Assembly (NCBI RefSeq): GCF_035084215.1
Contig: NC_090335.1
Span: forward strand, 54,188,001 to 54,252,000
Direction of reading: 5' to 3'
Length of the DNA: 64,000 bases
Origin: Heptranchias perlo
Lineage: Eukaryota
Within the stretch, counting starts at the first letter, position 1; the number at the start of each line of letters is the position of its first letter. Under the pieces are notes generated by a model, which saw nothing but the letters and a program-made list of their open reading frames with translations, did not search any database and was not told where the DNA came from. Positions 1 through 64,000 of the stretch are shown one piece after another. The position numbers were made by a program, and so were the translations under genes.

Positions 1-1241
1 CCATTAACGATTCTTCAACCTGATTGGTCAAGGAGATAACAGTTGCTTGCCCTGTTCACACAGATCCCAGATGCCCTGTAGAGGGCGCCGCACTGTTCGG
101 CACTCCCGCTGACAGCAAATTGCCATGCAAAACCCCATAGAAAGTCTATGGGCAAGAGCCAGTCTAATGAATGACGCCGCTCACAGCGAAATCTGGCCCA
201 CTAACCGTAGCCTGCAGCATACATCCCAGTCCAAAAGGCCACTAAGACCTATGAATTAACTTCAAAGGGACAAATGTATTTTCTGCACATGATCATTATC
301 TGTTTGCAGCTTTGCATATATGTTAACATTTTGATAAAGTATAGCTAGACTAATCATCCATGATAAAGTTTCCACATCCTGGCTTATCTACAGATCAAAG
401 AACCTGCCTCCATTCTCACAGATAGCTGTGGTCTGGCCTCCTTTTTGTAGTTTAATAAAGATATCTTCCATCTTATCTCTAGTTATTTCTCAAACACATT
501 TACCCCAGTGTATTTCCTGCCGTATGAAATAAGTATGGTGCAGAATTTTTTCATATTTCTTGTAGGACAAAAATTCTGCTTTCATCATACACAACAGCAC
601 CAAGGTTAAAAGTGAAAGAGAGCGGGGAAATCCACTGGAACCTCAGGCTATGCCCCCCCCCCCCAATAGCGGGCAATGGCAGTTGCAGCAGTGGAGGGAA
701 AGCCCAGTCAGGGGACATGACGAGGTGGGCCTCACTTTCAAAACTTCCCAACAGTCTGCATCTCAATCCTATCGGATTATGGACAGGAATGTGGAGGAGA
801 ATGAGCTTCAAGTCATAAGTGTACAAAAGTAAACGTACTCCCACAGGATTTGAAGACATATAGCATTCAATGACAGGTATAGTATTATCAGGAGGAATGG
901 GTGGCAGCAGATTAACAATAAGTAAGCTCTTCAATTTCTATCATAATTCAGTTGTATGCTTTTGAAAGACAAAGCACTTTTGCTTTTAATTTGGAGTCTT
1001 GGGCGAGCACTGGTCTAATAGACACCTGTGAGCTCTGTGCACTAACTCTCCTATTTACTGTTGTTCTTGCCATCTCTCAAAATCATGGCTCATTAGAGGC
1101 TACTTTTAATGCTTTGTGTGTGCACATGACTTGACACAAGTTGCAAAACCCATGCTAAAAGATTTTTTATAAAGTTTGTACATTTCATCCCATGGACTTG
1201 GACGACTGGTTATTTTGTTCACTTGTTTATAAAAAAAAGTA

Positions 1242-1247
1242 TTTATT
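1242..1247 (-). terminator. Candidate polyadenylation signal (AATAAA) of the IgSF receptor gene
   Basis: tttatt on + strand, ~520 nt past the stop at 1766, followed on the minus strand by a T-rich tract. Confidence 0.35.
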
Positions 1248-1765
1248 TCAACATTACATTCTCTCCACTGTGTTTTACGTCAGGAATTGGTGCAGAGCCA
1301 GCTGTGTGTCTGCATGTTTTTATGATCACATGAAATAGCATTATGACATGAAGAGCCAGTCCAATGTATTTTGTGGGCCAACACCTAATTTGATGGCAGC
1401 TCTAGGTCTGTGATGCCATTGGAAGTCTAAGGCTCTCCTTTTTTATGATGACAGAACTGTTCATTGGCCGTCAACCATATTCTTTCAAGGTAAAATTGCC
1501 TTAAGATGACATTCCCACTAGATGACTATTCATTCAGTGTCATAGCACAAAACAGCTATGTGTCAGGTGTAAGAATTATTGGAGTAATGTTTGCTCACAC
1601 CACCTGTAAGAATTTATAAAATAGCACAAAATGAGTAAAAGGCATTGGTTATGTTCCTATAGGGACAGAAATGTCAAATTTTCTCATTGAAGTATAGGAG
1701 CTTTTAAACATTTCAAATAATACGATAGACTATGCAGATAGCCTTTGATTAAACAGATGGTCGGT

Positions 1766-1899
1766 TCATACATTAGAATGGTGGCTTTGTCCAAGTAGTG
1801 AGTAGATGACCTCATTATCATTGTTAGATTGCTCTCTCACTGGGGCTCTCACATTTCTTTCACTTTCAGATGTGGCTGTTTTCCTGGATGACAGAACTT
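1766..1899 (-). CDS. IgSF receptor terminal cytoplasmic exon with ITIM (VIYSLL, 1810-1793)
   Basis: Acceptor ...ttcccgaaaaag|AA GTT CTG (phase 1) after a ctctaac branch-like motif and pyrimidine tract; reads VLSSRKTATSESERNVRAPVREQSNNDNEVIYSLLGQSHHSNV*; VxYxxL fits the ITIM consensus; too short for the ORF track. Confidence 0.75.
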
Positions 1900-1974
1900 C
1901 TTTTTCGGGAACAAATTAAACAGGAAAATTGTTAGAGGAGTCTATTTCTGTTCAATCGGTAAAACAACCCATAC

Positions 1975-1998
1975 GTTGCAGCGGGTATGTAATGTCAG
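1975..1998 (-). CDS. IgSF receptor 24-nt cytoplasmic micro-exon (xDITYPLQ)
   Basis: cttcatactgcag|CTGACATTACATACCCGCTGCAAC|gtatgg; phase 1/1; separated from the ITIM exon by a 75-nt intron. Confidence 0.55.
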
Positions 1999-2359
1999 CT
2001 GCAGTATGAAGAGTTTGTTTGAAAATGAAATTTAAATAAACTCAACTGTGTAATGTAGTGTAGAAATATATTACGGAATAGCAAAATAAGAAAAAAAAAC
2101 ATGCAACGACAAGAAATTTGAAACAAAAACACAAAATACTGTAAATACGCAATAAGACAGAGAACATCTGTAAAGAGAAAAGGCAGAATATGATGTTTCT
2201 GGCATGCACGCTTCCCCAGAACTGCAGACTGAAATATAACAAGTATCTTAGTAAGGTTGGAAAAAGCAGAGGGAAAAAGAGAAAGAGAAAGAGGGAGAGG
2301 GAGAGAATCAATAAATCACACAGTGGAAGTAAATAGGTTAAATGACCTGCAAACAGCTT

Positions 2360-2640
2360 AATAGAAAATTGTTGGAGGTGGTGACAGAAAAGTCCAAGAA
2401 GGGAAGAGTCAGAGATGAAGTTTGTAAAGGTGAGGAATAAGGAATTGGAATCTTGGTAAATTAAATTCCCGAGAGCAGAGAGAGAGCAGGAAGCATAGAC
2501 ACAGTCATCAATGTAATAGAGGAAGAGATCAGGAAGGGTGCCTGAGTAGGAATTGGAACTAAGAAAGTTCTAGATATCCTACAGAAGGAACAGACAAAAC
2601 TGGAATTCATTAGGATGTAGAGGAACTACATGTCTGTGGT
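2360..2640 (-). mobile_element. Decayed Penelope-like retroelement RT fragment
   Basis: Minus strand reads ...SYSGTLPDLFLYYIDDCVYASCS...FISDSSL.FLDFSV across frameshifts, the YIDD/FLD region of Penelope RTs. Confidence 0.6.
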
Positions 2641-3078
2641 GAAAAGTCGACCAAATAGAGATGCAAAGAACAGTGATCCCAGTTTGAATAATTGAATGTG
2701 TTGTCCATTAATAAAAGGGCCTCCTACATATATCTGCCGCCTCACCCACCTCATTATGCATTGACTTAACTATATCTGAGGCATATATCTGGGCCTTTTA
2801 GATAATAGGAACTATTAATGCCCTTTGAAGTGGCCTAGCAAGCCATCAGTTGCCTTTATCATAGAAAAAATATTCCAAGATATTTCACAGAGGCATAAAG
2901 AAAATATGGATGTCGAGCCAAAGATAGAGATATTAGGAGGGGTGATCAAAAGCTTATTCAAAGAGGTGAGTTTTAAAGAGGGTCTTAAAGGAGGAGAGGG
3001 AGGTGGAAAGGTGGTGGGGTTTACAGAAGAGATTCCAAACTGTGGGACCTAGGCGGCTGAAGCCACGGCTACCAATAG

Positions 3079-6000
3079 TATCATAGTATCATAGTAAGTA
3101 TAGTAAGTATAGTACAGGAGGAGGCCATTCGGCCCATCGTGCCTCTGCCAGCTCTTTGAAAGAGTTATAACATTGGTCCCATTCCCCAGCTCCTTCCCCA
3201 TAGCCCTGTAATTTTTTCCCTTCAAGTATTTATCTAATTCCCTTTTGAAAGTTACTATTGAATCTGCTTCCACCACCCTTTCAGGCAGCGCATTCCAGAT
3301 CATTACAACTCGCTGCATTAAAAATATGTTTCCTCATGTCTCCTTTGGCTCTTTTGTCGATCACCTTAAATCTGTGTCCTCTGGTTCTGACCCTTCTGTC
3401 ACTGGAAACAGTTCCTCCTTATTTATTCTATCAAAACTGCTCATGATTTTGAACACCTCTATCAAATCTCCCCTTAACCTTCTCCGTTCAAAGGAGAACA
3501 ACCCCAGCTTCTCCAGTCTCTCCACATAACTGAAGACCCTCATCACTGGTACCATTCTAGTAAATCTCTTCTGCACCCACTCTAAGGTCCTGACATCCTT
3601 CCTAAAGTGTGGTGCCCAGAACTGAACACAATACTCCAGCTGAGGCCTAACTAGTGTTTTATAAAGGTTTAGCATTACTTCCTTGCTTTTATACTCTATG
3701 CCTCTATTAATAAAGCCCAGGATCCCACATGCTTTGTTAACAGCCTTCTCAACTTCTCCTACCACCTTCAAAGATTTGTGTATGTGCACCCCTAGGTCTC
3801 TCTGTTCCTGCACCCCCTTTAAAATTGTGACATTTAGTTTATATTGCCTCTCCTCATTTTTCCTACCAAAATTAATCACTTCACATTTCTCTGCGTTAAA
3901 TTTCATCCTCCATGTGTCTGCCCATTTCACCAGTCTGTCTATGTTCTCCTGAAGTCTGTTACTTTTCCAAGTTTCGTGTCATCTGCAAACTTGGAAATTA
4001 TACTCTCCAAACCCAAGTCTAGGTCATTAACATATATCAAAAAGAACAGTGGTCCTAATACTGACCCCAGGGGACCCCTCCAGTCTGAAAAACAATCATT
4101 CACCATTACTCTTTGCTTTCTATCCCCTAGCCAATTTTGTATCCATGCTGCCACTGTCCCTTTAATTTCATGTGCTATAATTTTGCTAACAAGTCTATTA
4201 TGTGGTAGTTTATCAAATGCCTTTTGAAAGTCCATATACACAACATCAACCACAATACCTTTATCAACCCGCTCCAATACTTCATATGAAGAACTCAATT
4301 AAGTTAGTCAAACACGATTTTCCTTTAACAAATCCATGCTGACTTCCATTTATCAACCATACTTTTCCAAGTATCAATTAATTTTGTCCCGGATTATTGT
4401 CTCTAAAAGTTTCCCCACCATCGACGTTAGGCTGACTGGCCTGTAAATTGCCTGGTTTATCCCTCCCCCCTTTTTTGAACAGGGATGCGACATTTGCAAT
4501 CCTCCAGTTCTCTGGCATCGTCCCCATACCTAAGGAGGATTGGAAGATTGTGGCTAGAGCTTCTGCAATTTCCACTCTTACCTTTCTCAGTTACCTAGGA
4601 TGCATCCCATCTGTACTGGGTGACTTTTCTACTTTGAGTACTGCCAATCTTTTAAGTACCTCCTCTTTATCTACTTTTGTCCTATCCAATATCAATCTAC
4701 CTCCTCTTTTACATCTACAATGGCAGCATCCTCTTCTGTACTGAAGACGGATGCGAAATATTCATTTAGTACCTCAGCCATGCCCTCTGCCTCCACAGGA
4801 AGATATCCTTTTTGGCCCCTAATCGGTCTCAGCCTTCCTTTGACTACCCTTTTACTATTTATATGTTTATAAAAGACTTTTGGGTTCCCCTTTATGTTAG
4901 CCACTAATCTATTCTCATATTCTCTCTTTGCCCCCTTCATTCCCTTTATTAGATCTCCTCTATGCTTCCTGTATTCAGCCTGTTTCTTTGCTGTATTATG
5001 AACCTTACATTCATCATAAGCCTCCTTTTTCTGTTTCAGTTTAATCTCTATATCTTTAGTCATTCAGGGAGCTCTGGCTTTGGATGCTCTTCCTTTCCCC
5101 CTCGTAGGAATGTGTCTACTCTGTACCCGAACCAACTCCTCCTTGAAGACCTCCCATTCTTCAATTACTGTTTTGCCTACCAATTTTTGATTCCAATCCA
5201 CCTGGGCAAGATCCCTTTTTAACTCACTGAAATTAGCCCTCCTTCAGTTAAGTATTTTCACATTTGATTGTTCTTTGTCCTTTTCCATAACTATTCTAAA
5301 CCTAATGATATTATGATCACTGTTCCCCAAATGCTTCCCCACTGAAACATGCTCCACCTGGCCCACTTCATTCCCCCAGAACTAGATCCAGCACTGTTTC
5401 CTTCCTCATTGGGCTGGAAACACAATGTTCCAGAAAATTCTTTTGTACACATTTCTGGAATTCCTCCCCCTCTTTGCCCTTTACACTGTTACTGTCCCAG
5501 TCTATTTTGGGATAACTGAAGTCCCCCATTATCACGACTCTATATTTCTTAAATCTTTCTGTAATTTACCTGCAAATTTGCTCCTCTATCTCCTTCCCAC
5601 TATTTGCTAACCTATAGTATACACCCAGTAGCGTAATAACTGCTCTATTGTTCCTTAATTCTAACCAAATAGATTCTGTCTTTGACTTTTCAACTACATC
5701 ACCCCTTTCCAGTGCTATAATAGTTTCTTTGATCAATACAGCCACCTCTCCCCCACCTGCTACTCCTTTCTTTCCTTCCCTATCTTTCCTGAATATCTTG
5801 TAGCAGGAATATTAAGTATTCAATCCTCCCCTTCGTTGAGCCAGGTCTCTGTTATTGCCATTATATCATAGTCCCATTTGGTGATTTGAGCCTGCAGCTC
5901 ACCAACCTTATTTACCATGCCACGTGCATTTATGCACATGCACTCCAAACTCATTTCAGTTGCCTCGCATTTGCCCCCTGTCTGATCCCTCCTATTTCTG

Positions 6001-6213
6001 AACTCTTCTTTACTCTAGTGCTATTTGTCCCTCCCAGTCCTCTGTGTACTTGTTTCTCCTCTCTGGTTCTCCTTTCATCCTGGTGCCCATCTCCCTGCCA
6101 AATTAGTTTAAAACGTCCCCCACAGCACTAGTTAACATCCCCATGAGAGCATTGGTCCCTGCTGCATTGAAGTGCAACTTGTCCATCTTGAACAGATCCC
6201 TCCTGCCCAGAAC
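3079..6213 (-). mobile_element. Decayed CR1 LINE (ORF1 3' end plus near-complete ORF2, many frameshifts)
   Basis: ORF pieces 3049-5063 carry DFQKAFD, GSVLGPLFFLIYVNDL, FADDTK, LVRPQLEYC; 3' microsatellite tail at ~3075-3112; TAGT at both junctions with the L2 host. Confidence 0.9.
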
Positions 6214-6483
6214 TAGTGGGGCAAAGGGAGGGGGAATGCACAACACGCCAGAATCAGAGGAATGGAGAGTTCAGGGAGTGGAGGGGTTGTAGGGCTGGAG
6301 GAAGCTATATAGATAGGGAAGGGCAATACCATGAAAGAATTTAAACAAAAGAGATGCTCTGGTTACGATCAGATAGGTAAGAGTGGAACTAAGTGAGGGT
6401 AATCACACTGAGCTCGACAAGACAAAAAGATGGTTTGGTCGACCATTTCAAAGACTGCAGAGAGATCGAAGAGGATAAGGAGA

Positions 6484-6930
6484 AAGAAAGATAGACTTGC
6501 ATTTATATACGATCTCAGGACATCCCAAAGTGCTTTACAGCCAATGAAGTACCTTTGAAATGTTGTAATGTGTGAAAAGCGGCAGCCAATTTATGCACAG
6601 CAAGGTCCCACATACAGGAATATGATAATGACCAGATAATCGGTTTTTAGTGATGTTGGTTGAGGGATAAATATTGGCCAGGACAGTAGGGAGAGCTCCC
6701 GTGCACTTCTTCGAAATAGTGCCATGGGACCTTTTACATTCATCTGAGAAGGCAGACAGTGCCTTGATTTAATGTTTCATCCCAAAAGACAGCACCTCTG
6801 ACAGTGCAGCACTCCCTCAGTACTGAACTGAAGTGTCAGCCTAGATTTTGTGCTTAAGTCTCTGAAGTGGGACTTGAACCCACAGCTTTCTAATCTCAGA
6901 AGCAAGAATGCTACCACTAAGCCATAGCTT
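6484..6930 (-). mobile_element. tRNA-derived SINE with L2-like 3' tail (DeuSINE-like)
   Basis: Minus strand TGGCTTAGTGG A box and GGTTCAAGTCC B box; tail ...tataaatgcaagtc; related copies at 29035, 38915, 43905. Confidence 0.75.
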
Positions 6931-7523
6931 TCATAGCAGGGGTAACACACCACAGTTACAGAGGATATCATTTGTGGCTATGGTTAGGGCTGTTTCAATG
7001 CTGTGGCAGGGGCGAAAATCTGAGCGGAGAGACTCAAACAGCGAGTTGTGGGGAAAATGGCTACGGATTTGGAAGGCAACACCATGTTCAAGTACTTTGT
7101 TGAGGAAAGGGTGGTTGGAGATTGGTTGGTAATTTGCAAGGACAGAAGGGCAAATATTCAAATATATATTCAGATACTGCTTATCAGAATCAGATATCAT
7201 CGCTCATTTTGAGTACTCAGTTTGTTTGCAAAGTCACAGTAAAGTGCATTTGAAAATTACAAATCAGCCCATAAATGGCTTATAGAGTCTTCAGTCTCTG
7301 CCAGCTGTGAAGAGCCAGTGAGTTCAGGTAGAAGAGTCCACAGCATGGGGCAGTCTTAATCAGACAATTTGTGCCATTAGACTTGAGTGTTCACTTCATA
7401 GCATAAATCTTAGCCATACAACTCTGAGCAAACTCCAAATGTGCTTGCCACAAGAGTTTTCTTTGGGAAAGAAATGGATTAAAAATAAAGTTATATTGAA
7501 ATCTATAAAACGTAAGCACTTAC

Positions 7524-7622
7524 TTAAAATTGAACATGTACAAAGTACTGCAACAACCACAAACACCACAATTAGACCGGTAGCCATCGATATTATCCAT
7601 AATAGTTTATCACCAGCAGGAC
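7524..7622 (-). CDS. IgSF receptor transmembrane exon
   Basis: ttctcaacag|GT CCT GCT...ATT TTA A|gtaagt; 99 nt, phase 1/1; GPAGDKLLWIISMATGLIVVFVVVAVLCTCSIL; no charged residue in the TM. Confidence 0.85.
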
Positions 7623-8077
7623 CTGTTGAGAATTATTGAGGACATACATTAAAAGTTGTGGTGGATAAAATACCACAAAGCAGGACTTAAGACTTTAACC
7701 GTATTTTTTTCTTTCAATTTAACTATTAAATAAGTTCACATGTCAACAACTGTGAAGGTGATGTGATCAGTTTGGCAAACATAATTCTTTTTTGTAAGAT
7801 ATTTATTTTTACAGATTTCACTGTACCTATTCTGCATTGCTAACTCACACCTATCCAATTGCACATTAAAATGTTTGTGACAAAAATTGAATTTCTGTCG
7901 ACAGTTTTTCCTCTTTTCACTAGCTTTAAATAAAGGTTTAAAGCACCACACTCAAAATGGAGATCACATTTTCAATAAAACTCAGCAGCCCAAAAACTCC
8001 CGGAAACCAGCTCCACTGCCACACGTGTAGCAGGGTGGGACCACCACATACTTATCTCATTTGGCCCTGTCCCAAAG

Positions 8078-8285
8078 TTTTTTTTTATTCATTCATGGGA
8101 TGTGGACGTCGCTGGCAAGGCCAGCATTTATTGCCCATCCCTAATTGCCCTTGAGAAGGTGGTGGTGAGCCACCTTCTTGAACCGCTGCAGTCCGTGTGG
8201 TGAAGTTTCTCCCACAGTGATGTTAGGTTGGGAGTTCCAGGATTTTGACCCAGCGACGATGAAGGAATGGCGATATATTTCCAAG
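8078..8285 (-). mobile_element. 3'-terminal fragment of the tRNA-headed LINE family
   Basis: Reverse complement closely matches 55920-56126 (FIVAGSKSWNS...HHHLLKGN* plus gggcaattagggatgggcaataaatgctgg tail and poly-A). Confidence 0.9.
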
Positions 8286-10128
8286 TGGGTGGCTGTGCTA
8301 TTGGGGCAGTGGAATTTCAAACTCGTACTTTGCTGCTCCATCGTGGGGGGAGGGTGTGGGCTGATCTGATCAAAGTATTCATTGATACAGAGTTATTGCA
8401 GAATGCTCCTTTATTCATGTGCCAACTCTCTAATGGCAGTTGATCTCATAGAGATCTCTTGCCATTGGGATAAGCATTGTGGAGCTTACAGCTGTTGTGT
8501 GGCAAAGCAAACGTACTTACTTTTGGTCATACACTGGGCAGAACTGGAGCTATTTCCAGGGAGCCAACCATCCTGCCAGTCCCTCTAAGTATGATGTCAT
8601 GATGGATAGAAGCACTCCGGGATTAGCAATGAGACCAGTGAGGGGCAGAAACATGGTGGAAACAGGTGCTGCCCTAAAATCCTCTCCCTTGCCCTGAATG
8701 TGTTGATTCCGCACCCAATATGGACCAACATTTCTAGGTCAAAGTGTTTTTGCAAGGTGAGATATCTGGTACCTATTTGAAGAAGCTAAAATATTTTGAC
8801 ATGCTAATATTTTGATTGCAAAGTCGTTAGGAGTTGGTGTACCACAAGGCCATTCCTATCAGAACAGGCTACGGGAAGAAGGTTACTTGCTTGCAAGTAG
8901 GTGTGAATGGAATGTGTCTAATATTATTGGGGTCGAAATAGTATCATTTGCCCAAACTCAGAATAATGCTATTTATAACCCTCATCAGCATCCTCCATAT
9001 GGTCATCCTCATACCTTTGTGTCTATAGGTTATGAAAATTATTGGTTTTGTTCTGTGATCACCTTCATCTAACAAAATAGCTTCAAAGCAAGTGTCTACT
9101 CTTCACAGGAATTACTAGTCAAGTGTCAGCAGTTTGGTTTCTCTTGCCATGGAGCATAGGGATGACTTAGGATCCTTAAGCTTACAATAATGTAACTCAT
9201 ACAGACTGTATTTTTTAACTGAGGAACAAGATTGCTTATTTCTTTCCGAGAAGTATTCAAAAGGGAGTGGAAAACATGTCAAGCTATGGGAGCTAGGTGG
9301 ATAGTCGGAGATAGTGGTGCCAGTCACTGTGGTCTCCTGGAGCTTACTTCATTGTTTATGGGGAGGGTAGAGGAGGGGGGGGGGGGGTGTAAGAGTGTTT
9401 TTTCCTAAATTGGCCCAGGTTTTTTTCTTTGTGTTTTTTTTTCTCTTCCAGGAGATTACATGACTACAGTGGTGGGGTGGGATGGGTTTAATCATATGAG
9501 CAGGTTGCATCACATGTGACAAGACAGGCTTGATGGACCAGCTGGTCTCTTCCTGCCCTTTTTCATATATTTGTATTTCAAGTTCTGTAAGAAGAATTCA
9601 AATGATTTTTTTACGACTGGTTTGATTAATCCCTTGTGAATTCCTACCATACCTGTAGTACAGTATTACACTTTTCACTTATGTATTCCCGATGAAAACT
9701 ACTTAATGGCTGAGCTTGTTACAAAAAGAGTCTGGCATGGCTGATATTATCCATCTTCTGAAGTGATGTGAGACATAGTTGTCATCTATACATCTGAACA
9801 ATAGCAAGTACAATAAACGTGAAGATTGTTTGCTCTTGCATATTCCAAATACTATAAGCACATAAGATTAAAGTTCAGGTCACAGGGAACATGGGCTTGC
9901 CTATGCAAGCTGTGTATTGTGGAAAGCATGAGTAAGCCTGAATTGTAAAGTCAACTTTGGTTATGAAAATATTTGCCAAACTAATCACACCATCAGTGCA
10001 ACGTTCAACTATATATTTGATTCATATCTTAAAAAGACAAAAAAAATCATTCAAAGTATGCAACTTCCACCCCTTCAAGTCTGCAGAGTCTAAAGATTTG
10101 TGTAAACAAAACACACAGCTATTCTTAC

Positions 10129-10431
10129 CTTGGTTCCTGACAGAAATCCATTTAGTGATGGGTGTAGGGAGTGTGGAGTGGTTCACCTGACAGGAATAAT
10201 TTGCACCTTCATTCCAGTCAGATACAGAAAGATTCAGGAAACTTGTGAAGGAAAATGAGCCGTCACTGTTAGAGTAGAGGGTCCCGTCGTCAGTCTCATT
10301 GATGATTAACTGTCCTTTAAACCAGGATACTCGAATGCAGCTGGGATAGAATCCCACTGATGTGCAGACTAGCTGTATACCTTCATTAGGGAAAGGTAGA
10401 GTCTCTGCTGTTAACTGGATTGTTGGTGGAG
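10129..10431 (-). CDS. IgSF receptor C1-set constant domain exon
   Basis: aattttcag|CT CCA CCA...AAC CAA G|gtaaga; 303 nt, phase 1/1; LVCTSVGFYP, VSW, NSDGSFS and YSCQVNH are C1-set signatures. Confidence 0.93.
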
Positions 10432-12324
10432 CTGAAAATTGATTAGAATATGTTATTATATCCTTTACTTCCACTGTTCAGGCTGCCTGTCATTTTGTAA
10501 TGAATACCCCCAAGAGAGGAGGAGTAGGAGTGCTCAGGCCTCACTTTGCACAGTTTTGGGCACTACTTGAAAATCGCCCCAACAACCTCTTGTACAAAAT
10601 ACATATACATTTTGTGACCTAGGTGTGATACAACTCCCTTTGTTACTAGGCTTGACCATTTATACTTGTGTTAAAGATTACAAACACTCATAAAACAAAT
10701 AAAACAAACTGTTCTTAAATGTTACACAAATATTTCTAAACATGTTAGCAATGTCAGCTCGAGCTGTTACTGTATGGATGTCTCTCAGAACAGTGTGCTC
10801 TTTTACAACACCATGCCTATTTGTGCTTGGCCTCCAAAATTTGTGTTTTTAAGCTGTTTTTCAACTTTTAAAAGATCAGCAGTTGAGCAGTTAAATGGAT
10901 TAATAATGCTAAACAGAGCACTTTGTACATTGGGGTGGTATTTCCTGTCAATTTGCACCTTAAAAACGGTGTAATCACGGTCAATATCGACTTCTGGTGC
11001 AAATAATCGTTAAATTCAGGCATAAGTAACTTACTCCCATCCTTACACAACGCACGAATTTCCTCGATCTTTTACAGCCATCTATCGATCTCCGCGCTCA
11101 AGTGCTCATTATAATGGCTCCGCCCACATGCTAAAGAGTCATACACACAAATTTCCTGCAATTACGCTGGTTCAAAACGGGTGTAAAATTAAGCCCGGAA
11201 TTCTAAATGCAGCAGGAAACAAAATAATTTTTCTGATGTTTTTGTGACTTTTTTTAGCATTTTTTTTATTTATCCTCACTGAAACTTGCATAGTTTCTTT
11301 AGATGCATTTTTATGGCATCCGTAAAAGTGACATTAAAAACTGTAAATCTTACCTGATTGCATATTCTTAAACATGCTGTGCCTAATGTGCATGAATGAT
11401 GGCCAAATGTCTTGAAACTTTAATTATCATACTTAAAAAAGGAATATATGGTGTGAGTTTGGTGCTTTCCTCGTGCCCCAGTTGTTTACGCTGATTTCCG
11501 CATGTTTAGACTCATTTTTGCGTTCTGGCATATATCAATGAGATTGGCAAGAAAGTTGGGTATAAATAGACATCAGCAAATGGGAGCACGAATGGCCATA
11601 ATTTTGGGTACAACTTCCCAATTTTGCCCCCACAGGAAAATCCACCCCATTTTTACTTATGAGGGGCTACTATTCAGTGCATTGATAGATCAATTATAAT
11701 GTTTGGATGGCGGAATTGAACTGCATTAGATTTAAATCTACAATATTTAGGACTACTCAAAAACTCCTGATTGATCACGGGAAGTATCATTCATTTGAAA
11801 GACTATTTCTCGTACAGATGCTGTCTGCTGTTAATGTCCTGATTTGCATTATATCTGCACTGAAAAGAAAGCACTACACCATTGAAGATAAGCTGGGAAC
11901 AGTTCAGTTGGTTGGGAAGAGAGATTAAAGTTTACACTGAACTCAGGCTAAACTCTGCAAATTTGACAGAAAGATTACAAGAAAACGAGGGATCATCTGC
12001 AGACAGTGGGTTTCAAATCTACGCTGAAATGCAGATGTTTCAAACTGGAAGAGCATTAACGGGCAGACAAGATGTTGCATGCCTGGTTCATGCAACAGAG
12101 ACTTGCTGATATGCAAGTGAGAGGAGAACATTAAAAAAAACGACATTAAAGCAGAGGTTTTCAGGAAGGTAAAATCACCTGGCAGTGCTGCTGCTGTGTG
12201 TCCAAACAATTTGTGCACAGCGATTGAGATGGGTGGGAGAATGCGGTCCACAGTGAGGCCAGCCTGAGGTGAAGGCTGATGTCACACAGTGACCTATAAA
12301 GGCTGGAGCATGACAAAGTTGAAA

Positions 12325-15038
12325 GGTGACCAAGGTTGGGAACTAAATATTCCAGGGTACTTGACGTTTCGAAAAGACAGACAAAATGGAAAAGGAGTGG
12401 GAGTGTAGCCCTGATAATAAAGGATGGTAGTTAGAAAGGATCTTGGCTCGGAAGATCAGGACGTAGAATCAGTATGGGTAGAGATAAGAAATAACAAGGG
12501 GCAGAAAACACTGGTGGGAGTAGTTTATAGGCCCCCTAACAGTAGCTATACCGTTGGACAGAGTATTAAGCAAGAAATAATAGGAGCTTATAATAAAGGT
12601 AATGCAATAATCGTGGGGGACTTTAATCTTCATATAGACTGTGCAAACCAAATTGTCAAAGGTACTATGGAAGACGAGTTCATGGAATGCATTTGAGACA
12701 GTTTCCTAGAACAAGACATCATGGAACCAACCAGGGAACAGGTTATTTTCGATATGGTCTTGTCTAATAAGGCAGGGTTAATTAGTAATCTCATAGTAAA
12801 GGATCCTCTGGGGAAGAATGATCATAATATGATAGAATTGCCCATTGAATTTGGGAGTGACATACTTAAGTCCGAAACTAGAGTCTTAAACTTAAATAAA
12901 ACCAATTACATAGGTATGAGGGGCAAGTTGGTTAAGGTAGATTGGGAAATTAGATTAAAAGGTATGACAGTAGGTAAGCAATGGCAAACATTTAAAGAGA
13001 TATTTCAAAATTCTCAACGAATATACATTCCATTGAGAAATAAAACTCCACAGGAAAAATGATCCAACTGTGGCTAACAAAAGTAGTATTAGGTTAAAAG
13101 AAGAGGCTTATAATGTTGCCAAGAAGAGTACTAAGCTTAAGGATTGGGAGAGTTTTAGAAACCAGCAAAGGATGACCAAAAAATTGATAGAAAGGGAGGA
13201 AATAGAATACGAGAGTAAACTAGCAAGAAATATAAAAACAGATTGTAAGAGCTTCTACAAGTATGTAAAAAGGAAGAGAGTAGCGAAAGTAAACATGGGT
13301 GCCTTAGATGCTGATTTAGGAGAAACTAGGAGAAACTGGGGAATAAAGTAATGGCAGAGAGTATAATCAAATATTTTGTATCAACCTTCACGGTAGAAGA
13401 CACAAAAAACATACCAGAAATAATGGGGAACCAAGGGACTAATGAGAGTGAGGAACTTAAAGTAATTAATATTAGTAAAGAAAAGGTACTAGAGAAATTA
13501 ATGAGACTAAAAGCCTGTTGGCCTACATCCTACGGTTCTAAAAGAGATGGCTGCAGAGATAGTGGATGCATTGGTTGTGATCTTCTGAAATTCCCTACAT
13601 TCTAGAACAGTCCCAGTGCATTGGAAGGTAGCAAATGTGACCCCGCTATTCAAGAAAGGAGGGAGAGAGAAAACAGGGAACTACAGGCCTGTTTGTCTGA
13701 CATCAGTCTTTGGGAAAATGCTGCAATCCATTATTAAGGAAGTGGTAACAGGGCACTTAGATAACCATAATATGAATAGGCAGAGTCTCATGGTTTTATG
13801 AAAGGGGAACCATGTTTGATAAATCTATTAGAGTTTTTTGAGGATGTGACTAGCAGGGTAGATAAGGGGGAACCAGTGGATGTAGTATATTTGGATTTTC
13901 AAAAGGCATTTGATAAGGTGCCACATAAAAAGTTGTTACATAAGATAAGGGCTCATGGGGTTGGGGGTAATATATTATCATGGATAGAAGCTTGGTTAAG
14001 GGACAGAAAACAGAGAGTAGGTATAAATGGGTCATTTTCAGGTTGGCAGATTGTAACTAGCGGGGTGCTGCACGGGTTGGTGCTTTGGCCTCAGCTATTT
14101 ACAATTTATATTAATGACTTAGGTGAAGGGACCGAGTGTAATGTATCCAAGTTTGCTGACGATACAAAGCTAGGTGGGAAAGTAAACAGTGAGGTGGAGT
14201 CAAAGAGTCTGCAAAGGGATATACACAGGTTAAGTGAGTGGGCAAGAAGGTGGCAGATGAAGTATAATGTGGGGAAATGTGAGGTTATTCACTTTGGTAG
14301 GAAGAATAGAAAAACAGAATATTTTTTAAATGGTAAGAAACTATTAAATGTGGTGTTCAGAGAGAATTGGGTGTCCTCATACACGAAACACAAAAGGTTA
14401 ACATGCAGGTACGGCAAGCAATTAGGAAGGCAAATGGCCTGTTGGCCTTTATTGCAAGGGGGTTGGAGTACAAGAGTAAGGAAGCCTTGCTATAAGTTGT
14501 ACAGGGCTTTGGTGAGACTACACCTGGAGTAGTGTGTACAGCTTTGGTCTCCTTATCTAAGGAAGGATATACTTGTCTTAGAGATGGTGCAACGAAGGTT
14601 CACTAGATTGATTCCTGGGATGAGAGGGTTGTCCTATGAGGAGAGATTGAGTAGAATGGGCCTATACTCTCTGTAGTTTAGAAGAATGAGAGGTGATCTC
14701 ATTGAAACATATAAGATTCTGACAGGGTAGATGCTGAGAGGATGTTTTCCATGGCTGGAGAGTCTAGAACTAGAGAGTGGGAGGTGAGGAGGAATTTCTT
14801 CACTCAGAGCGTTGTGAATCTTTGGAATTCTCTACCCCAGAGGGCTGTAGATGCTGAGTCATTGAATATGTTCAAGGCTGAGATAACTAGATTTTTGGAC
14901 TCTAGGGGAATCAAGGGATATGGGAATCGGGCCTGAAAGTGGAGTTGAGGTCAAAGATCAGCCATGATCTGATTGAATGGTGGAGCAGGCTCGAGGGGCC
15001 CCTACTCCTGCTTCTATTCATTATGTTCTTATGTTCTT
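12325..15038 (+). mobile_element. Decayed 5'-truncated CR1 LINE (APE plus RT)
   Basis: ORFs 12424-14936: VGVVYRPP, GDFN, DFQKAFD, FADDTK; (ttcttatg)n tail at ~15020-15038. Confidence 0.92.
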
Positions 15039-15044
15039 AAAGTT

Positions 15045-18000
15045 GATGGATAGTCACAAATGTTGGCCTTCAAGCAGTGAGAGAGCTCCTGCAGGAGAAG
15101 GAACAGATGCTGATGATCCACATGTTCAACCCACATGTGCCTGTTATGGATGTGCTGATGTCCCTCAATAGATATGTGGACGGAGAAAATCGGAGCATCG
15201 ACTTCGAGGATATGTTAGGGATCTGGACCAGCAAGAGGAGCATCAAGGCGAAGCTGAGGGTGAATGACGAGGGAAACATCATCCACCTCCCGTCAAGTTT
15301 CATGATTGGGACAAGTCGTGTGTATATGGTGTACCAGGGGCAGCCCAGAGTGTATCAATCCTGTGACAAACCCGGGCATGAGGTGGCCTCCTGCAAGGAG
15401 GATCTGCAGGAAGGAGGGCCACCAGACATTGGACTGTCAGGAGGCAAAGTGCTGCAACCTGTGTGGAGAGGCTGGTCACCTGCCCAAACTGCAGACACAG
15501 CTATGCATAGGCAGCGAGAGGTGAGGTGATGCAGGAGAAGAGAGCAGCAGTCATGGCTGCCCCAAAGGAGGCCAGATCCCTCCACCCCACCGTGGCCCCA
15601 TGTGAAAGAGCCAACGACCAAGAGGAGGACAAAGAGCTGGGAGAGTCGAGGAAAGCAACCAAACCCCAACACCCAGCCCCGAGACTTCCACCGAGAACGC
15701 AGAGTCGATGGAAAGTGACCCAGGGCGGAAGAAGGATGGATGACACATGGAAAGAGAAAGAGGAAGTCCCATAGGACCAGAGGTACAAACGCCAAAGGTG
15801 GGACCAGCAGCAAGAGGTGCTTAGAGCCCCCAACGGACAACAGCGACCACTCCTCGGCTGATGAACAAGGTAAAGGGGGGAAATCCCACCTTCAACAAAG
15901 GAAGCGGCAAAACATGACGGTGACCAGTGACACCGACAACATGCTCTAACTCTACGAACTTGGGAGCAGTAAAACCCAGCTCCAGGGCACCAGGAGCAGC
16001 GATGCACACAGCGCAACCCAACTTCGGGATGCCGGGAGTAGTGACAGAGACCGCGATCCCCCAACTCCAGGAGATGCAACGCGGAGAGCGAGGTTCCCCA
16101 ACTCCGGGAAACCAGAAGCAGCACGACGGCCGTGGAGAGCGAACCACCAGCGAAGGCCGAGGAGCCGGACCTGGTCGTGGATCTCATGGACACACCACTC
16201 CATGAGACCCCGCCATTGACCCCCAAGTGCGGACACTCCCCTAAAGGAGGACAGGCCACCTTCCTCAGCCCAAGGACCGTCCAGAAGTTCCTACACACCA
16301 CACAAATACAGCATCTGGACCAAGGGTTGGAAATGGAGGGTAACGTAGAACCCGGACTGATGCAGTTGTAAGACATTAATGTTTGTCCTTTTGTATTTTT
16401 AAAATGGCTTTAAAAATTGCATCCATAAACATGCGTAGCATTAAATCGACCTCACAATGTGCTGCGACCCTGAACTACCTGTCCAGGATCAAGAGCGACC
16501 TGCTGTTCTTGCAGGAGTGCAGGATCAGCAACTACCGGCAGTGCTTACGTATGTGGACCCAGAGGCAGTCGATCTGGTCGGGAGGCAACGATAGTATTTC
16601 CCCGGGCCTGGAGATTCTGCTACGAGGAGGCCAATTCACCATCACCGAGGCTAAGGAGGTGGTGGGGGGCCACCTGCTCGTAGCAGACATTCTGTACAAG
16701 AACGCCCCTCTACAACTAATCAATGTGTATGCCCCGACCCTCAGGAGCGAGTGGCTGGAGGTCTACGGGCATCTCCCGATGCTGTTGGCGATCTCCAGGC
16801 CGGTCGTTCTTGCTGGACACTTCAACTGCACCATCGATGTGGCTGGATGGTGCAGCATGGTCAGTGGAATACCAGACACGATGTCCAAACACCTGATGGA
16901 AGCGGTGAAAGACGCAAAGCTTCGCAACATCTTCAGCAACCCTGCAATCGGAGCGCCGCAGAGATGCACCTGGTCCAGGCCAGACGGGTCTGTCCGTTCC
17001 AGGATAGGCTTCCTATTCGTGTCCCCAATGCTCAAGGTCAGATTCACCTACGTTCAGCCGATGTTCTTCTCTGATCACTGCCTCCTACTGGCCGACTGTC
17101 AATTGCAGGAGGACCAGAAGGCAGGCAGGGGTATATGGAAGCTGAACGCGATACTGTTGATCCCGGAGAACATTGAGGAACTAAGGAGGGATTACACAGG
17201 CTAGAGGACCGTGAAATCCCTTTTCAACTCCATGGTGCACTGGTGGGAAGCGATCAAGGCCAACATCAAGAGGATCTTCATCCTCAAAGGTGTTCAGAAG
17301 GCGAGAGAGATACAGAGGAAAGTGTCACAGCTCCAGAAAAGCATACAGAATCTGTTCCAGCTGCAGTCGATGGGAGTCGATGTCAGGGAGGAAATCCGAG
17401 AGGTGAAAGGACAGCAAGCTTCGCTCTTCACCTCTGAGGCCTCAAAGATCATCTTCCGGTCCAGATTCCGCTCCATGGAGCAGGACAAGATGTCCCCTCG
17501 ATTCTTCTTCCAGAAGCTGCACAGAGAGACCTCTGTGATCTGCAGCCTGAAGGAGGAAGACGGCTCGGTGACGTCTTCGCAGGCCGACATACTGAGGATC
17601 AACAAGTCCTTTTATGCCAGGCTGTATGACGCGAAGCCCACAGATAGCACGGCCTCCCAGTCCTTCCTGACCTCTATCACGGAAGTCTTAGAGGACAGCA
17701 AGCGGGAGAGCATGGATCGGCCGCTAACTTTGGACAAGCTGACAAAGGCCGTAGAACTCCTGAAAGCGATGGCTTACCGGTTGAGTTGTATTCGGCTCTG
17801 TGGGACTGGATAGGCCCAGACCTACTGGAAGTGTATGGGGATGTGCTTCTGGCAGGCAGCATGTCAGAATCCATAAGGAAAGGCATCATCACCCTCAGCT
17901 ACAAGCAGAAGGGGGAGAGGGAAGAAATCAGAAATTGGTGACCCATTTCCTTGCTAAATGTCGACTACAAGATTCTGTCTAAGGTCATCGCCAACAAGCT

Positions 18001-18410
18001 GAAGTATGTTCTGGAGCTGGTGAAGGAGCTGTCCACGACCGAGTGTTGCCGACTAGCGGGACGCACTGAAGCAAGGTACAGCCTATGCACATCGTTCACC
18101 TGAGGAAGGAGGTAGCCTCCGAAAGCTTGTGAATTTAAAATAAAATTGCTGGACTATAACTTGGTGTTGTAAAATTGTTTACAATTATGCAAAAGCTCTA
18201 CGGGGAAAGGCCACCATGTAAGGCCACCCCACTTTGTATTGTACAGAATGTATTAGAAGACATATATTATGTTTTGTATTGTAATAATAGGACTGTAGTG
18301 TGTACGATCTGCATTGTATTGCTTTGAACTGCATTGCTTCAAATTGTGTCTTTTTACATTGAACTGTGTGCATCTTTAAATTTTATGAAATTGAAATTAA
18401 AAGAAGAAAG
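15045..18410 (+). mobile_element. Tx1/L1-clade non-LTR retrotransposon relic with most of the RT internally deleted
   Basis: ORF1 pieces with CCHC knuckles (CDKPGHEVASC, CRKEGHQTLDC, CNLCGEAGH); ORF2 APE (IASINMRSIK, FLQEC, INVYAP, SDH) at 16383-17204; PISLLNVDYKILSK at ~17945, then a jump to C-terminal ELSTTECCRLA at ~18025. Confidence 0.85.
18095..18133 (+). ncRNA. Minimal type-I hammerhead ribozyme (Penelope-type) within a 96-bp insertion at 18090-18185
   Basis: TTCAC-CTGAGGA-A-GGAGG tag CCTCC-GAAA-GCTT-GTGAA: stem I TTCAC/GTGAA, CUGANGA and GAAA cores, 5-bp stem II, palindromic AAGCTT; TATGCA repeats at 18084-18089 and 18186-18191. Confidence 0.75.
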
Positions 18411-19074
18411 ATTTATATTTCCCAAATCCTAGCTAAATCCAGGACATTTCACCACATCTGCATGTCACTCCTGACCATTGTTTGCGGCGTGGGTCGTGAG
18501 AACATAAAGTAGTCAAGTTCTATGTGGCTCACGTATGACAATTTTGTTTATGTAGTGTTTATACTTCCAATCAATGCTTGCTTTACTTACCTACAATAAA
18601 TAAACCATCAAATCCTGTGTCCAATCCTCTTGAAAAGAATTAGAAAAGACAGAGGAGACAGTGTAACAACTCCATATCTTGCTTGTATTCAAATGGAAAA
18701 AAGTAATTACAGTGGAACTTCCTTTATCTGCTCTCCAATTAACCACCAACCCAAAAATCCACCAGATGTGTTGTGGGATAAAATATTGAGCCAGTTGTTG
18801 AAACTACATAATATTTCTTTTGTTATTTGTATTAAAGGGTATTACTGTGCCATACATGTAAGACCAAAGTTTAGTGCACTCAATCATCTGCCAGTTGCCA
18901 TTATCCCCTAGAGGCTTCCTTTCTTTATGGCAAATGATGAAGGTTCCACTGTATATGTTCTGCTGAAAGCTGCACCCCTTTCTGCCAAGTTTCACACTCA
19001 TTTATACACCTGCAGTGATTAAGGGGTATACTTAGGCTGTTTAATAGAGCTGCTTAGGACAGATACGTGTATTG

Positions 19075-19425
19075 CTATCTCTGTAGCCTCCTCCAGTCCT
19101 ACAACTCTCCAAAGTCTCTGCGCTCCTTTAATTCTTGCCTCTTGCGCATCCTCAATTTTCATCGCTCCACCATTGGCAGCCAAGCCTTCAGCTGCCTAGG
19201 CCCTAAGCTCTGGAATTCCCTCCCTAAACCTCTCCGCCTCTCCTCCTCTCTCTTCTCCCTTACGATGCTCCTTAAAACCTACCTCTTTGACCAAGCTTTT
19301 GGTCACCTGTCCTAATATCTGCTTATGTGGCTTGGTGTCAAAGTTTGTTTGAAAGTGGTCCTGTGAAGCACCTTAGAACATTTTATTACATTAAAAGCCC
19401 TATATAAATGCAAGATGTTGTTGTT
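19075..19425 (+). mobile_element. L2-like LINE 3' end
   Basis: AFSCLGPKLWNSLP...LLKTYLFDQAF and tail tatataaatgcaagatgttgttg. Confidence 0.75.
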
Positions 19426-19546
19426 TCCTAATTCTCTATTTTCTGTCCTGCAATGTATTGAGAAACACTGGTTGTGTAGTATAAACTGTTACAATCACAG
19501 AAGTGATAAATACATGCTGCTTTTGAATTGCGGATGTAAAACTCAC

Positions 19547-19909
19547 CTTCCACTGTTAGGTGCGTGCCTTTACCTTTTGCTGTTTGTGTAGGCGGAGGTA
19601 TTTCAATAGAAACCTTGCAGAAGTAAATGTCAGAGTCATTTAAATGAAGATCGTAGATTACTAAAGATGAGGAGTTTGTTGAGAGGTCCAGTGTAATGTT
19701 AACACGTTCTGTACAATCCCGGAAAGCAGTAAAATTAGCTTTATTTTCTGTAAGTTGACACAACATTTGTGCACTGGTGTTTCTTTTCCATGCAATCCTC
19801 AACTGTTCAGCATCTGTATACTTGTATGAACAGTTTATTTGTGCTGTTTCCCCTTTCAATATTCTGATCTCTGATGGTGTCTGGTAGACAGTTAGGTTTT
19901 TGCTTTTCA
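19547..19909 (-). CDS. IgSF receptor V-set exon (germline-joined VJ type; CD28/CTLA-4/CD28H(TMIGD2)-like)
   Basis: ttcttcag|TG AAA AGC...GTG GAA G|gtgagt; 363 nt, phase 1/1; B-strand Cys (INCS), C-strand Trp (LRIAW), DSDIYFC, extra Cys pair (MLCQ...RDC), FG loop IEIPPP, J-like GKGTHLTV. Confidence 0.93.
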
Positions 19910-20136
19910 CTGAAGAAAAAAATAAAAAGGATTACATAAGAACATAAGAACATAAGAAATTGGAGCAGGAGTAGGCCAATCGGCCCCTCGAGCCTGCTCC
20001 GCCATTTAATAAGATCATGGCTGATCTGATCCCAACCACAAATCTAAAGAACACAAGAAGTCGGAGCAGGACCCGGCCACGTAGCCCCTGGGCCCTCTCC
20101 GCCACCCACAGGGCATTGACCGATCCGAACTCAGCT

Positions 20137-23085
20137 TCATGTCCAATTTCCTGCCCGCTCCCCATAACCCCTAATTCCCTTTACTTCGAGGAAACTGTCT
20201 ATTTCTGTTTTAAATTTATCTAATGATGTAGCTTCCACAGCTTCCTGGGGCAGCATATTCCACAGACCTACCACCCTCTGAGTGAAGAAGTTTCTCCTCA
20301 TCTCAGTTTTGAAAGAGCAGCCCCTTATTCTAAGATTATGCCCCCTAGTTCTAGTTTCACCCATCTTTGGGAACATCCTTACTGCATCCACCCGATCAAG
20401 ACCCCTCACAATCTTATATGTTTCAATAAGATCGCCTCTCATTCTTCTGAACTCCAATGAGTAGAGTCCCAATCTACTCAACCTCTCCTCATATGTGCGC
20501 CCCCTCATCCCCGGGATTAACCGAGTGAACCTTCTTTGTACTGCCTCGAGAGCAAGTATGTCTTTTCTTAAGTATGGAGACCAAAACTGTATGCAGTATT
20601 CCAGGTGCGGTCTCACCAATACCTTATATAACTGCAGCAATACCTCCCTGTTTTTATATTCTATCCCCCTAGCAATAAAAGCCAACATTCCGTTGGCTTT
20701 CTTGATCACCTGCTGCACCTGCATACCAACTTTTTGATTTTCTTGCACTAGGACCCCCAGATCCCTTTGTACTGCAGTACTTTCCAGTCTCTCGCCATTA
20801 AGAAAATAACTTGCTCTCTGATTTTTCCTGCCAAAGTGCATAACCTCACATTTTCCAATATTATATTGCATCTGCCAAATCTCCGCCCACTCACCCAGCC
20901 TGTCTATATCCCCTTGCAGGTTTTTTATGTCCTCCTCACTCTCTACTTTCCCTCCCATCTTTGTATCATCTGCAAATTTTGATATGTTGCACTCGGTCCC
21001 CTCCTCCAAATCGTTAATATAGATTGTAAAGAGTTGGGGACCCAGCACCGACCCCTGTGGAACACCACTGGTTACTGGTTGCCAGTCCGAAAATGAACCA
21101 TTTATCCCAACTCTCTGCTTCCTGTTTGATAACCAATCCTCCACCCATGCCAGAATATTACCCCCAATCCCGTGATTTTTTATCTTAAGTAATAATCTTT
21201 CATGTGGCACCTTGTCGAACGCCTTCTGGAAGTCTAAATACACCACGTCCACTGGTTCCCCTTTATCCACCCTATACGTTATATCCTCGAAGAACTCAAG
21301 CAAATTTGTCAGACATGACTTCCCCTTCATGAAGCCATGCTGACTTTGTCCTATTAAATTATGCTTATCTAAATGTTCCGTTACTGTCTCCTTAATAATA
21401 GACTCCAAAATTTTACCCACCACAGATGTTAAGCTAACTGGCCTATAATTTCCAGCCTTCTGCCTACTACCCTTTTTAAACAACGGTGTTACATTAGCAG
21501 TTTTCCAATCAGCCGGGACCTCTCCTGAGTCCAGGGAATTTTGGAAAACTATCACCAAAGCATCCACAATCCCCACTGCCACTTCCCTCAAGACCCTAGG
21601 ATGGAAGCCATCAGGTCCAGGGGATTTATCCGCCTTGAGTCCCATTATTTTACTGAGTACCATCTCCTGAGTGATTTTAATCGTATTTAGCTCCTCCCCC
21701 CCGAGAGTCCCCTGTTTGTCCAGTGTTGGGATATTCTTAGTGTCCTCTACTGTAAAGACTGAAACAAAATATTTGTTCAGCATTTTTGCCATCTCCATGT
21801 TTCCCACCATTAATTTCCCGGTCTCATCCTCTAAGGGACCTATGTTTGCCTTAGCCACCCTTTTTCTTTTTATATAACTATAGAAACTCTTGCTATCTGT
21901 TTTTATATTTTTTGCTAATTTCTTTTCATAATCTAACTTCCCTTTCTTAATCAATCCTTTAGTTACTTTTTGCTGTCTTTTGAAGAATTCCCAATCTTCT
22001 ATCCTCCCACTAAGTTTGGCTACCTTATATGTCCTTGTTTTTAGTCGGATACTATCCTTGATTTCTTTACTTAGCCACGGGTGGCTGTCATTTCTTTTAC
22101 ACCCTTTTTTCCTCAGTGGAATATATTTATTTTGAAAGTTGTAAAATAACTCCCTAAATGAACACCACTGCTCATGTACCGTCTTACCCTTTAATCTATT
22201 TTCCCAGTCCACTTTAATCAATTCCGCTCTCATACCATCATAGTCTCCTTTATTCAAGCTCAGTACGCTTGTTTGAGAATCAACCTTCTCACCCTCTAAT
22301 TGGATATGGAATTCAACCATGTTGTGGTCGCTCGTTCCAAGGGGATCCTTAACTAGGACATTATTAATTAATCCTGACTCATTACACAGGACCAGGTCCA
22401 AGGTTGCCTGCCCCCTTGTAGGATCAGTTACATACTGCTCAAGAAATCCATCCCTGATGCACTCAATGAACTCGTCCTCAAGGCTGCTCTGCCCAATTTG
22501 ATTTGTCCAGTTAATATGATAATTAAAATCCCCCATAATTATGGCTGTTCCCTTATTACATGCCCCGACTATCTCCTGATTAATACTTCTTCCAGCAGAG
22601 TTGCAACTATTAGGAGGCCTATATACTACGCCCACTAATGTTTTTTTTCCCTTATTATTCCTTATCTCCACCCAAACTGTTTCATTATCTTGATGCTTTG
22701 TCCCAATATCATTTCTCTGTATTACAGTGATTCCTTCCTTTATTAACATAGCCACCCCACCTCCCCTTCCTTCCTGCCTGTCCTTCCTGATTGTTAAATA
22801 CCCTGGCATATTTAATTCCCAGTCGTTGTCACCCTGCAGCCATGTTTCTGTAATGGCCACAAGATCATACCCATACGTAGTTATTTGTGCCGTTAACTCG
22901 TCCATTTTATTACGAATGCTACGTGCATTCAGATAAAGAACTTTCAAATCTGTTTTGTGACGCTTAGTTCCTGCTTTTTCCTTTTTTAACACTTTACCTA
23001 TTACTCCATACCTTCTGTCCCTTCCTGTTACGCTTTCCTCTCTCTCCCTGCTCAGGTTCCCAACCCCCTGCCACTTTAGTTTAAA
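20137..23085 (-). CDS. CR1 ORF2: APE endonuclease plus reverse transcriptase (open frame extends to the slippery site at 23085)
   Basis: 951-aa ORF 20137..22992 (GTG start) plus 31 stop-free upstream codons; LYLNARS, ITETW, YRPP, GDFN, SDH; DFQKAFD, GVPQGSVLGP, FADD. Confidence 0.95.
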   Translation of the reverse strand, partial: FKLKWQGVGNLSREREESVTGRDRRYGVIGKVLKKEKAGTKRHKTDLKVLYLNARSIRNKMDELTAQITTYGYDLVAITETWLQGDNDWELNMPGYLTIRKDRQEGRGGGVAMLIKEGITVIQRNDIGTKHQDNETVWVEIRNNKGKKTLVGVVYRPPNSCNSAGRSINQEIVGACNKGTAIIMGDFNYHINWTNQIGQSSLEDEFIECIRDGFLEQYVTDPTRGQATLDLVLCNESGLINNVLVKDPLGTSDHNMVEFHIQLEGEKVDSQTSVLSLNKGDYDGMRAELIKVDWENRLKGKTVHEQWCSFRELFYNFQNKYIPLRKKGCKRNDSHPWLSKEIKDSIRLKTRTYKVAKLSGRIEDWEFFKRQQKVTKGLIKKGKLDYEKKLAKNIKTDSKSFYSYIKRKRVAKANIGPLEDETGKLMVGNMEMAKMLNKYFVSVFTVEDTKNIPTLDKQGTLGGEELNTIKITQEMVLSKIMGLKADKSPGPDGFHPRVLREVAVGIVDALVIVFQNSLDSGEVPADWKTANVTPLFKKGSRQKAGNYRPVSLTSVVGKILESIIKETVTEHLDKHNLIGQSQHGFMKGKSCLTNLLEFFEDITYRVDKGEPVDVVYLDFQKAFDKVPHERLLLKIKNHGIGGNILAWVEDWLSNRKQRVGINGSFSDWQPVTSGVPQGSVLGPQLFTIYINDLEEGTECNISKFADDTKMGGKVESEEDIKNLQGDIDRLGEWAEIWQMQYNIGKCEVMHFGRKNQRASYFLNGERLESTAVQRDLGVLVQENQKVGMQVQQVIKKANGMLAFIARGIEYKNREVLLQLYKVLVRPHLEYCIQFWSPYLRKDILALEAVQRRFTRLIPGMRGRTYEERLSRLGLYSLEFRRMRGDLIETYKIVRGLDRVDAVRMFPKMGETRTRGHNLRIRGCSFKTEMRRNFFTQRVVGLWNMLPQEAVEATSLDKFKTEIDSFLEVKGIRGYGERAGNWT

Positions 23086-24026
23086 CCCTCCCCAACAGCA
23101 CTAGCAAACACTCCTCCTAGGACAGCGGTCCCGGCCCTGCCCAGGTGCAGACCGTCCGGTTTGTACTGGTCCCACCTCCCCCAGAACCGTTTCCAGTGTC
23201 CCAGGAATTTGAATCCCTCCCCCTTGCACCATTCCTCTAGCCACGTATTCATTTGAAATATCCTCCTATTTCTACTCTGACTAGCACGTGGCACTGGCAG
23301 CAATCCTGAGATTACTACCTTTGAGGTCCTATTTTTTAATTTACCTCCTAACTCCCTATATTCTGCTTTTAGGACCTCATCCCCTTTTTTACCTATATCG
23401 TTGGTGCCTATGTGCACCACGACAGCTGGCTGTTCGCCCTCCCCCTCCAAAATGTTCTGTAGCCGCTCCGAGACATCCTTGATCCTTGCACCAGGGAGGC
23501 AACACACCATCCTGGAGTCTCGGTTGCGGCCGCAGAAACGCCTGTCTATTCCCCTTACAATTGAGTCCCCTATCACTATAGCTCTGCCACTCTTTTTCCT
23601 CCCAGCCTGTGCAGCAGAGCTACCCGTGGTGCCAGGAAGTTGGCTGCTGCTGCCTTCCCCTGATAAGTCATCCCCCCCAACAGCATCCAAAGTGGCATAT
23701 CTGTTTGAGAGGGGGATGGCCACAGGGGACCCCTGCACTACCTGCCTGCATCTCTTACTCTTCCTGGTGGTCACCCATTCACTTCCTGCCTGTATACCCT
23801 TTACCTGCGGTGTGACCAACTCGCTAAACGTGCTATCCACGAGTTTCTCTGCATCGCGGATGCTCCACAGTGAGTCCACCCGCAGCTCCAGCTCCGAGAT
23901 ACGATCGGTCAGTAGCTGCAGGTGGACACACTTCCCGCACACATGGTCGGCAGGGACACTGGTAGTGTCCATGACTTCCCACATCTTGCAGGAGGAGCAT
24001 ATCACGGGTGCGAGGTCTGCTGCCAT
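23076..24026 (-). CDS. CR1 ORF1: zinc finger/leucine zipper plus SGNH esterase-like domain
   Basis: CSSC...CGKC finger, heptad leucines, IGDSIVRG, HIGTND and DGLHL motifs; 316 aa, intact. Confidence 0.93.
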   Translation of the reverse strand: MAADLAPVICSSCKMWEVMDTTSVPADHVCGKCVHLQLLTDRISELELRVDSLWSIRDAEKLVDSTFSELVTPQVKGIQAGSEWVTTRKSKRCRQVVQGSPVAIPLSNRYATLDAVGGDDLSGEGSSSQLPGTTGSSAAQAGRKKSGRAIVIGDSIVRGIDRRFCGRNRDSRMVCCLPGARIKDVSERLQNILEGEGEQPAVVVHIGTNDIGKKGDEVLKAEYRELGGKLKNRTSKVVISGLLPVPRASQSRNRRIFQMNTWLEEWCKGEGFKFLGHWKRFWGRWDQYKPDGLHLGRAGTAVLGGVFASAVGEGLN

Positions 24027-24185
24027 GACTTGCCTTAGCTGAGTTACCCCTTTTAAATTATGTTGAAATTAGAAAATGTTAACTATACTAGGGACCTAGG
24101 TTCACTAAAAAAAAAACACTATCTGCTATAAAACCTGCAGATCTTCCCTTTCTTATTACTTTACTTACAGTAAAATGGTAGAAAT

Positions 24186-24330
24186 ACTCACCTGAACCTA
24201 CTCACCAATCAGCTGCCTCCCCTGTGCCGCGTCACTTTCTGACTGGTGACGTCACCCCGAACTGCCGCTGGTCTCAGAGTCTCGCTCTCAGAGTAAGCTC
24301 TGGTCTCGCTCTCTCCGCGCTGTTTATATC
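24186..24330 (-). promoter_or_regulatory. Candidate internal promoter and splice donors of the CR1 5' UTR
   Basis: Perfect CRE TGACGTCA at 24247-24254 inside the GGTGACGTCACC palindrome; CCAAT at ~24205; GATATAAA at ~24323-24330; two G|GTGAGT donors at ~24191 and ~24205. Confidence 0.45.
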
Positions 24331-24433
24331 CCCGCTCTGGTCTCGCTCTCTCCCGCCGCTCACCGCTCTCAGGTCCACTACCGCTCTGCAAGAAAAGCAA
24401 GGCAAAGCAGCACCTCCTTCCCCCACTTTACCT

Positions 24434-27400
24434 AACTCCCACACGTACCGAACTCTCAGCACACTGTGTAATATCCGCACACCGTGCAGTCCGCACTGAC
24501 AGGCCCCTGTATTTCTACAGTTGAGACTCAGATGAGTCAGGCCTGCCCCACCTTCAGGGACCAATTGAATCTAGCTGACCAATTAACTTGCTACAGCAGC
24601 TCTCTGCTGAAGCCTGACAGAAACTTAGAAATTTAAACTTTTAAATTGACCTTAAACAGTTGAAGCAATATGCACTAGATTTAAAGAGATTAACCCTTCA
24701 ACTCCCACACCTGACAGAAACTTAGAAATTTAAACTTTTAAATTGACCTTAAACAGTTGAAGCAATATGCACTAGATTTAAAGAGATCAACCCTTCAACT
24801 CCCACACCTGACAGAAACTTAGAAATTTAAACTTTTAAATTGACCTTAAACAGTTGAAGCAATATGCACTAGATTTAAAGAGATCAACCCTTCAACTCCC
24901 ACACGTACCGAACTCTCAGCACACTGTGTAATATCCGCACACCGTGCAGTCCGCACTGACAGGCCCCTGTATTTCTACAGTTGAGACTCAGATGAGTCAG
25001 GCCTGCCCCACCTTCAGGGACCAATTGAATCTAGCTGACCAATTAACTTGCTACAGCAGCTCTCTGCTGAAGCCTGACAGAAACTTAGAAATTTAAACTT
25101 TTAAATTGACCTTAAACAGTTGAAGCAATATGCACTAGATTTAAAGAGATTAACCCTTCAACTCCCACACCTGACAGAAACTTAGAAATTTAAACTTTTA
25201 AATTGACCTTAAACAGTTGAAGCAATATGCACTAGATTTAAAGAGATCAACCCTTCAACTCCCACACCTGACAGAAACTTAGAAATTTAAACTTTTAAAT
25301 TGACCTTAAACAGTTGAAGCAATATGCACTAGATTTAAAGAGATCAACCCTTCAACTCCCACACGTACCGAACTCTCAGCACACTGTGTAATATCCGCAC
25401 ACCGTGCAGTCCGCACTGACAGGCCCCTGTATTTCTACAGTTGAGACTCAGATGAGTCAGGCCTGCCCCACCTTCAGGGACCAATTGAATCTAGCTGACC
25501 AATTAACTTGCTACAGCAGCTCTCTGCTGAAGCCTGACAGAAACTTAGAAATTTAAACTTTTAAATTGACCTTAAACAGTTGAAGCAATATGCACTAGAT
25601 TTAAAGAGATTAACCCTTCAACTCCCACACCTGACAGAAACTTAGAAATTTAAACTTTTAAATTGACCTTAAACAGTTGAAGCAATATGCACTAGATTTA
25701 AAGAGATCAACCCTTCAACTCCCACACCTGACAGAAACTTAGAAATTTAAACTTTTAAATTGACCTTAAACAGTTGAAGCAATATGCACTAGATTTAAAG
25801 AGATCAACCCTTCAACTCCCACACGTACCGAACTCTCAGCACACTGTGTAATATCCGCACACCGTGCAGTCCGCACTGACAGGCCCCTGTATTTCTACAG
25901 TTGAGACTCAGATGAGTCAGGCCTGCCCCACCTTCAGGGACCAATTGAATCTAGCTGACCAATTAACTTGCTACAGCAGCTCTCTGCTGAAGCCTGACAG
26001 AAACTTAGAAATTTAAACTTTTAAATTGACCTTAAACAGTTGAAGCAATATGCACTAGATTTAAAGAGATTAACCCTTCAACTCCCACACCTGACAGAAA
26101 CTTAGAAATTTAAACTTTTAAATTGACCTTAAACAGTTGAAGCAATATGCACTAGATTTAAAGAGATCAACCCTTCAACTCCCACACCTGACAGAAACTT
26201 AGAAATTTAAACTTTTAAATTGACCTTAAACAGTTGAAGCAATATGCACTAGATTTAAAGAGATCAACCCTTCAACTCCCACACGTACCGAACTCTCAGC
26301 ACACTGTGTAATATCCGCACACCGTGCAGTCCGCACTGACAGGCCCCTGTATTTCTACAGTTGAGACTCAGATGAGTCAGGCCTGCCCCACCTTCAGGGA
26401 CCAATTGAATCTAGCTGACCAATTAACTTGCTACAGCAGCTCTCTGCTGAAGCCTGACAGAAACTTAGAAATTTAAACTTTTAAATTGACCTTAAACAGT
26501 TGAAGCAATATGCACTAGATTTAAAGAGATTAACCCTTCAACTCCCACACCTGACAGAAACTTAGAAATTTAAACTTTTAAATTGACCTTAAACAGTTGA
26601 AGCAATATGCACTAGATTTAAAGAGATCAACCCTTCAACTCCCACACCTGACAGAAACTTAGAAATTTAAACTTTTAAATTGACCTTAAACAGTTGAAGC
26701 AATATGCACTAGATTTAAAGAGATCAACCCTTCAACTCCCACACGTACCGAACTCTCAGCACACTGTGTAATATCCGCACACCGTGCAGTCCGCACTGAC
26801 AGGCCCCTGTATTTCTACAGTTGAGACTCAGATGAGTCAGGCCTGCCCCACCTTCAGGGACCAATTGAATCTAGCTGACCAATTAACTTGCTACAGCAGC
26901 TCTCTGCTGAAGCCTGACAGAAACTTAGAAATTTAAACTTTTAAATTGACCTTAAACAGTTGAAGCAATATGCACTAGATTTAAAGAGATTAACCCTTCA
27001 ACTCCCACACCTGACAGAAACTTAGAAATTTAAACTTTTAAATTGACCTTAAACAGTTGAAGCAATATGCACTAGATTTAAAGAGATCAACCCTTCAACT
27101 CCCACACCTGACAGAAACTTAGAAATTTAAACTTTTAAATTGACCTTAAACAGTTGAAGCAATATGCACTAGATTTAAAGAGATCAACCCTTCAACTCCC
27201 ACACGTACCGAACTCTCAGCACACTGTGTAATATCCGCACACCGTGCAGTCCGCACTGACAGGCCCCTGTATTTCTACAGTTGAGACTCAGATGAGTCAG
27301 GCCTGCCCCACCTTCAGGGACCAATTGAATCTAGCTGACCAATTAACTTGCTACAGCAGCTCTCTGCTGAAGCCTGACAGAAACTTAGAAATTTAAACTT

Positions 27401-27836
27401 TTAAATTGACCTTAAACAGTTGAAGCAATATGCACTAGATTTAAAGAGATTAACCCTTCAACTCCCACACCTGACAGAAACTTAGAAATTTAAACTTTTA
27501 AATTGACCTTAAACAGTTGAAGCAATATGCACTAGATTTAAAGAGATTAACCCTTCAACTCCCACACCTGACAGAAACTTAGAAATTTAAACTTTTAAAT
27601 TGACCTTAAACAGTTGAAGCAATATGCACTAGATTTAAAGAGATCAACCCTTCAACTCCCACACCTGACAGAAACTTAGAAATTTAAACTTTTAAATTGA
27701 CCTTAAACAGTTGAAGCAATATGCACTAGATTTAAAGAGATCAACCCTTCAACTCCCACACGTACCGAACTCTCAGCACACTGTGTAATATCCGCACACC
27801 GTGCAGTCCGCACTGACAGGCCCCTGTATTTCTACA
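24434..27836. repeat. Higher-order tandem array: 460-bp unit = 169-bp segment + 3 x 97-bp subunits; 7 units plus a partial 8th
   Basis: acacgtaccg recurs at 24441, 24901, 25361, 25821, 26281, 26741, 27201 and 27758 (7th unit is 557 bp with 4 subunits); subunits start at 24614, 24711, 24808. Confidence 0.97.
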
Positions 27837-28527
27837 TTAACTGTATACAATCTCCTATCAGCATTGAATATATTCTCTGATAAATGTAAAGCTTTGTTAG
27901 TAGTTTGTGATTCAGTGGGAACCAGGGGGTTAATTGGGTCGGTATAAAGACCAATGTGAATCTTTTCCCCTGAAAGGAGGAAAAACTGTCTGGATGTATT
28001 GATGATTTAATACTTCCCAGCACCAATCTGTTGAAAGAAATCTGTGCAAAGCCATTTCGAAAGTTTTAAAATTTAATAACCTCCTTTCTTCAAATCATTG
28101 CTTACCCTTGCATGATTTTTAAAATGTTTTTCTTGTTCTCAGCTCATTATTTTCATTGTTTTGTCCCTCATAGAGCCTGCCTTTCTTTGCAGTCTCTGCT
28201 GCCTTCCCTGCCCTCTCCTTATTTACACTCCATATGATACACAATAAAAATGGGCTTTGCTACTCGTGTTACTGGAAAGAAAGAAAGAACTTGCATTCAT
28301 ATAGACATGAATACAAAGCTGATTTTGAATACATGGCATTTTAACGTTATTTGCAACTAATACCTGTGGTAGAGCCCATTTCTATGCAGTGATTTGTAAA
28401 GTTAAAGCAAGACACATTTTTGTTTGCCAGTAGGCAAAAGCAACATTTTTCTTTTCTTTGTCATCCCAATGCAATTAATAATGACTGCAGTTACTTTTGC
28501 CTGTTGTTAGATTTGAATTAGTCTTAC

Positions 28528-28591
28528 CTGCAATTAGAAAGAAGTGAAGCAAAACACAAAGTTTGATCCCCTGTGCTCCCAGAAGTAACAT
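28528..28591 (-). CDS. IgSF receptor leader (signal peptide) exon
   Basis: ATG TTA CTT...ATT GCA G|gtaaga encodes MLLLGAQGIKLCVLLHFFLIA; the phase-1 donor fits the V-exon acceptor; ~0.7 kb from V once the CR1 is removed. Confidence 0.75.
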
Positions 28592-28684
28592 TTCATTTGT
28601 CTCATTCTGAAGATAGGAGAATAGAAATCAGTAACTTTGACGAAAAAGGAAATACTTTGTTAGTATGTTAGGACAATATCATTT

Positions 28685-28960
28685 ACAACAACTTACACCC
28701 ATAACGTAAAGAAATGTTCCAAGGCACTTCACAAGTAGATGTAAGAAAAATGGACACCAAGCCAGAAAGGGAAACATTCAGATGGATGACTGAAAGCTTG
28801 GTTAAAGAAACGGGTCTTGAAAAGGTTTTCAAAGGTAGAGAGAGGTAGAGATGCAGTGAGCTTTAGCGAGAGATTCCAAAGATTAAGAGCGAAGCAACTG
28901 AAGGCTTTGGGGTGAAGAGGGGATGCACAGTAAGCTGGAGTCAGAGGAACTAAATGTTGA
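28685..28960 (-). mobile_element. Decayed L2-like 3' fragment
   Basis: Resembles 2790-3078 and the reverse complement of 19075-19425. Confidence 0.5.
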
Positions 28961-29034
28961 GGAGATTTTTACCAGTGTTTTCAGGATAACATTTCAAAAT
29001 TCATCCATTTCTCCATGAAACCAGAAACCAGTAA

Positions 29035-29285
29035 CCTTGAAGAGAAACAGGGGAGTTCTCCCGGTGTCCTGGCTAATTTTTATCCCTCAACCAACATCAC
29101 TAACTAAAACAGATTATCTGGTCATTATTTCATTGCTGTTTGTGGGACCTTGCTGTGCACAAATTGACTGCTGCGTTTCCCTACGTTACAATAGTGACTA
29201 CACTTCAAAAGTACTTCATTGGCTGTAAAGCGCTTTTGGGATGCCCTGAGGTCGTGAAAGATGCTATATAAATGCAATTTCTTTT
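29035..29285 (+). mobile_element. 5'-truncated DeuSINE-like SINE
   Basis: Matches the reverse complement of 6484-6715. Confidence 0.7.
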
Positions 29286-29436
29286 TGGTCATGGTACATT
29301 CACTTATTCACTGTAGATACCGACAGGTAATCTTACTTATTTTGTTTTTGTAGTTTATTGTTTTATTCCCTCATTTTCTCTCTTTTGAAGTCTCCTTAAA
29401 TCACATATCTGTGACTGAGGAGGTACAGAGCTGTTA

Positions 29437-30518
29437 GGAACATAGGAACAGGAGTAGGCCATTCAGCCCCTTGTGCCTGCTCCGCCATTTCATAAGATCA
29501 TGGCTGATCTGTGATCTAACTCCATATACCTGCCTTTGGCCCATATCCCTTAATACCTTTAGTTGCCAAAAAGCTATCTATCTCACATTTAAATTTAGCA
29601 ATTGAGCTAGTATCAATTGCCGTTTGTGGAAGAGAGTTCCAAACTTCTACCACTCTTTGTGAATAGAAATGTTTTCTAATCTCACTCCTGAAAGGTCTGG
29701 CTCTAATTTTTAGATTGTGTCCCCTACTCCTAGAATCCCCAACCAGCGGAAATAATTTCTATCTATCCACCCTATCTGCTCCCCTTAATATCTTATAAAC
29801 TTTGATCAGATCACCCCTTAACCTTCGAAACTCTAGAGAATACAACCCCAATTTGTGTAATCTCTCCTCGTAACTTAACCCTTAAAGTCCGGCTATCATT
29901 CTAGTACGCTACGCTCCACTCCCTCCAAGGCCAATATGTCCTTCTGAAGGTGCGGTGCCCAGAACTGCTCACAGTACTCCAGGTGCGGTCTAACCAGGGT
30001 TTGTATAGCTGCACCATAACTTCTGCCCCCTTGTACTCTAGTCCTCTAGATATAAAGACCAGCTTTCCATTAGCCTTATTGATTATTTTCTGCACCTGTT
30101 CATGACACTTCAATGATCTATGTACCTGAATCCCTAAGTCCCTTTGGACATCCACTGTTTTTAACTTTTTACCATTTAGAAAGTACTCTGTTCTATCCTT
30201 TTTTGATCCAAAGTGGATGACCTCATATTTGTCTACATTGAATTCCATTTGCCACAGTTTTGCCCATTCACCTAATCTATAATATCGCTTTGTAATTTTA
30301 TGTTTTCATCTGCACTGCTTACAATGCCACCAATCTTTGTGTCATCGGCAAACTTAGATATGAGACTTTCTATGCCTTCATCTACGTCGTTAATAAATAT
30401 TGTGAATAATTGAGGCCCCAAGACAGATCCCTACGGGACTCCACTAGTCACATCCTGCCAATGTGAATACTTACCCATTATCCCAACTCTCTGTCACCTT
30501 TCGCTCAGCCAATTTCCA
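29437..30518 (-). mobile_element. 5'-truncated CR1 (RT C-terminal half plus 3' UTR)
   Basis: ORF 29901..30248; FADD region at ~30340; (gttcctat)n tail. Confidence 0.88.
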
Positions 30519-31314
30519 ACCTGCAGCCCCAGGCCCTATGTCCTAGCCATTCAGCTGCAAAACCCAGTCCTATTTGCACTTTTTTTCTTTTTTATACTGA
30601 TTTGAATTTTGTGGACTGGAGGTTTGAAAAGGGCTGTTTTTCACATTATTGGCTCTTTGTTGGATAAAATATAAATTAGAACACCGGGATTTGTTCATAT
30701 CGGCAACTTGAGGAATGTGCAAGTAAATGGGAATGGATTCAAATTTTATGTAGCAGATTTTCCTTTTCAGCACCTGGACATAAGAGTTTGGCGGGGCGGA
30801 AACATTTATCACAAACTGAGGCACAAGCTGCTAATGATTTTCCATCCATTCATTTTAATAGATGGAAAATGACGGACAGCTTGTACCCAGCTTTGAGATT
30901 AGAGCTTCTGCCGCACCAAGCTCTTATGCCTGGGCACTAAAGAGAAAATTTGCCTTTATATGTGGCCTCAAGGTTACATGATATGCACCTATGTGGGCCA
31001 TGAAGAAAAAAGCTTGGACACCCCTATTTGAGGCCTTTTCCCACCACTGGCCACTGGGAGGTGTGTCGAAGCAGTCCTGGTAACCGCCCCTCTGATTTTC
31101 CCTCCCCCTCTGTGAGGCAAGACCTGATCTTTGCTCAGCATCCCTCTATTTGCAGGGAACCACAGACGTATACCTAAATCTTGCCCCCACCTTAATGCAC
31201 CAGCTTGCAACCCACTATGGTCAATCCCAGCAAAGAGCCCACTGTCCCATTTCAAACTACCTTAATTTTTCTAAAGCAACAAGACGCAAGTTACCTGCTG
31301 CTAATTCTCATAAA

Positions 31315-32545
31315 ATTACATAGAAATTAAAATATGGTGTCAGGCCTATTGGCTCAAACATCAGTGTTGGTGTTTATCCTGTATATGACCAGTAGTCCTA
31401 ATGTCATGTGCCTAGGCTGTTCTCATATCCCTTTATTCCTCTTTTCTTTGACCACCTTTCTAACCTTTCCCTAAATGTTGACATGGTCTCTGCTTCAATC
31501 ACTAACTGCATTCCATGGCCACACAACTCTGTGTAAAAAAGTTTCTCTTGCCCTCTGTCCTAATCTCTTACATTTAATCTTATATTACATAGAATTACAT
31601 AGAATTTACAGCACAGAAACAGGTCATTTGGCCCAACTGGTCTATGCCGGCGTTTATGCTCCACACGAGCCTCCTCCCATCCTTCTTCATCTAACCCTAT
31701 CACCATGTCCTTCTATTAAATCCAATAAATTCCTCCCCTTGGCTTATTTTTTGCTTCCTTTGTACTTATAGTATTTTATTCTCTTCTTCTATTGAACAGA
31801 TGCAAAGTATTCATTTAACAAGTCTGCCATTTCCTTGTTGCCCATTATAGTCTCCCCTACATCTGTCTTTAATGGGCCCATGTTACCCCTTACCACTCTT
31901 TCTCCTAATGTTAGGTTTGATATCCTTTGCATGTTGTTTTTCATTTTCCCATTTTGCACCTCTTATTACTTTCTTTGTATCCCTTTGTTTTCTTTATAGC
32001 TCTTTCAGTCCACTGGATTAGTACTTCCTTGTATTTGTGTAAGCCTTATTTTTTAGCTTGATACTGTCTATTACCTAATTTTGTCTTTTAAAAAGCATTT
32101 GGACAGTTACATGGGTAAGATGGGTATAGAGGGATATGGGCCAAGTGCAGGCAATTGGGACTAGCTTAGTGGTATAAACTGGGCGACATGGACATGTTGG
32201 GCCGAAGGGCCTGTTTCCATGTTGTAAACTTCTATGATTCTATGATTCTATGATTTGTTAACCATGGTTGCTTCACTACACAAATGGAGCATTTGCCTTT
32301 TAGGGATATATACTGGTTTTGTATTGTACCACATATTTCTTTCAATACTTCCCATTGTTTGTCTGTAGACTGACTCATTAACAGTTCATCCCAGTTTACT
32401 GTGGCCAATTTATTTTTCATTCCTTCAAAGTTTGCCTTACTTTAATTTAAAACCTTGGTTTGTGACTTGCTCTTGTCTCTCTCAAACCTAATATCAAATT
32501 CAATCATGTTACGGTCAGTATTCGCAAGATTTTCCCTCACCATCA
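31315..32545 (-). mobile_element. Cluster of decayed CR1 fragments containing a young + strand CR1 3' end (~32077-32253)
   Basis: CR1 tails at ~31315 and ~31585; ORF2 pieces 31720-32545; 32077-32253 is almost identical to the reverse complement of 46673-46848. Confidence 0.75.
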
Positions 32546-34117
32546 GATCCATGTCCCCTCATTCTAGAGCCATCAATCAATGGAAACAGTCTGTTTCTAT
32601 CTACCCTGTCCCACCCCTTCATCATTTTAAACAGCTCTGAAGTATTTGTATCTCATTCTACCTTGACACTGGCACACCCAAGGAAGATCAGGCACCTGAG
32701 AGTTCAGTTTAGCCCAGCAGGTTGTATAACCAGGATACTAGAAGGCTGCCCCCATGGTATAGCGTACAGGGATACAAATCCTGCTCCTGTAATTCCTGGT
32801 GTATCCCAACAGCGCATATTAAAAAATTGTGTAATCCCAGCCCACAATTTTCTGTCCATCTGAAAAGTTTACCCCATAGAGACAATATTAAAATATTCTA
32901 GTTTCTCTGTACTTCTTTTGACACATGAGCAATTTGAAGTACATTTTACAGAAACCAGTTTTCCTGGTTGAACAGGATTTTTCATTTTTGTTTTCTGACT
33001 ATCTACATTCCTGGATTTAAGGTGGAGATTTTAAAGGTTTCGTTTTTTTCAGGTCACACACTCAAGCAATATGAGTTAACACTGAAGTAGGATCTAAGTT
33101 GGATATTTGGGGGTACAAGTTAACTGATAACCTGAAGTACCCTGAACTGGACCATGCAAATAATAACGATAATAAGCAAATATTTCAAAGTGGTAAATGT
33201 GGCCTGATTTATCTCAGTTTGATATTGGCATGTCCTTATATATAAAAAAAAAGCTCCACTGGGCATGCTTGTTGGCATTTTCTCGGTTGTAACTTGAGAT
33301 TGCCTGCTGCCATGACAAACAAACCACAATAAAAGTTGGCTTATAAGGGTGAATTTTGCACGGCTCTGCCGCTGGTGTGAAGCCTCACTCAACAGGATCA
33401 TTGATCGGAGAATTTGGTGAGGAGGTCAACAGTCCATATTCCAAGTGCTCCCAATTTTCCAGTGATTAGTTTTAATCATTCAAAAATTAGGGGCATCACA
33501 AATCAGCTCCATGCCTGATTCTCCAATCCGCATTCCGGGAGTGCAGCCTTTTAAAATTGACCTTGTAGTTTCTAGTGACCAATCTCCATGGGGCGGGGGG
33601 GGGGGTGGTTAGTGGGTTTCATTCAGTCAAATTCACTCCAAGGTTACACAGTATGAAATTACAACCAAGTCAATCACTTGGTAATCTGATATCTGATCTG
33701 TAGTATTCTAGGACACTGTTATTGCTTGCCTAGCCAGCAGGACATGGAGGGATTAGACCTATCACTAAGGGCTGGGATTCCTCCCACTCAGTTCCAGCTA
33801 ATTCTACAAGACAATGCCCTAATGGGTAAGTGACCCCAGTTTAACAAGCAATGAAAAGCTTACCAGTGCTCTGTCCTGGTTAACTGCACAGTATCCAGTC
33901 ACAATGAGGGGGGTCCCTAACTTATGGATTTTGCCAACCTGCTCCTAGGCTTTCCAGATTTAGGTAAGTGAGGTGTCCCTACATGGAGAGGGTCTGCTCT
34001 CCATATCAGCCTAATGGAATCTCTGCTTACATGGATTTCTCAAGTATGGTGATGGGTTTCGGCACATCAGACAGTTGGCTGACCAAACAATTTTAAAAAA
34101 CGTATCTACTGTGATTT

Positions 34118-34926
34118 GGGCTTATAAGTGGCAAGTAACATTCGCGCCAGATAAGTGCCAGGCAATGACCATCTCCAACAAGAGAGAGTCTAACCAACTC
34201 CCCTTCACATTCAACGGCATTACCATCGCCGAATCCCCCACCATCAACATCATGGGGGACACCATTGACCAGAAACTTAACTGGACCAGCCATATAAATA
34301 CCGTGGCTACGAGAGCAGGTCAGAGGCTGGGTATTCTGCGGCGAGTGACTCACCTCCTGACTCCCCAAAGCCTTTCCACCATCTACAAGGCACAAGTCAG
34401 GAGTGAGATGGAATACTCTCCACTTGCTTGGATGAGTGCAGCTCCAACAACACTCAAGAAGCTCGACACCATCCAAGATAAAGCAGCCCGCTTAATTGGC
34501 ACCCCATCCACCATCCTAAACATTCACTCCCTTCACCACCGGTGCACTGTGGCTGCAGTGTGTACCATCCACAGGATGCACTGCAGCAACTCACCAAGGC
34601 TTCTTCGACAGCACCTCCCAAACCCGCGACCTCTACCATCTAGAAGGACAAGATCAACAGGCACATGGGAACAACACCACCTGCACGTTCCCCTCCAAGT
34701 CACACACCATCCCGACTTGGAAATGTATCGCCGTTCCTTCATTGTCGCTGGGTCAAAATCCTGGAACTCCCTTCCTAACAGCACTGTGGGAGAACCGTCA
34801 CCACACGGACTGCAGCGGTTCAAGAAGGCGGCTCACCACCACCTTCTCGAGGGCAATTAGGGATGGGCAATAAATGCTGGCCTCGCCAGCGACGCCCACA
34901 TCCCATGAACGAATAATAGAAAAAAA
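34118..34926 (+). mobile_element. 5'-truncated copy of the tRNA-headed LINE family
   Basis: ORF 34075..34860 nearly identical to the C-terminal part of 54999..56063; same 3' tail and A-rich end. Confidence 0.92.
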
Positions 34927-35192
34927 GTGGAAGCTCTGATCCCTGTTGGTTTACAATGATTCTGCTTTCAATAACTGTTAGCCATTGATTGATTGATATA
35001 GTGGGAGGGGGGATGCATCCATGTTTCTTGCTGGTCTGGGATGACTCATTTGTCAACCAGTCAGATCTTCAGAATTGGTTTCACAAATTTTATGAATCCT
35101 AAGGCCAAATTTTTGAGAATATTGACAGAACTGGGAAAGCCACATTTGCTCAAATTTATAGTGTGATTCTGCTCCTATAACAAAACTCATCG

Positions 35193-37052
35193 AGCTATAA
35201 GTTGGGCCATGTAGCGCCCATTTTGTAGGTGCTACACGGCCTCCGAAGGACCCAAAATGGTGTCCGCAATGCGCACGCACACTTCTAGCTTGATGTGCAC
35301 TGGATGCCATCTTGGTAAAGGTGTTGGCACCCGCGCAGATAATGAACGTTGGCAGCATGTAAAGTAGGGAGAATATGCGGTAGATCAGTGTGAAACGCTG
35401 ATTTAAAGGGACAGATACGATTTTCCAACTCAATGCTCCAGCCAACGCACTGTCTTAATCTTGCAAAGCTGAGCAGGTCATAAATAGCATGGAGGACCCC
35501 CCACCAGCGCTATTTAAAGGGATCATGCAGGATTTACAGGTTATTTGCTGGATTATTGCTTCTGGCTGCTGATGCATTTGTACCTGTTTTTGCAGGTCTC
35601 CTGTACTTAAATACTAGGACTAGGGGGCATAGCCTAAAAATTAGAGCCAGGACTTGCAGGAGTGAAGTTAGGAAACGCTTCTACATGCAAAGGGTGGGAA
35701 AAGTTTGAAACCCTCTCCTGCAAACGGCAGTTGATGCTAGCTCAATTGTTCATTTTAAATCGGAGATTGATAGATTTCTGTGAACCAAAGGTAATAAAGG
35801 ATATGGGGCTAAGTTGGGTATATGGAATTAGGTCACAGATCAGCCATGATATTGAATGGCGGAACAGACTCGAGGAGCTAAATGGCCTAGTCCTGTTCCT
35901 ATCTTCCTATGATCCTATAATAAAGTTTCAATACACTATAGGGAGTGGCCTGGCTACTGACAAGCAACAGCTGGCAGAGTGGCAGGAATGGCATCATCCT
36001 GAGAGAGGACAGCAGGTTCATGTTCCATGGAGCCACTGCCACTTGCTGTCTCCCGTTAGGTGCCACCTTCTCCTGCAAGAAAGCGGGACGTGTGTCAGTG
36101 AGTGACCTGCAGGATGTTTGGGTGATGTGTCTATCATGGTTGAATAACTGCTAGTGTGAGTGACCTGTGAGTTGTGTGGCTTGCAACAGTGGTAATGTGT
36201 GAGGGTGAGAAGAAGCATCTGATTGGAAGAGTTGAGTAATGATTGAAAGAATTTGTTGGTATGTGGGTGATGGGGGTGTAGTGTGTGGAGCAGTGGATGC
36301 GGCTAGTGGTGCAGTTGGTAGGATATGCCACTTGATAATTGAACTCACTCACCTTCACCACTCGTGTCAAGGCATTGAACTTCTTCCTGCACTGCATCTA
36401 TGTGCTATGGTGCTATGTGTCAGGCATTGACTTCGTCCCCTACTGCCTCCCACTGCCTCTTGAGCATATGTCTGGAGGGCCTCTTGCCCCTCTGAGGATA
36501 TAGGATGCTCCTCCTTCTGTCCACCTCTTGCACCAAGGCCTCTAGTGCATCATCAGAGAACTTTGGTGCATGCTCTCTCGCAGGCCTGGTACAAACTCAG
36601 ATCGGCAGATTGGTGAGGTCTGGCGTGCAGATTGGAGGATGTGGTTTTTTAATAGTGCACAACCTTTATTCAATGTTCTAACATAACTCAACAGTGTAAA
36701 CATAGGGACGGGACCTGCATCTGTGTTTACGTGTGCGATGTCTGATTTCCGTTCGGACTCCGTGTGGACCGGGATCTTATATTTTGCAAATAAGAGGTGC
36801 AGGCTGCCTTTAAGAAGTGCAGGCTGCTTTTAAGAGGTGCAGGCTACCTTTAAGAGGTACAGGATGCCTTTAAGAGGTGCAAGCAACTCACACGATATCC
36901 AGACCCCTCCCCTGCTGGTGAGAAGCCATTCAACAGCCTGGCTGCCCGCAGATATCAGGTAAATGACTAAGCAGCACGAATTTCACGTGCACGAGTTAAT
37001 CGCGCACCGCGACTCCCACGACTGGTTTTGGAGGTTATCCAATTTATCCCCC
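35193..37052 (-). mobile_element. Non-autonomous PIF/Harbinger-like DNA transposon with a Myb/SANT ORF remnant; CR1 tail inserted at ~35595-35910
   Basis: Minus strand ~36350-36580 reads APKFSDDALEALVQEV...WEAVGDEVNA...QCRKKFNALTR; imperfect terminal inverted repeats. Confidence 0.65.
36791..36882. repeat. 20-bp minisatellite (taagaggtgcaggctgcctt) x ~4.5
   Basis: Direct reading. Confidence 0.9.
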
Positions 37053-37599
37053 ATTGGCTCAAAACATAACCCTGTCACCTGGCGGCTGATAGTCAGTACT
37101 ACAGCAATATTACCTCTGGTGAAAAAGAGCATTGATTTCCTCGTGGCTGGAGGAGTTGGAGCATGAAAGAAATAATGAGAACGAGTGGATTTCCTTGCAG
37201 GTCCTAGTATCAATATAAGATATATTTCAACTAATTATGTTACTAACCAGAAAAAAAATAGATTTGAAGGCAATGAAAATAGCTTGCGATGATTTTTCTC
37301 ACTAGGATGTCCCTCACTGTTTGTCAGCTCAACAAGTAACACTGAATTTAAGAGTGCCCCCTGCTAAACATATCTGGGGCCTATTTTTGTCTGCCTAATG
37401 CTCTATATGCTCAAATTACTGGGAGAAATTAGGAGCGGGGACCCATATCACTGGATTTCTGCCCTGTTTATACTTGATGCACATTTCCTTGGAACTACAG
37501 GGTGGAGCTGTGTGTATTTAAATGGTATACAGCTGCCCTACATAGACTCCAACTCACCTAGAACTCTGCTACTTGCTAACTTTCTTGCACAAATTCCCA

Positions 37600-38015
37600 T
37601 TCATCTATTACCCCTACAGTTGCCAACTTCTATTGGCTCCCCTTTCCTCAGCATACTGACTTCAAGATCCTCATCCTCATTTACAAATCCCTCCATGGTC
37701 TTGCTCCTCCCAACCTGTGCAATCTCCTCCAGCCCTACATCCCTGCTCACACCCTCTGCCCTACAGTAGCATACTATATATTTTACCCTCCCTCTGGTGG
37801 CAGAGTTTTCATCCCTGCAGTCTGGAACTCTCTTGCTAAATCCCTCTGCCTTGCTACATCTCTCCCCATTTGCAAAAAGCCTACCATTTGATAGCACCTT
37901 TGGCAAACTCCCCTAATTCTCTCCTACTCCTTTTCACCTCTGACCTACAACTGTGAAGTGCCTTGGGAGACTATTGCTATAATAAAGGCACTAAATAAAT
38001 GTAAGCTGTTGTTAT
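37600..38015 (+). mobile_element. Decayed L2-like 3' end
   Basis: FKILILIYKSLHGLAPPNL-type frame and tail taaatgtaagctgttgtt. Confidence 0.6.
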
Positions 38016-38914
38016 TGGGTCTCAAACCCTCCTGTTATGATTCAGATGATATTCAAATATTATATCTCATGTCCATTGAAAATGACTGCTTCCACAGGCA
38101 AACCAACAATTCCTATTAACTAAAGTGTGACCCCATGCACAAAGTAATCTAGGAGATAGGGTGAACAATAACCCCATTTACCATCAATATATATGCTAGT
38201 CACAGAATCTCCTGATCTATCCGACTGATGGACAAACAACACTCTGACTGACCAAATATCACAGGCTAGAAATTATTGCTTAGATTTTCCAAGGTTTTTA
38301 TCATTCATTTTTGGCTGGTATTTTGGTGGGTGAGTGTGGGAAATGCAGTGGGGAGCTGTTCAGCAAGCTCCCTAACTTCCACCACCATCTCTGGGATTTC
38401 CCCACCAGAAATAATGGTGGACGGTGCAAACTATATTTGGATGGGCATATTAATATTAAATGTCAATGATGGAAACACGTCATCCAATGTATTTTCTGTA
38501 ATTAATACCTTAGTACTGCATTCCTGGTGTCCAGCGTTTCTAAGGCAGGAGGATTTAAAATTGAAAGGGTATCAAAGACCGTGTGATTGCACCGTGAAGT
38601 ATACCAATTAAATTTGTTTCTTCGGATGGCGCTGCCAGCCACACTACACAGCGACAAGTGCTGCAGGGATTTCCTTCCCCTCTATCCCAAAGAACCGGAA
38701 GTACCACTATAAGTGCACCACAATTATCATAAATATCTCTGCCTCCAGAAAATTTGCTGGGGTCAGGGCAGAGTGATATAGGTTCGAGGGGCTGAATGGC
38801 CCACTCACGTTGCTATGGTGGAAAATTGCAGCCAGAGCGTCCATGATTTTGCGGTCCTGCCAACTGTGTGCAAGGCCCCGCTGGCAACAAGGGATCAGAA
38901 TTTCCCCATCAGCT

Positions 38915-39352
38915 AGGAACAGTTGGTAGCAATCTCGCATTTGTGTCAGAAGGTTGCGGATTCAAACCCCACTCCGGAACTTGAGAATATAATCTAGGCT
39001 GACACTTCAGTGCAGTACTGAGGGAGTGCTGCAATGTCAGAGGTGCTCTCTTTCAGATGAAATGTTAAACCAAGGCCCCATTTGCCTGTTCAGGTTGACG
39101 TAAAATATCCCATGGAACTATATGAAGAAGAACAAATAGTTCTCCCTGTGTTATGGCCAACATTCCTCCCTTAACCAATACCATCAAAACAGATGTATTG
39201 GTCATTCATTCATTTGCTGTTTGTGGGACCTTGTGCACAAATTGGCTGTGTAACAACAATGACTGCTCTTCTTAAAGCAATTCATTGATTGTAAAGCACT
39301 TTGGCATATCCTGAGGATGTGAAAAGCATTATTATAGATGCAATTTATTTCT
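38915..39352 (+). mobile_element. DeuSINE-like tRNA-derived SINE
   Basis: agttggtagc...gattcaaacccc head; body and tail match 6484-6930. Confidence 0.75.
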
Positions 39353-42300
39353 TAGATTTCAATAAGAGAACACTTGAATTCTCAATTGTACTTTAAACCC
39401 ATTTCAAAATTAAAAAGTCTCAAAATTTTAACAATTCTTGTAACCTGGGGCACACGTCTGCAAGGAGAAGATTTATAGGGCTAGTTTCAGGAATCCGCAC
39501 TACTGGTGGGAAGCCTCGCCCACTGGCTGTACATATCAGGAAATTGAAGGCGTGCTGCCCACGATTTTCCATCCATCAATTTTAATGTGGGGAAAATTAC
39601 AGTCGCACAACTACAATTTCCCGATAAGCGCATCTGGAAGGCTTCCTTGATGCGCACATTTATAAAATTGGCCCTTGTATATGAACTCAGGTATTTACAG
39701 TGTTTCCACTAGCTCAAGGTTCAACTGTCTGGCTAAGCAGAGATTCATGAAAGAAACCTTGCCACAGGACACAATTATACTCCGTCTTTACTTTGCAGTC
39801 CAAACTAGTATAAAGTATAAGCGAATACAGTCGTCAATCACAAGTAGGTTTCAAATGCACTCAGTCTGCCTGATAGGCTGATTCTCAACCTTGAAGAAAA
39901 TGGTCTTGAGGTTGTGGTGCACATATTTGGAAAGGCCAGCTTACTAACATGATTATAATATGCTCTTTGTGTCTTTTTCACATCTGCACGACACGCTTTG
40001 GTAGCAGGTGGACAGGGAATCTACAGCAGCTCTTAAAAGACTGCTGCTCAATTCTTCTCTCATACAGGCTTTTGTGGCAGTTTGTGCTCAGGAGGACTGC
40101 TATGCACCAGGACCAAGTCCCAGGTCTGCCCCCTCAGCTCTGGATGTGCTACTGGGGAAGCTGCTGCAGAGGAATTTTTGAGGCAAAGGGGAACCCTCCA
40201 AACAAAGGCACTGTGCAGGGAATGTGGCAGGAGGTGGCCAAGAGAGTCAGTGCTGTCTCTCACGCAGCATGTTTCTATGACCTGGGGGATCTTTGAGCCT
40301 AACAATTGTTTAGCAGTCCACCTACATAGAGGCATCTAGTGTTAATATTCTGCAACCCTTGAATATCACCTATATCACCATGGGTCAAGTAAATGGAACA
40401 CAGTGTAGAATATGAAGAGGTGTAGCTGATGACTGGTAAAACTGAAATTTCCCCATATTCCAGCCCACACAGGATGTTTGTCACAGTTATCAAAATGCAG
40501 ATCTTCACACCATCCTGTTCAATATACCCTTCACACATTACAAATTCCATGTTTTGTTAATACTAATTGTACAGTATTCAGAAATATTTTTAGATACGTG
40601 TAGCTAAAGTCGGAACTGTGGCTGAGGTTAATGCAGCTTATTTGGTATGCAGTATAGGATAGCAGCTAAATTCTTAAATTGTGCACTTTGCAAAAAAGTG
40701 TGAAACTTTGCACACTGACACTTTACCAGATGTTGACCGGTTGTAGATATGCTGCTATCACAAAGTGCAAACTATGACATGTACTGCATATCAAATAGCT
40801 GTGGGTGCTACAATCCGACAGATTGATCATTATTTATTTAATTTTTATAATCTTACCAACTATGGGAGCTAACTGCCCTGATAATGTCTTTGCAGTTTCG
40901 GACTAACAACTCGCTGAAGAGGAGCCGACAGGTAAGTTTGTGTTTATTTTTGTGGGGCTGGGAAGAGCAGGAGTATTCCTTTGGGCTCCATAAAGCCAGC
41001 CTGGGCCGCTGCTGCTCCGGGAGACACCCCCCACCCCCACCCCACCGCCCCCCGAGATCGCCCTCCTAAAGTTTTCTTTAGTAGAAGATTACTACAAGAA
41101 CGAGAACTAAAGAACAAAGAAAACTAGAACTAATCTGAACTGGACCTCTTTTAAAACTTCTTTTTAGTGTCAATGCACCACCTTATATTTTCTTGATTTT
41201 CAAAGAAGCCCCCTCAAATAAATTGACCTATCTGAAGTGTGTCTCTGTAAAAGATGGAAAGTGCATTCTCTGATAGAGTGAGAGAGCGAGAGAAAGGTGA
41301 CAGAAGTAAGATTGTACGGCCTAGAATTTGATTCGAGCCAGCAGGCCAGCCTGACTTGGGCATAGAAAATGATGCCTGAGCTGGAACAGGTAGGCCTGAG
41401 GTCCACCCGATAATGGGCCTTCGGCTGCAAACACCCGCTGGGCATCCCCAGGCAGCTTGTCAGTGGAGACCATTTGAATTTCGGGCTACTGCGTTGTCAG
41501 CAGTGGCCCTCGAGTATGTCTTGGAAGAGGGGGGGTAAGCAATCAAAAGCAAAGAGAGCAACCGGGAGATGGGGGGAAAGTGATCGGCTGGGGGGTGAGC
41601 AGTGGCCAGCAGCAGCCCTTGGTTTTAATGTGCGGCCGGGAGGAGCACTCCTTCACCTCCCAGCTCCACATTCACGTAAATAGGTCCCTTTAAGAGTTGC
41701 CAGTTAGGCTGCATAGCTGATCGAGCTGTGTTCAGGGCAAACAAATTTGGTAAATTGACATTAAACAGGCGTTAGGCCCTTTATTTGCATATGCAAAGAG
41801 TCTAACGCTGGTTTCAGGCACGGGCCCTGAATGCCACTTTTAATGCCTATACCAATATGGCAGGCTGAGTACTTCCTTCTCAGCATGCTGACTGTCATAT
41901 TGGATGCTTTTGAGTCCGCTTTACATCGGTAAAACGGTGCAGCATCATCAAATTTCTAGGCCTATGGCTGTACTAACCACATACAGGGTAGATATAAATG
42001 TGCCACTTGGATGTATAAGTATTCCTCAGATCAAGGGAGATGAGATTTAAACAAGCTACTCCAGATACAGTTACCAGCAAGTAAGGTGGAACTACCCAGG
42101 AGCAAAGGGTTCAAGAGGAATGGATAACATCTCTACTAATGGAGGCTCATCATCCTGACATCCCAGAAGGCCTACACATCATCCCACGGAAAGGCGAGAA
42201 ACCAACTCAACCATGTAGCCCCTAAGCACAAAGTTGTATAAGTTCTGGAAACATCGCTAACTGCAATCATATAGACTTTACTCTGTCAAATAAACTGACT

Positions 42301-42442
42301 ATTTAATGCTGTCTAAGGAGTCTTATCCTAAATTAATTACCAATTTATATTAATTTCAGACACTGATCTCAAGTGCAAATTGATAATCAGCAAACTAGTT
42401 AATGCTGAATTACTGTGATACAACTTAACTGCCTTTTTAACT

Positions 42443-43270
42443 TATAGAATCGTTATAGCCCATCGAGCCTGTGCTGGCTCTTTGTAAGTGCAATCCAGTT
42501 AGTCCCATTCCCCCACTCTTTCCCCATAGCCCTGCAAAGCTTTTCCCTTCAAATATTTATCCAATTCCTTTTTGAAGCCATGATTGAATCTGCATCCCAG
42601 ATCATAACTACTCACTGCTTAAAAAAGCTTTTCCTCACGTCGCCTGTGGTTCTTTAGCCAAACACCTTAAATCTGTGTCCCCTGGTTCTCGACCATTCCG
42701 CCAATGGGAACAGTTTCTCTATTTACTTTATCTAAACTCGTCATGATTTTGAACACTTCTATTAAATCTCCTCTCAACCTTCACTGTTCGAAGGAGAATA
42801 ACCCCAGCTTCTCCAGTCCATCCACGTAACTGAAGTCCCTCGTCCCTGGAACCATTCTAGTAAATCTTTTCTGCACCCTCTCTAAGGCCACCACATCCTT
42901 CCTAAAATGTGGTGCCCTGAATTGGACACAATACTCCAGTTGTGGCCAAACCAGTGTTTTATAAAGGTTCAACATAACTTCCTTGCTTTTGTACTCCACA
43001 CCTCTATTTATAAAGCCCAGGATCCAGTATCCTTTTTTAACCGCTTTCTCAACCTGTCCTGCCACCTTCAAACATTTGTGCACATATACCCCCAGGTTTC
43101 TCTGTTCCTGCAGCCCTTTTAGAATTGTACCATTGCCTCTCCTCGTTCTTCCTGCCAAAATGTATCACTTTGCGCTTCTCTGCATTAAATTTCATCTGCC
43201 ATGTGTCTGTCCATTCCACCAGCCTGCCTATATCCTCTTAAAGTCTATTACTATCCTCTCTGTTATTCAT
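42443..43270 (-). mobile_element. 5'-truncated CR1
   Basis: ORF 42781..43158; same subfamily as 3079-6213. Confidence 0.88.
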
Positions 43271-43904
43271 TTTGTTAGTTAACCCTATCTAGTAATTATT
43301 GGCATGCTCAATGTTTAGATTTAAGATGCTGCTAATTATGATTTTGAGGTTAATAGACAATTGTTAGTGCATGATTTGCTGTCTGACTTCTTCTTTGATG
43401 ATTTGGCAAGAAAGGGTAACTAACTCACTTGTGTGTCAGTTTCTGTGTATCTTGGAGGTTGGTAGGATAAATGCACACTGGTTGATGTAAGACAGTTCAT
43501 CAAACCAAATTTAGGCATCATTCACTCCTAGGTGTAGACTGGGTGGAAAACACCAGACAGGTCCTTGATGAGGAGTTAAGGTGAAGGGGTTAAGGATTTG
43601 TCTAGTGCTTTGATAAATATTTGTTGGGATACCGATCCAGGGTTCTTACAATTTGCAGGCAAAAAGTAAGTTCCATCTTCACTAGTTCATGAAGCTAACA
43701 ACTTGCAGACATAAATGGTGCTAAATCAATATTTAGTAGTCATGGATCAGCAATTTTATTTAACATTCATAGTTACCTATTCATAAGAAACTGCATTCAT
43801 TTCTTTCTTAAGCCTCCTGCAAATCCTAGGGTTGTAGAAATCAGTCAATTTGGGAGGGGAGGCCCAAGCACTAAGCTGCATAAGTGACTGCCAAATTGAA
43901 CTCA

Positions 43905-44292
43905 AGCAAGAAAGAACTTGCATTTATATAGTACCTTTAATGTCCTCAGGACACCCCGGATTCTTGCACTTCAAACAAATTACTTTTTGAAATGCATTAG
44001 GCAAATGCAGCAGGCGAATTGTACACAGCCACGTCCCACAAATAGAAAATGAGATAACTAATCTGGTGTTGGATGAGGGATAAATGTTGGCCAGAACAAC
44101 TTGCTGTTTTTCTTTGAATAGTGCCATAGGATTTTACATCCAGCAGAACAGGCAGAGTCTCGGTTTAATGTCTCATCCAAAAGCAATCTCTCAGTACCGC
44201 ACTGAAGCATCGGCCTAGTTTCATTGGCTCAAGTCAAACCCACAACCTCCTGCTTCAGAGGTCAGAGTGTTACCACTGGGTGAACTGACACT
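43905..44292 (-). mobile_element. Decayed DeuSINE-like SINE
   Basis: Collinear with 6484-6930. Confidence 0.65.
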
Positions 44293-44527
44293 GTTGGTAT
44301 CTCTCCGTATTTGTTTTATTTATGAACCTCAGGATAGATTTTTGTGTATTAGTGTAAAGTACAATTTTATCAGGCTCAAATTCTGAAATACGTTTTTACT
44401 TCTATTGATGTTTTATACAAATTCTTGAGATTTGGAATCATTATTCTCTTGAAAACTAAATCCTCATTTCATTGCCCTTAATCTCCTTACCACATCTAGT
44501 TGTGGCCTTTGCAACTAGTATTCGCTA

Positions 44528-45852
44528 GCATACAATCAAGGAGAGTCAACATGGATTTATGAAGGGGAAATCGTGTCTGACAAATTTATTAGAGTTCTTT
44601 GAAGAAGTAACCGGCAGGGTGGATAAAGGGGAACAAATGGATGCAGTATATTTGGATTTCCAAAAGGCATTCAATAAGGTGCCACATAAAAGATTACTGC
44701 ACAAGATAAGAGCTTATGGTGTTGGGGGTAATATACTGGCATAGATAGAGGATTGGTTAACTAACAGAAAACAAAGAGTCGGGATAAAAGGGTCATTTTC
44801 AAAATGGCAATCTGTAACTAGTGGGGTGCCGCAGGGCTCAGTGCTGGGGCCTCAACTATTTACAATATATATCAATGACTGGGATGAAGGAACAGAGTGT
44901 CTTGTGGCCAAATTTGCTGATGATACAAAGATAGGTGGAAAAGCAAGTTGCGATGAGGACATAAAGTGTCTGCAAAGGGATATTGACAGGTTAAGCGAAT
45001 GGGCAAAAATTTGGCAGATCGAGTATAATGCGGGAAAATGTGAAGTCATCCACTTTGGGAGGAAAAATAAAAAAGCAAAATATTATTTGAATGGAGAAAT
45101 ACTATAAAATGCTGCAGTACAGAGGGATCTGGGTGTCCTCGTACATGAAACACAAAAAGTCAACATACAGGTGCAGCAGGTAATCCAGAAGGCAAACGGA
45201 ATATTGGCCTTTATTTCTAGGGGGATGGAGTATAAAAGCAGGGAAGTCATGCTACAACTGTACAGGATGCTGGTGAGACCACACCCGGAGTACTGCATAC
45301 AGTACTGGTGCCCTTATTTAAGGAAGGACATATTTGCATTGGACGCAGTTCAGAGAAGGTTCACTAGGTTGATTCCAGGTATGGAAGGGTTGTCTTATGA
45401 GGAAAGATTGAACAGGTTGGGTCTATACTCATTGGAGTTTAGAAGAATGAGAGGAGATCTTATTGAAACATACAAGATTCTGAGGGGACTCGATAGGGTA
45501 GATGCTGAGAGGATGTTACCCCTCATGGGGGAATCTAAAACTAGGGGACACAGTCTCAGAATAAGGGGTTGCCCGTTTAAGATGGAAATGAGGAGGAATT
45601 TCTTCTCCCAGAGGATTGTGAATCTTTGGAATTCTTTACCCCAAAAAACTCTGGAGGCTGAGTCATTGAATACATTCAAGGCTGAGTTAGACAAATTTTT
45701 GATCAGCAAAGGATCAAAGGATATGGGGAAAAGGCAGGAAAATGGACTTGAGGTAAAAATCAGATCAGCCATGATCTCATTGAATGGCAGAGCAGGCTCG
45801 AGGGGCCAAATGGCCTACTCCTGCTCCTTTCTCTTATGGTCTTATGGTCTTA
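44528..45852 (+). mobile_element. 5'-truncated CR1 (RT)
   Basis: ORFs 44559-45920 with DFQKAF, PQGSVLGP, FADD; (tcttatgg)n tail. Confidence 0.92.
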
Positions 45853-46508
45853 ACATGAGTGAATTAACAATTGGCAATTTATTTTGCATTTACCTATATC
45901 CAAAGCAGCAAATTGTTTAGTTTTTACCTTCCCTCCCTATCTATTTTGATCCTTAAACTTGTTAAATTGCATTTCATCAATTATTTCTGTAAGTTTGCAC
46001 ACACATGTTACACATTAGATCCCGGTAACTATAGGGCTGATGCTCCAATCAACTGCTCCAGACGAAGAGCAGTGCTGGTCGAGAAATCACGTACCAGCAG
46101 CACTTGATTCCCTAGCCATCTAAATTAATGAATGGAAAATCAGAGACTGCAGACCTACAGTATCCTAACCATGCTCATTGTGAGCACTGCTCTTCACTGG
46201 GAGCACTCAATTGGGGAATCAGCTTCATAGTTCTTTAAACAAATTACTCTAGATTCTTTGACATATCTCGGGGTTTGATGTGTCTGAGCTCCAAAATCAC
46301 TGTGGTGTCTCTCTACTTCTCTGTCTGAAGCAAACGTTTGCAGTTGCCCCTTCCCCTTGAGTTACAGAGGGAAAAACTGGACACAACAATTTGACATTTT
46401 TCCAAGTGAGACATAAAATAGATTCACGGTGATCAGCTTTCCCTCCATCTCTTGAGTTTCTTTATAGAGCTACCAAAATATACTAGCATTTTAATCTATA
46501 GAGACTTA

Positions 46509-46634
46509 GGGGCAGTATTAACCTAACCCGCCCATCATTGAAGTCAATGGAGGGTAATATCGGGCCGGGTGTAAAACCAGTGTTCCACCAATCCCGTGGG
46601 CTTCCCGCCCAGCAAGTTAGGTTAAAATTGCCCC
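46509..46634. mobile_element. Harbinger-type MITE, ~126 bp
   Basis: Terminal inverted repeats ggggcagtattaacctaac / gttaggttaaaattgcccc, similar to the ends of 49172-51749. Confidence 0.65.
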
Positions 46635-46672
46635 CATTATGTCAACATAATAAATTCAAACTCTTTGCATTT

Positions 46673-47514
46673 CATAGAATCATAGAATCATAGAAGTTAC
46701 AACATGGAAACAGGCCCTTCGGCCCGACATGTCCATGTCGCCCAGTTTATACCACTAAGCTAGTCCCAATTGCCTGCACTTGGCCCATATCCCTCTATAC
46801 CCATCTTACCCATGTAACTGTCCAAATGCTTTTTAAAAGACAAAATTGTACCCGCCTCTACTACTGCCTCTGGCAGCTCGTTCCAGACACTCACCACCCT
46901 TTGAGTGAAAATATTGCCCCTCTGGACCCTTTTGTATCTCTCCCCTCTCACCTTAAATCTGTGCCCCCTCGTTATAGACTCCCCTACCTTTGGGAAAAGA
47001 TTTTGACTATCGACCTTATCTATGCCCCTCATTATTTTATAGACTTCTATAAGATCACTCCTTAACCTCCTACTCTCCAGGGAAAAAAGTCCCAGTCTGT
47101 CTAACCTCTCCCTGTAAGTCAAACCATCAAGTCCCGGTAGCATCCTAGTAAATCTTTTCTGCACTCTTTCTAGTTTAATAATATCCTTTCTATAATAGGG
47201 TGACCAGAACTGTACACAGTATTCCAAGTGTGGCCTCACCAATGCCCTGTACAACTTCAACAAGACATCCCAACTCCTGCATTCAATGTTCTGACCAATG
47301 AAACCAAGCATGCTGAATGCCTTCTTCACCACCCTATCCACCTGTGACTCCACTTTCAAGGAGCTATGAATCTGTACTCCCAGATCTCTTTGTTCTATAA
47401 CTCTCCCCAACGCCCTACCATTAACGGAGTAGATCCTGGCCCGATTCGATCTACCAAAATGCATCACCTCACATTTATCTAAATTAAACTCCATCTGCCA
47501 TTCCTCGGCCCACT
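46673..47514 (-). mobile_element. 5'-truncated young CR1
   Basis: Open 244-aa ORF 46760..47494; (attctatg)n tail. Confidence 0.92.
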
Positions 47515-48132
47515 GACTTCTTTTTAAAGTTTAAATTTATGTATGCATGCATTGGAAAGACAGAAATACTATTTTTTAATTAGTTAGAATGTATCAGCAT
47601 TAGACAAATGTACTTTATTTTATCAAGAAGATTAGACAATCCCATCAACAGGAAAGGAGTTACAACAGTGGAATCAACTGCTAAATTGAAGTATCACAAG
47701 ATCTATGTACAAACCAGATGCACTATCTCTGCTACCCAATAGGTATGCCTTCCTGTTATCTAAATGCTTTAAAAAAACAGTGAGACAGTGCTGGCCCACC
47801 CATCACCGTCCTCAGATATGGAAGTGAGCAGTTGAAATACAGAGCCCTCAACTGACAGTCAAAGAGGAGACCTTTGTGAAGCATCCCTGTGTAGTCTCAG
47901 AATTTGAGTACAAGAGACCAGATGATAACATACTGCAGGAAAGATCAGCAGTTATTTGTGAAATTTAACAAGCTAAATGAACACATTTACTTCCATCCAA
48001 GTCTCAAATTTTCCAGACGTTGTGCAAATTTCCTATGATCCATTTAACCACAGCATTCATGTAACTTGCATTGTTTTGATCAGAGAATAGCACCATATAA
48101 ATAAACAACAACAACAATCATTTATACAGTTG

Positions 48133-48606
48133 GATGATACCAGAACTGAGAGGTTATACCTATCAGGAAAGATTGAACAGGCTGGGGCTCTTTTCTCTAG
48201 AAAAGAGAAGACTGAGGGGTGACCTGATAGAGGTCTTTAAGATTATGAAAGGGTTTGATAGGGTAGACGTAGAAGACATTTCCACTTGCGGGGGAGACCA
48301 GAACTAGGGGCCATAAATATAAGATAGTCACTCATAAATCCAATAGGGAATTCAGGAAAAACTTCTTTACCCACAGAGTGGTTAGAATGCGGAACTCGCT
48401 ACCACAAGGAGTAGTTGAGGCGAATAGCATAGATGCATTTAAGGAGAAGCTGGATAAACACATAAGGGAGAAAGGAATAGAAGGATATGTTGATGGGGTT
48501 AAATGAAGAAGGGAGGGAGGAGGTTCCTGTGGAGCATAAACACCGGCATAGACCTGTTGGGCTAAATGGCCTGTTTCTGTGCTGTACATTCTTTGTAATT
48601 CAATGT
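48133..48606 (+). mobile_element. CR1 3' fragment, followed by a decayed minus-strand L2 fragment to ~48900
   Basis: [25 protein letters not shown] frame and CR1 3' stem-loop. Confidence 0.8.
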
Positions 48607-49171
48607 AATCTTCCTCATGTAAAATAATATCTGAAAATGGTTTACAAGACAGAGAGGTGGACATTGAGTAGGAAAAAAAGGAACTCGTTGCCCGGGGGAG
48701 AGGGAGGTGAGGCCGAAGACATGGTTAGGGGAATGAGTTTTTAAGAGGCTTTTGAAAGCAGGAAGGGAGGTAGCAAAGCAAATGTCTTTGGTAGAGAATT
48801 CCAGAGTACAGAAGTGAATTGACTGAAAGATCAACCTCAAATGATGGAATAGAGGGAGCAGGGGAATAAGCCGCAATCTGGAACCAGAGGAATGTACAAT
48901 GTGGGCTGAGGTACATGGCTGATGAATATCAGTCGGAGGGTGGAACAAAATCGCACGGTAGATATCCAAGAATGATCTGAAAATAATCTTCTAATCATCA
49001 ATTGAACTCTCTCCAACTGTTCCAATCATCATTTTTCTTCAATAATTTGACTGTTGTTTCTCCTCAATTTATCTTCTTATGTGTAAATTACTAAATTTTC
49101 CTAGAATAACAACCCACTCCAGATCCCTTGAGAACAGCTCACACTGGATCCCTCTAGAACAACCCACTCCA

Positions 49172-51749
49172 GGGGCATGATTTTAACATATCAGCGGGGG
49201 GGGTGAGTAGTTGCCTGGGAAACCCAGAAAAATTTTCTGCGCGACGGCTCCAGCGATCGCGACTAAATTGAAGGCCCTTAATTTTACTTCCAGGTTTCGC
49301 ATCTCCAAGCTGCACAGCGGGAGTATTGCGCACCCGAATGATGTGCTGAACTGGAATATTTAAAGGAGCATTGCAACCATGGATTTTGAAGGAGAAAGGA
49401 GGAAACTTCAGAGATGCAGCATTACTGGTGTAAGGCAGCACCCCATTTTAGTGACTCCCCTCTTGAGTTGCTACTGCTTCTGCCAACAAGAAGGCATGGC
49501 TGGAATTAGCAGAGAAGTTGAGGAGCAGGAGCACGAAGGCAAGGTCACGGGTACAAAGCAGGAAGCGCTTTAACGACCTAACCAGGTCAGGAAAAATGAG
49601 TACAGTTACTGATTCACTTACACCCTGTAGTGTACATTAACCACCCCCCGACTCTGTCTTGCCAGGCGTACTCCATGACATCACTCCTCACATCCACTTA
49701 AGTTTCATCATCAACTTACCTTCACTTTCTGTGCAGTTCCTCATCTCCCCATTTGTGAACCCACCACTCCCACTTACCCCAACCCTGATGCAATGTGATG
49801 AATCTGTCTGATAGTCACCCTCTGATGCATTTGTTTCATTGTCAGCAATGCATCCATTGGGTGACCACGTCACCTTCACTCACTTACACGTCTGTTCTTT
49901 CTCCCCTTGCGGGAGAAACGGGCTCAAAATGCACGGGAGAGGAGTAGGACTGGAGAGGGGCCACCACAAAAAGAGCCCCTGACAAACGCGGAGGAGGAGG
50001 CTTTGGCTCTGAGCCGCACGGTTGAATGCCTGGTCGTCGGAGATGGCGAGAATGGCAACCCACAAATGGCTGGTGACAGAACTTTAACATCCTTCACACA
50101 CATCATGAATTGATGATATCAATGATTGACCTATTGCACACCTCAGTACGCTCATTGCAAAGTAACTTCTGTAATGATTTTTAATATTGCTTTATGTTCT
50201 CTTCCAGGGCCTTCAAGGATTGATGAGGAGGCAGGTGCCATGGAAGAAGACAACTCATCAGAGGAGCTCCATTTGTTTGAGGGTGCACCATCACATGACA
50301 TCCAGACATGCACCAGCACAGATACTGGCAGTTCGGTGGGTCCTGTTAGGCAGATAGTTGGGTTGTCACCTGGCGATTCAACACTCACAAGTGAGCACGA
50401 GCAGACACTGTTAGCAGGGCCAGCTGTGGAAAGTCCACATCAGGGGCCGCACTCCTTTCCAAGCTCTGCTCAGCTGGACCCAGATGCTGAACCCCGGGGT
50501 CTTTGTTGAGAATGAGAATGATCAAGGTTCAGCTCGAGTCACGCACACTCTCCACAATAGCGGATAGGTTGGAGGAGTCCAACTCCACCGCTAGTGGATT
50601 GGTGGTGCAGGTAAGTGCGGGAATGTCTTTGATGGAGAGAATGGCAGCCTCTGTTGAGCTTCAAGCATGGCTCTCAAATGAGTTCATTCAGGCTATGACA
50701 ACTGCCGTACAGACTCTGGATGCCAACATGTCTGCCGCCTTAAACAGGCAGACAGAAACTTCATCCATGGCCTTAGAAAGCGGCACATCTCCTCACCAGC
50801 CTGCTGTCCAGCAGAGTGGTGGGAGTGATGTTGCTCAGGAGAGGGATGATGGCAAAAGGGGACATGGAAGTGGGGACTCCACTCAAAGCGCTCTCACCTC
50901 TCACCCGTTACCTGCACCCCTCCCAACAGTACCCGCAATGCTGCCTCCTCTACTGATGTCCGAGTCTGCCCCTGCACAGTTGCAGGTGGAACAGTCTTTG
51001 GCGGGGCCCTCACAGGCTCCAAAACCCAGAGGTTGTAGGCCAAGAGCATCTCAGCAGTCAGGACATGAATCTGAGCCACCCGGCCCCTCCGTTGGTCCCC
51101 TCTCTGCTCTTCTCCAGGTCCTTGTGGCGCACCTCTATCCTGTGCACCTGCAACTCCCAGAACTGCACAAGGTGCCTATCGCAGATGGTGATGAGCCTCC
51201 TCCTCAGATGTACTGTTGAATAGATCCATTGCACCCCCACCCATCCTGTTCTTGTCAGTTTGAGGGGGTCCAAAATGTAGGTAAATATGTCTGAACACAA
51301 GAATTCTCAGTGTGAACAAAGAAATCTCAGTCTAAACACAAATAACTTCCAGCCAAAGGTTTATATGAGAGAACCGAGTGCCCTGCTGCAAAAACTCAGG
51401 TGTCAATTACTGGTTTAAAGGTCCAAATGAGGGTCGGCTGCAACTCACCTCCGTTTCCATGGTGTGTTTCAGAGGTCACATTCAGGGAAAGTTAAGATCA
51501 TTTGTGTAACTCAATGTACAAAAAGTTAATCCCCTTAAGTGTTTAAATATCTAAATTGGCCCTTTAAATATTGGCTCTTTGGCTTTAAATGCCGGCTGGA
51601 CCTCCGGGTGTCAGACCTGCGCATGCATCCAAATGCGCCTGGGTCAAACCCGGAAGTTGGAGCCGGGACGTGGTCCTGCTCCGATTTCTTAGAATTTTCA
51701 CTGCCCACCCACCCCCAACCCACCCGTCCTTGGGGGTTAAAATTACCCC
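49172..51749 (+). mobile_element. Internally deleted PIF/Harbinger-like DNA transposon (Myb/SANT gene on +)
   Basis: TIRs ggggcatgattttaac / gttaaaattacccc; AAPHFSDSPLELLL...KKAWLELAEKLRS...QSRKRFNDLTRSGK at ~49430-49595; LTNAEEEALAL at ~49980. Confidence 0.72.
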
Positions 51750-52851
51750 CCCCCCCCGATCTCTTGCGATCAGCCCATTCCTTTGCTGATTCACTACTAC
51801 AGTAAGGAAGGGATCCACAGAATAACTTTTACAAGGGTACCCCAAACCTGGCCCAATTCTTCCCTAAACCTACTCAGAGGGTAGTAGTTTACTTTTACTG
51901 CTATTACCAGGTGGAAAATGGAGTTCCCAGCAACAGTAGTGTACCAGTTCAAGTTACAGCTGACCTGAAAATCATATCCCAAATTCCAGTTTTGCAGACA
52001 ACATGCTGCGGTCAGTTTTATTGGGCCTAAAGCAGCCAGACCAGTGGTTGTTAAAGGAGCTGCTGGAGGCTGCCACAAAAAGGTGAGTAAAAGAAAATGT
52101 ACTTTCCAGTATTTCCATATTGAAACTGCGGGCTGCTGCCGGTCACCGCTCGCTCACCTCTCGATCTCCTGCCCCCCGACCCACCGTGAGCCCGACGTCC
52201 CAGCCACCCAACTTTCATACTCTTCAGGATTGGTGCACTGCCTCCTGGGGCATAGCTGGTGCACCCAGCCGACTGGTCACATCCTGATGATGCAAGAGGA
52301 CCTCTTGCACATCAATTTCAGCAGTCCCCTAAGTCCAGCTCAATATATCTTCACTGTATGTGAGCAAAGTTCAAACGTATTGTTGGCTTCTTAAGAAGTA
52401 TAAAATGCTTGGTCGTTCATCTCTGGAGCCTAGGTTAAAATCCAGCTCAGACCAGACAGCTTGGAGAGTGTACTTGATAACAAGATAAGTGCAATAAAAC
52501 TCTACTGAACTGAATGCCCAACTTAAGGATAGTATTAGATCCAAAGAGGAGTCATATAAAGTTGCCAGAAAAAGTAGCAAGCCTGAGGATTGCGGGCAGT
52601 TTAGAATTCAGCAAAAAATGACCAAGAGATTGATAAAGAGGGGAAAAATAGAGTATGAGAGTAAACTTGCAAGGAACATAAAAGTGGACTGTAAAAGCTT
52701 CTACAAGAATGTAAAAAGAAAAAGATTAGTGAATACAAATGTAGGTCCCTTACAGTCAGAAACGGGAGAATTTATAATGGGGAACATGGAAATGGCAGAG
52801 CAATTAAACAAATACTTTGGTTCTGTCTTCACAGAAAAGGACACAAATAAC

Positions 52852-55800
52852 GGTAGCATAGTGGTTATGTTACTGGGCTAGTAATCCAGAGGCCTGGACT
52901 AAAATCCAGAGTCATGAGTTCAAATCCTGCTACGGCAGCTGGTGAATTTAAATTCAATTAATTAAAAATTAAAATCTGGAATTAAAATACTAGTATCAGT
53001 AATGATGGCCATGAAACTACCGGATTGTCGTAAAAACCCATCTGGTTCACTAATGCCCTTTAGGGAAGGAAACCTGCCACCCTTACCCGGTCTGGCCTAT
53101 ATGTGACTCCAGACACACAGCAATGTGGCTGATTCTTAATTGCCCTCTGAAATGGCCCAGCAAGCCACTCAGTTGTAAAATCGCACTACGAAAAGTCATA
53201 ATAAGAATAAAACCGGATGGACCACGAGGCACTGGACACGACAACGGCAAAACATCAAGCCCAGTCGACCCTGCAAGGTCCTCCTTACTAACATCTGGGG
53301 ACTTGTGCCAAAATTGGGAGAGCTGTCCCACAGATGAGTCAAGCAACAGCCTGACATAGCCATACTCACAGAATCATACCTTTCAGCCAACTTCCCAGAC
53401 TCTTCCATCACCATCCCTGGGTATGTCCTGTCCCACCCACAGGACAGACCCACCAGAGGTGGCGGTACAGTGATATACAGTCAGGAGGGAGTGGCCCTGG
53501 GAGTCCTCAACATTGACTCTGGACCCCATGAAATCTCATGGCATCAGGTCAAACGTGGGCACGGAAATCTCCTGCTGATTACCACCTACCGTCCTCCCTC
53601 AGCTGATGAATCAGTCCTCCTCCATGTTGAGCACCACTTGGAGGAAGCACTGAGGGCAGCAAGGAGCACAGAATGGACTCTGGGTGGGGGACTTCAATGT
53701 CCATCACCAAGAGTGGCTCGGTAGCACCACTACTGGCCGAGTCCTGAAGGACATAGCTGCCAGATTGGGCCTGCGGCAGGTGGTGAGCGAACCAACACGA
53801 GGGAAAAACTTACTTGAAACTCGTCCTCACCAATCTACCTGTCGCAGATGCATCTGTCCATGACAGTATTGGTAGGAGTGACCACCGCACAGTCCTCGTG
53901 GAGATGAGGTCCCGTCTTCACACTGAGGACACCATCCAACGTGTTGTGTGGCACTACCACCGTGCTAAATGGGATAGATTCAGAATGGATCGAGCAGCTC
54001 AAAACTGGGCATCTATGAGGCGCTGTGGGCCATCAGCAGCAGCAGAATTGTATTCCAGCACAAATCTGTAACCTCATGGCCCGGCATATTCCTCACTCTA
54101 CCATTACCAACAAACCAGGGGATCAACCATGGTTCAATGAGGAGTGTAGAAGAGCATGCCAGGAGCAGCACCAGGCGTACCTAAAAATGAGGTGCCAACC
54201 TGGTGAAGCTACAACTCAGGACTACATGCATGCTAAACAGCGGAAGCAACATGCTATAGACAGAGCTAAGCGATTCCGCAACCAATGGATCAGATCAAAG
54301 CTCTTGCAGTCCTGCCACATCCAGTCGTGAATGGTGGTGGACAATTAAACAACTAACGGGAGGAGGAGGCTTCAGCAAACATCCCCATTCTCAATGATGG
54401 CGGAGTCCAGCACGTGAGTGCAAAAGACAAGGCTGAAGCGTTTTGCAGCCAGAAGTGCCGAGTGGATGATCCATCTCAGCCTCCTCCCGATATCCCCACC
54501 ATCACGGAAGCCAGTCTTCAGCCAATTCGATTCACTCCACGTGATATCAAGAAACGGCTGAGTGCACTGGATACAGCAAAGGCTATGGGCCCCGACAACA
54601 TCCCAGCTGTAGTGCTGAAGACTTGTGCTCCAGAACTAGCTGCGCCTCTAGCCAAGCTGTTCCAGCACAGCTACAACACTGGCATCCACCCGACAATGTG
54701 GAAAATTGCCCAGGTATGTCCTGTCCACAAAAAGCAGGACAAATCCAATCCGGCCAATTACCGTCCCATCAGTCTACTCTCAATCATCAGCAAAGTGATG
54801 GAAGGTGTCGTCGACAGTGCTATCAAGCTGGCACTTACTGACCAATAACCTGCTCACCGATGCTCAGTTTGGGTTCCGCCAGGACCACTCGGCTCCAGAC
54901 CTCATTACAGCCTTGGTCCAAACATGGACAAAAGAGCTGAATTCCAGAGGTGAGCTGAGAGTGACTGCCCTTGACATCAAGGCAGCATTTGACCGAGTGT
55001 GGCACCAAGGAGCCCTAGTAAAATTGGAATCAGGGGGAAAACTCTCCAGTGGCTGGAGTCGTACCTAGCACAAAGGAAGATGGTAGTGGTTGTTGGAGGC
55101 CAATCATCTCAGCCCCAGGGCATTGCTGCAGGAGTTCCTCAGGGCAGTGTCCTAGGCCCAACCATCTTCAGCTGCTTCATCAATGACCTTCCCTCCATCA
55201 TAAGGTCAGAAATGGGGATGTTCGCTGATGACTGCACAGTGTTCAGTTCCATTCAAAACCCCTCAGATAATGAAGCAGTCCAAGCCCGCATGCAGCAAGA
55301 CCTGGACAACATCCAAGCTTGGGCTCATAAGTGGCAAGTAACATTTGCGCCAGATAAGTGCCAGGCAATGACCATCTCCAACAAGAGAGAGTCTAACCAC
55401 CTCCCCTTGACATTCAACAGCATTACCATCGCCGAATCCCCCACCATTAACATCCTGGGGGTCACCATTGACCAGAAACTTAACTGGACCAGCCATATAA
55501 ATACTGTGGCTACGAGAGCAGGTCAGAGGCTGGGTATTCTGTGGCGAGTGACTCACCTCCTGACTCCCCAAAGCCTTTCCACCATCTACAAGGCACAAGT
55601 CAGGAGTGTGATGGAATACTCTCCACTTGCCTGGATGAGTGCAGCTCCAACAACACTCAAGAAGCTCAACACCATCCAAGATAAAGCAGCCCGCTTGATT
55701 GGCACCCCATCCACCACCCTAAACATTCACTCCCTTCACCACCGGCGCACTGTGGCTGCAGCGTGCACCATCCACAGGATGCACTGCAGCAACTCGCCAA

Positions 55801-56126
55801 GGCTTCTTCGACAGCACTTCCCAAACCCGCGACCTCTACCACCTAGAAGGACAAGAGCAGCAGGCGCATGGGAACAACACCACCTGCACGTTCCCCTCCA
55901 AGTCACACACCATCCCGATTTGGAAATATATCGCCGTTCCTTCATTGTCGCTGGGTCAAAATCCTGGAACTCCCTTCCTAACAGCACTGTGGGAGAACCG
56001 TCACCACACGGACTGCAGCGGTTCAAGAAGGCGGCTCACCACCACCTTCTCGAGGGCAATTAGGGATGGGCAATAAATGCTGGCCTCGCCAGCGACGCCC
56101 ACATCCCGTGAACGAATAAAAAAAAA
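52852..56126 (+). mobile_element. tRNA/SINE-headed, ORF1-less LINE (CR1/L2-group APE-RT); this copy is mutated
   Basis: A box TAGCATAGTGG 52854-52864, B box GAGTTCAAATCC 52916-52927; APE and RT motifs; 3' tail with AATAAA and poly-A. Confidence 0.88.
53152..56063 (+). pseudogene. Single APE-RT ORF of the tRNA-headed LINE, with stops and frameshifts
   Basis: gaaATGG at 53152 is in frame with VLLTNIWGL (53278) past one TAA at 53176; ILTESYL, YRPP, GDFN, SDH; NYRPISLL, DIKAAFD, GVPQGSVLGP, FADD. Confidence 0.8.
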
Positions 56127-57852
56127 CTTCCCAGAAATGCTAACGAACCACGGGTCCAGTGAGAAGGAGGAATTGAAAGAAATTAGTATTATTAAAAAAG
56201 AGTGCTGGAGAAATTAATGGGACTGAAAGCCAACAAATCCCCAGGGCCTGATAATCTGCATCCCAGAGTATTAAAAGAGGTAGCCATGGAAATAGTGGAT
56301 GCATTAGTTGTCACCTTCCAAAATTCTATAGATTATGGAACAGTTTCTGCAGATTGGAGGGTGGCAAATATAACCCCCCTATTTAAAAAAGGAGGGAGAA
56401 AGAAAACAGGGAACTGCAGACCGGTTAGCCTAACATCAGTAGTAGGGAAAATGCTAGAGTCTATTATAAAGGATGTGATAACAGGTCACTTAGAAAATAT
56501 CAACGGGATTAGACAAAGCCAAGATGGATTTATGAAAGGGAAATTGTGTTTGACAAACCTACTGGAGTTTTTTGAGGATGTAACTGGTAGAATAGATAAG
56601 GGAGAACCAGTGGATGAGGTGTTTTTGGATTTTCAGAAGGCCTTTGATAAAGTCCCATGTAAGAGGTTAGTGTGCAAATTAAAGCACATGGGATTGGGGG
56701 TAATATATTGGCATGGATTGAAAATTGGTTAACAGACAGAAAACAGAGAGTGGGAATAAATGGGTCTTTTTTGGAGTGGCAGGCAGTTACTAGTCGGGTA
56801 CAGCAGGGATCAATGCTTGGGCCCCAGCTATTCACAATATATATCAATGATTTGGATGAGAGAACCAAATGTAATATTTCCAAGTTTGCTGACGACACAA
56901 AACTAGGTGGGATCGTGAGTTGTGAGGAGGATGCAAAGAGGCTTGAAGGCAATTTAGACAAGCTGAGTGAGTGGGCAAATACATGGCAGATGAAGTATAA
57001 TGTGGATAAATGTGAAGTTATCCACTTTGGAAGGAAAAACAGAAAGGCAGAGTATTATTTAAATGGTGATAGATTGGGAAATGTTGATGTACAAAGGGAC
57101 CTGGGTGTCCTTGTACACCAGTCACTGAAAGCAAACATGCAGGTGCAGCAAGCAGTTAGGAAGGCAAATAGTATGTTGGCCTTCATTGCAAGAGGATTTG
57201 AGTACAGGAGCAAGGATGTCTTACTGCAGTTATACAGGGCCTTGGTGAGACCACACCTGGAGTATTGTGTGCAGTTTTGGTCTCCTTACCTAAGATAGGA
57301 TATACTTGCCATAGAGGGAGTGCAACGAAGGTTCACCAAACTGATTCCTGGGACAGCAGGACTGTCGTATGAGGAGAGATTGGGTCGACTCGGCCTGTAT
57401 TCACTCGAGTTTAGAAGAATGAGAATCTCATTGAAATGTATAAAATTCTGACAGGGCTAGACAGACTGGATGCAGGGAGAAAGTTTCCCCTGGCTGGGGG
57501 TCCAGAACGAGGGATCACATTCTCAGGATACGGGGTGGGACATTTAGGACTGGGATGAGGAGAAATTTCTTCACTCAGAGGGTGGTGAACCTGTGGAATT
57601 CTCTACCACAGAAGGCTGTGGAGGCCAAGTCACTAAATATATTTAAGAAGGAGCTAGATAGATTTCTAGACATAAAAGGCATCAAGGGGTATGGGGAGAG
57701 AGCAGGAATATGGTATTGAGATAGAGGATCAGCCACGATCTTATTGAATGGCGGAGCAGGCTCAAAGGGCCGAATGGCCTACTCCTGCTCCTATTTTCTA
57801 TGTTTCTATGTTTCTGTACAAATAGAATTTAATGGATTCAGAAGAAACATAA

Positions 57853-57924
57853 AAGTATCAGGATGGACCCAACAGCTATGATAATTCACCACACATCATG
57901 GCTGCTGGGTCCATCCTGATACTT
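57853..57924. repeat. 72-nt near-perfect inverted repeat (30-bp stem, 12-nt loop)
   Basis: AAGTATCAGGATGGACCCAACAGCTATGAT / ATCATGGCTGCTGGGTCCATCCTGATACTT: 28 of 30 Watson-Crick pairs plus one G-U. Confidence 0.92.
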
Positions 57925-58330
57925 GAGAACAATTTGAAATGTGTTTTATAAATTTATCATAAGAAAACATTCATTTATTTAGAAGGCTAATGAATGACTC
58001 TTTACTTTGTAACATAAACCTATTTGTCCACAGCTTTCATTAGCAAATATCACAAGTACCACAAGGGGAACAGTAACCTAACCGTACTGGTATGAAATCA
58101 TCTGGAACTTGACCACAAAGAAATGAAATGAGTAAGAGCAACTTCATGGATACCCTCACTTCTCATTCAAATGTTGCATACAGAAAACTCACTGGCAATG
58201 ACTGAAGTGCATGGGTAATGAGAAATGCCAGTGTAGGAGGCCTTATCTGTTAATTTGATAAAAATAGATTTTACTTGTGATAATAGAAATTTCATGTGTT
58301 TAATGGGAATCCTAACAAATGAACTTCAGT

Positions 58331-58562
58331 CTGGCACTGTAGTGAAAAGTTTATGGCACTGAAATAGCAACCCAGTGATCACAAGCTCAAGTCTCACCCG
58401 GGCCAAGTTGTGAAATTGAATTCAGTAAAGTTTGTGAGCTAGCACCAGAAACAGAAATGAACCATGAAGGCTGTCCGATTGTCATAATACCCTAACTGAG
58501 AAACTAGGAATGGGCAATAAATGTGACCTTTCCAGTGTTACCCACATCCCGGGAATAAATGA
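58331..58562 (+). mobile_element. Short decayed SINE sharing head/body and 3' tail with the tRNA-headed LINE
   Basis: Degenerate tRNA head; aattgaattca and accatgaaggctgtccgattgtcataataccc (cf. 53009-53039), then directly taggaatgggcaataaatg...cccacatccc..gaataaa (cf. 56061-56120). Confidence 0.65.
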
Positions 58563-58945
58563 TGATTTCCAAATAATTCCAGTTATCTGTAAACAGTGCA
58601 GTGTCACAGTTATTTGGGGACAGGAAGCTAATAATTGCTTTAAAGCAATTAATGGCTGTTCTCAGTATATCAACCACATAAATGAAATAATGACTATTGA
58701 TGTTTTTACATTTGGTACATTTGTAGCTCAGGTCATGGGAAACATGGTTCTACTGTCATAGAAAGCTACAGAGGTAACAAATATAAAAGCACCTAATGGA
58801 TTAACACTGGGAGATAGAAACTGTGAGCAGTCATTTAAGAAATAGAGGTAAAAATTCCTCTGTGAGTTACATTTATTTCATGGTCCAACTAATTGTACTC
58901 ACTGTGACTTTGCCAGTGGAATGGAAGCAAAACACAGAGGAATTT

Positions 58946-61900
58946 ATAGAATCATAGAATCATTGAAAGGTTACAGCACGGAAGGAGGCCACTCGGCCCA
59001 TCGAGTTCACGCCGGCTCTATGCAAGAGCAAGCCAACTAGTCCCACTCCCCCACCCTATCCCCATAGCCCAGAATTTTTTTTCCTTTCAAGTACTTATCC
59101 AGTTCCTTTTTGAAGGCCATGATTGAGTCTGCCTCCTCAGGCAGTGCATTCCAGATCCTAATCGCTCGCTGTGTAAAAAAGTTTTTCCTCATGTCACCTT
59201 TGGTTCTTTTGTCAATCACCTTAAACTTATATCCTCTGGATTTTGATCCTTCCGCCAATGGGAACAGTTTCTCTCTATCTACTCTGTCTAGGTCCTTCAT
59301 GATTTTAAATATCTCTATCAAATCTCCTCGCAACCATCTCTGTTCCAAGGAGAACAACCCCAGCTTCTCCAGTCTATCCACATACTAAAGTTCCTCATCC
59401 CTGGAATCATTCCAGTAAATCTCTTCTGCACTGTCTCTAAGGCCTTCACATCTTTCCTGAAGTGCAGTGCCCAGAACTGGGACACAATATTCCAGTTGTG
59501 GCCGAACCAGCGTTTTATAAAGGTTCACCATGACTTCCATACTTTTGTATTCTATGCCTCTATTTATAAAGCCCAGGATCCTGTATGCTTTTTTAACCGC
59601 TTTCTCAACCTGCCCTGCCACCTTCAACAATTTGTGCACATATACCCCCAGATCAAACCAGTGGACGTAGTGTATTTAGACTTCCAGAAGGCATTCGACA
59701 AGGTGCCACATAAAAGATTATTGCTTAAGATAAAAAAAATCATGGGATTGGGGGTAATATTCTGGCATGGGTGGAGGATTGGTTATCTAACAGGAAGCAG
59801 AGAGTTGGGATAAATGGTTCATTCTCAGACTGGCAACCAGTAACCAGTGGTGTTCCACAGGGGTCGGTGCTGGGTCCCCAACTCTTTACAATCTATATTA
59901 ACGATTTGGAGGAGGGGACCGAGTGCAACATATCAAAATTTGCAGATGATACAAAGATGGGAGGGAAAGTAGAGAGTGAGGAGGACATAAAAAACCTACA
60001 AGGGGCTATAGACAGGCTGGGTGAGTGGGCGGAGATTTGGCAGATGCAATATAATATTGGAAAATGTGAGGTTATGCACTTTGGCAGGAAAAATCAGAGA
60101 ACAAGTTATTATCTTAATGGCGAGAAACTGGAAAGTACTGCAGTACAAAGGGATCTGGGGGTCCTTGTGCAAGAAAATCAAAAGGTTAGTATGCAGGTGC
60201 AGCAGGTGATCAAGAAGGCCAATGGAATGTTGGCTTTTATTGCTAGGGGGATAGAATATAAAAACAGGGAGGTATTGCTGCAGTTATATAAGGTATTGGT
60301 GAGGCCGCACCTGGAATACTGCATACAGTTTTGGTGTCCACACTTAAGAAAAGACATACTTGCTGTCGAGGCAGTACAAAGAAGGTTCACTCGGTTAATC
60401 CCGGGGATGAGGGGGTGGACATATGAGGAGAGGTTGAGTAGATTGGGACGCTACTCATTGGAGTTCAGAAGAATGAGAGGCGATCTTATTGAAACATATA
60501 AGATTGTGAAGGGGCTTGATCGGGTGGATGCGGTAAGGATGTTCCCAAAGATGGGTGAAACTAGAACGAGGGGGCATAATCTTAGAATAAGGGGCTGCTC
60601 TTTCAAAACTGAGATGAGGAGAAACTTCTTCACTCAGAGGGTAGTAGGTCTGTGGAATTTGCTGCCCCAGGAAGCTGTGGAAGCTACATCATTAAATAAA
60701 TTTAAAACAGAAATAGACAGTTTCCTAGAAGTAAAGGGAATTAGGGGTTACGGGGAGCGGGCAGGAAATTGGACATGAAGCTGAATTCGGATCGGTCAAG
60801 GCCCTGTCGGTGGCGGAGCGGGCCCAGGGGCTGAGTGGCCGGGTCCTGCTCCTACTTCTTGTGTTCTTTAGATTTGTGGTTGGGATCAGACCAGCCATGA
60901 TCTTATTGAATGGCGGAGCAGGCTCGAGGGGCCAATTGGCCTACTCCTGCTCCTATTTCTTATGTTCTTATGTTCTTATATCTCTCTGTTCCAGTACCCC
61001 TTTTAGAGTTGTGCCTTCTAGTTTACATTGTGTTTCCTCGTTCTTCCTACTGAAATGTATCACTTTGTATTTCTCAGCTTTAAATTTCATCTGCCATGTA
61101 TCCGCCCATGCCACCAGCCTCTCTATATCCTCTTGAAGTCGATCACTATCCTCCTCACTGTTTACTACCCTTCCAAGTTTGGTGTCATCTACAAATTTTA
61201 AAATCGTGCCCTGTACACCCAAGTCCAAGTCATTAATATATACCAAGAAAAGCAGTGGTCCCAGCACCGACCCCTGGGGAACATCACTATACACCTCCCT
61301 CCAGTCTGAAAAATAACCGTTCATCGCTTCTCTCTGTTTCCTGTCACTTAGCCAATTCTGTATCCATGTTGCTACTGCCTCCTTTATTCCATGGGCCGCA
61401 ATCTTGATAATAAGCCTACCATGCGGCACTTTATCAAACGCCTTTTGAAAGTCCATATACACCACATCAACTGCATTGCCCTCATCTACACTCCCTGTTA
61501 CCTCATCAAAAAACTCTATCAGGTTAGTTAACACGATTTGCCTTTAACAAATCCGTGCTGGCTTTCCCTAATCAATCCAAACTCATCCAAGTGACTGTTA
61601 ATTCTGTCCTGAATTACCGTTTCTAAAAGTTTCCCCACCACTGAGGTTAAACTGATTGGCCTATAGTTGCTGGGTTTATCCTTACACCCTTTTTTGAATA
61701 AGGGTGTAACATTTGCAATTCTCCAATCCTCTGGCACCACCCCCGTATCTAAGGATGTTTGGAAGATTATGGCCAGCACCTCTGCAATTTCCACCCTTAC
61801 TTCCCACAGCAACCTAGCATGCATCCCATCCGGTCCGGGTGACTTATCTACTCTAAGTATAGCTCGCCTTTCCATTACCTCTTCTTTATCAAATTTTAGC

Positions 61901-62388
61901 CCATCCAATATCTCAACTATATCTTCCTTTACTGAGACTCTGGCAGCATCTTCTTCCTTGGTAAAGACAGATGCAAAGTACTCACTTGGTACCTCAGCCA
62001 TGCCCTCTGCCTCCATGAGTAGGTCTCCTTTATGGTCCCTAATCGACCCCACCCTTCCTCTTACTGCCCATTTACTGTTTACATGCCTGTAGAAGACTTT
62101 TGGGTTCCTTTTTATGTTGGCCGCCAGTCTATTCTCATTCTTTGCCCCTTTTATTTCCTTTTTCACCTCCCCTCTGAACTTTCTATATTCAGCCTGGTTC
62201 TCACTTGTGTATTGAACCTGACATCTGACATACGTCCCTTTTTTCCATTTCATCTTACTCACTATCTCTTTTGTCATCCAGGGAGCTCTGGCTTTAGTTG
62301 CCCTACCTTTCTGCCTCGTGGGAATGTCCCTAAACTGTTCCTGAACCATCTCCGCTTTAAAGGCCACCCACTGTTCAATTACAGTTTT
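58946..62388 (-). mobile_element. CR1 host element (58946-59651 plus 60980-62388) interrupted by a younger CR1
   Basis: ORFs 59037-59639 and 60968-62394; tatacccccag...atctctctgttcc is contiguous across the insertion. Confidence 0.92.
59654..60979 (+). mobile_element. 5'-truncated sibling of the intact CR1 at 19938-27832
   Basis: 335-aa ORF differs from the matching part of ORF 20137..22992 at about a dozen residues; same duplicated 3' UTR. Confidence 0.95.
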
Positions 62389-62694
62389 AGTCACTGATAG
62401 GCAAAAAAGGTAGGCCTACTTAAGCTGTATTTCAAATAAAACAGTCAACAACAGGGAAATGTTAGAGGTGACGCATTTGTGTATCCATTTAAAGATATTG
62501 AGATGAGGTTTATTTTAAAAGTGACATTCATGTCATTCAGCAATCCCATCCAATGATGTAGAGCTGTACAAATGTAACTGACCTCAAATATCTACAAGTA
62601 CTCGGTAATCTGGATAGTGCTATTTATTCCATTTCATGCTGTAATCTGAAAAAGTGTGTAAGTCTTGACTACAACAAAATAAAGAAATAAATAT

Positions 62695-62772
62695 TCTATT
62701 ATACTAGATCATATATTATTAAATTATATTGTATTATATTATTATATTATATTAATTATATTATATTATAAT
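62695..62772. repeat. AT-rich low-complexity tract (tatat)n
   Basis: Direct reading. Confidence 0.8.
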
Positions 62773-63606
62773 GCAGCATCTCAACTGACACATGGGAACA
62801 TGATGCTTGTGATAGGAAAAAGTGGCAAAATACGATTTACTATGGCACAACAAAGCTTGAATCAAGTTGTATCCAGCTAGCCAAGGATAAGGGAGCCCAA
62901 AGGAAATCGAGGAGAGGTCAGCCCTCAGGTCAATCTGGCATTCGATAACATTCCTCGTGAAAATCAGACTTTACAGTCATATGAGAATCCAAACCTGTAT
63001 TAAATTGGAGATCAATCATAGGCTGTCATCATGGACAAACCATCATCATATATCATGACTACTGCGCATCAGTCTCCATCACACATCAAGGTCACATTTT
63101 GTCACCACATGCAAATTTCTGTATCACAATTATAGTTGCCTAGGTCAAATTTCATATTCATAAACAAATTGCAACTGACTAAGTCAGGAACTTACCAATG
63201 AAGAAATAGTAAGGGCAAATGAAAGAAGTATAAAGCAGATATGAAAACTATGAATCAAGGATCAGTTTTCAGCAATTAACTACCAATGAAGCAACTCACA
63301 AGGAGTAGGAGGGGTATCAATAAAACTGCTTCAAATATTTTTTGAAACTCCTCTCATCTCCCATGTTTTGTTTTCTCAGTAACTGGAGAACATAATACTA
63401 AAATAAGATTTCTAACATATTAAATACATAAAACTTACACATTTCACAACAAAATCATTAACCTTATCCATACAGTTGCCTATTCTGCAGTTTGAAATCT
63501 CCCAAAAATGTTTTCCCTGGGTAACACCTCATGGAGGAAAAGCTGCTTGAACTTACATTTGGTTGGAGTTTGAAATATCCTTTTCCTGTTTCTCCACACT
63601 CTAACC

Positions 63607-63650
63607 TTTCCTCTCTCTTTCTCTCTCTGTCTCTCTCTCGCTCTCTCTCT
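63607..63650. repeat. (CT)n microsatellite
   Basis: Direct reading. Confidence 0.85.
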
Positions 63651-64000
63651 GGCTTTGCAATTGCTATTAGGTTTGTGAGGGTGTTTGAGACCTGAGATAG
63701 CAGTAAATTCAGACCACTGAATATATATTGCTACCAGGTTTAGCACTGTGGAATTTTCATAAAGAGTACCATGTTTGCCAGTAACTTGTGATGTAGTGTG
63801 CCTGAAACACAATTATTTACCTTTTTCAAAATTCCTTGCTTAATACAGTGCAAAATGAAGTCTGGTGAAACAGGTCTGAATATGTGTACTGTTCAGATGA
63901 TGTCCATTATAGTATGTCGTGGGCTTTAATTGAGAAATAATCTACTTTTCCAGTGTTTCAATAAGGTGTTAATGTTCATATCATTAATTTGCAGGGGAGA

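Follow-up and report, generated by a model that had tools for sequence, protein, structure and literature searches.

Comparative sequence analysis suggests programmed −1 frameshifting at the ORF1–ORF2 junction of vertebrate CR1 retrotransposons

The closest described parallels to the locus analyzed here are retroviral gag-pol and coronavirus 1a/1b, in which the structural ORF closes with an in-phase X_XXY_YYZ heptamer (U_UUA_AAC in IBV) and the polymerase follows in the −1 frame (PMC5009743). In the arterivirus PRRSV, frameshifting is stimulated by nsp1beta/PCBP acting on CCCANCUCC 11 nt 3′ of the shift site. How LINEs translate ORF2 has been called an open question (PMC3894237). Mammalian L1 and silkworm SART1 resemble CR1 in having a bicistronic RNA with low ORF2 output (PMC5009743, PMC3894237), but their ORF2 is reached by reinitiation, either across a spacer or at a UAAUG stop-start, and the CR1 junction has neither. 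Dictyostelium TRE5-A and TRE3-A are also APE-RT LINEs, and their ORF2 is stated to need a −1 frameshift (PMC5911963), although they differ from CR1 in lineage and in ORF1.

CR1-group elements make up 22–34% of shark and ray genomes (PMC13343379), and their esterase ORF1p has been proposed to bind membranes (PMC13343379, PMC3905857). The same two sources treat ORF1p and ORF2p as separate proteins, and the word "frameshift" does not occur in their main texts. We found no earlier report of a −1 frameshift in CR1 in the literature searched, the coverage of which lies outside the CR1 papers of 1997–2003. From comparative sequence evidence we propose that CR1 ORF2 is very probably translated by programmed −1 frameshifting, which in the copy described below would yield an ORF1–ORF2 fusion of about 1,296 residues.

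We analyzed a 64,000-nt stretch of Heptranchias perlo DNA (the window), in which we identified one full-length CR1 element and one decayed copy:

19934..27836, minus strand: full-length CR1 LINE, both ORFs intact
24434..27836, minus strand: 5′ tandem array in which a 460-bp unit is present about seven times (99% identity), every copy containing 97-bp sub-repeats
24026-23076, minus strand: ORF1, 316 aa, with an N-terminal Cys-rich region and an SGNH esterase
20137..23085, minus strand: ORF2 frame of 982 codons with APE endonuclease and reverse transcriptase (RT), −1 relative to ORF1
19934..20136, minus strand: 3′ UTR, with three 8-bp repeats at its end (19934-19958)
6103..6112, minus strand: junction of a second CR1 copy, divergent and decayed, with the same heptamer and TAA and a −1 frame open for 53 codons

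The esterase was recognized by Pfam (Lipase_GDSL_2 at residues 152–301, E = 2.5e-13), and the ORF1 profile is homologous to the ZfL2-1 ORF1 esterase (PDB 4c1b, E = 1.5e-45). For the APE region, a single-sequence PDB search gave no match and an alignment-based search did. No target-site duplication was seen at 19934..27836. With its SGNH-esterase ORF1, its APE and RT in ORF2 and its 3′ octamer repeats, the element has the features that define the esterase type of the CR1 clade and is an ordinary member of the vertebrate group that shares them (PMC13343379, PMC3905857). In a quick ORF1 esterase tree, it groups with shark and ray proteins.

The junction between the two ORFs of the full-length copy is organized as follows:

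23101..23103, minus strand: TAG stop, 5 codons before the heptamer, that closes the −1 frame
23082..23088, minus strand: second in-phase heptamer, G_GGU_UUA, which other lineages do not conserve
23079..23085, minus strand: slippery heptamer U_UUA_AAC, made up of the last base of a Gly codon and the two final sense codons of ORF1 (Leu and Asn)
23076..23078, minus strand: ORF1 stop TAA, directly 3′ of the heptamer
22942..23079, minus strand: AUG-less linker in the −1 frame, from the heptamer to APE motif I
22918..22941, minus strand: APE endonuclease motif I, upstream of the first AUG (22905)

A first-pass annotation of this DNA had described an ORF1 ending in GGT TTA AAC TAA with a correctly phased heptamer at 23085-23079, a −1 frame open to 20137 and an ORF2 without an AUG before motif I. 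All three points hold for this copy: the sequence reads GAG GGT TTA AAC TAA in X_XXY_YYZ phase, no stop interrupts the −1 frame between 23100 and the terminal one at 20137 (982 codons from the heptamer), and the first in-frame ATG, at 22905, lies 12 codons past the start of motif I, which begins at codon 49. The Asn of motif I is invariant in all nine aligned ORF2s, and we take it to be the counterpart of L1 Asn14, with a catalytic role. The annotation had also placed a Phe at the join of the fusion; under the standard model, a tandem slip would give Leu-Asn followed by Leu-Lys-Trp, and no Phe is expected. It had missed the second heptamer (23088-23082), which overlaps U_UUA_AAC. The two strands of the window contain 331 and 324 X_XXY_YYZ heptamers, or one at about 0.5% of positions, so that a heptamer in a single copy is weak evidence; the case rests on conservation.

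The conservation scan that the first-pass annotation had suggested shows the heptamer and its frame relation to be kept across CR1 lineages. We found NTTAAAC in 14 out of 14 CR1-type junctions (13 with T, 1 with G), which comprise the two window copies and 12 metagenome loci. The motif guided the initial choice of these 12, and a quick tree that took in 9 of them served as a check; the loci are related by descent, and some are decayed. All 12 metagenome loci that reach the ORF1 end carry it, 11 as TTTAAAC and one as GTTAAAC, the G_UUA form being the equine arteritis virus type (PMC5009743). The stop follows directly in 12 of the 14 junctions. The heptamer is fixed at the nucleotide level, and the 60 nt upstream are mostly less than 50% identical between lineages. 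In published CR1-group consensus sequences, 18 of the 22 heptamer-plus-stop matches listed lie at an ORF1 end (12 vertebrate species, read by eye), and none of the 18 matches to six variant spellings does. At the protein level, Leu-Asn is the C-terminus of 85 out of 120 ORF1 homologues, or 85 of the 97 with a recognisable end; among those named are sharks, rays, coelacanth, one teleost, frogs, turtles and squamates. Complete ends are present in 93 of 150 more distant ORF1 representatives, and 59 of these end in Asn (LN 45, GN 8, KN 3). Gln precedes the GN ends in six out of eight cases, which fits G_GGA_AAC, and the KN ends fit A_AAA_AAC, in both cases at the protein level only. These two heptamers and U_UUA_AAC are among the shiftiest for mammalian ribosomes (PMC5009743). 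Glu, Gln, Lys, Met and Trp are scarce before Leu-Asn (2/85), but equally so at positions −6 and −7, and this scarcity thus proves little alone.

As a codon control, we examined the 11 junctions (out of 14) that have no upstream frame break. The terminal codons are fixed (TTA in 11/11, AAC in 11/11), and conserved Leu and Gly positions upstream in the same junctions use mixed codons. Calculated from each element's own codon usage, the per-locus chance of the heptamer codons is 0.003–0.066, and the product over six lineages is 5e-11 if independence is assumed. The heptamer is conserved beyond what the amino acids need.

The downstream ORF lies in the −1 frame at 8 of the 10 loci in which motif I was located, the two exceptions being decayed copies. 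Counted from the heptamer, it stays open over 982 codons in the window copy and over 973 and 1006 codons in loci L003 and L005, respectively; in these three, the 0 frame reaches a stop after 41 codons or fewer and the +1 frame has no open codon at all. Upstream, the −1 frame is closed within 1–5 codons of the heptamer in 11 of the 14 junctions. This layout, in which the two ORFs overlap only briefly and the second can be read in the −1 frame from the heptamer onward, is that of a canonical programmed frameshift site. The linker between heptamer and motif I varies by lineage from 31 to 86 codons. Together, phase, frame and nucleotide-level conservation support the earlier reading that this CR1 would make an ORF1–ORF2 fusion in gag-pol fashion.

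Under termination-reinitiation, whether AUG-independent as in L1 or through UAAUG as in SART1, ribosomes would restart near the ORF1 stop and the conserved sequence would be a reinitiation signal. SART1 ORFs are indeed coupled by UAAUG (PMC3894237), and for ORF2 of mammalian L1 an initiation that does not depend on its AUG has been proposed (PMC5009743), so that the absence of an AUG does not alone exclude this route. Locus L005 even has an in-frame AUG just past the stop, 5 nt after its start. However, only 2 of the 14 junctions have such an AUG in the interval from −20 to +40 nt around the stop (in L041 it is 16 nt before), and no AUG or other start codon near the ORF1 stop is conserved among the 14. 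UGGGA occurs upstream in seven of them, at offsets scattered from −30 to −108, and is absent from the rest; the SART1/TURBS-type signal, an AUG at or near the ORF1 stop with an upstream UGGGA, is absent from the window copy. Reinitiation also leaves the phased shift-site spelling and the Gln-Gly-Asn and Lys-Asn variants unexplained, and we consider it unlikely.

Initiation within the linker, at GUG 22992, CUG 23055 or a lineage-specific AUG reached by internal entry, leaky scanning or a spliced RNA, seems to us very improbable. In-frame near-cognate codons are present, three of seven open linkers contain an in-frame AUG before motif I (L003, L005 and L012), and some ORF2 gene calls begin at linker Met residues, but these start-like codons are conserved neither in position nor in identity, the window copy has no pyrimidine-rich splice acceptor between heptamer and motif I, and the heptamer would be left unexplained. 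We give even less credence to a protein constraint on the C-terminal Leu-Asn that would make the slippery look incidental. The ORF1 alignment does have an invariant terminal Asn and a nearly invariant Leu, but a constraint on the residues is contradicted by the codon test, in which synonymous codons go unused. Moreover, the alignment of the solved ZfL2-1 esterase reaches no further than profile position 314 of 318, ZfL2-1 relatives have other C-terminal ends, and the terminal Asn stands at varying distances from the catalytic motif; the tails of the distant ORF1 representatives differ in length.

To look for a stimulator of the putative frameshift, we compared 12 aligned junctions downstream of the heptamer, which share one feature of conserved position:

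23064..23068, minus strand: G-run at +11 to +15 after the heptamer, candidate stimulator

G is found at +11 and +12 in 12/12, at +13 in 11/12, at +14 in 10/12 and at +15 in 11/12 junctions, with +11 and +14 being wobble positions of the −1 frame; a conserved motif thus lies 11–14 nt downstream, as in the arterivirus/cardiovirus type. The 30 nt after the heptamer contain only 3–23% C. The first-pass annotation had seen a G-rich tract with hairpin or quadruplex potential here: the tract does begin after a 5-nt spacer, but neither structure found support. A local hairpin (−6.5 to −7.9 kcal/mol) has no advantage over shuffled sequences (z −0.5 to −0.8), and a two-tier quadruplex is predicted in 4 of 12 loci, is marginal in the window copy (z 0.42) and clearly beats shuffles only in L005 (z −3.6) and L041 (z −2.6). 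Long-range pairing of the G-tract with a 3′ UTR hairpin likewise found no support, as this site ranked tied third among the best ones in the window copy and outside the top six in L005. The consensus fold of the 12 junctions contains no pairs, and Rfam gave no match on the junction. As the stimulator we tentatively favor the +11 G-run, the neighboring stop codon or both over local folding of the RNA.

Under programmed −1 frameshifting, most ribosomes would finish ORF1 and terminate at the codon directly after Leu-Asn, and a minority would slip back one base on U_UUA_AAC and read the variable linker, the endonuclease and the reverse transcriptase. The slip would set a high ratio of ORF1p to RT and tether the RT to ORF1p, as in gag-pol. 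CR1 shares with gag-pol and 1a/1b a polymerase in the −1 frame, which in the window copy lacks its own start codon, but it is a cellular non-LTR retrotransposon in which folding without an explicit pseudoknot model found no stem-loop or pseudoknot 5–9 nt downstream. Nor did Pfam find a protease domain to cut the fusion, which would probably stay uncleaved. The likeness of CR1 to the arterivirus site, where a short motif without structure stands at a constant spacing of about 11 nt in place of a fold, is one of analogy only, and the CR1 motif differs in being a G-run. It is conceivable, though rather doubtful, that vertebrate CR1 makes its RT solely as an esterase-ORF1 fusion, through a fold-free −1 frameshift stimulated by a host protein or ORF1p on the +11 G-run; one of the most abundant vertebrate retrotransposons would then carry a regulated, arterivirus-like switch.

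If CR1 ORF2 is translated by frameshifting, its actual product would be a fusion carrying the esterase ORF1p, ORF2 annotations beginning at an internal Met would be wrong, and cell-based CR1 assays and RT purifications would require the fused form. A frameshift with a fixed G-run and without a conserved RNA fold would also be of interest to the recoding field.

We also searched other sequence collections. Viral contigs gave no match, and prokaryote genomes gave one weak, irrelevant locus only. A search for longer natively fused proteins gave three matches, with the esterase joined to APE only in P0121. Because a genomic insertion and an annotation correction are indistinguishable here, we did not count as evidence two stingray gene models (P0121 and P0040) in which ORF1 runs straight into the −1 frame at the junction.

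The CR1 under study is an ordinary esterase-type element. Among named proteins, those most similar to its ORF1 come from sawshark (74-77% identity), which makes a shark the probable host. Its junction is built from the following features:

27836-19934, minus strand: full-length intact CR1
24026-23076, minus strand: ORF1, 316 aa, SGNH esterase
23085-23079, minus strand: heptamer T_TTA_AAC, within the ORF1 end GGT TTA AAC TAA

Because ORF1 ends in this way, T_TTA_AAC is in phase with a stop directly 3' of it, bearing out the correctly phased heptamer claimed in the first-pass annotation. The -1 frame was also rightly said to stay open past the heptamer (982 open codons downstream in the window copy), and the first ORF2 AUG to follow APE motif I, which runs from codon 49 with the AUG 12 codons later. 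A start at this AUG would drop an Asn that is invariant in 9/9 aligned ORF2s and that we take to be catalytic. APE and RT both lie in the ORF2 frame, and the -1 frame is shut 5 codons upstream of the heptamer. Slippery heptamers occur at ~0.5% of positions, and one copy alone is therefore weak proof.

An identical heptamer and stop are found at 6112 in a second, divergent and decayed CR1 of the window. In a metagenome scan that took in 80 of 194 confirmed loci, NTTAAAC was present in all 12 loci reaching a CR1-type ORF1 end (11 T, 1 G), the adjoining stop was kept in 10 of these, and, of the 10 loci where motif I was located, 8 had it in the -1 frame, both exceptions being decayed. Since the 12 loci were chosen by motif, their membership was checked on a rapidly built tree with 95 esterase rows, for which three heptamer loci were too short. 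The tree group holding the vertebrate proteins contained nine heptamer loci, five loci ending before the ORF1 stop, and two (L007 and L009) that have an in-frame UGA in place of the heptamer junction and group with the proteins P0118 and P0120. Among the 11 junctions left after excluding L005, L046 and L073 for an upstream frame break, Leu was TTA and Asn was AAC in every case (11/11 each); conserved Leu and Gly positions upstream of the heptamer used mixed codons. The chance of the heptamer codons arising from a locus's own codon usage was 0.003-0.066, and the joint chance over six lineages, given independence, 5e-11. In the consensus sequences of the PMC13343379 supplement, represented by the first 400 letters of each and with a table total that is not countable, heptamer and stop stood at the ORF1 end, by eye, in 18 of 22 displayed matches (halosaur, alligator, bowfin, bullfrog, elephant shark, crocodile, stingray, coelacanth, bearded dragon, sawfish, catshark and dogfish), and six variant heptamer spellings gave 0/18 matches there. 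Contigs from three public runs, one of them possibly the source of the window DNA itself, contain subfamilies that match over 23055-23109 and diverge on both flanks, with no substitution within 23075-23111 among the 40 listed of 121. The junction is real and conserved beyond chance.

At the protein level, 85 of 120 listed ORF1 homologues (85 of the 97 with a recognisable end) terminate in Leu-Asn, the named ones including sharks, rays, coelacanth, teleost, frogs, turtles and squamates. Ten different amino acids precede this terminus, and a T-ending codon is possible for 83/85; Glu, Gln, Lys, Met and Trp are just as scarce at ORF1 positions -6 and -7, so that a T-compatible residue before Leu is weak evidence alone. 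When 50%-identity representatives were searched with a profile, 150 proteins matched. The end is complete in 93 of them, and 59 of these 93 end in Asn (45 LN, 8 GN, 3 KN, 2 SN, 1 EN), a count read from protein sequence alone and biased by a search profile that itself ends in LN. Tail length varies among the distant Asn-ending ORF1s, and Gln precedes Gly in six of the eight GN ends. Gln-Gly-Asn fits coding by G_GGA_AAC and Lys-Asn by A_AAA_AAC, which an excerpt of the Atkins et al. review (PMC5009743) places, with U_UUA_AAC, among the shiftiest sites. The ends seen in distant esterase ORF1s (P0156-P0287), namely Gln-Gly-Asn, Ser/Ala-Lys-Asn or Phe-Phe-Arg/Gly-Phe-Arg, may be other spellings of the shift site. 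One CR1 ORF1 63% identical to that of the intact element (P0006) comes from a 4-kb contig assigned to Pseudomonas aeruginosa, and is probably host contamination of that assembly.

We consider it highly probable that ribosomes shift into the -1 frame at the two final codons of ORF1, which would yield an ORF1-ORF2 fusion of ~1,296 aa (316 + 980) joined as Leu-Asn then Leu-Lys-Trp. In 11 of 14 junctions the -1 frame is closed 1-5 codons ahead of the heptamer, which bars ribosomes from entering ORF2 before that point. Counted against frameshifting are an AUG in 3 of 7 open linkers (heptamer to motif I), the AUGs just past the stop in locus L005 and just ahead of the heptamer in L041, L1 ORF2, thought to start without its AUG (PMC5009743), and the failure to find a canonical stimulator at the junction. 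Reinitiation, which we regard as improbable, leaves the fixed codons in shift-site phase unexplained, as do initiation within the linker, for which we see very little likelihood, and a constraint purely on the protein, whose likelihood is slighter still.

The most likely reading is programmed -1 frameshifting whose 3' signal is unusual in being unstructured. The downstream hairpin and G-quadruplex potential suggested at first pass found little support: folding gives the hairpin a z of only -0.5 to -0.8, and no more than 4/12 loci have a predicted two-tier quadruplex. RNAalifold gave 0 conserved pairs in 12 aligned junctions, Rfam had no match at the junction, and long-range pairing with the 3' UTR does not stand out. 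A G-run begins exactly +11 from the heptamer in 11/12 loci, with G at +11/+12/+13/+14/+15 in 12/12/11/10/11 of 12, after a variable +4 to +10. Two of its conserved positions are wobble positions of the -1 frame, and its conservation may partly stem from selection for Gly in the linker. As an analogy only, its position matches the 11-14 nt spacing of protein-stimulated frameshifts in arteriviruses and cardioviruses.

Judging from sequence, CR1 would work like retroviral gag-pol and coronavirus 1a/1b, sharing heptamer, frame relation and conservation, but no 3' structure like theirs was found. Overlap of the ORFs may already be remarked on in Repbase or by Kapitonov and Jurka 2003, Haas et al. 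1997 or Kajikawa et al. 1997. The full-text papers searched yielded no report of a -1 frameshift for CR1, and the excerpts of PMC13343379, PMC3894237, PMC4120745, PMC11835228, PMC2817409, PMC11303007, PMC4255032, PMC5006619, PMC3905857 and PMC5009743 hold no such statement. In excerpts of the respective papers, a -1 frameshift is stated for the LINEs TRE5-A and TRE3-A (PMC5911963), either read-through or a +1 frameshift is put forward for elements of Paramecium (PMC5405496), and certain Penelope-like elements are depicted with a frameshift and a pseudoknot (PMC8557442).

A second tree group of esterase LINEs (loci L020-L080, no named member) has ORF2 in the ORF1 frame, with one stop between. 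Among the loci listed, 32 have motif I, and in 21 of these the first in-frame stop upstream of it is the one that ends the esterase ORF1 (19 UGA-C, 2 UAA-C). This arrangement would fit stop-codon readthrough, but most linkers hold a Met (18/21). As a parallel, it favours the view that fusion proteins are made by esterase LINEs.

The window CR1 lies in sense orientation in a host intron, with a short hydrophobic leader-like exon on one side and an Ig V-set exon on the other:

19548-19904 and about 28525-28595, minus strand: exons flanking CR1

The Ig exon matches Pfam V-set and ICOS V-set, with PDB matches including TCR alpha, CD28, ICOS and CTLA-4. The CR1 3' end lies ~24 nt upstream of the splice acceptor, so the element could interfere with how an immune receptor gene is spliced. 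Its 5' end (24434-27836, minus strand) comprises a unit of 460 bp repeated ~7 times with little variation and itself containing 97-bp repeats, an array that may be an assembly expansion; an excerpt of PMC13343379 mentions arrays of 1-5 subunits for some ORF1-less elements only. A splice-donor-like CAG|GTGAGT occurs in the 5' UTR upstream of ORF1 (24192-24185, minus strand). Elsewhere, the window holds a copy that has lost its 5' part and shares 96% identity with the intact CR1 (59656-60979, plus strand) and numerous older CR1 fragments.

What the first reader, a model, noticed from the sequence alone, without database searches (positions are those of the whole stretch)
52852..56126. tRNA-headed, ORF1-less LINE depleted of TTTT: candidate Pol III-transcribed protein-coding retrotransposon
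Seen: (1) The element opens with a tRNA-type internal promoter (A box 52854-52864, B box 52916-52927) and a ~300-nt SINE-like leader. (2) A Kozak-context ATG at 53152 follows, in frame with a complete APE endonuclease and then the RT, leaving no room for ORF1. (3) The host CR1 frame is contiguous on either side (DTNN|FPEML), so head and body arrived as one insertion. (4) By eye the 3.3-kb sense strand has only one TTTT (54441-54444) against more than 15 AAAA runs, while the flanking CR1 sense strand has many TTTT runs; the truncated sibling at 34118-34926 has none. Established: Pol III terminates at 4 or more T, SINEs use A/B boxes, LINEs normally use Pol II, and some AAUAAA-bearing SINE Pol III transcripts are polyadenylated (AATAAA at ~56072). 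Inference: an autonomous LINE that adopted a Pol III promoter and purged its terminators, which would need cap-independent translation from the leader. This copy is mutated, and I cannot check whether the family is already described.
Basis: partly seen in the sequence, partly recalled or inferred. Interest (0 to 1): 0.92.

Follow-up and report, generated by a model that had tools for sequence, protein, structure and literature searches.

The report
SINE-headed single-ORF LINE in shark
This is a dead copy of a shark-type LINE retrotransposon whose 5' leader is the tRNA-derived head and body of its own partner SINE; other copies share this build, but nothing here shows that RNA polymerase III makes the long RNA.

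Summary
The anatomy is real. At 52852-56126 one clean insertion carries a tRNA-type head, about 300 nt of SINE body, one APE+RT reading frame and a tail.

The head and leader (52852-53177) plus the last 74 nt are exactly the abundant partner SINE. Contigs of three organisms join 53174/53177 directly to 56053.

The fusion is not a one-off:
- Gene models from another data set start at the same ATG. One begins MAQQATQL, identical to the window, and runs open into the endonuclease.
- Two further gene models carry SINE body in front of the endonuclease.
- The scan's first readers noted three more such LINEs on other DNA of this genome (unchecked).

- This copy is dead, with at least 6 frameshifts.
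- The ATG at 53152 meets an in-frame TAA at 53176.
- Lack of ORF1 is normal for its relatives.
- The TTTT scarcity is not significant. One is observed, against 2.4 expected from dinucleotide or synonymous-codon shuffles (P about 0.27).

The polymerase remains untested. My odds:
- a self-propagating headed LINE: 0.55-0.6, of which about 0.25 is Pol III and about 0.3 Pol II
- heads re-added by template switching onto SINE RNA: 0.3

The parts
52849..52851 (+). Left copy of the short target duplication (AAC; at most AATAAC, against AAAAAC on the right).
   Evidence: Host CR1 copies at 13340-13460 and 21690-21790 (rc) are colinear across the insertion point.
52852..52935 (+). tRNA-derived head. A box 52854-52864, degenerate B-like motif about 52896-52907, B box 52916-52927. 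It lacks about 7 nt of the SINE 5' end.
   Evidence: Sequence. Rfam RF00005 at 18.7 bits, below threshold, model positions 8-63. The old SINE 58331-58562 extends further 5'.
52936..53151 (+). SINE body, which is the 5' UTR of the LINE. An AT-rich part runs to about 53000 and a conserved part follows.
   Evidence: Joints 53174/53177 to 56053 in contigs of all four runs. P0182 residues 32-69 match 53063-53176 and are followed by the endonuclease. P0004 starts MMSFREGNLPSSPG, which by my reading of the translations corresponds to about 53055-53095.
53152..53178 (+). Probable family start codon plus 7 codons (MAQQATQL), then TAA in this copy. The stretch shared with the SINE ends at 53174/53177.
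   Evidence: P0179 starts MAQQATQLY and runs open into the endonuclease. P0002 starts MAEQA and P0003 starts MAETA. Joints.
53179..53274 (+). LINE-specific N-terminal or leader stretch. At 90% likeness it was seen only in organism A.
   Evidence: Depth at 53183 is about 1M in X1 (103 contigs), 1.5k in X5 and 0 in X6. Frames differ among the gene models.
53275..54050 (+). AP-endonuclease domain, frameshifted (frame 0, then 1, then 2), with a stop at 53335.
   Evidence: tblastn with full-length relatives P0012, P0019, P0026 and others. Weak Pfam Exo_endo_phos_2 hit, 23.2 bits against a cut-off of 27.4.
54372..56063 (+). Reverse transcriptase and CR1-type C-terminal region, frameshifted around 54706-55053. 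Stop TAG at 56061-56063.
   Evidence: Pfam RVT_1 at 2.8e-18 and 2.2e-7. tblastn. Colinear with residues 608-935 of the window's intact CR1 ORF2, 27% identity, E 2e-31.
54441..54444 (+). The only TTTT on the sense strand. It is specific to this copy.
   Evidence: 145 X1 records leave the window sequence at 54443 and read GCAACCATCTTCAGCCAGAAGTGCC instead.
56053..56126 (+). 3' tail shared with the SINE. Hairpin 56063-56107 with inner stem GCTGGC/GCCAGC at 56079-56093. AATAAA at 56072-56077 and 56115-56120. A9 at 56118-56126.
   Evidence: Alignment with two truncated siblings and the old SINE. Fold of -24.1 kcal/mol, z -2.28. Joints.
56125..56127 (+). Right copy of the target duplication (AAC, overlapping the A run).

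Best explanation
This is a dead, nearly full-length copy of a real LINE family of the CR1-like supergroup, from a probable elasmobranch. The family has one APE+RT ORF of about 960 codons and a stem-loop tail.

The family's 5' UTR is the tRNA-derived head and body of its own partner SINE, and the ORF's start codon lies inside the stretch shared with that SINE. LINE and SINE are therefore colinear at both ends: 326 nt at the 5' end and 74 nt at the 3' end. The SINE looks like the LINE with nearly the whole ORF removed.

Inferred history: the LINE's reverse transcriptase once switched from the 5' end of LINE RNA onto an older, shorter SINE RNA. The resulting headed LINE then propagated as a unit. 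An internal deletion of it gave the present 400-nt SINE.

Inferred working: the RT binds the tail hairpin in cis or on SINE RNA. The full-length RNA must start at or before the head for the head to be inherited.

Which polymerase makes the full-length RNA is not shown. I put Pol II, acting from or through the leader, slightly ahead of Pol III.
For: SHOWN
- One insertion with clean ends in a CR1.
- SINE-type joints 53174/53177 to 56053 occur in contigs of organisms A, B and C and in the possible RNA run.
- P0179 begins MAQQATQL, identical to 53152-53175, has Y where this copy has TAA, and runs open into the endonuclease: 57% identity over 53152-53415, E 4e-25.
- P0002 and P0003 start at the same ATG.
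- P0182 carries SINE body 53063-53176 (63% identity) and then the endonuclease. P0004 starts in SINE body and then continues into the endonuclease.
- In X1, 98% of the depth at 53183 is on contigs that differ from this locus (T for G). These reach 35 nt to either side, which is as far as a 31-mer graph can carry them into the SINE body.
- Depth rises from 5' to 3', as for a LINE.
- The RT and C-terminus are colinear with CR1 ORF2.
- Relatives are single-ORF elements of 935-1010 aa, on contigs of mostly 3.3-4.1 kb.

LEADS, UNCHECKED
- Three further first-reader notes of the same build on other DNA of this genome, 3247, 3274 and 3048 letters long.
Against:
- The presence of the tRNA head itself on other LINE copies therefore rests on unchecked notes and on a weak P0182 match (PALDPGELGFN against PATAAGEFKFN, E 0.36).
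- The gene models come from one unnamed EukProt data set. They may be spliced predictions on decayed copies.
- The older, shorter SINE form is seen in one copy only (58331-58562).
- Headed copies could be made anew each time by homology-guided template switching. That would give the same picture.
Confidence: 0.57

Rival explanations
1. By-product. The LINE RNA is an ordinary Pol II transcript that starts inside the shared leader, at or after about 53050. During reverse transcription the RT sometimes jumps, within the 128 nt shared with the SINE (53050-53177), onto abundant SINE RNA and finishes at the SINE's 5' end. Headed copies then recur with one and the same build, and the head does nothing for the LINE.
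For: - The one old SINE copy lacks 53050-53177, so that stretch may be the LINE's own 5' UTR. This fits the published model of a small-RNA head added by template switch to a bipartite LINE (PMC5786205).
- This copy's head is cut short by about 7 nt.
- Template jumping by LINE reverse transcriptases is established knowledge (from memory).
Against: - Every gene model that reaches upstream of 53178 shows SINE body there (5 of 5).
- No headless 5' end stood out among the loose ends listed, though only the top 24 of about 11,600 were shown.
- Depth over the head in X1 (2.6M) is of the same order as depth over the LINE 5' part (1.7M).
Confidence: 0.3
2. The A and B boxes drive Pol III through the whole 3.3 kb. 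The family is kept free of T4 terminators. The uncapped RNA is translated from the leader ATG without a cap.
For: - An internal type-2 promoter at the very 5' end is the simplest way for a retroposon to carry its start site along. It would also explain why SINE and LINE share one 5' end (inference).
- The sole TTTT is specific to this copy. Other copies were noted as TTTT-free (unchecked). The family may therefore have none in 3.3 kb: P(0)=0.058 by codon shuffle and about 0.01 for independent bases.
- LINEs fed by another polymerase exist. R1, R2 and R4 depend on rRNA transcription and on 5' ribozymes (PMC5786205).
Against: - T4 scarcity in this copy is within chance once composition is kept (P 0.26-0.28).
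- The feature was picked after the fact.
- To my knowledge no Pol III mRNA of this length is known.
- The tail has no terminator of its own.
- The possible RNA contigs run on past both ends of the element into unlike sequence. That looks like embedding in other transcripts.
- No direct transcript evidence exists.
Confidence: 0.25
3. A one-off template-switch chimera, a nested insertion (SINE and LINE landing side by side), or an assembly artefact at this locus only.
For: Chimeric retrocopies of small RNA plus LINE are known in mammals and fungi (from memory). The window holds no second headed copy.
Against: - The same junction is read in P0179, P0002 and P0003, and in X1 contigs that differ from this locus.
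- No SINE tail follows the LINE's A run, and no host bases are lost.
- A LINE landing inside a SINE would leave the SINE's own tail behind it.
Confidence: 0.03

Closest known systems
HE1 SINE / HER1 LINE pair of sharks and rays (listed in PMC3747384: V-SINE, tRNA head, partner HER1)
   Same: A tRNA-derived SINE of elasmobranchs that shares its 3' tail with a CR1-like LINE. The host appears to be of the same kind.
   Different: As far as I know, the published link concerns the 3' tail only. Here the SINE's whole 5' part sits on the LINE as well. Identity with HE1/HER1 was not checked by sequence, because none was at hand.
SINEs built from bipartite (5' + 3') non-autonomous LINEs, Kojima 2018 (PMC5786205)
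   Same: The SINE body holds the LINE's 5' region and the SINE tail holds the LINE's 3' region. The relationship is one of internal deletion.
   Different: That survey found such 5' contributions only for the RTE and Vingi clades. This LINE is CR1-like. In the published model the LINE has no small-RNA head, whereas here the autonomous-length element carries it.
RIME/ingi and NARTc/L1Tc of trypanosomes; R2-derived SIDEs
   Same: The short element consists of the two ends of the long one (memory, and PMC5786205 for the Ingi and R2 clades).
   Different: None of these has a tRNA-type Pol III head. They belong to other clades and hosts.
UnaL2/UnaSINE1 and ZfL2-2 (stringent-type, single-ORF fish LINEs)
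   Same: One ORF without ORF1. A conserved 3' stem-loop is shared with a tRNA-derived SINE (from memory).
   Different: Only the 3' ends are shared there. The 5' UTR of those LINEs is not SINE-derived.
U6/L1-type chimeric retrocopies made by RT template switching
   Same: A small Pol III RNA joined to the 5' side of LINE sequence in one insertion.
   Different: Those are one-off, usually 5'-truncated, dead-on-arrival copies with variable junctions. Here one junction recurs.
R2/R1/R4 LINEs co-transcribed with rRNA
   Same: A precedent for a LINE that does not rely on its own Pol II promoter and is translated without a normal cap (PMC5786205).
   Different: They depend on Pol I read-through plus a self-cleaving ribozyme and on site-specific insertion. 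No ribozyme or site specificity is seen here.

Membership tests
tRNA-derived SINE head (SINE2 type) | A box (TRGCNNAGTGG) and B box (GGTTCGANNCC) in tRNA-like spacing at the 5' end | tested here: met
   A box perfect at 52854-52864. B box GAGTTCAAATCC at 52916-52927 has 2 departures. The starts lie 62 nt apart.
tRNA-derived SINE head (SINE2 type) | Recognisable tRNA sequence and structure | tested here: inconclusive
   Rfam tRNA gives 18.7 bits against a gathering score of 29, E 0.3, model positions 8-63. ARAGORN finds none. The fold z-score is -1.34.
Partner SINE of this LINE | A short form exists that joins head and body directly to the LINE tail, in many copies | tested here: met
   Joints 53174/53177 to 56053 in 22, 10, 10 and 2 contigs of X1, X5, X6 and X15. 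An old copy lies at 58331-58562.
APE-type LINE, CR1-like supergroup | AP endonuclease followed by RT in one frame, and a C-terminal region colinear with CR1 ORF2 | tested here: met
   RVT_1 at 2.8e-18. tblastn to relatives of 935-1010 aa over 53275-56051. 27% identity to residues 608-935 of the window's CR1 ORF2, E 2e-31. The Pfam endonuclease hit alone is under its cut-off.
APE-type LINE, CR1-like supergroup | Exact clade (CR1, L2 or Rex1/Babar) | not testable with these tools
   No labelled reference sequences.
HE1 SINE / HER1 LINE | Sequence identity with the published HE1 and HER1 and with the V-domain | not testable with these tools
   Only a table entry was found (PMC3747384). No sequence was held.
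Pol III transcription unit | Internal type-2 promoter at the 5' end | tested here: met
   See the A and B boxes above. In this copy only 2 nt precede the A box.
Pol III transcription unit | No T4+ terminator before the 3' end, beyond what composition gives | tested here: not met
   One T4 is observed. Shuffles give a mean of 2.4, P 0.26-0.28. Even zero would have P of only about 0.06-0.09.
Pol III transcription unit | Uncapped, amanitin-resistant transcripts that start at the head | not testable with these tools
   The runs are kept as contigs, which show neither starts nor strand.
One-off template-switch chimera | Junction unique to one locus | tested here: not met
   The junction recurs in P0179, P0002 and P0003 and in variant X1 contigs.

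The most novel reading that the evidence does not exclude
The family's full-length, protein-coding RNA is made by RNA polymerase III from the tRNA-type internal promoter in its head. The RNA runs 3.3 kb because the sense strand holds no T4 tract, and it is translated without a cap from the ATG in the SINE-shared leader. This would be the first autonomous retrotransposon driven by Pol III. It would also mean that the SINE and its LINE are two length variants of one Pol III transcription unit.
Probability: 0.22. Interest if true: 0.92.

Novelty: new variant of a known kind. Interest (0 to 1): 0.6.

Why it matters
SINEs are thought to be assembled from a small-RNA head plus pieces of a LINE, but the intermediate has not, to my knowledge, been described: a full-length LINE that itself carries the head. 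The survey I could read found LINE 5' parts in SINE bodies only for the RTE and Vingi clades (PMC5786205). A CR1-like LINE that shares both ends, its start codon and a tRNA head with its SINE would widen that rule. It would also give a concrete model of how a SINE is born.

It also makes an old question testable in a defined system: can a Pol III promoter drive an autonomous, protein-coding retrotransposon? If the heads prove to be passive by-products of template switching, the finding is a tidy but ordinary case of RNA recombination.

Tried and rejected
- ARAGORN and Rfam at gathering threshold found nothing in the window.
- A protein search with the open frame that bridges the junction (53054-53356) gave no hit.
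- Two scans of metagenome contigs, one with the alignment of the endonuclease N-terminus and one with P0005, found no relative.
- The tail 19-mer gave nothing in viral contigs. It gave one hit in a bacterial MAG, which I take for chance because about 4 such hits are expected in 596 Gb.
- Cluster look-up gave no names, so the exact LINE clade stays open.
- The protein atlas gave only generic RVT_1 clusters.
- Paper searches for a tRNA-headed or Pol III-driven LINE found nothing, and the first HER1 search was swamped by the receptor of that name. Repbase and Dfam cannot be searched here, so 'not described' is not shown.
- I rejected a LINE landing inside a SINE, because no SINE tail follows the A run.
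- I rejected ATG 53217 as the start, because P0179, P0002 and P0003 point to 53152, although the frames upstream of 53275 differ among copies.
Full report
WHAT IS THERE

Window 52852-56126 (+) is a single insertion inside a CR1 element. Two other CR1 copies of the window (13340-13460 and 21690-21790, reverse complement) run colinear across the insertion point. No host base is missing. The only duplication is AAC, or at most A(T/A)AAC, partly hidden in the A run.

From 5' to 3' the insert holds the following.
- A tRNA-type head. The A box TAGCATAGTGG is perfect at 52854-52864 and a B box GAGTTCAAATCC lies at 52916-52927.
- About 220 nt of body.
- An ATG at 53152 in good context.
- An AP endonuclease at 53275-54050.
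- A reverse transcriptase with a CR1-type C-terminal region at 54372-56063.
- A 74-nt tail with a hairpin, two AATAAA motifs and A9.

The Rfam tRNA model matches 52854-52909 only below threshold, at 18.7 bits against 29, and from model position 8. ARAGORN sees nothing. The old SINE copy at 58331-58562 runs further 5' than this head. Together these say that this copy lacks about 7 nt of the family's 5' end.

STATE OF THIS COPY

The copy is dead.
- The ATG is followed 8 codons later by an in-frame TAA at 53176-53178.
- There is a TGA at 53335.
- Full-length relatives can only be laid on it by changing frame at least six times.

THE LEADER IS THE PARTNER SINE

I laid contigs of four runs on the stretch: organism A as DNA, organisms B and C, and a possible RNA run of organism A.
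- The element is a very abundant repeat, with the 5'-to-3' rise in depth that is typical of LINEs.
- In all four runs, contigs join 53174 or 53177 directly to 56053.
- An abundant short element therefore exists that consists of 52852-53177 plus 56053-56126. This is the tRNA-derived SINE that uses this LINE's tail.
- The SINE keeps the LINE's ATG and its first 7-8 codons, and at the other end the last 3 codons and the 3' UTR.
- In the form read in organism C, the letters after 53174 run CAAGGGCAATTAGGG. By my reading that join is in frame (MAQQATQFKGN-stop). This has one chance in three of occurring by accident and is only a curiosity.
- One old SINE copy in the window (58331-58562) goes from about 53050 straight to the tail. 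An older, shorter form may therefore have lacked 53050-53177.

IS THE FUSION A ONE-OFF?

It is not.

First, predicted proteins from another data set (EukProt gene models, organism not named) read across the same junction.
- P0179 begins MAQQATQL, identical to 53152-53175. It has Y where this copy has TAA and runs open into the endonuclease: 57% identity over 53152-53415, E 4e-25.
- P0002 (MAEQA...) and P0003 (MAETA...) start at the same ATG.
- P0182 carries 38 residues of SINE body (53063-53176, 63% identity) and then the endonuclease.
- P0004 starts MMSFREGNLPSSPG, which by my reading is the body at about 53055-53095, and then continues into the endonuclease.
- All five models that reach upstream of 53178 show SINE sequence there.

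Second, the contigs of organism A point the same way. At 53183, 98% of the depth in X1 lies on 103 contigs that differ from this locus (T for G). These contigs reach 35 nt to either side, which is just as far into the SINE body as a graph of 31-letter words can carry them past the SINE/LINE fork.

Third, first readers of this scan noted the same kind of LINE on three other pieces of this genome, 3274, 3247 and 3048 letters long. Two of those notes describe the tRNA head. I could not check them.

What remains thin is the tRNA head itself on other copies. Apart from those notes I have only an insignificant match in P0182 (E 0.36).

WHAT KIND OF LINE

- The RT piece has 31,202 relatives at E<=1e-10.
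- The full-length relatives I looked up are 935-1010 aa, on contigs of mostly 3.3-4.1 kb. The kin are therefore single-ORF elements, and lack of ORF1 is the rule for them.
- The RT and C-terminus are colinear with residues 608-935 of the window's intact CR1 ORF2: 27% identity, E 2e-31. The element therefore belongs to the CR1-like supergroup and not to RTE.
- The finer clade could not be named.
- A review table lists the HE1 V-SINE of sharks and rays with the partner LINE HER1 (PMC3747384). This pair may be that one, but I had no sequence to compare.

THE TTTT ARGUMENT

The counts are right: one T4+ run against 22 A4+ runs. The host CR1 pieces have 6 and 8 T4+ runs.

The sense strand, however, has only 20% T.

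| Null model | Expected T4+ runs | P(<=1) | P(0) |
|---|---|---|---|
| Independent bases | 4.4 | not computed | about 0.01 |
| Dinucleotide shuffles | 2.4 | 0.28 | not computed |
| Synonymous-codon shuffles along the true frame path | 2.4 | 0.26 | 0.058 |

The same codon test on the CR1 ORF2 gives 9 observed against 9.3 expected.

The one TTTT (54441) is private to this copy. In X1, 145 records read GCAACCATCTTCAGCC... there instead, so the family may have none. That is compatible with Pol III and mildly favours it. It is not evidence of purging, and the feature was chosen after the fact.

HOW IT MOST LIKELY WORKS

Shown:
- the insertion is a single unit;
- the SINE and the LINE share both ends and the start codon;
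- the junction recurs.

Inferred:
- an RT template switch from LINE RNA onto an older SINE RNA made a headed LINE;
- that headed LINE propagated;
- an internal deletion of it gave the present SINE;
- the RT recognises the tail hairpin, which both elements carry.

This resembles the published route from bipartite LINEs to SINEs, which had been seen only for RTE and Vingi (PMC5786205). The difference is that here the long element bears the head.

The main rival is that heads are added again and again by homology-guided jumping within the shared 128 nt. That would give the same picture without any function for the head.

My odds:
- a self-propagating headed LINE: 0.55-0.6, split roughly into Pol II 0.3 and Pol III 0.25
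- a by-product of template switching: 0.3
- a one-off or an artefact: 0.03

LIMITS

No second genomic copy could therefore be read.
- The runs are kept as contigs, which show neither transcript starts nor strand.

Noticed in passing
window 58331-58562 (+): An old, short copy of the partner SINE. It has the head, the body to about the equivalent of 53050, and then the LINE tail directly. It lacks the 53050-53177 stretch and extends about 6-8 nt further 5' than the LINE's head.
   Followed up: partly
window 34116-34923 (+) and 8078-8284 (-): Two 5'-truncated copies of the same LINE, 96.4% and 93.7% identical to this one. They end in GAATAAT-AGAAAA... and GAATAAA+A9. The A runs of similar length suggest a templated tail rather than a variable poly(A) tail.
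   Followed up: partly
window 20137-22992 (-) and 23076-24026 (-): An intact-looking CR1 with a 951-aa ORF2 and a 316-aa ORF1 upstream. I used it as a control: its T4+ count is 9 against 9.3 expected.
   Followed up: partly
window 52896-52927: The head holds two B-box-like motifs 18 nt apart (GGACTAAAATCC and GAGTTCAAATCC), as if part of the T-arm had been duplicated. The Rfam alignment uses the first.
   Followed up: no
P0009 (EukProt gene model), residues about 85-168: Downstream of a LINE N-terminus this model runs into a tandem 8-residue repeat (RGLDSWPQ/RGLDSRPQ). The repeat resembles the frame-0 reading of the head at 52888-52911 (RGLD*NPE). It may be a tandem array grown from a piece of the SINE head, or it may be chance.
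   Followed up: no
window 53178-53260 compared with runs X5 and X6: The LINE-specific stretch just after the junction has next to no depth in organisms B and C at 90% likeness, whereas 53360 onward has over a million. The first 100 nt or so after the start codon seem to turn over fast between species, or to be replaced.
   Followed up: no
L001 6880-6898 (Omnitrophica MAG MHHD01000014.1): A single exact match of the 19-nt tail motif in a bacterial genome bin. About 4 such matches are expected by chance in that collection, so I took it for chance.
   Followed up: no
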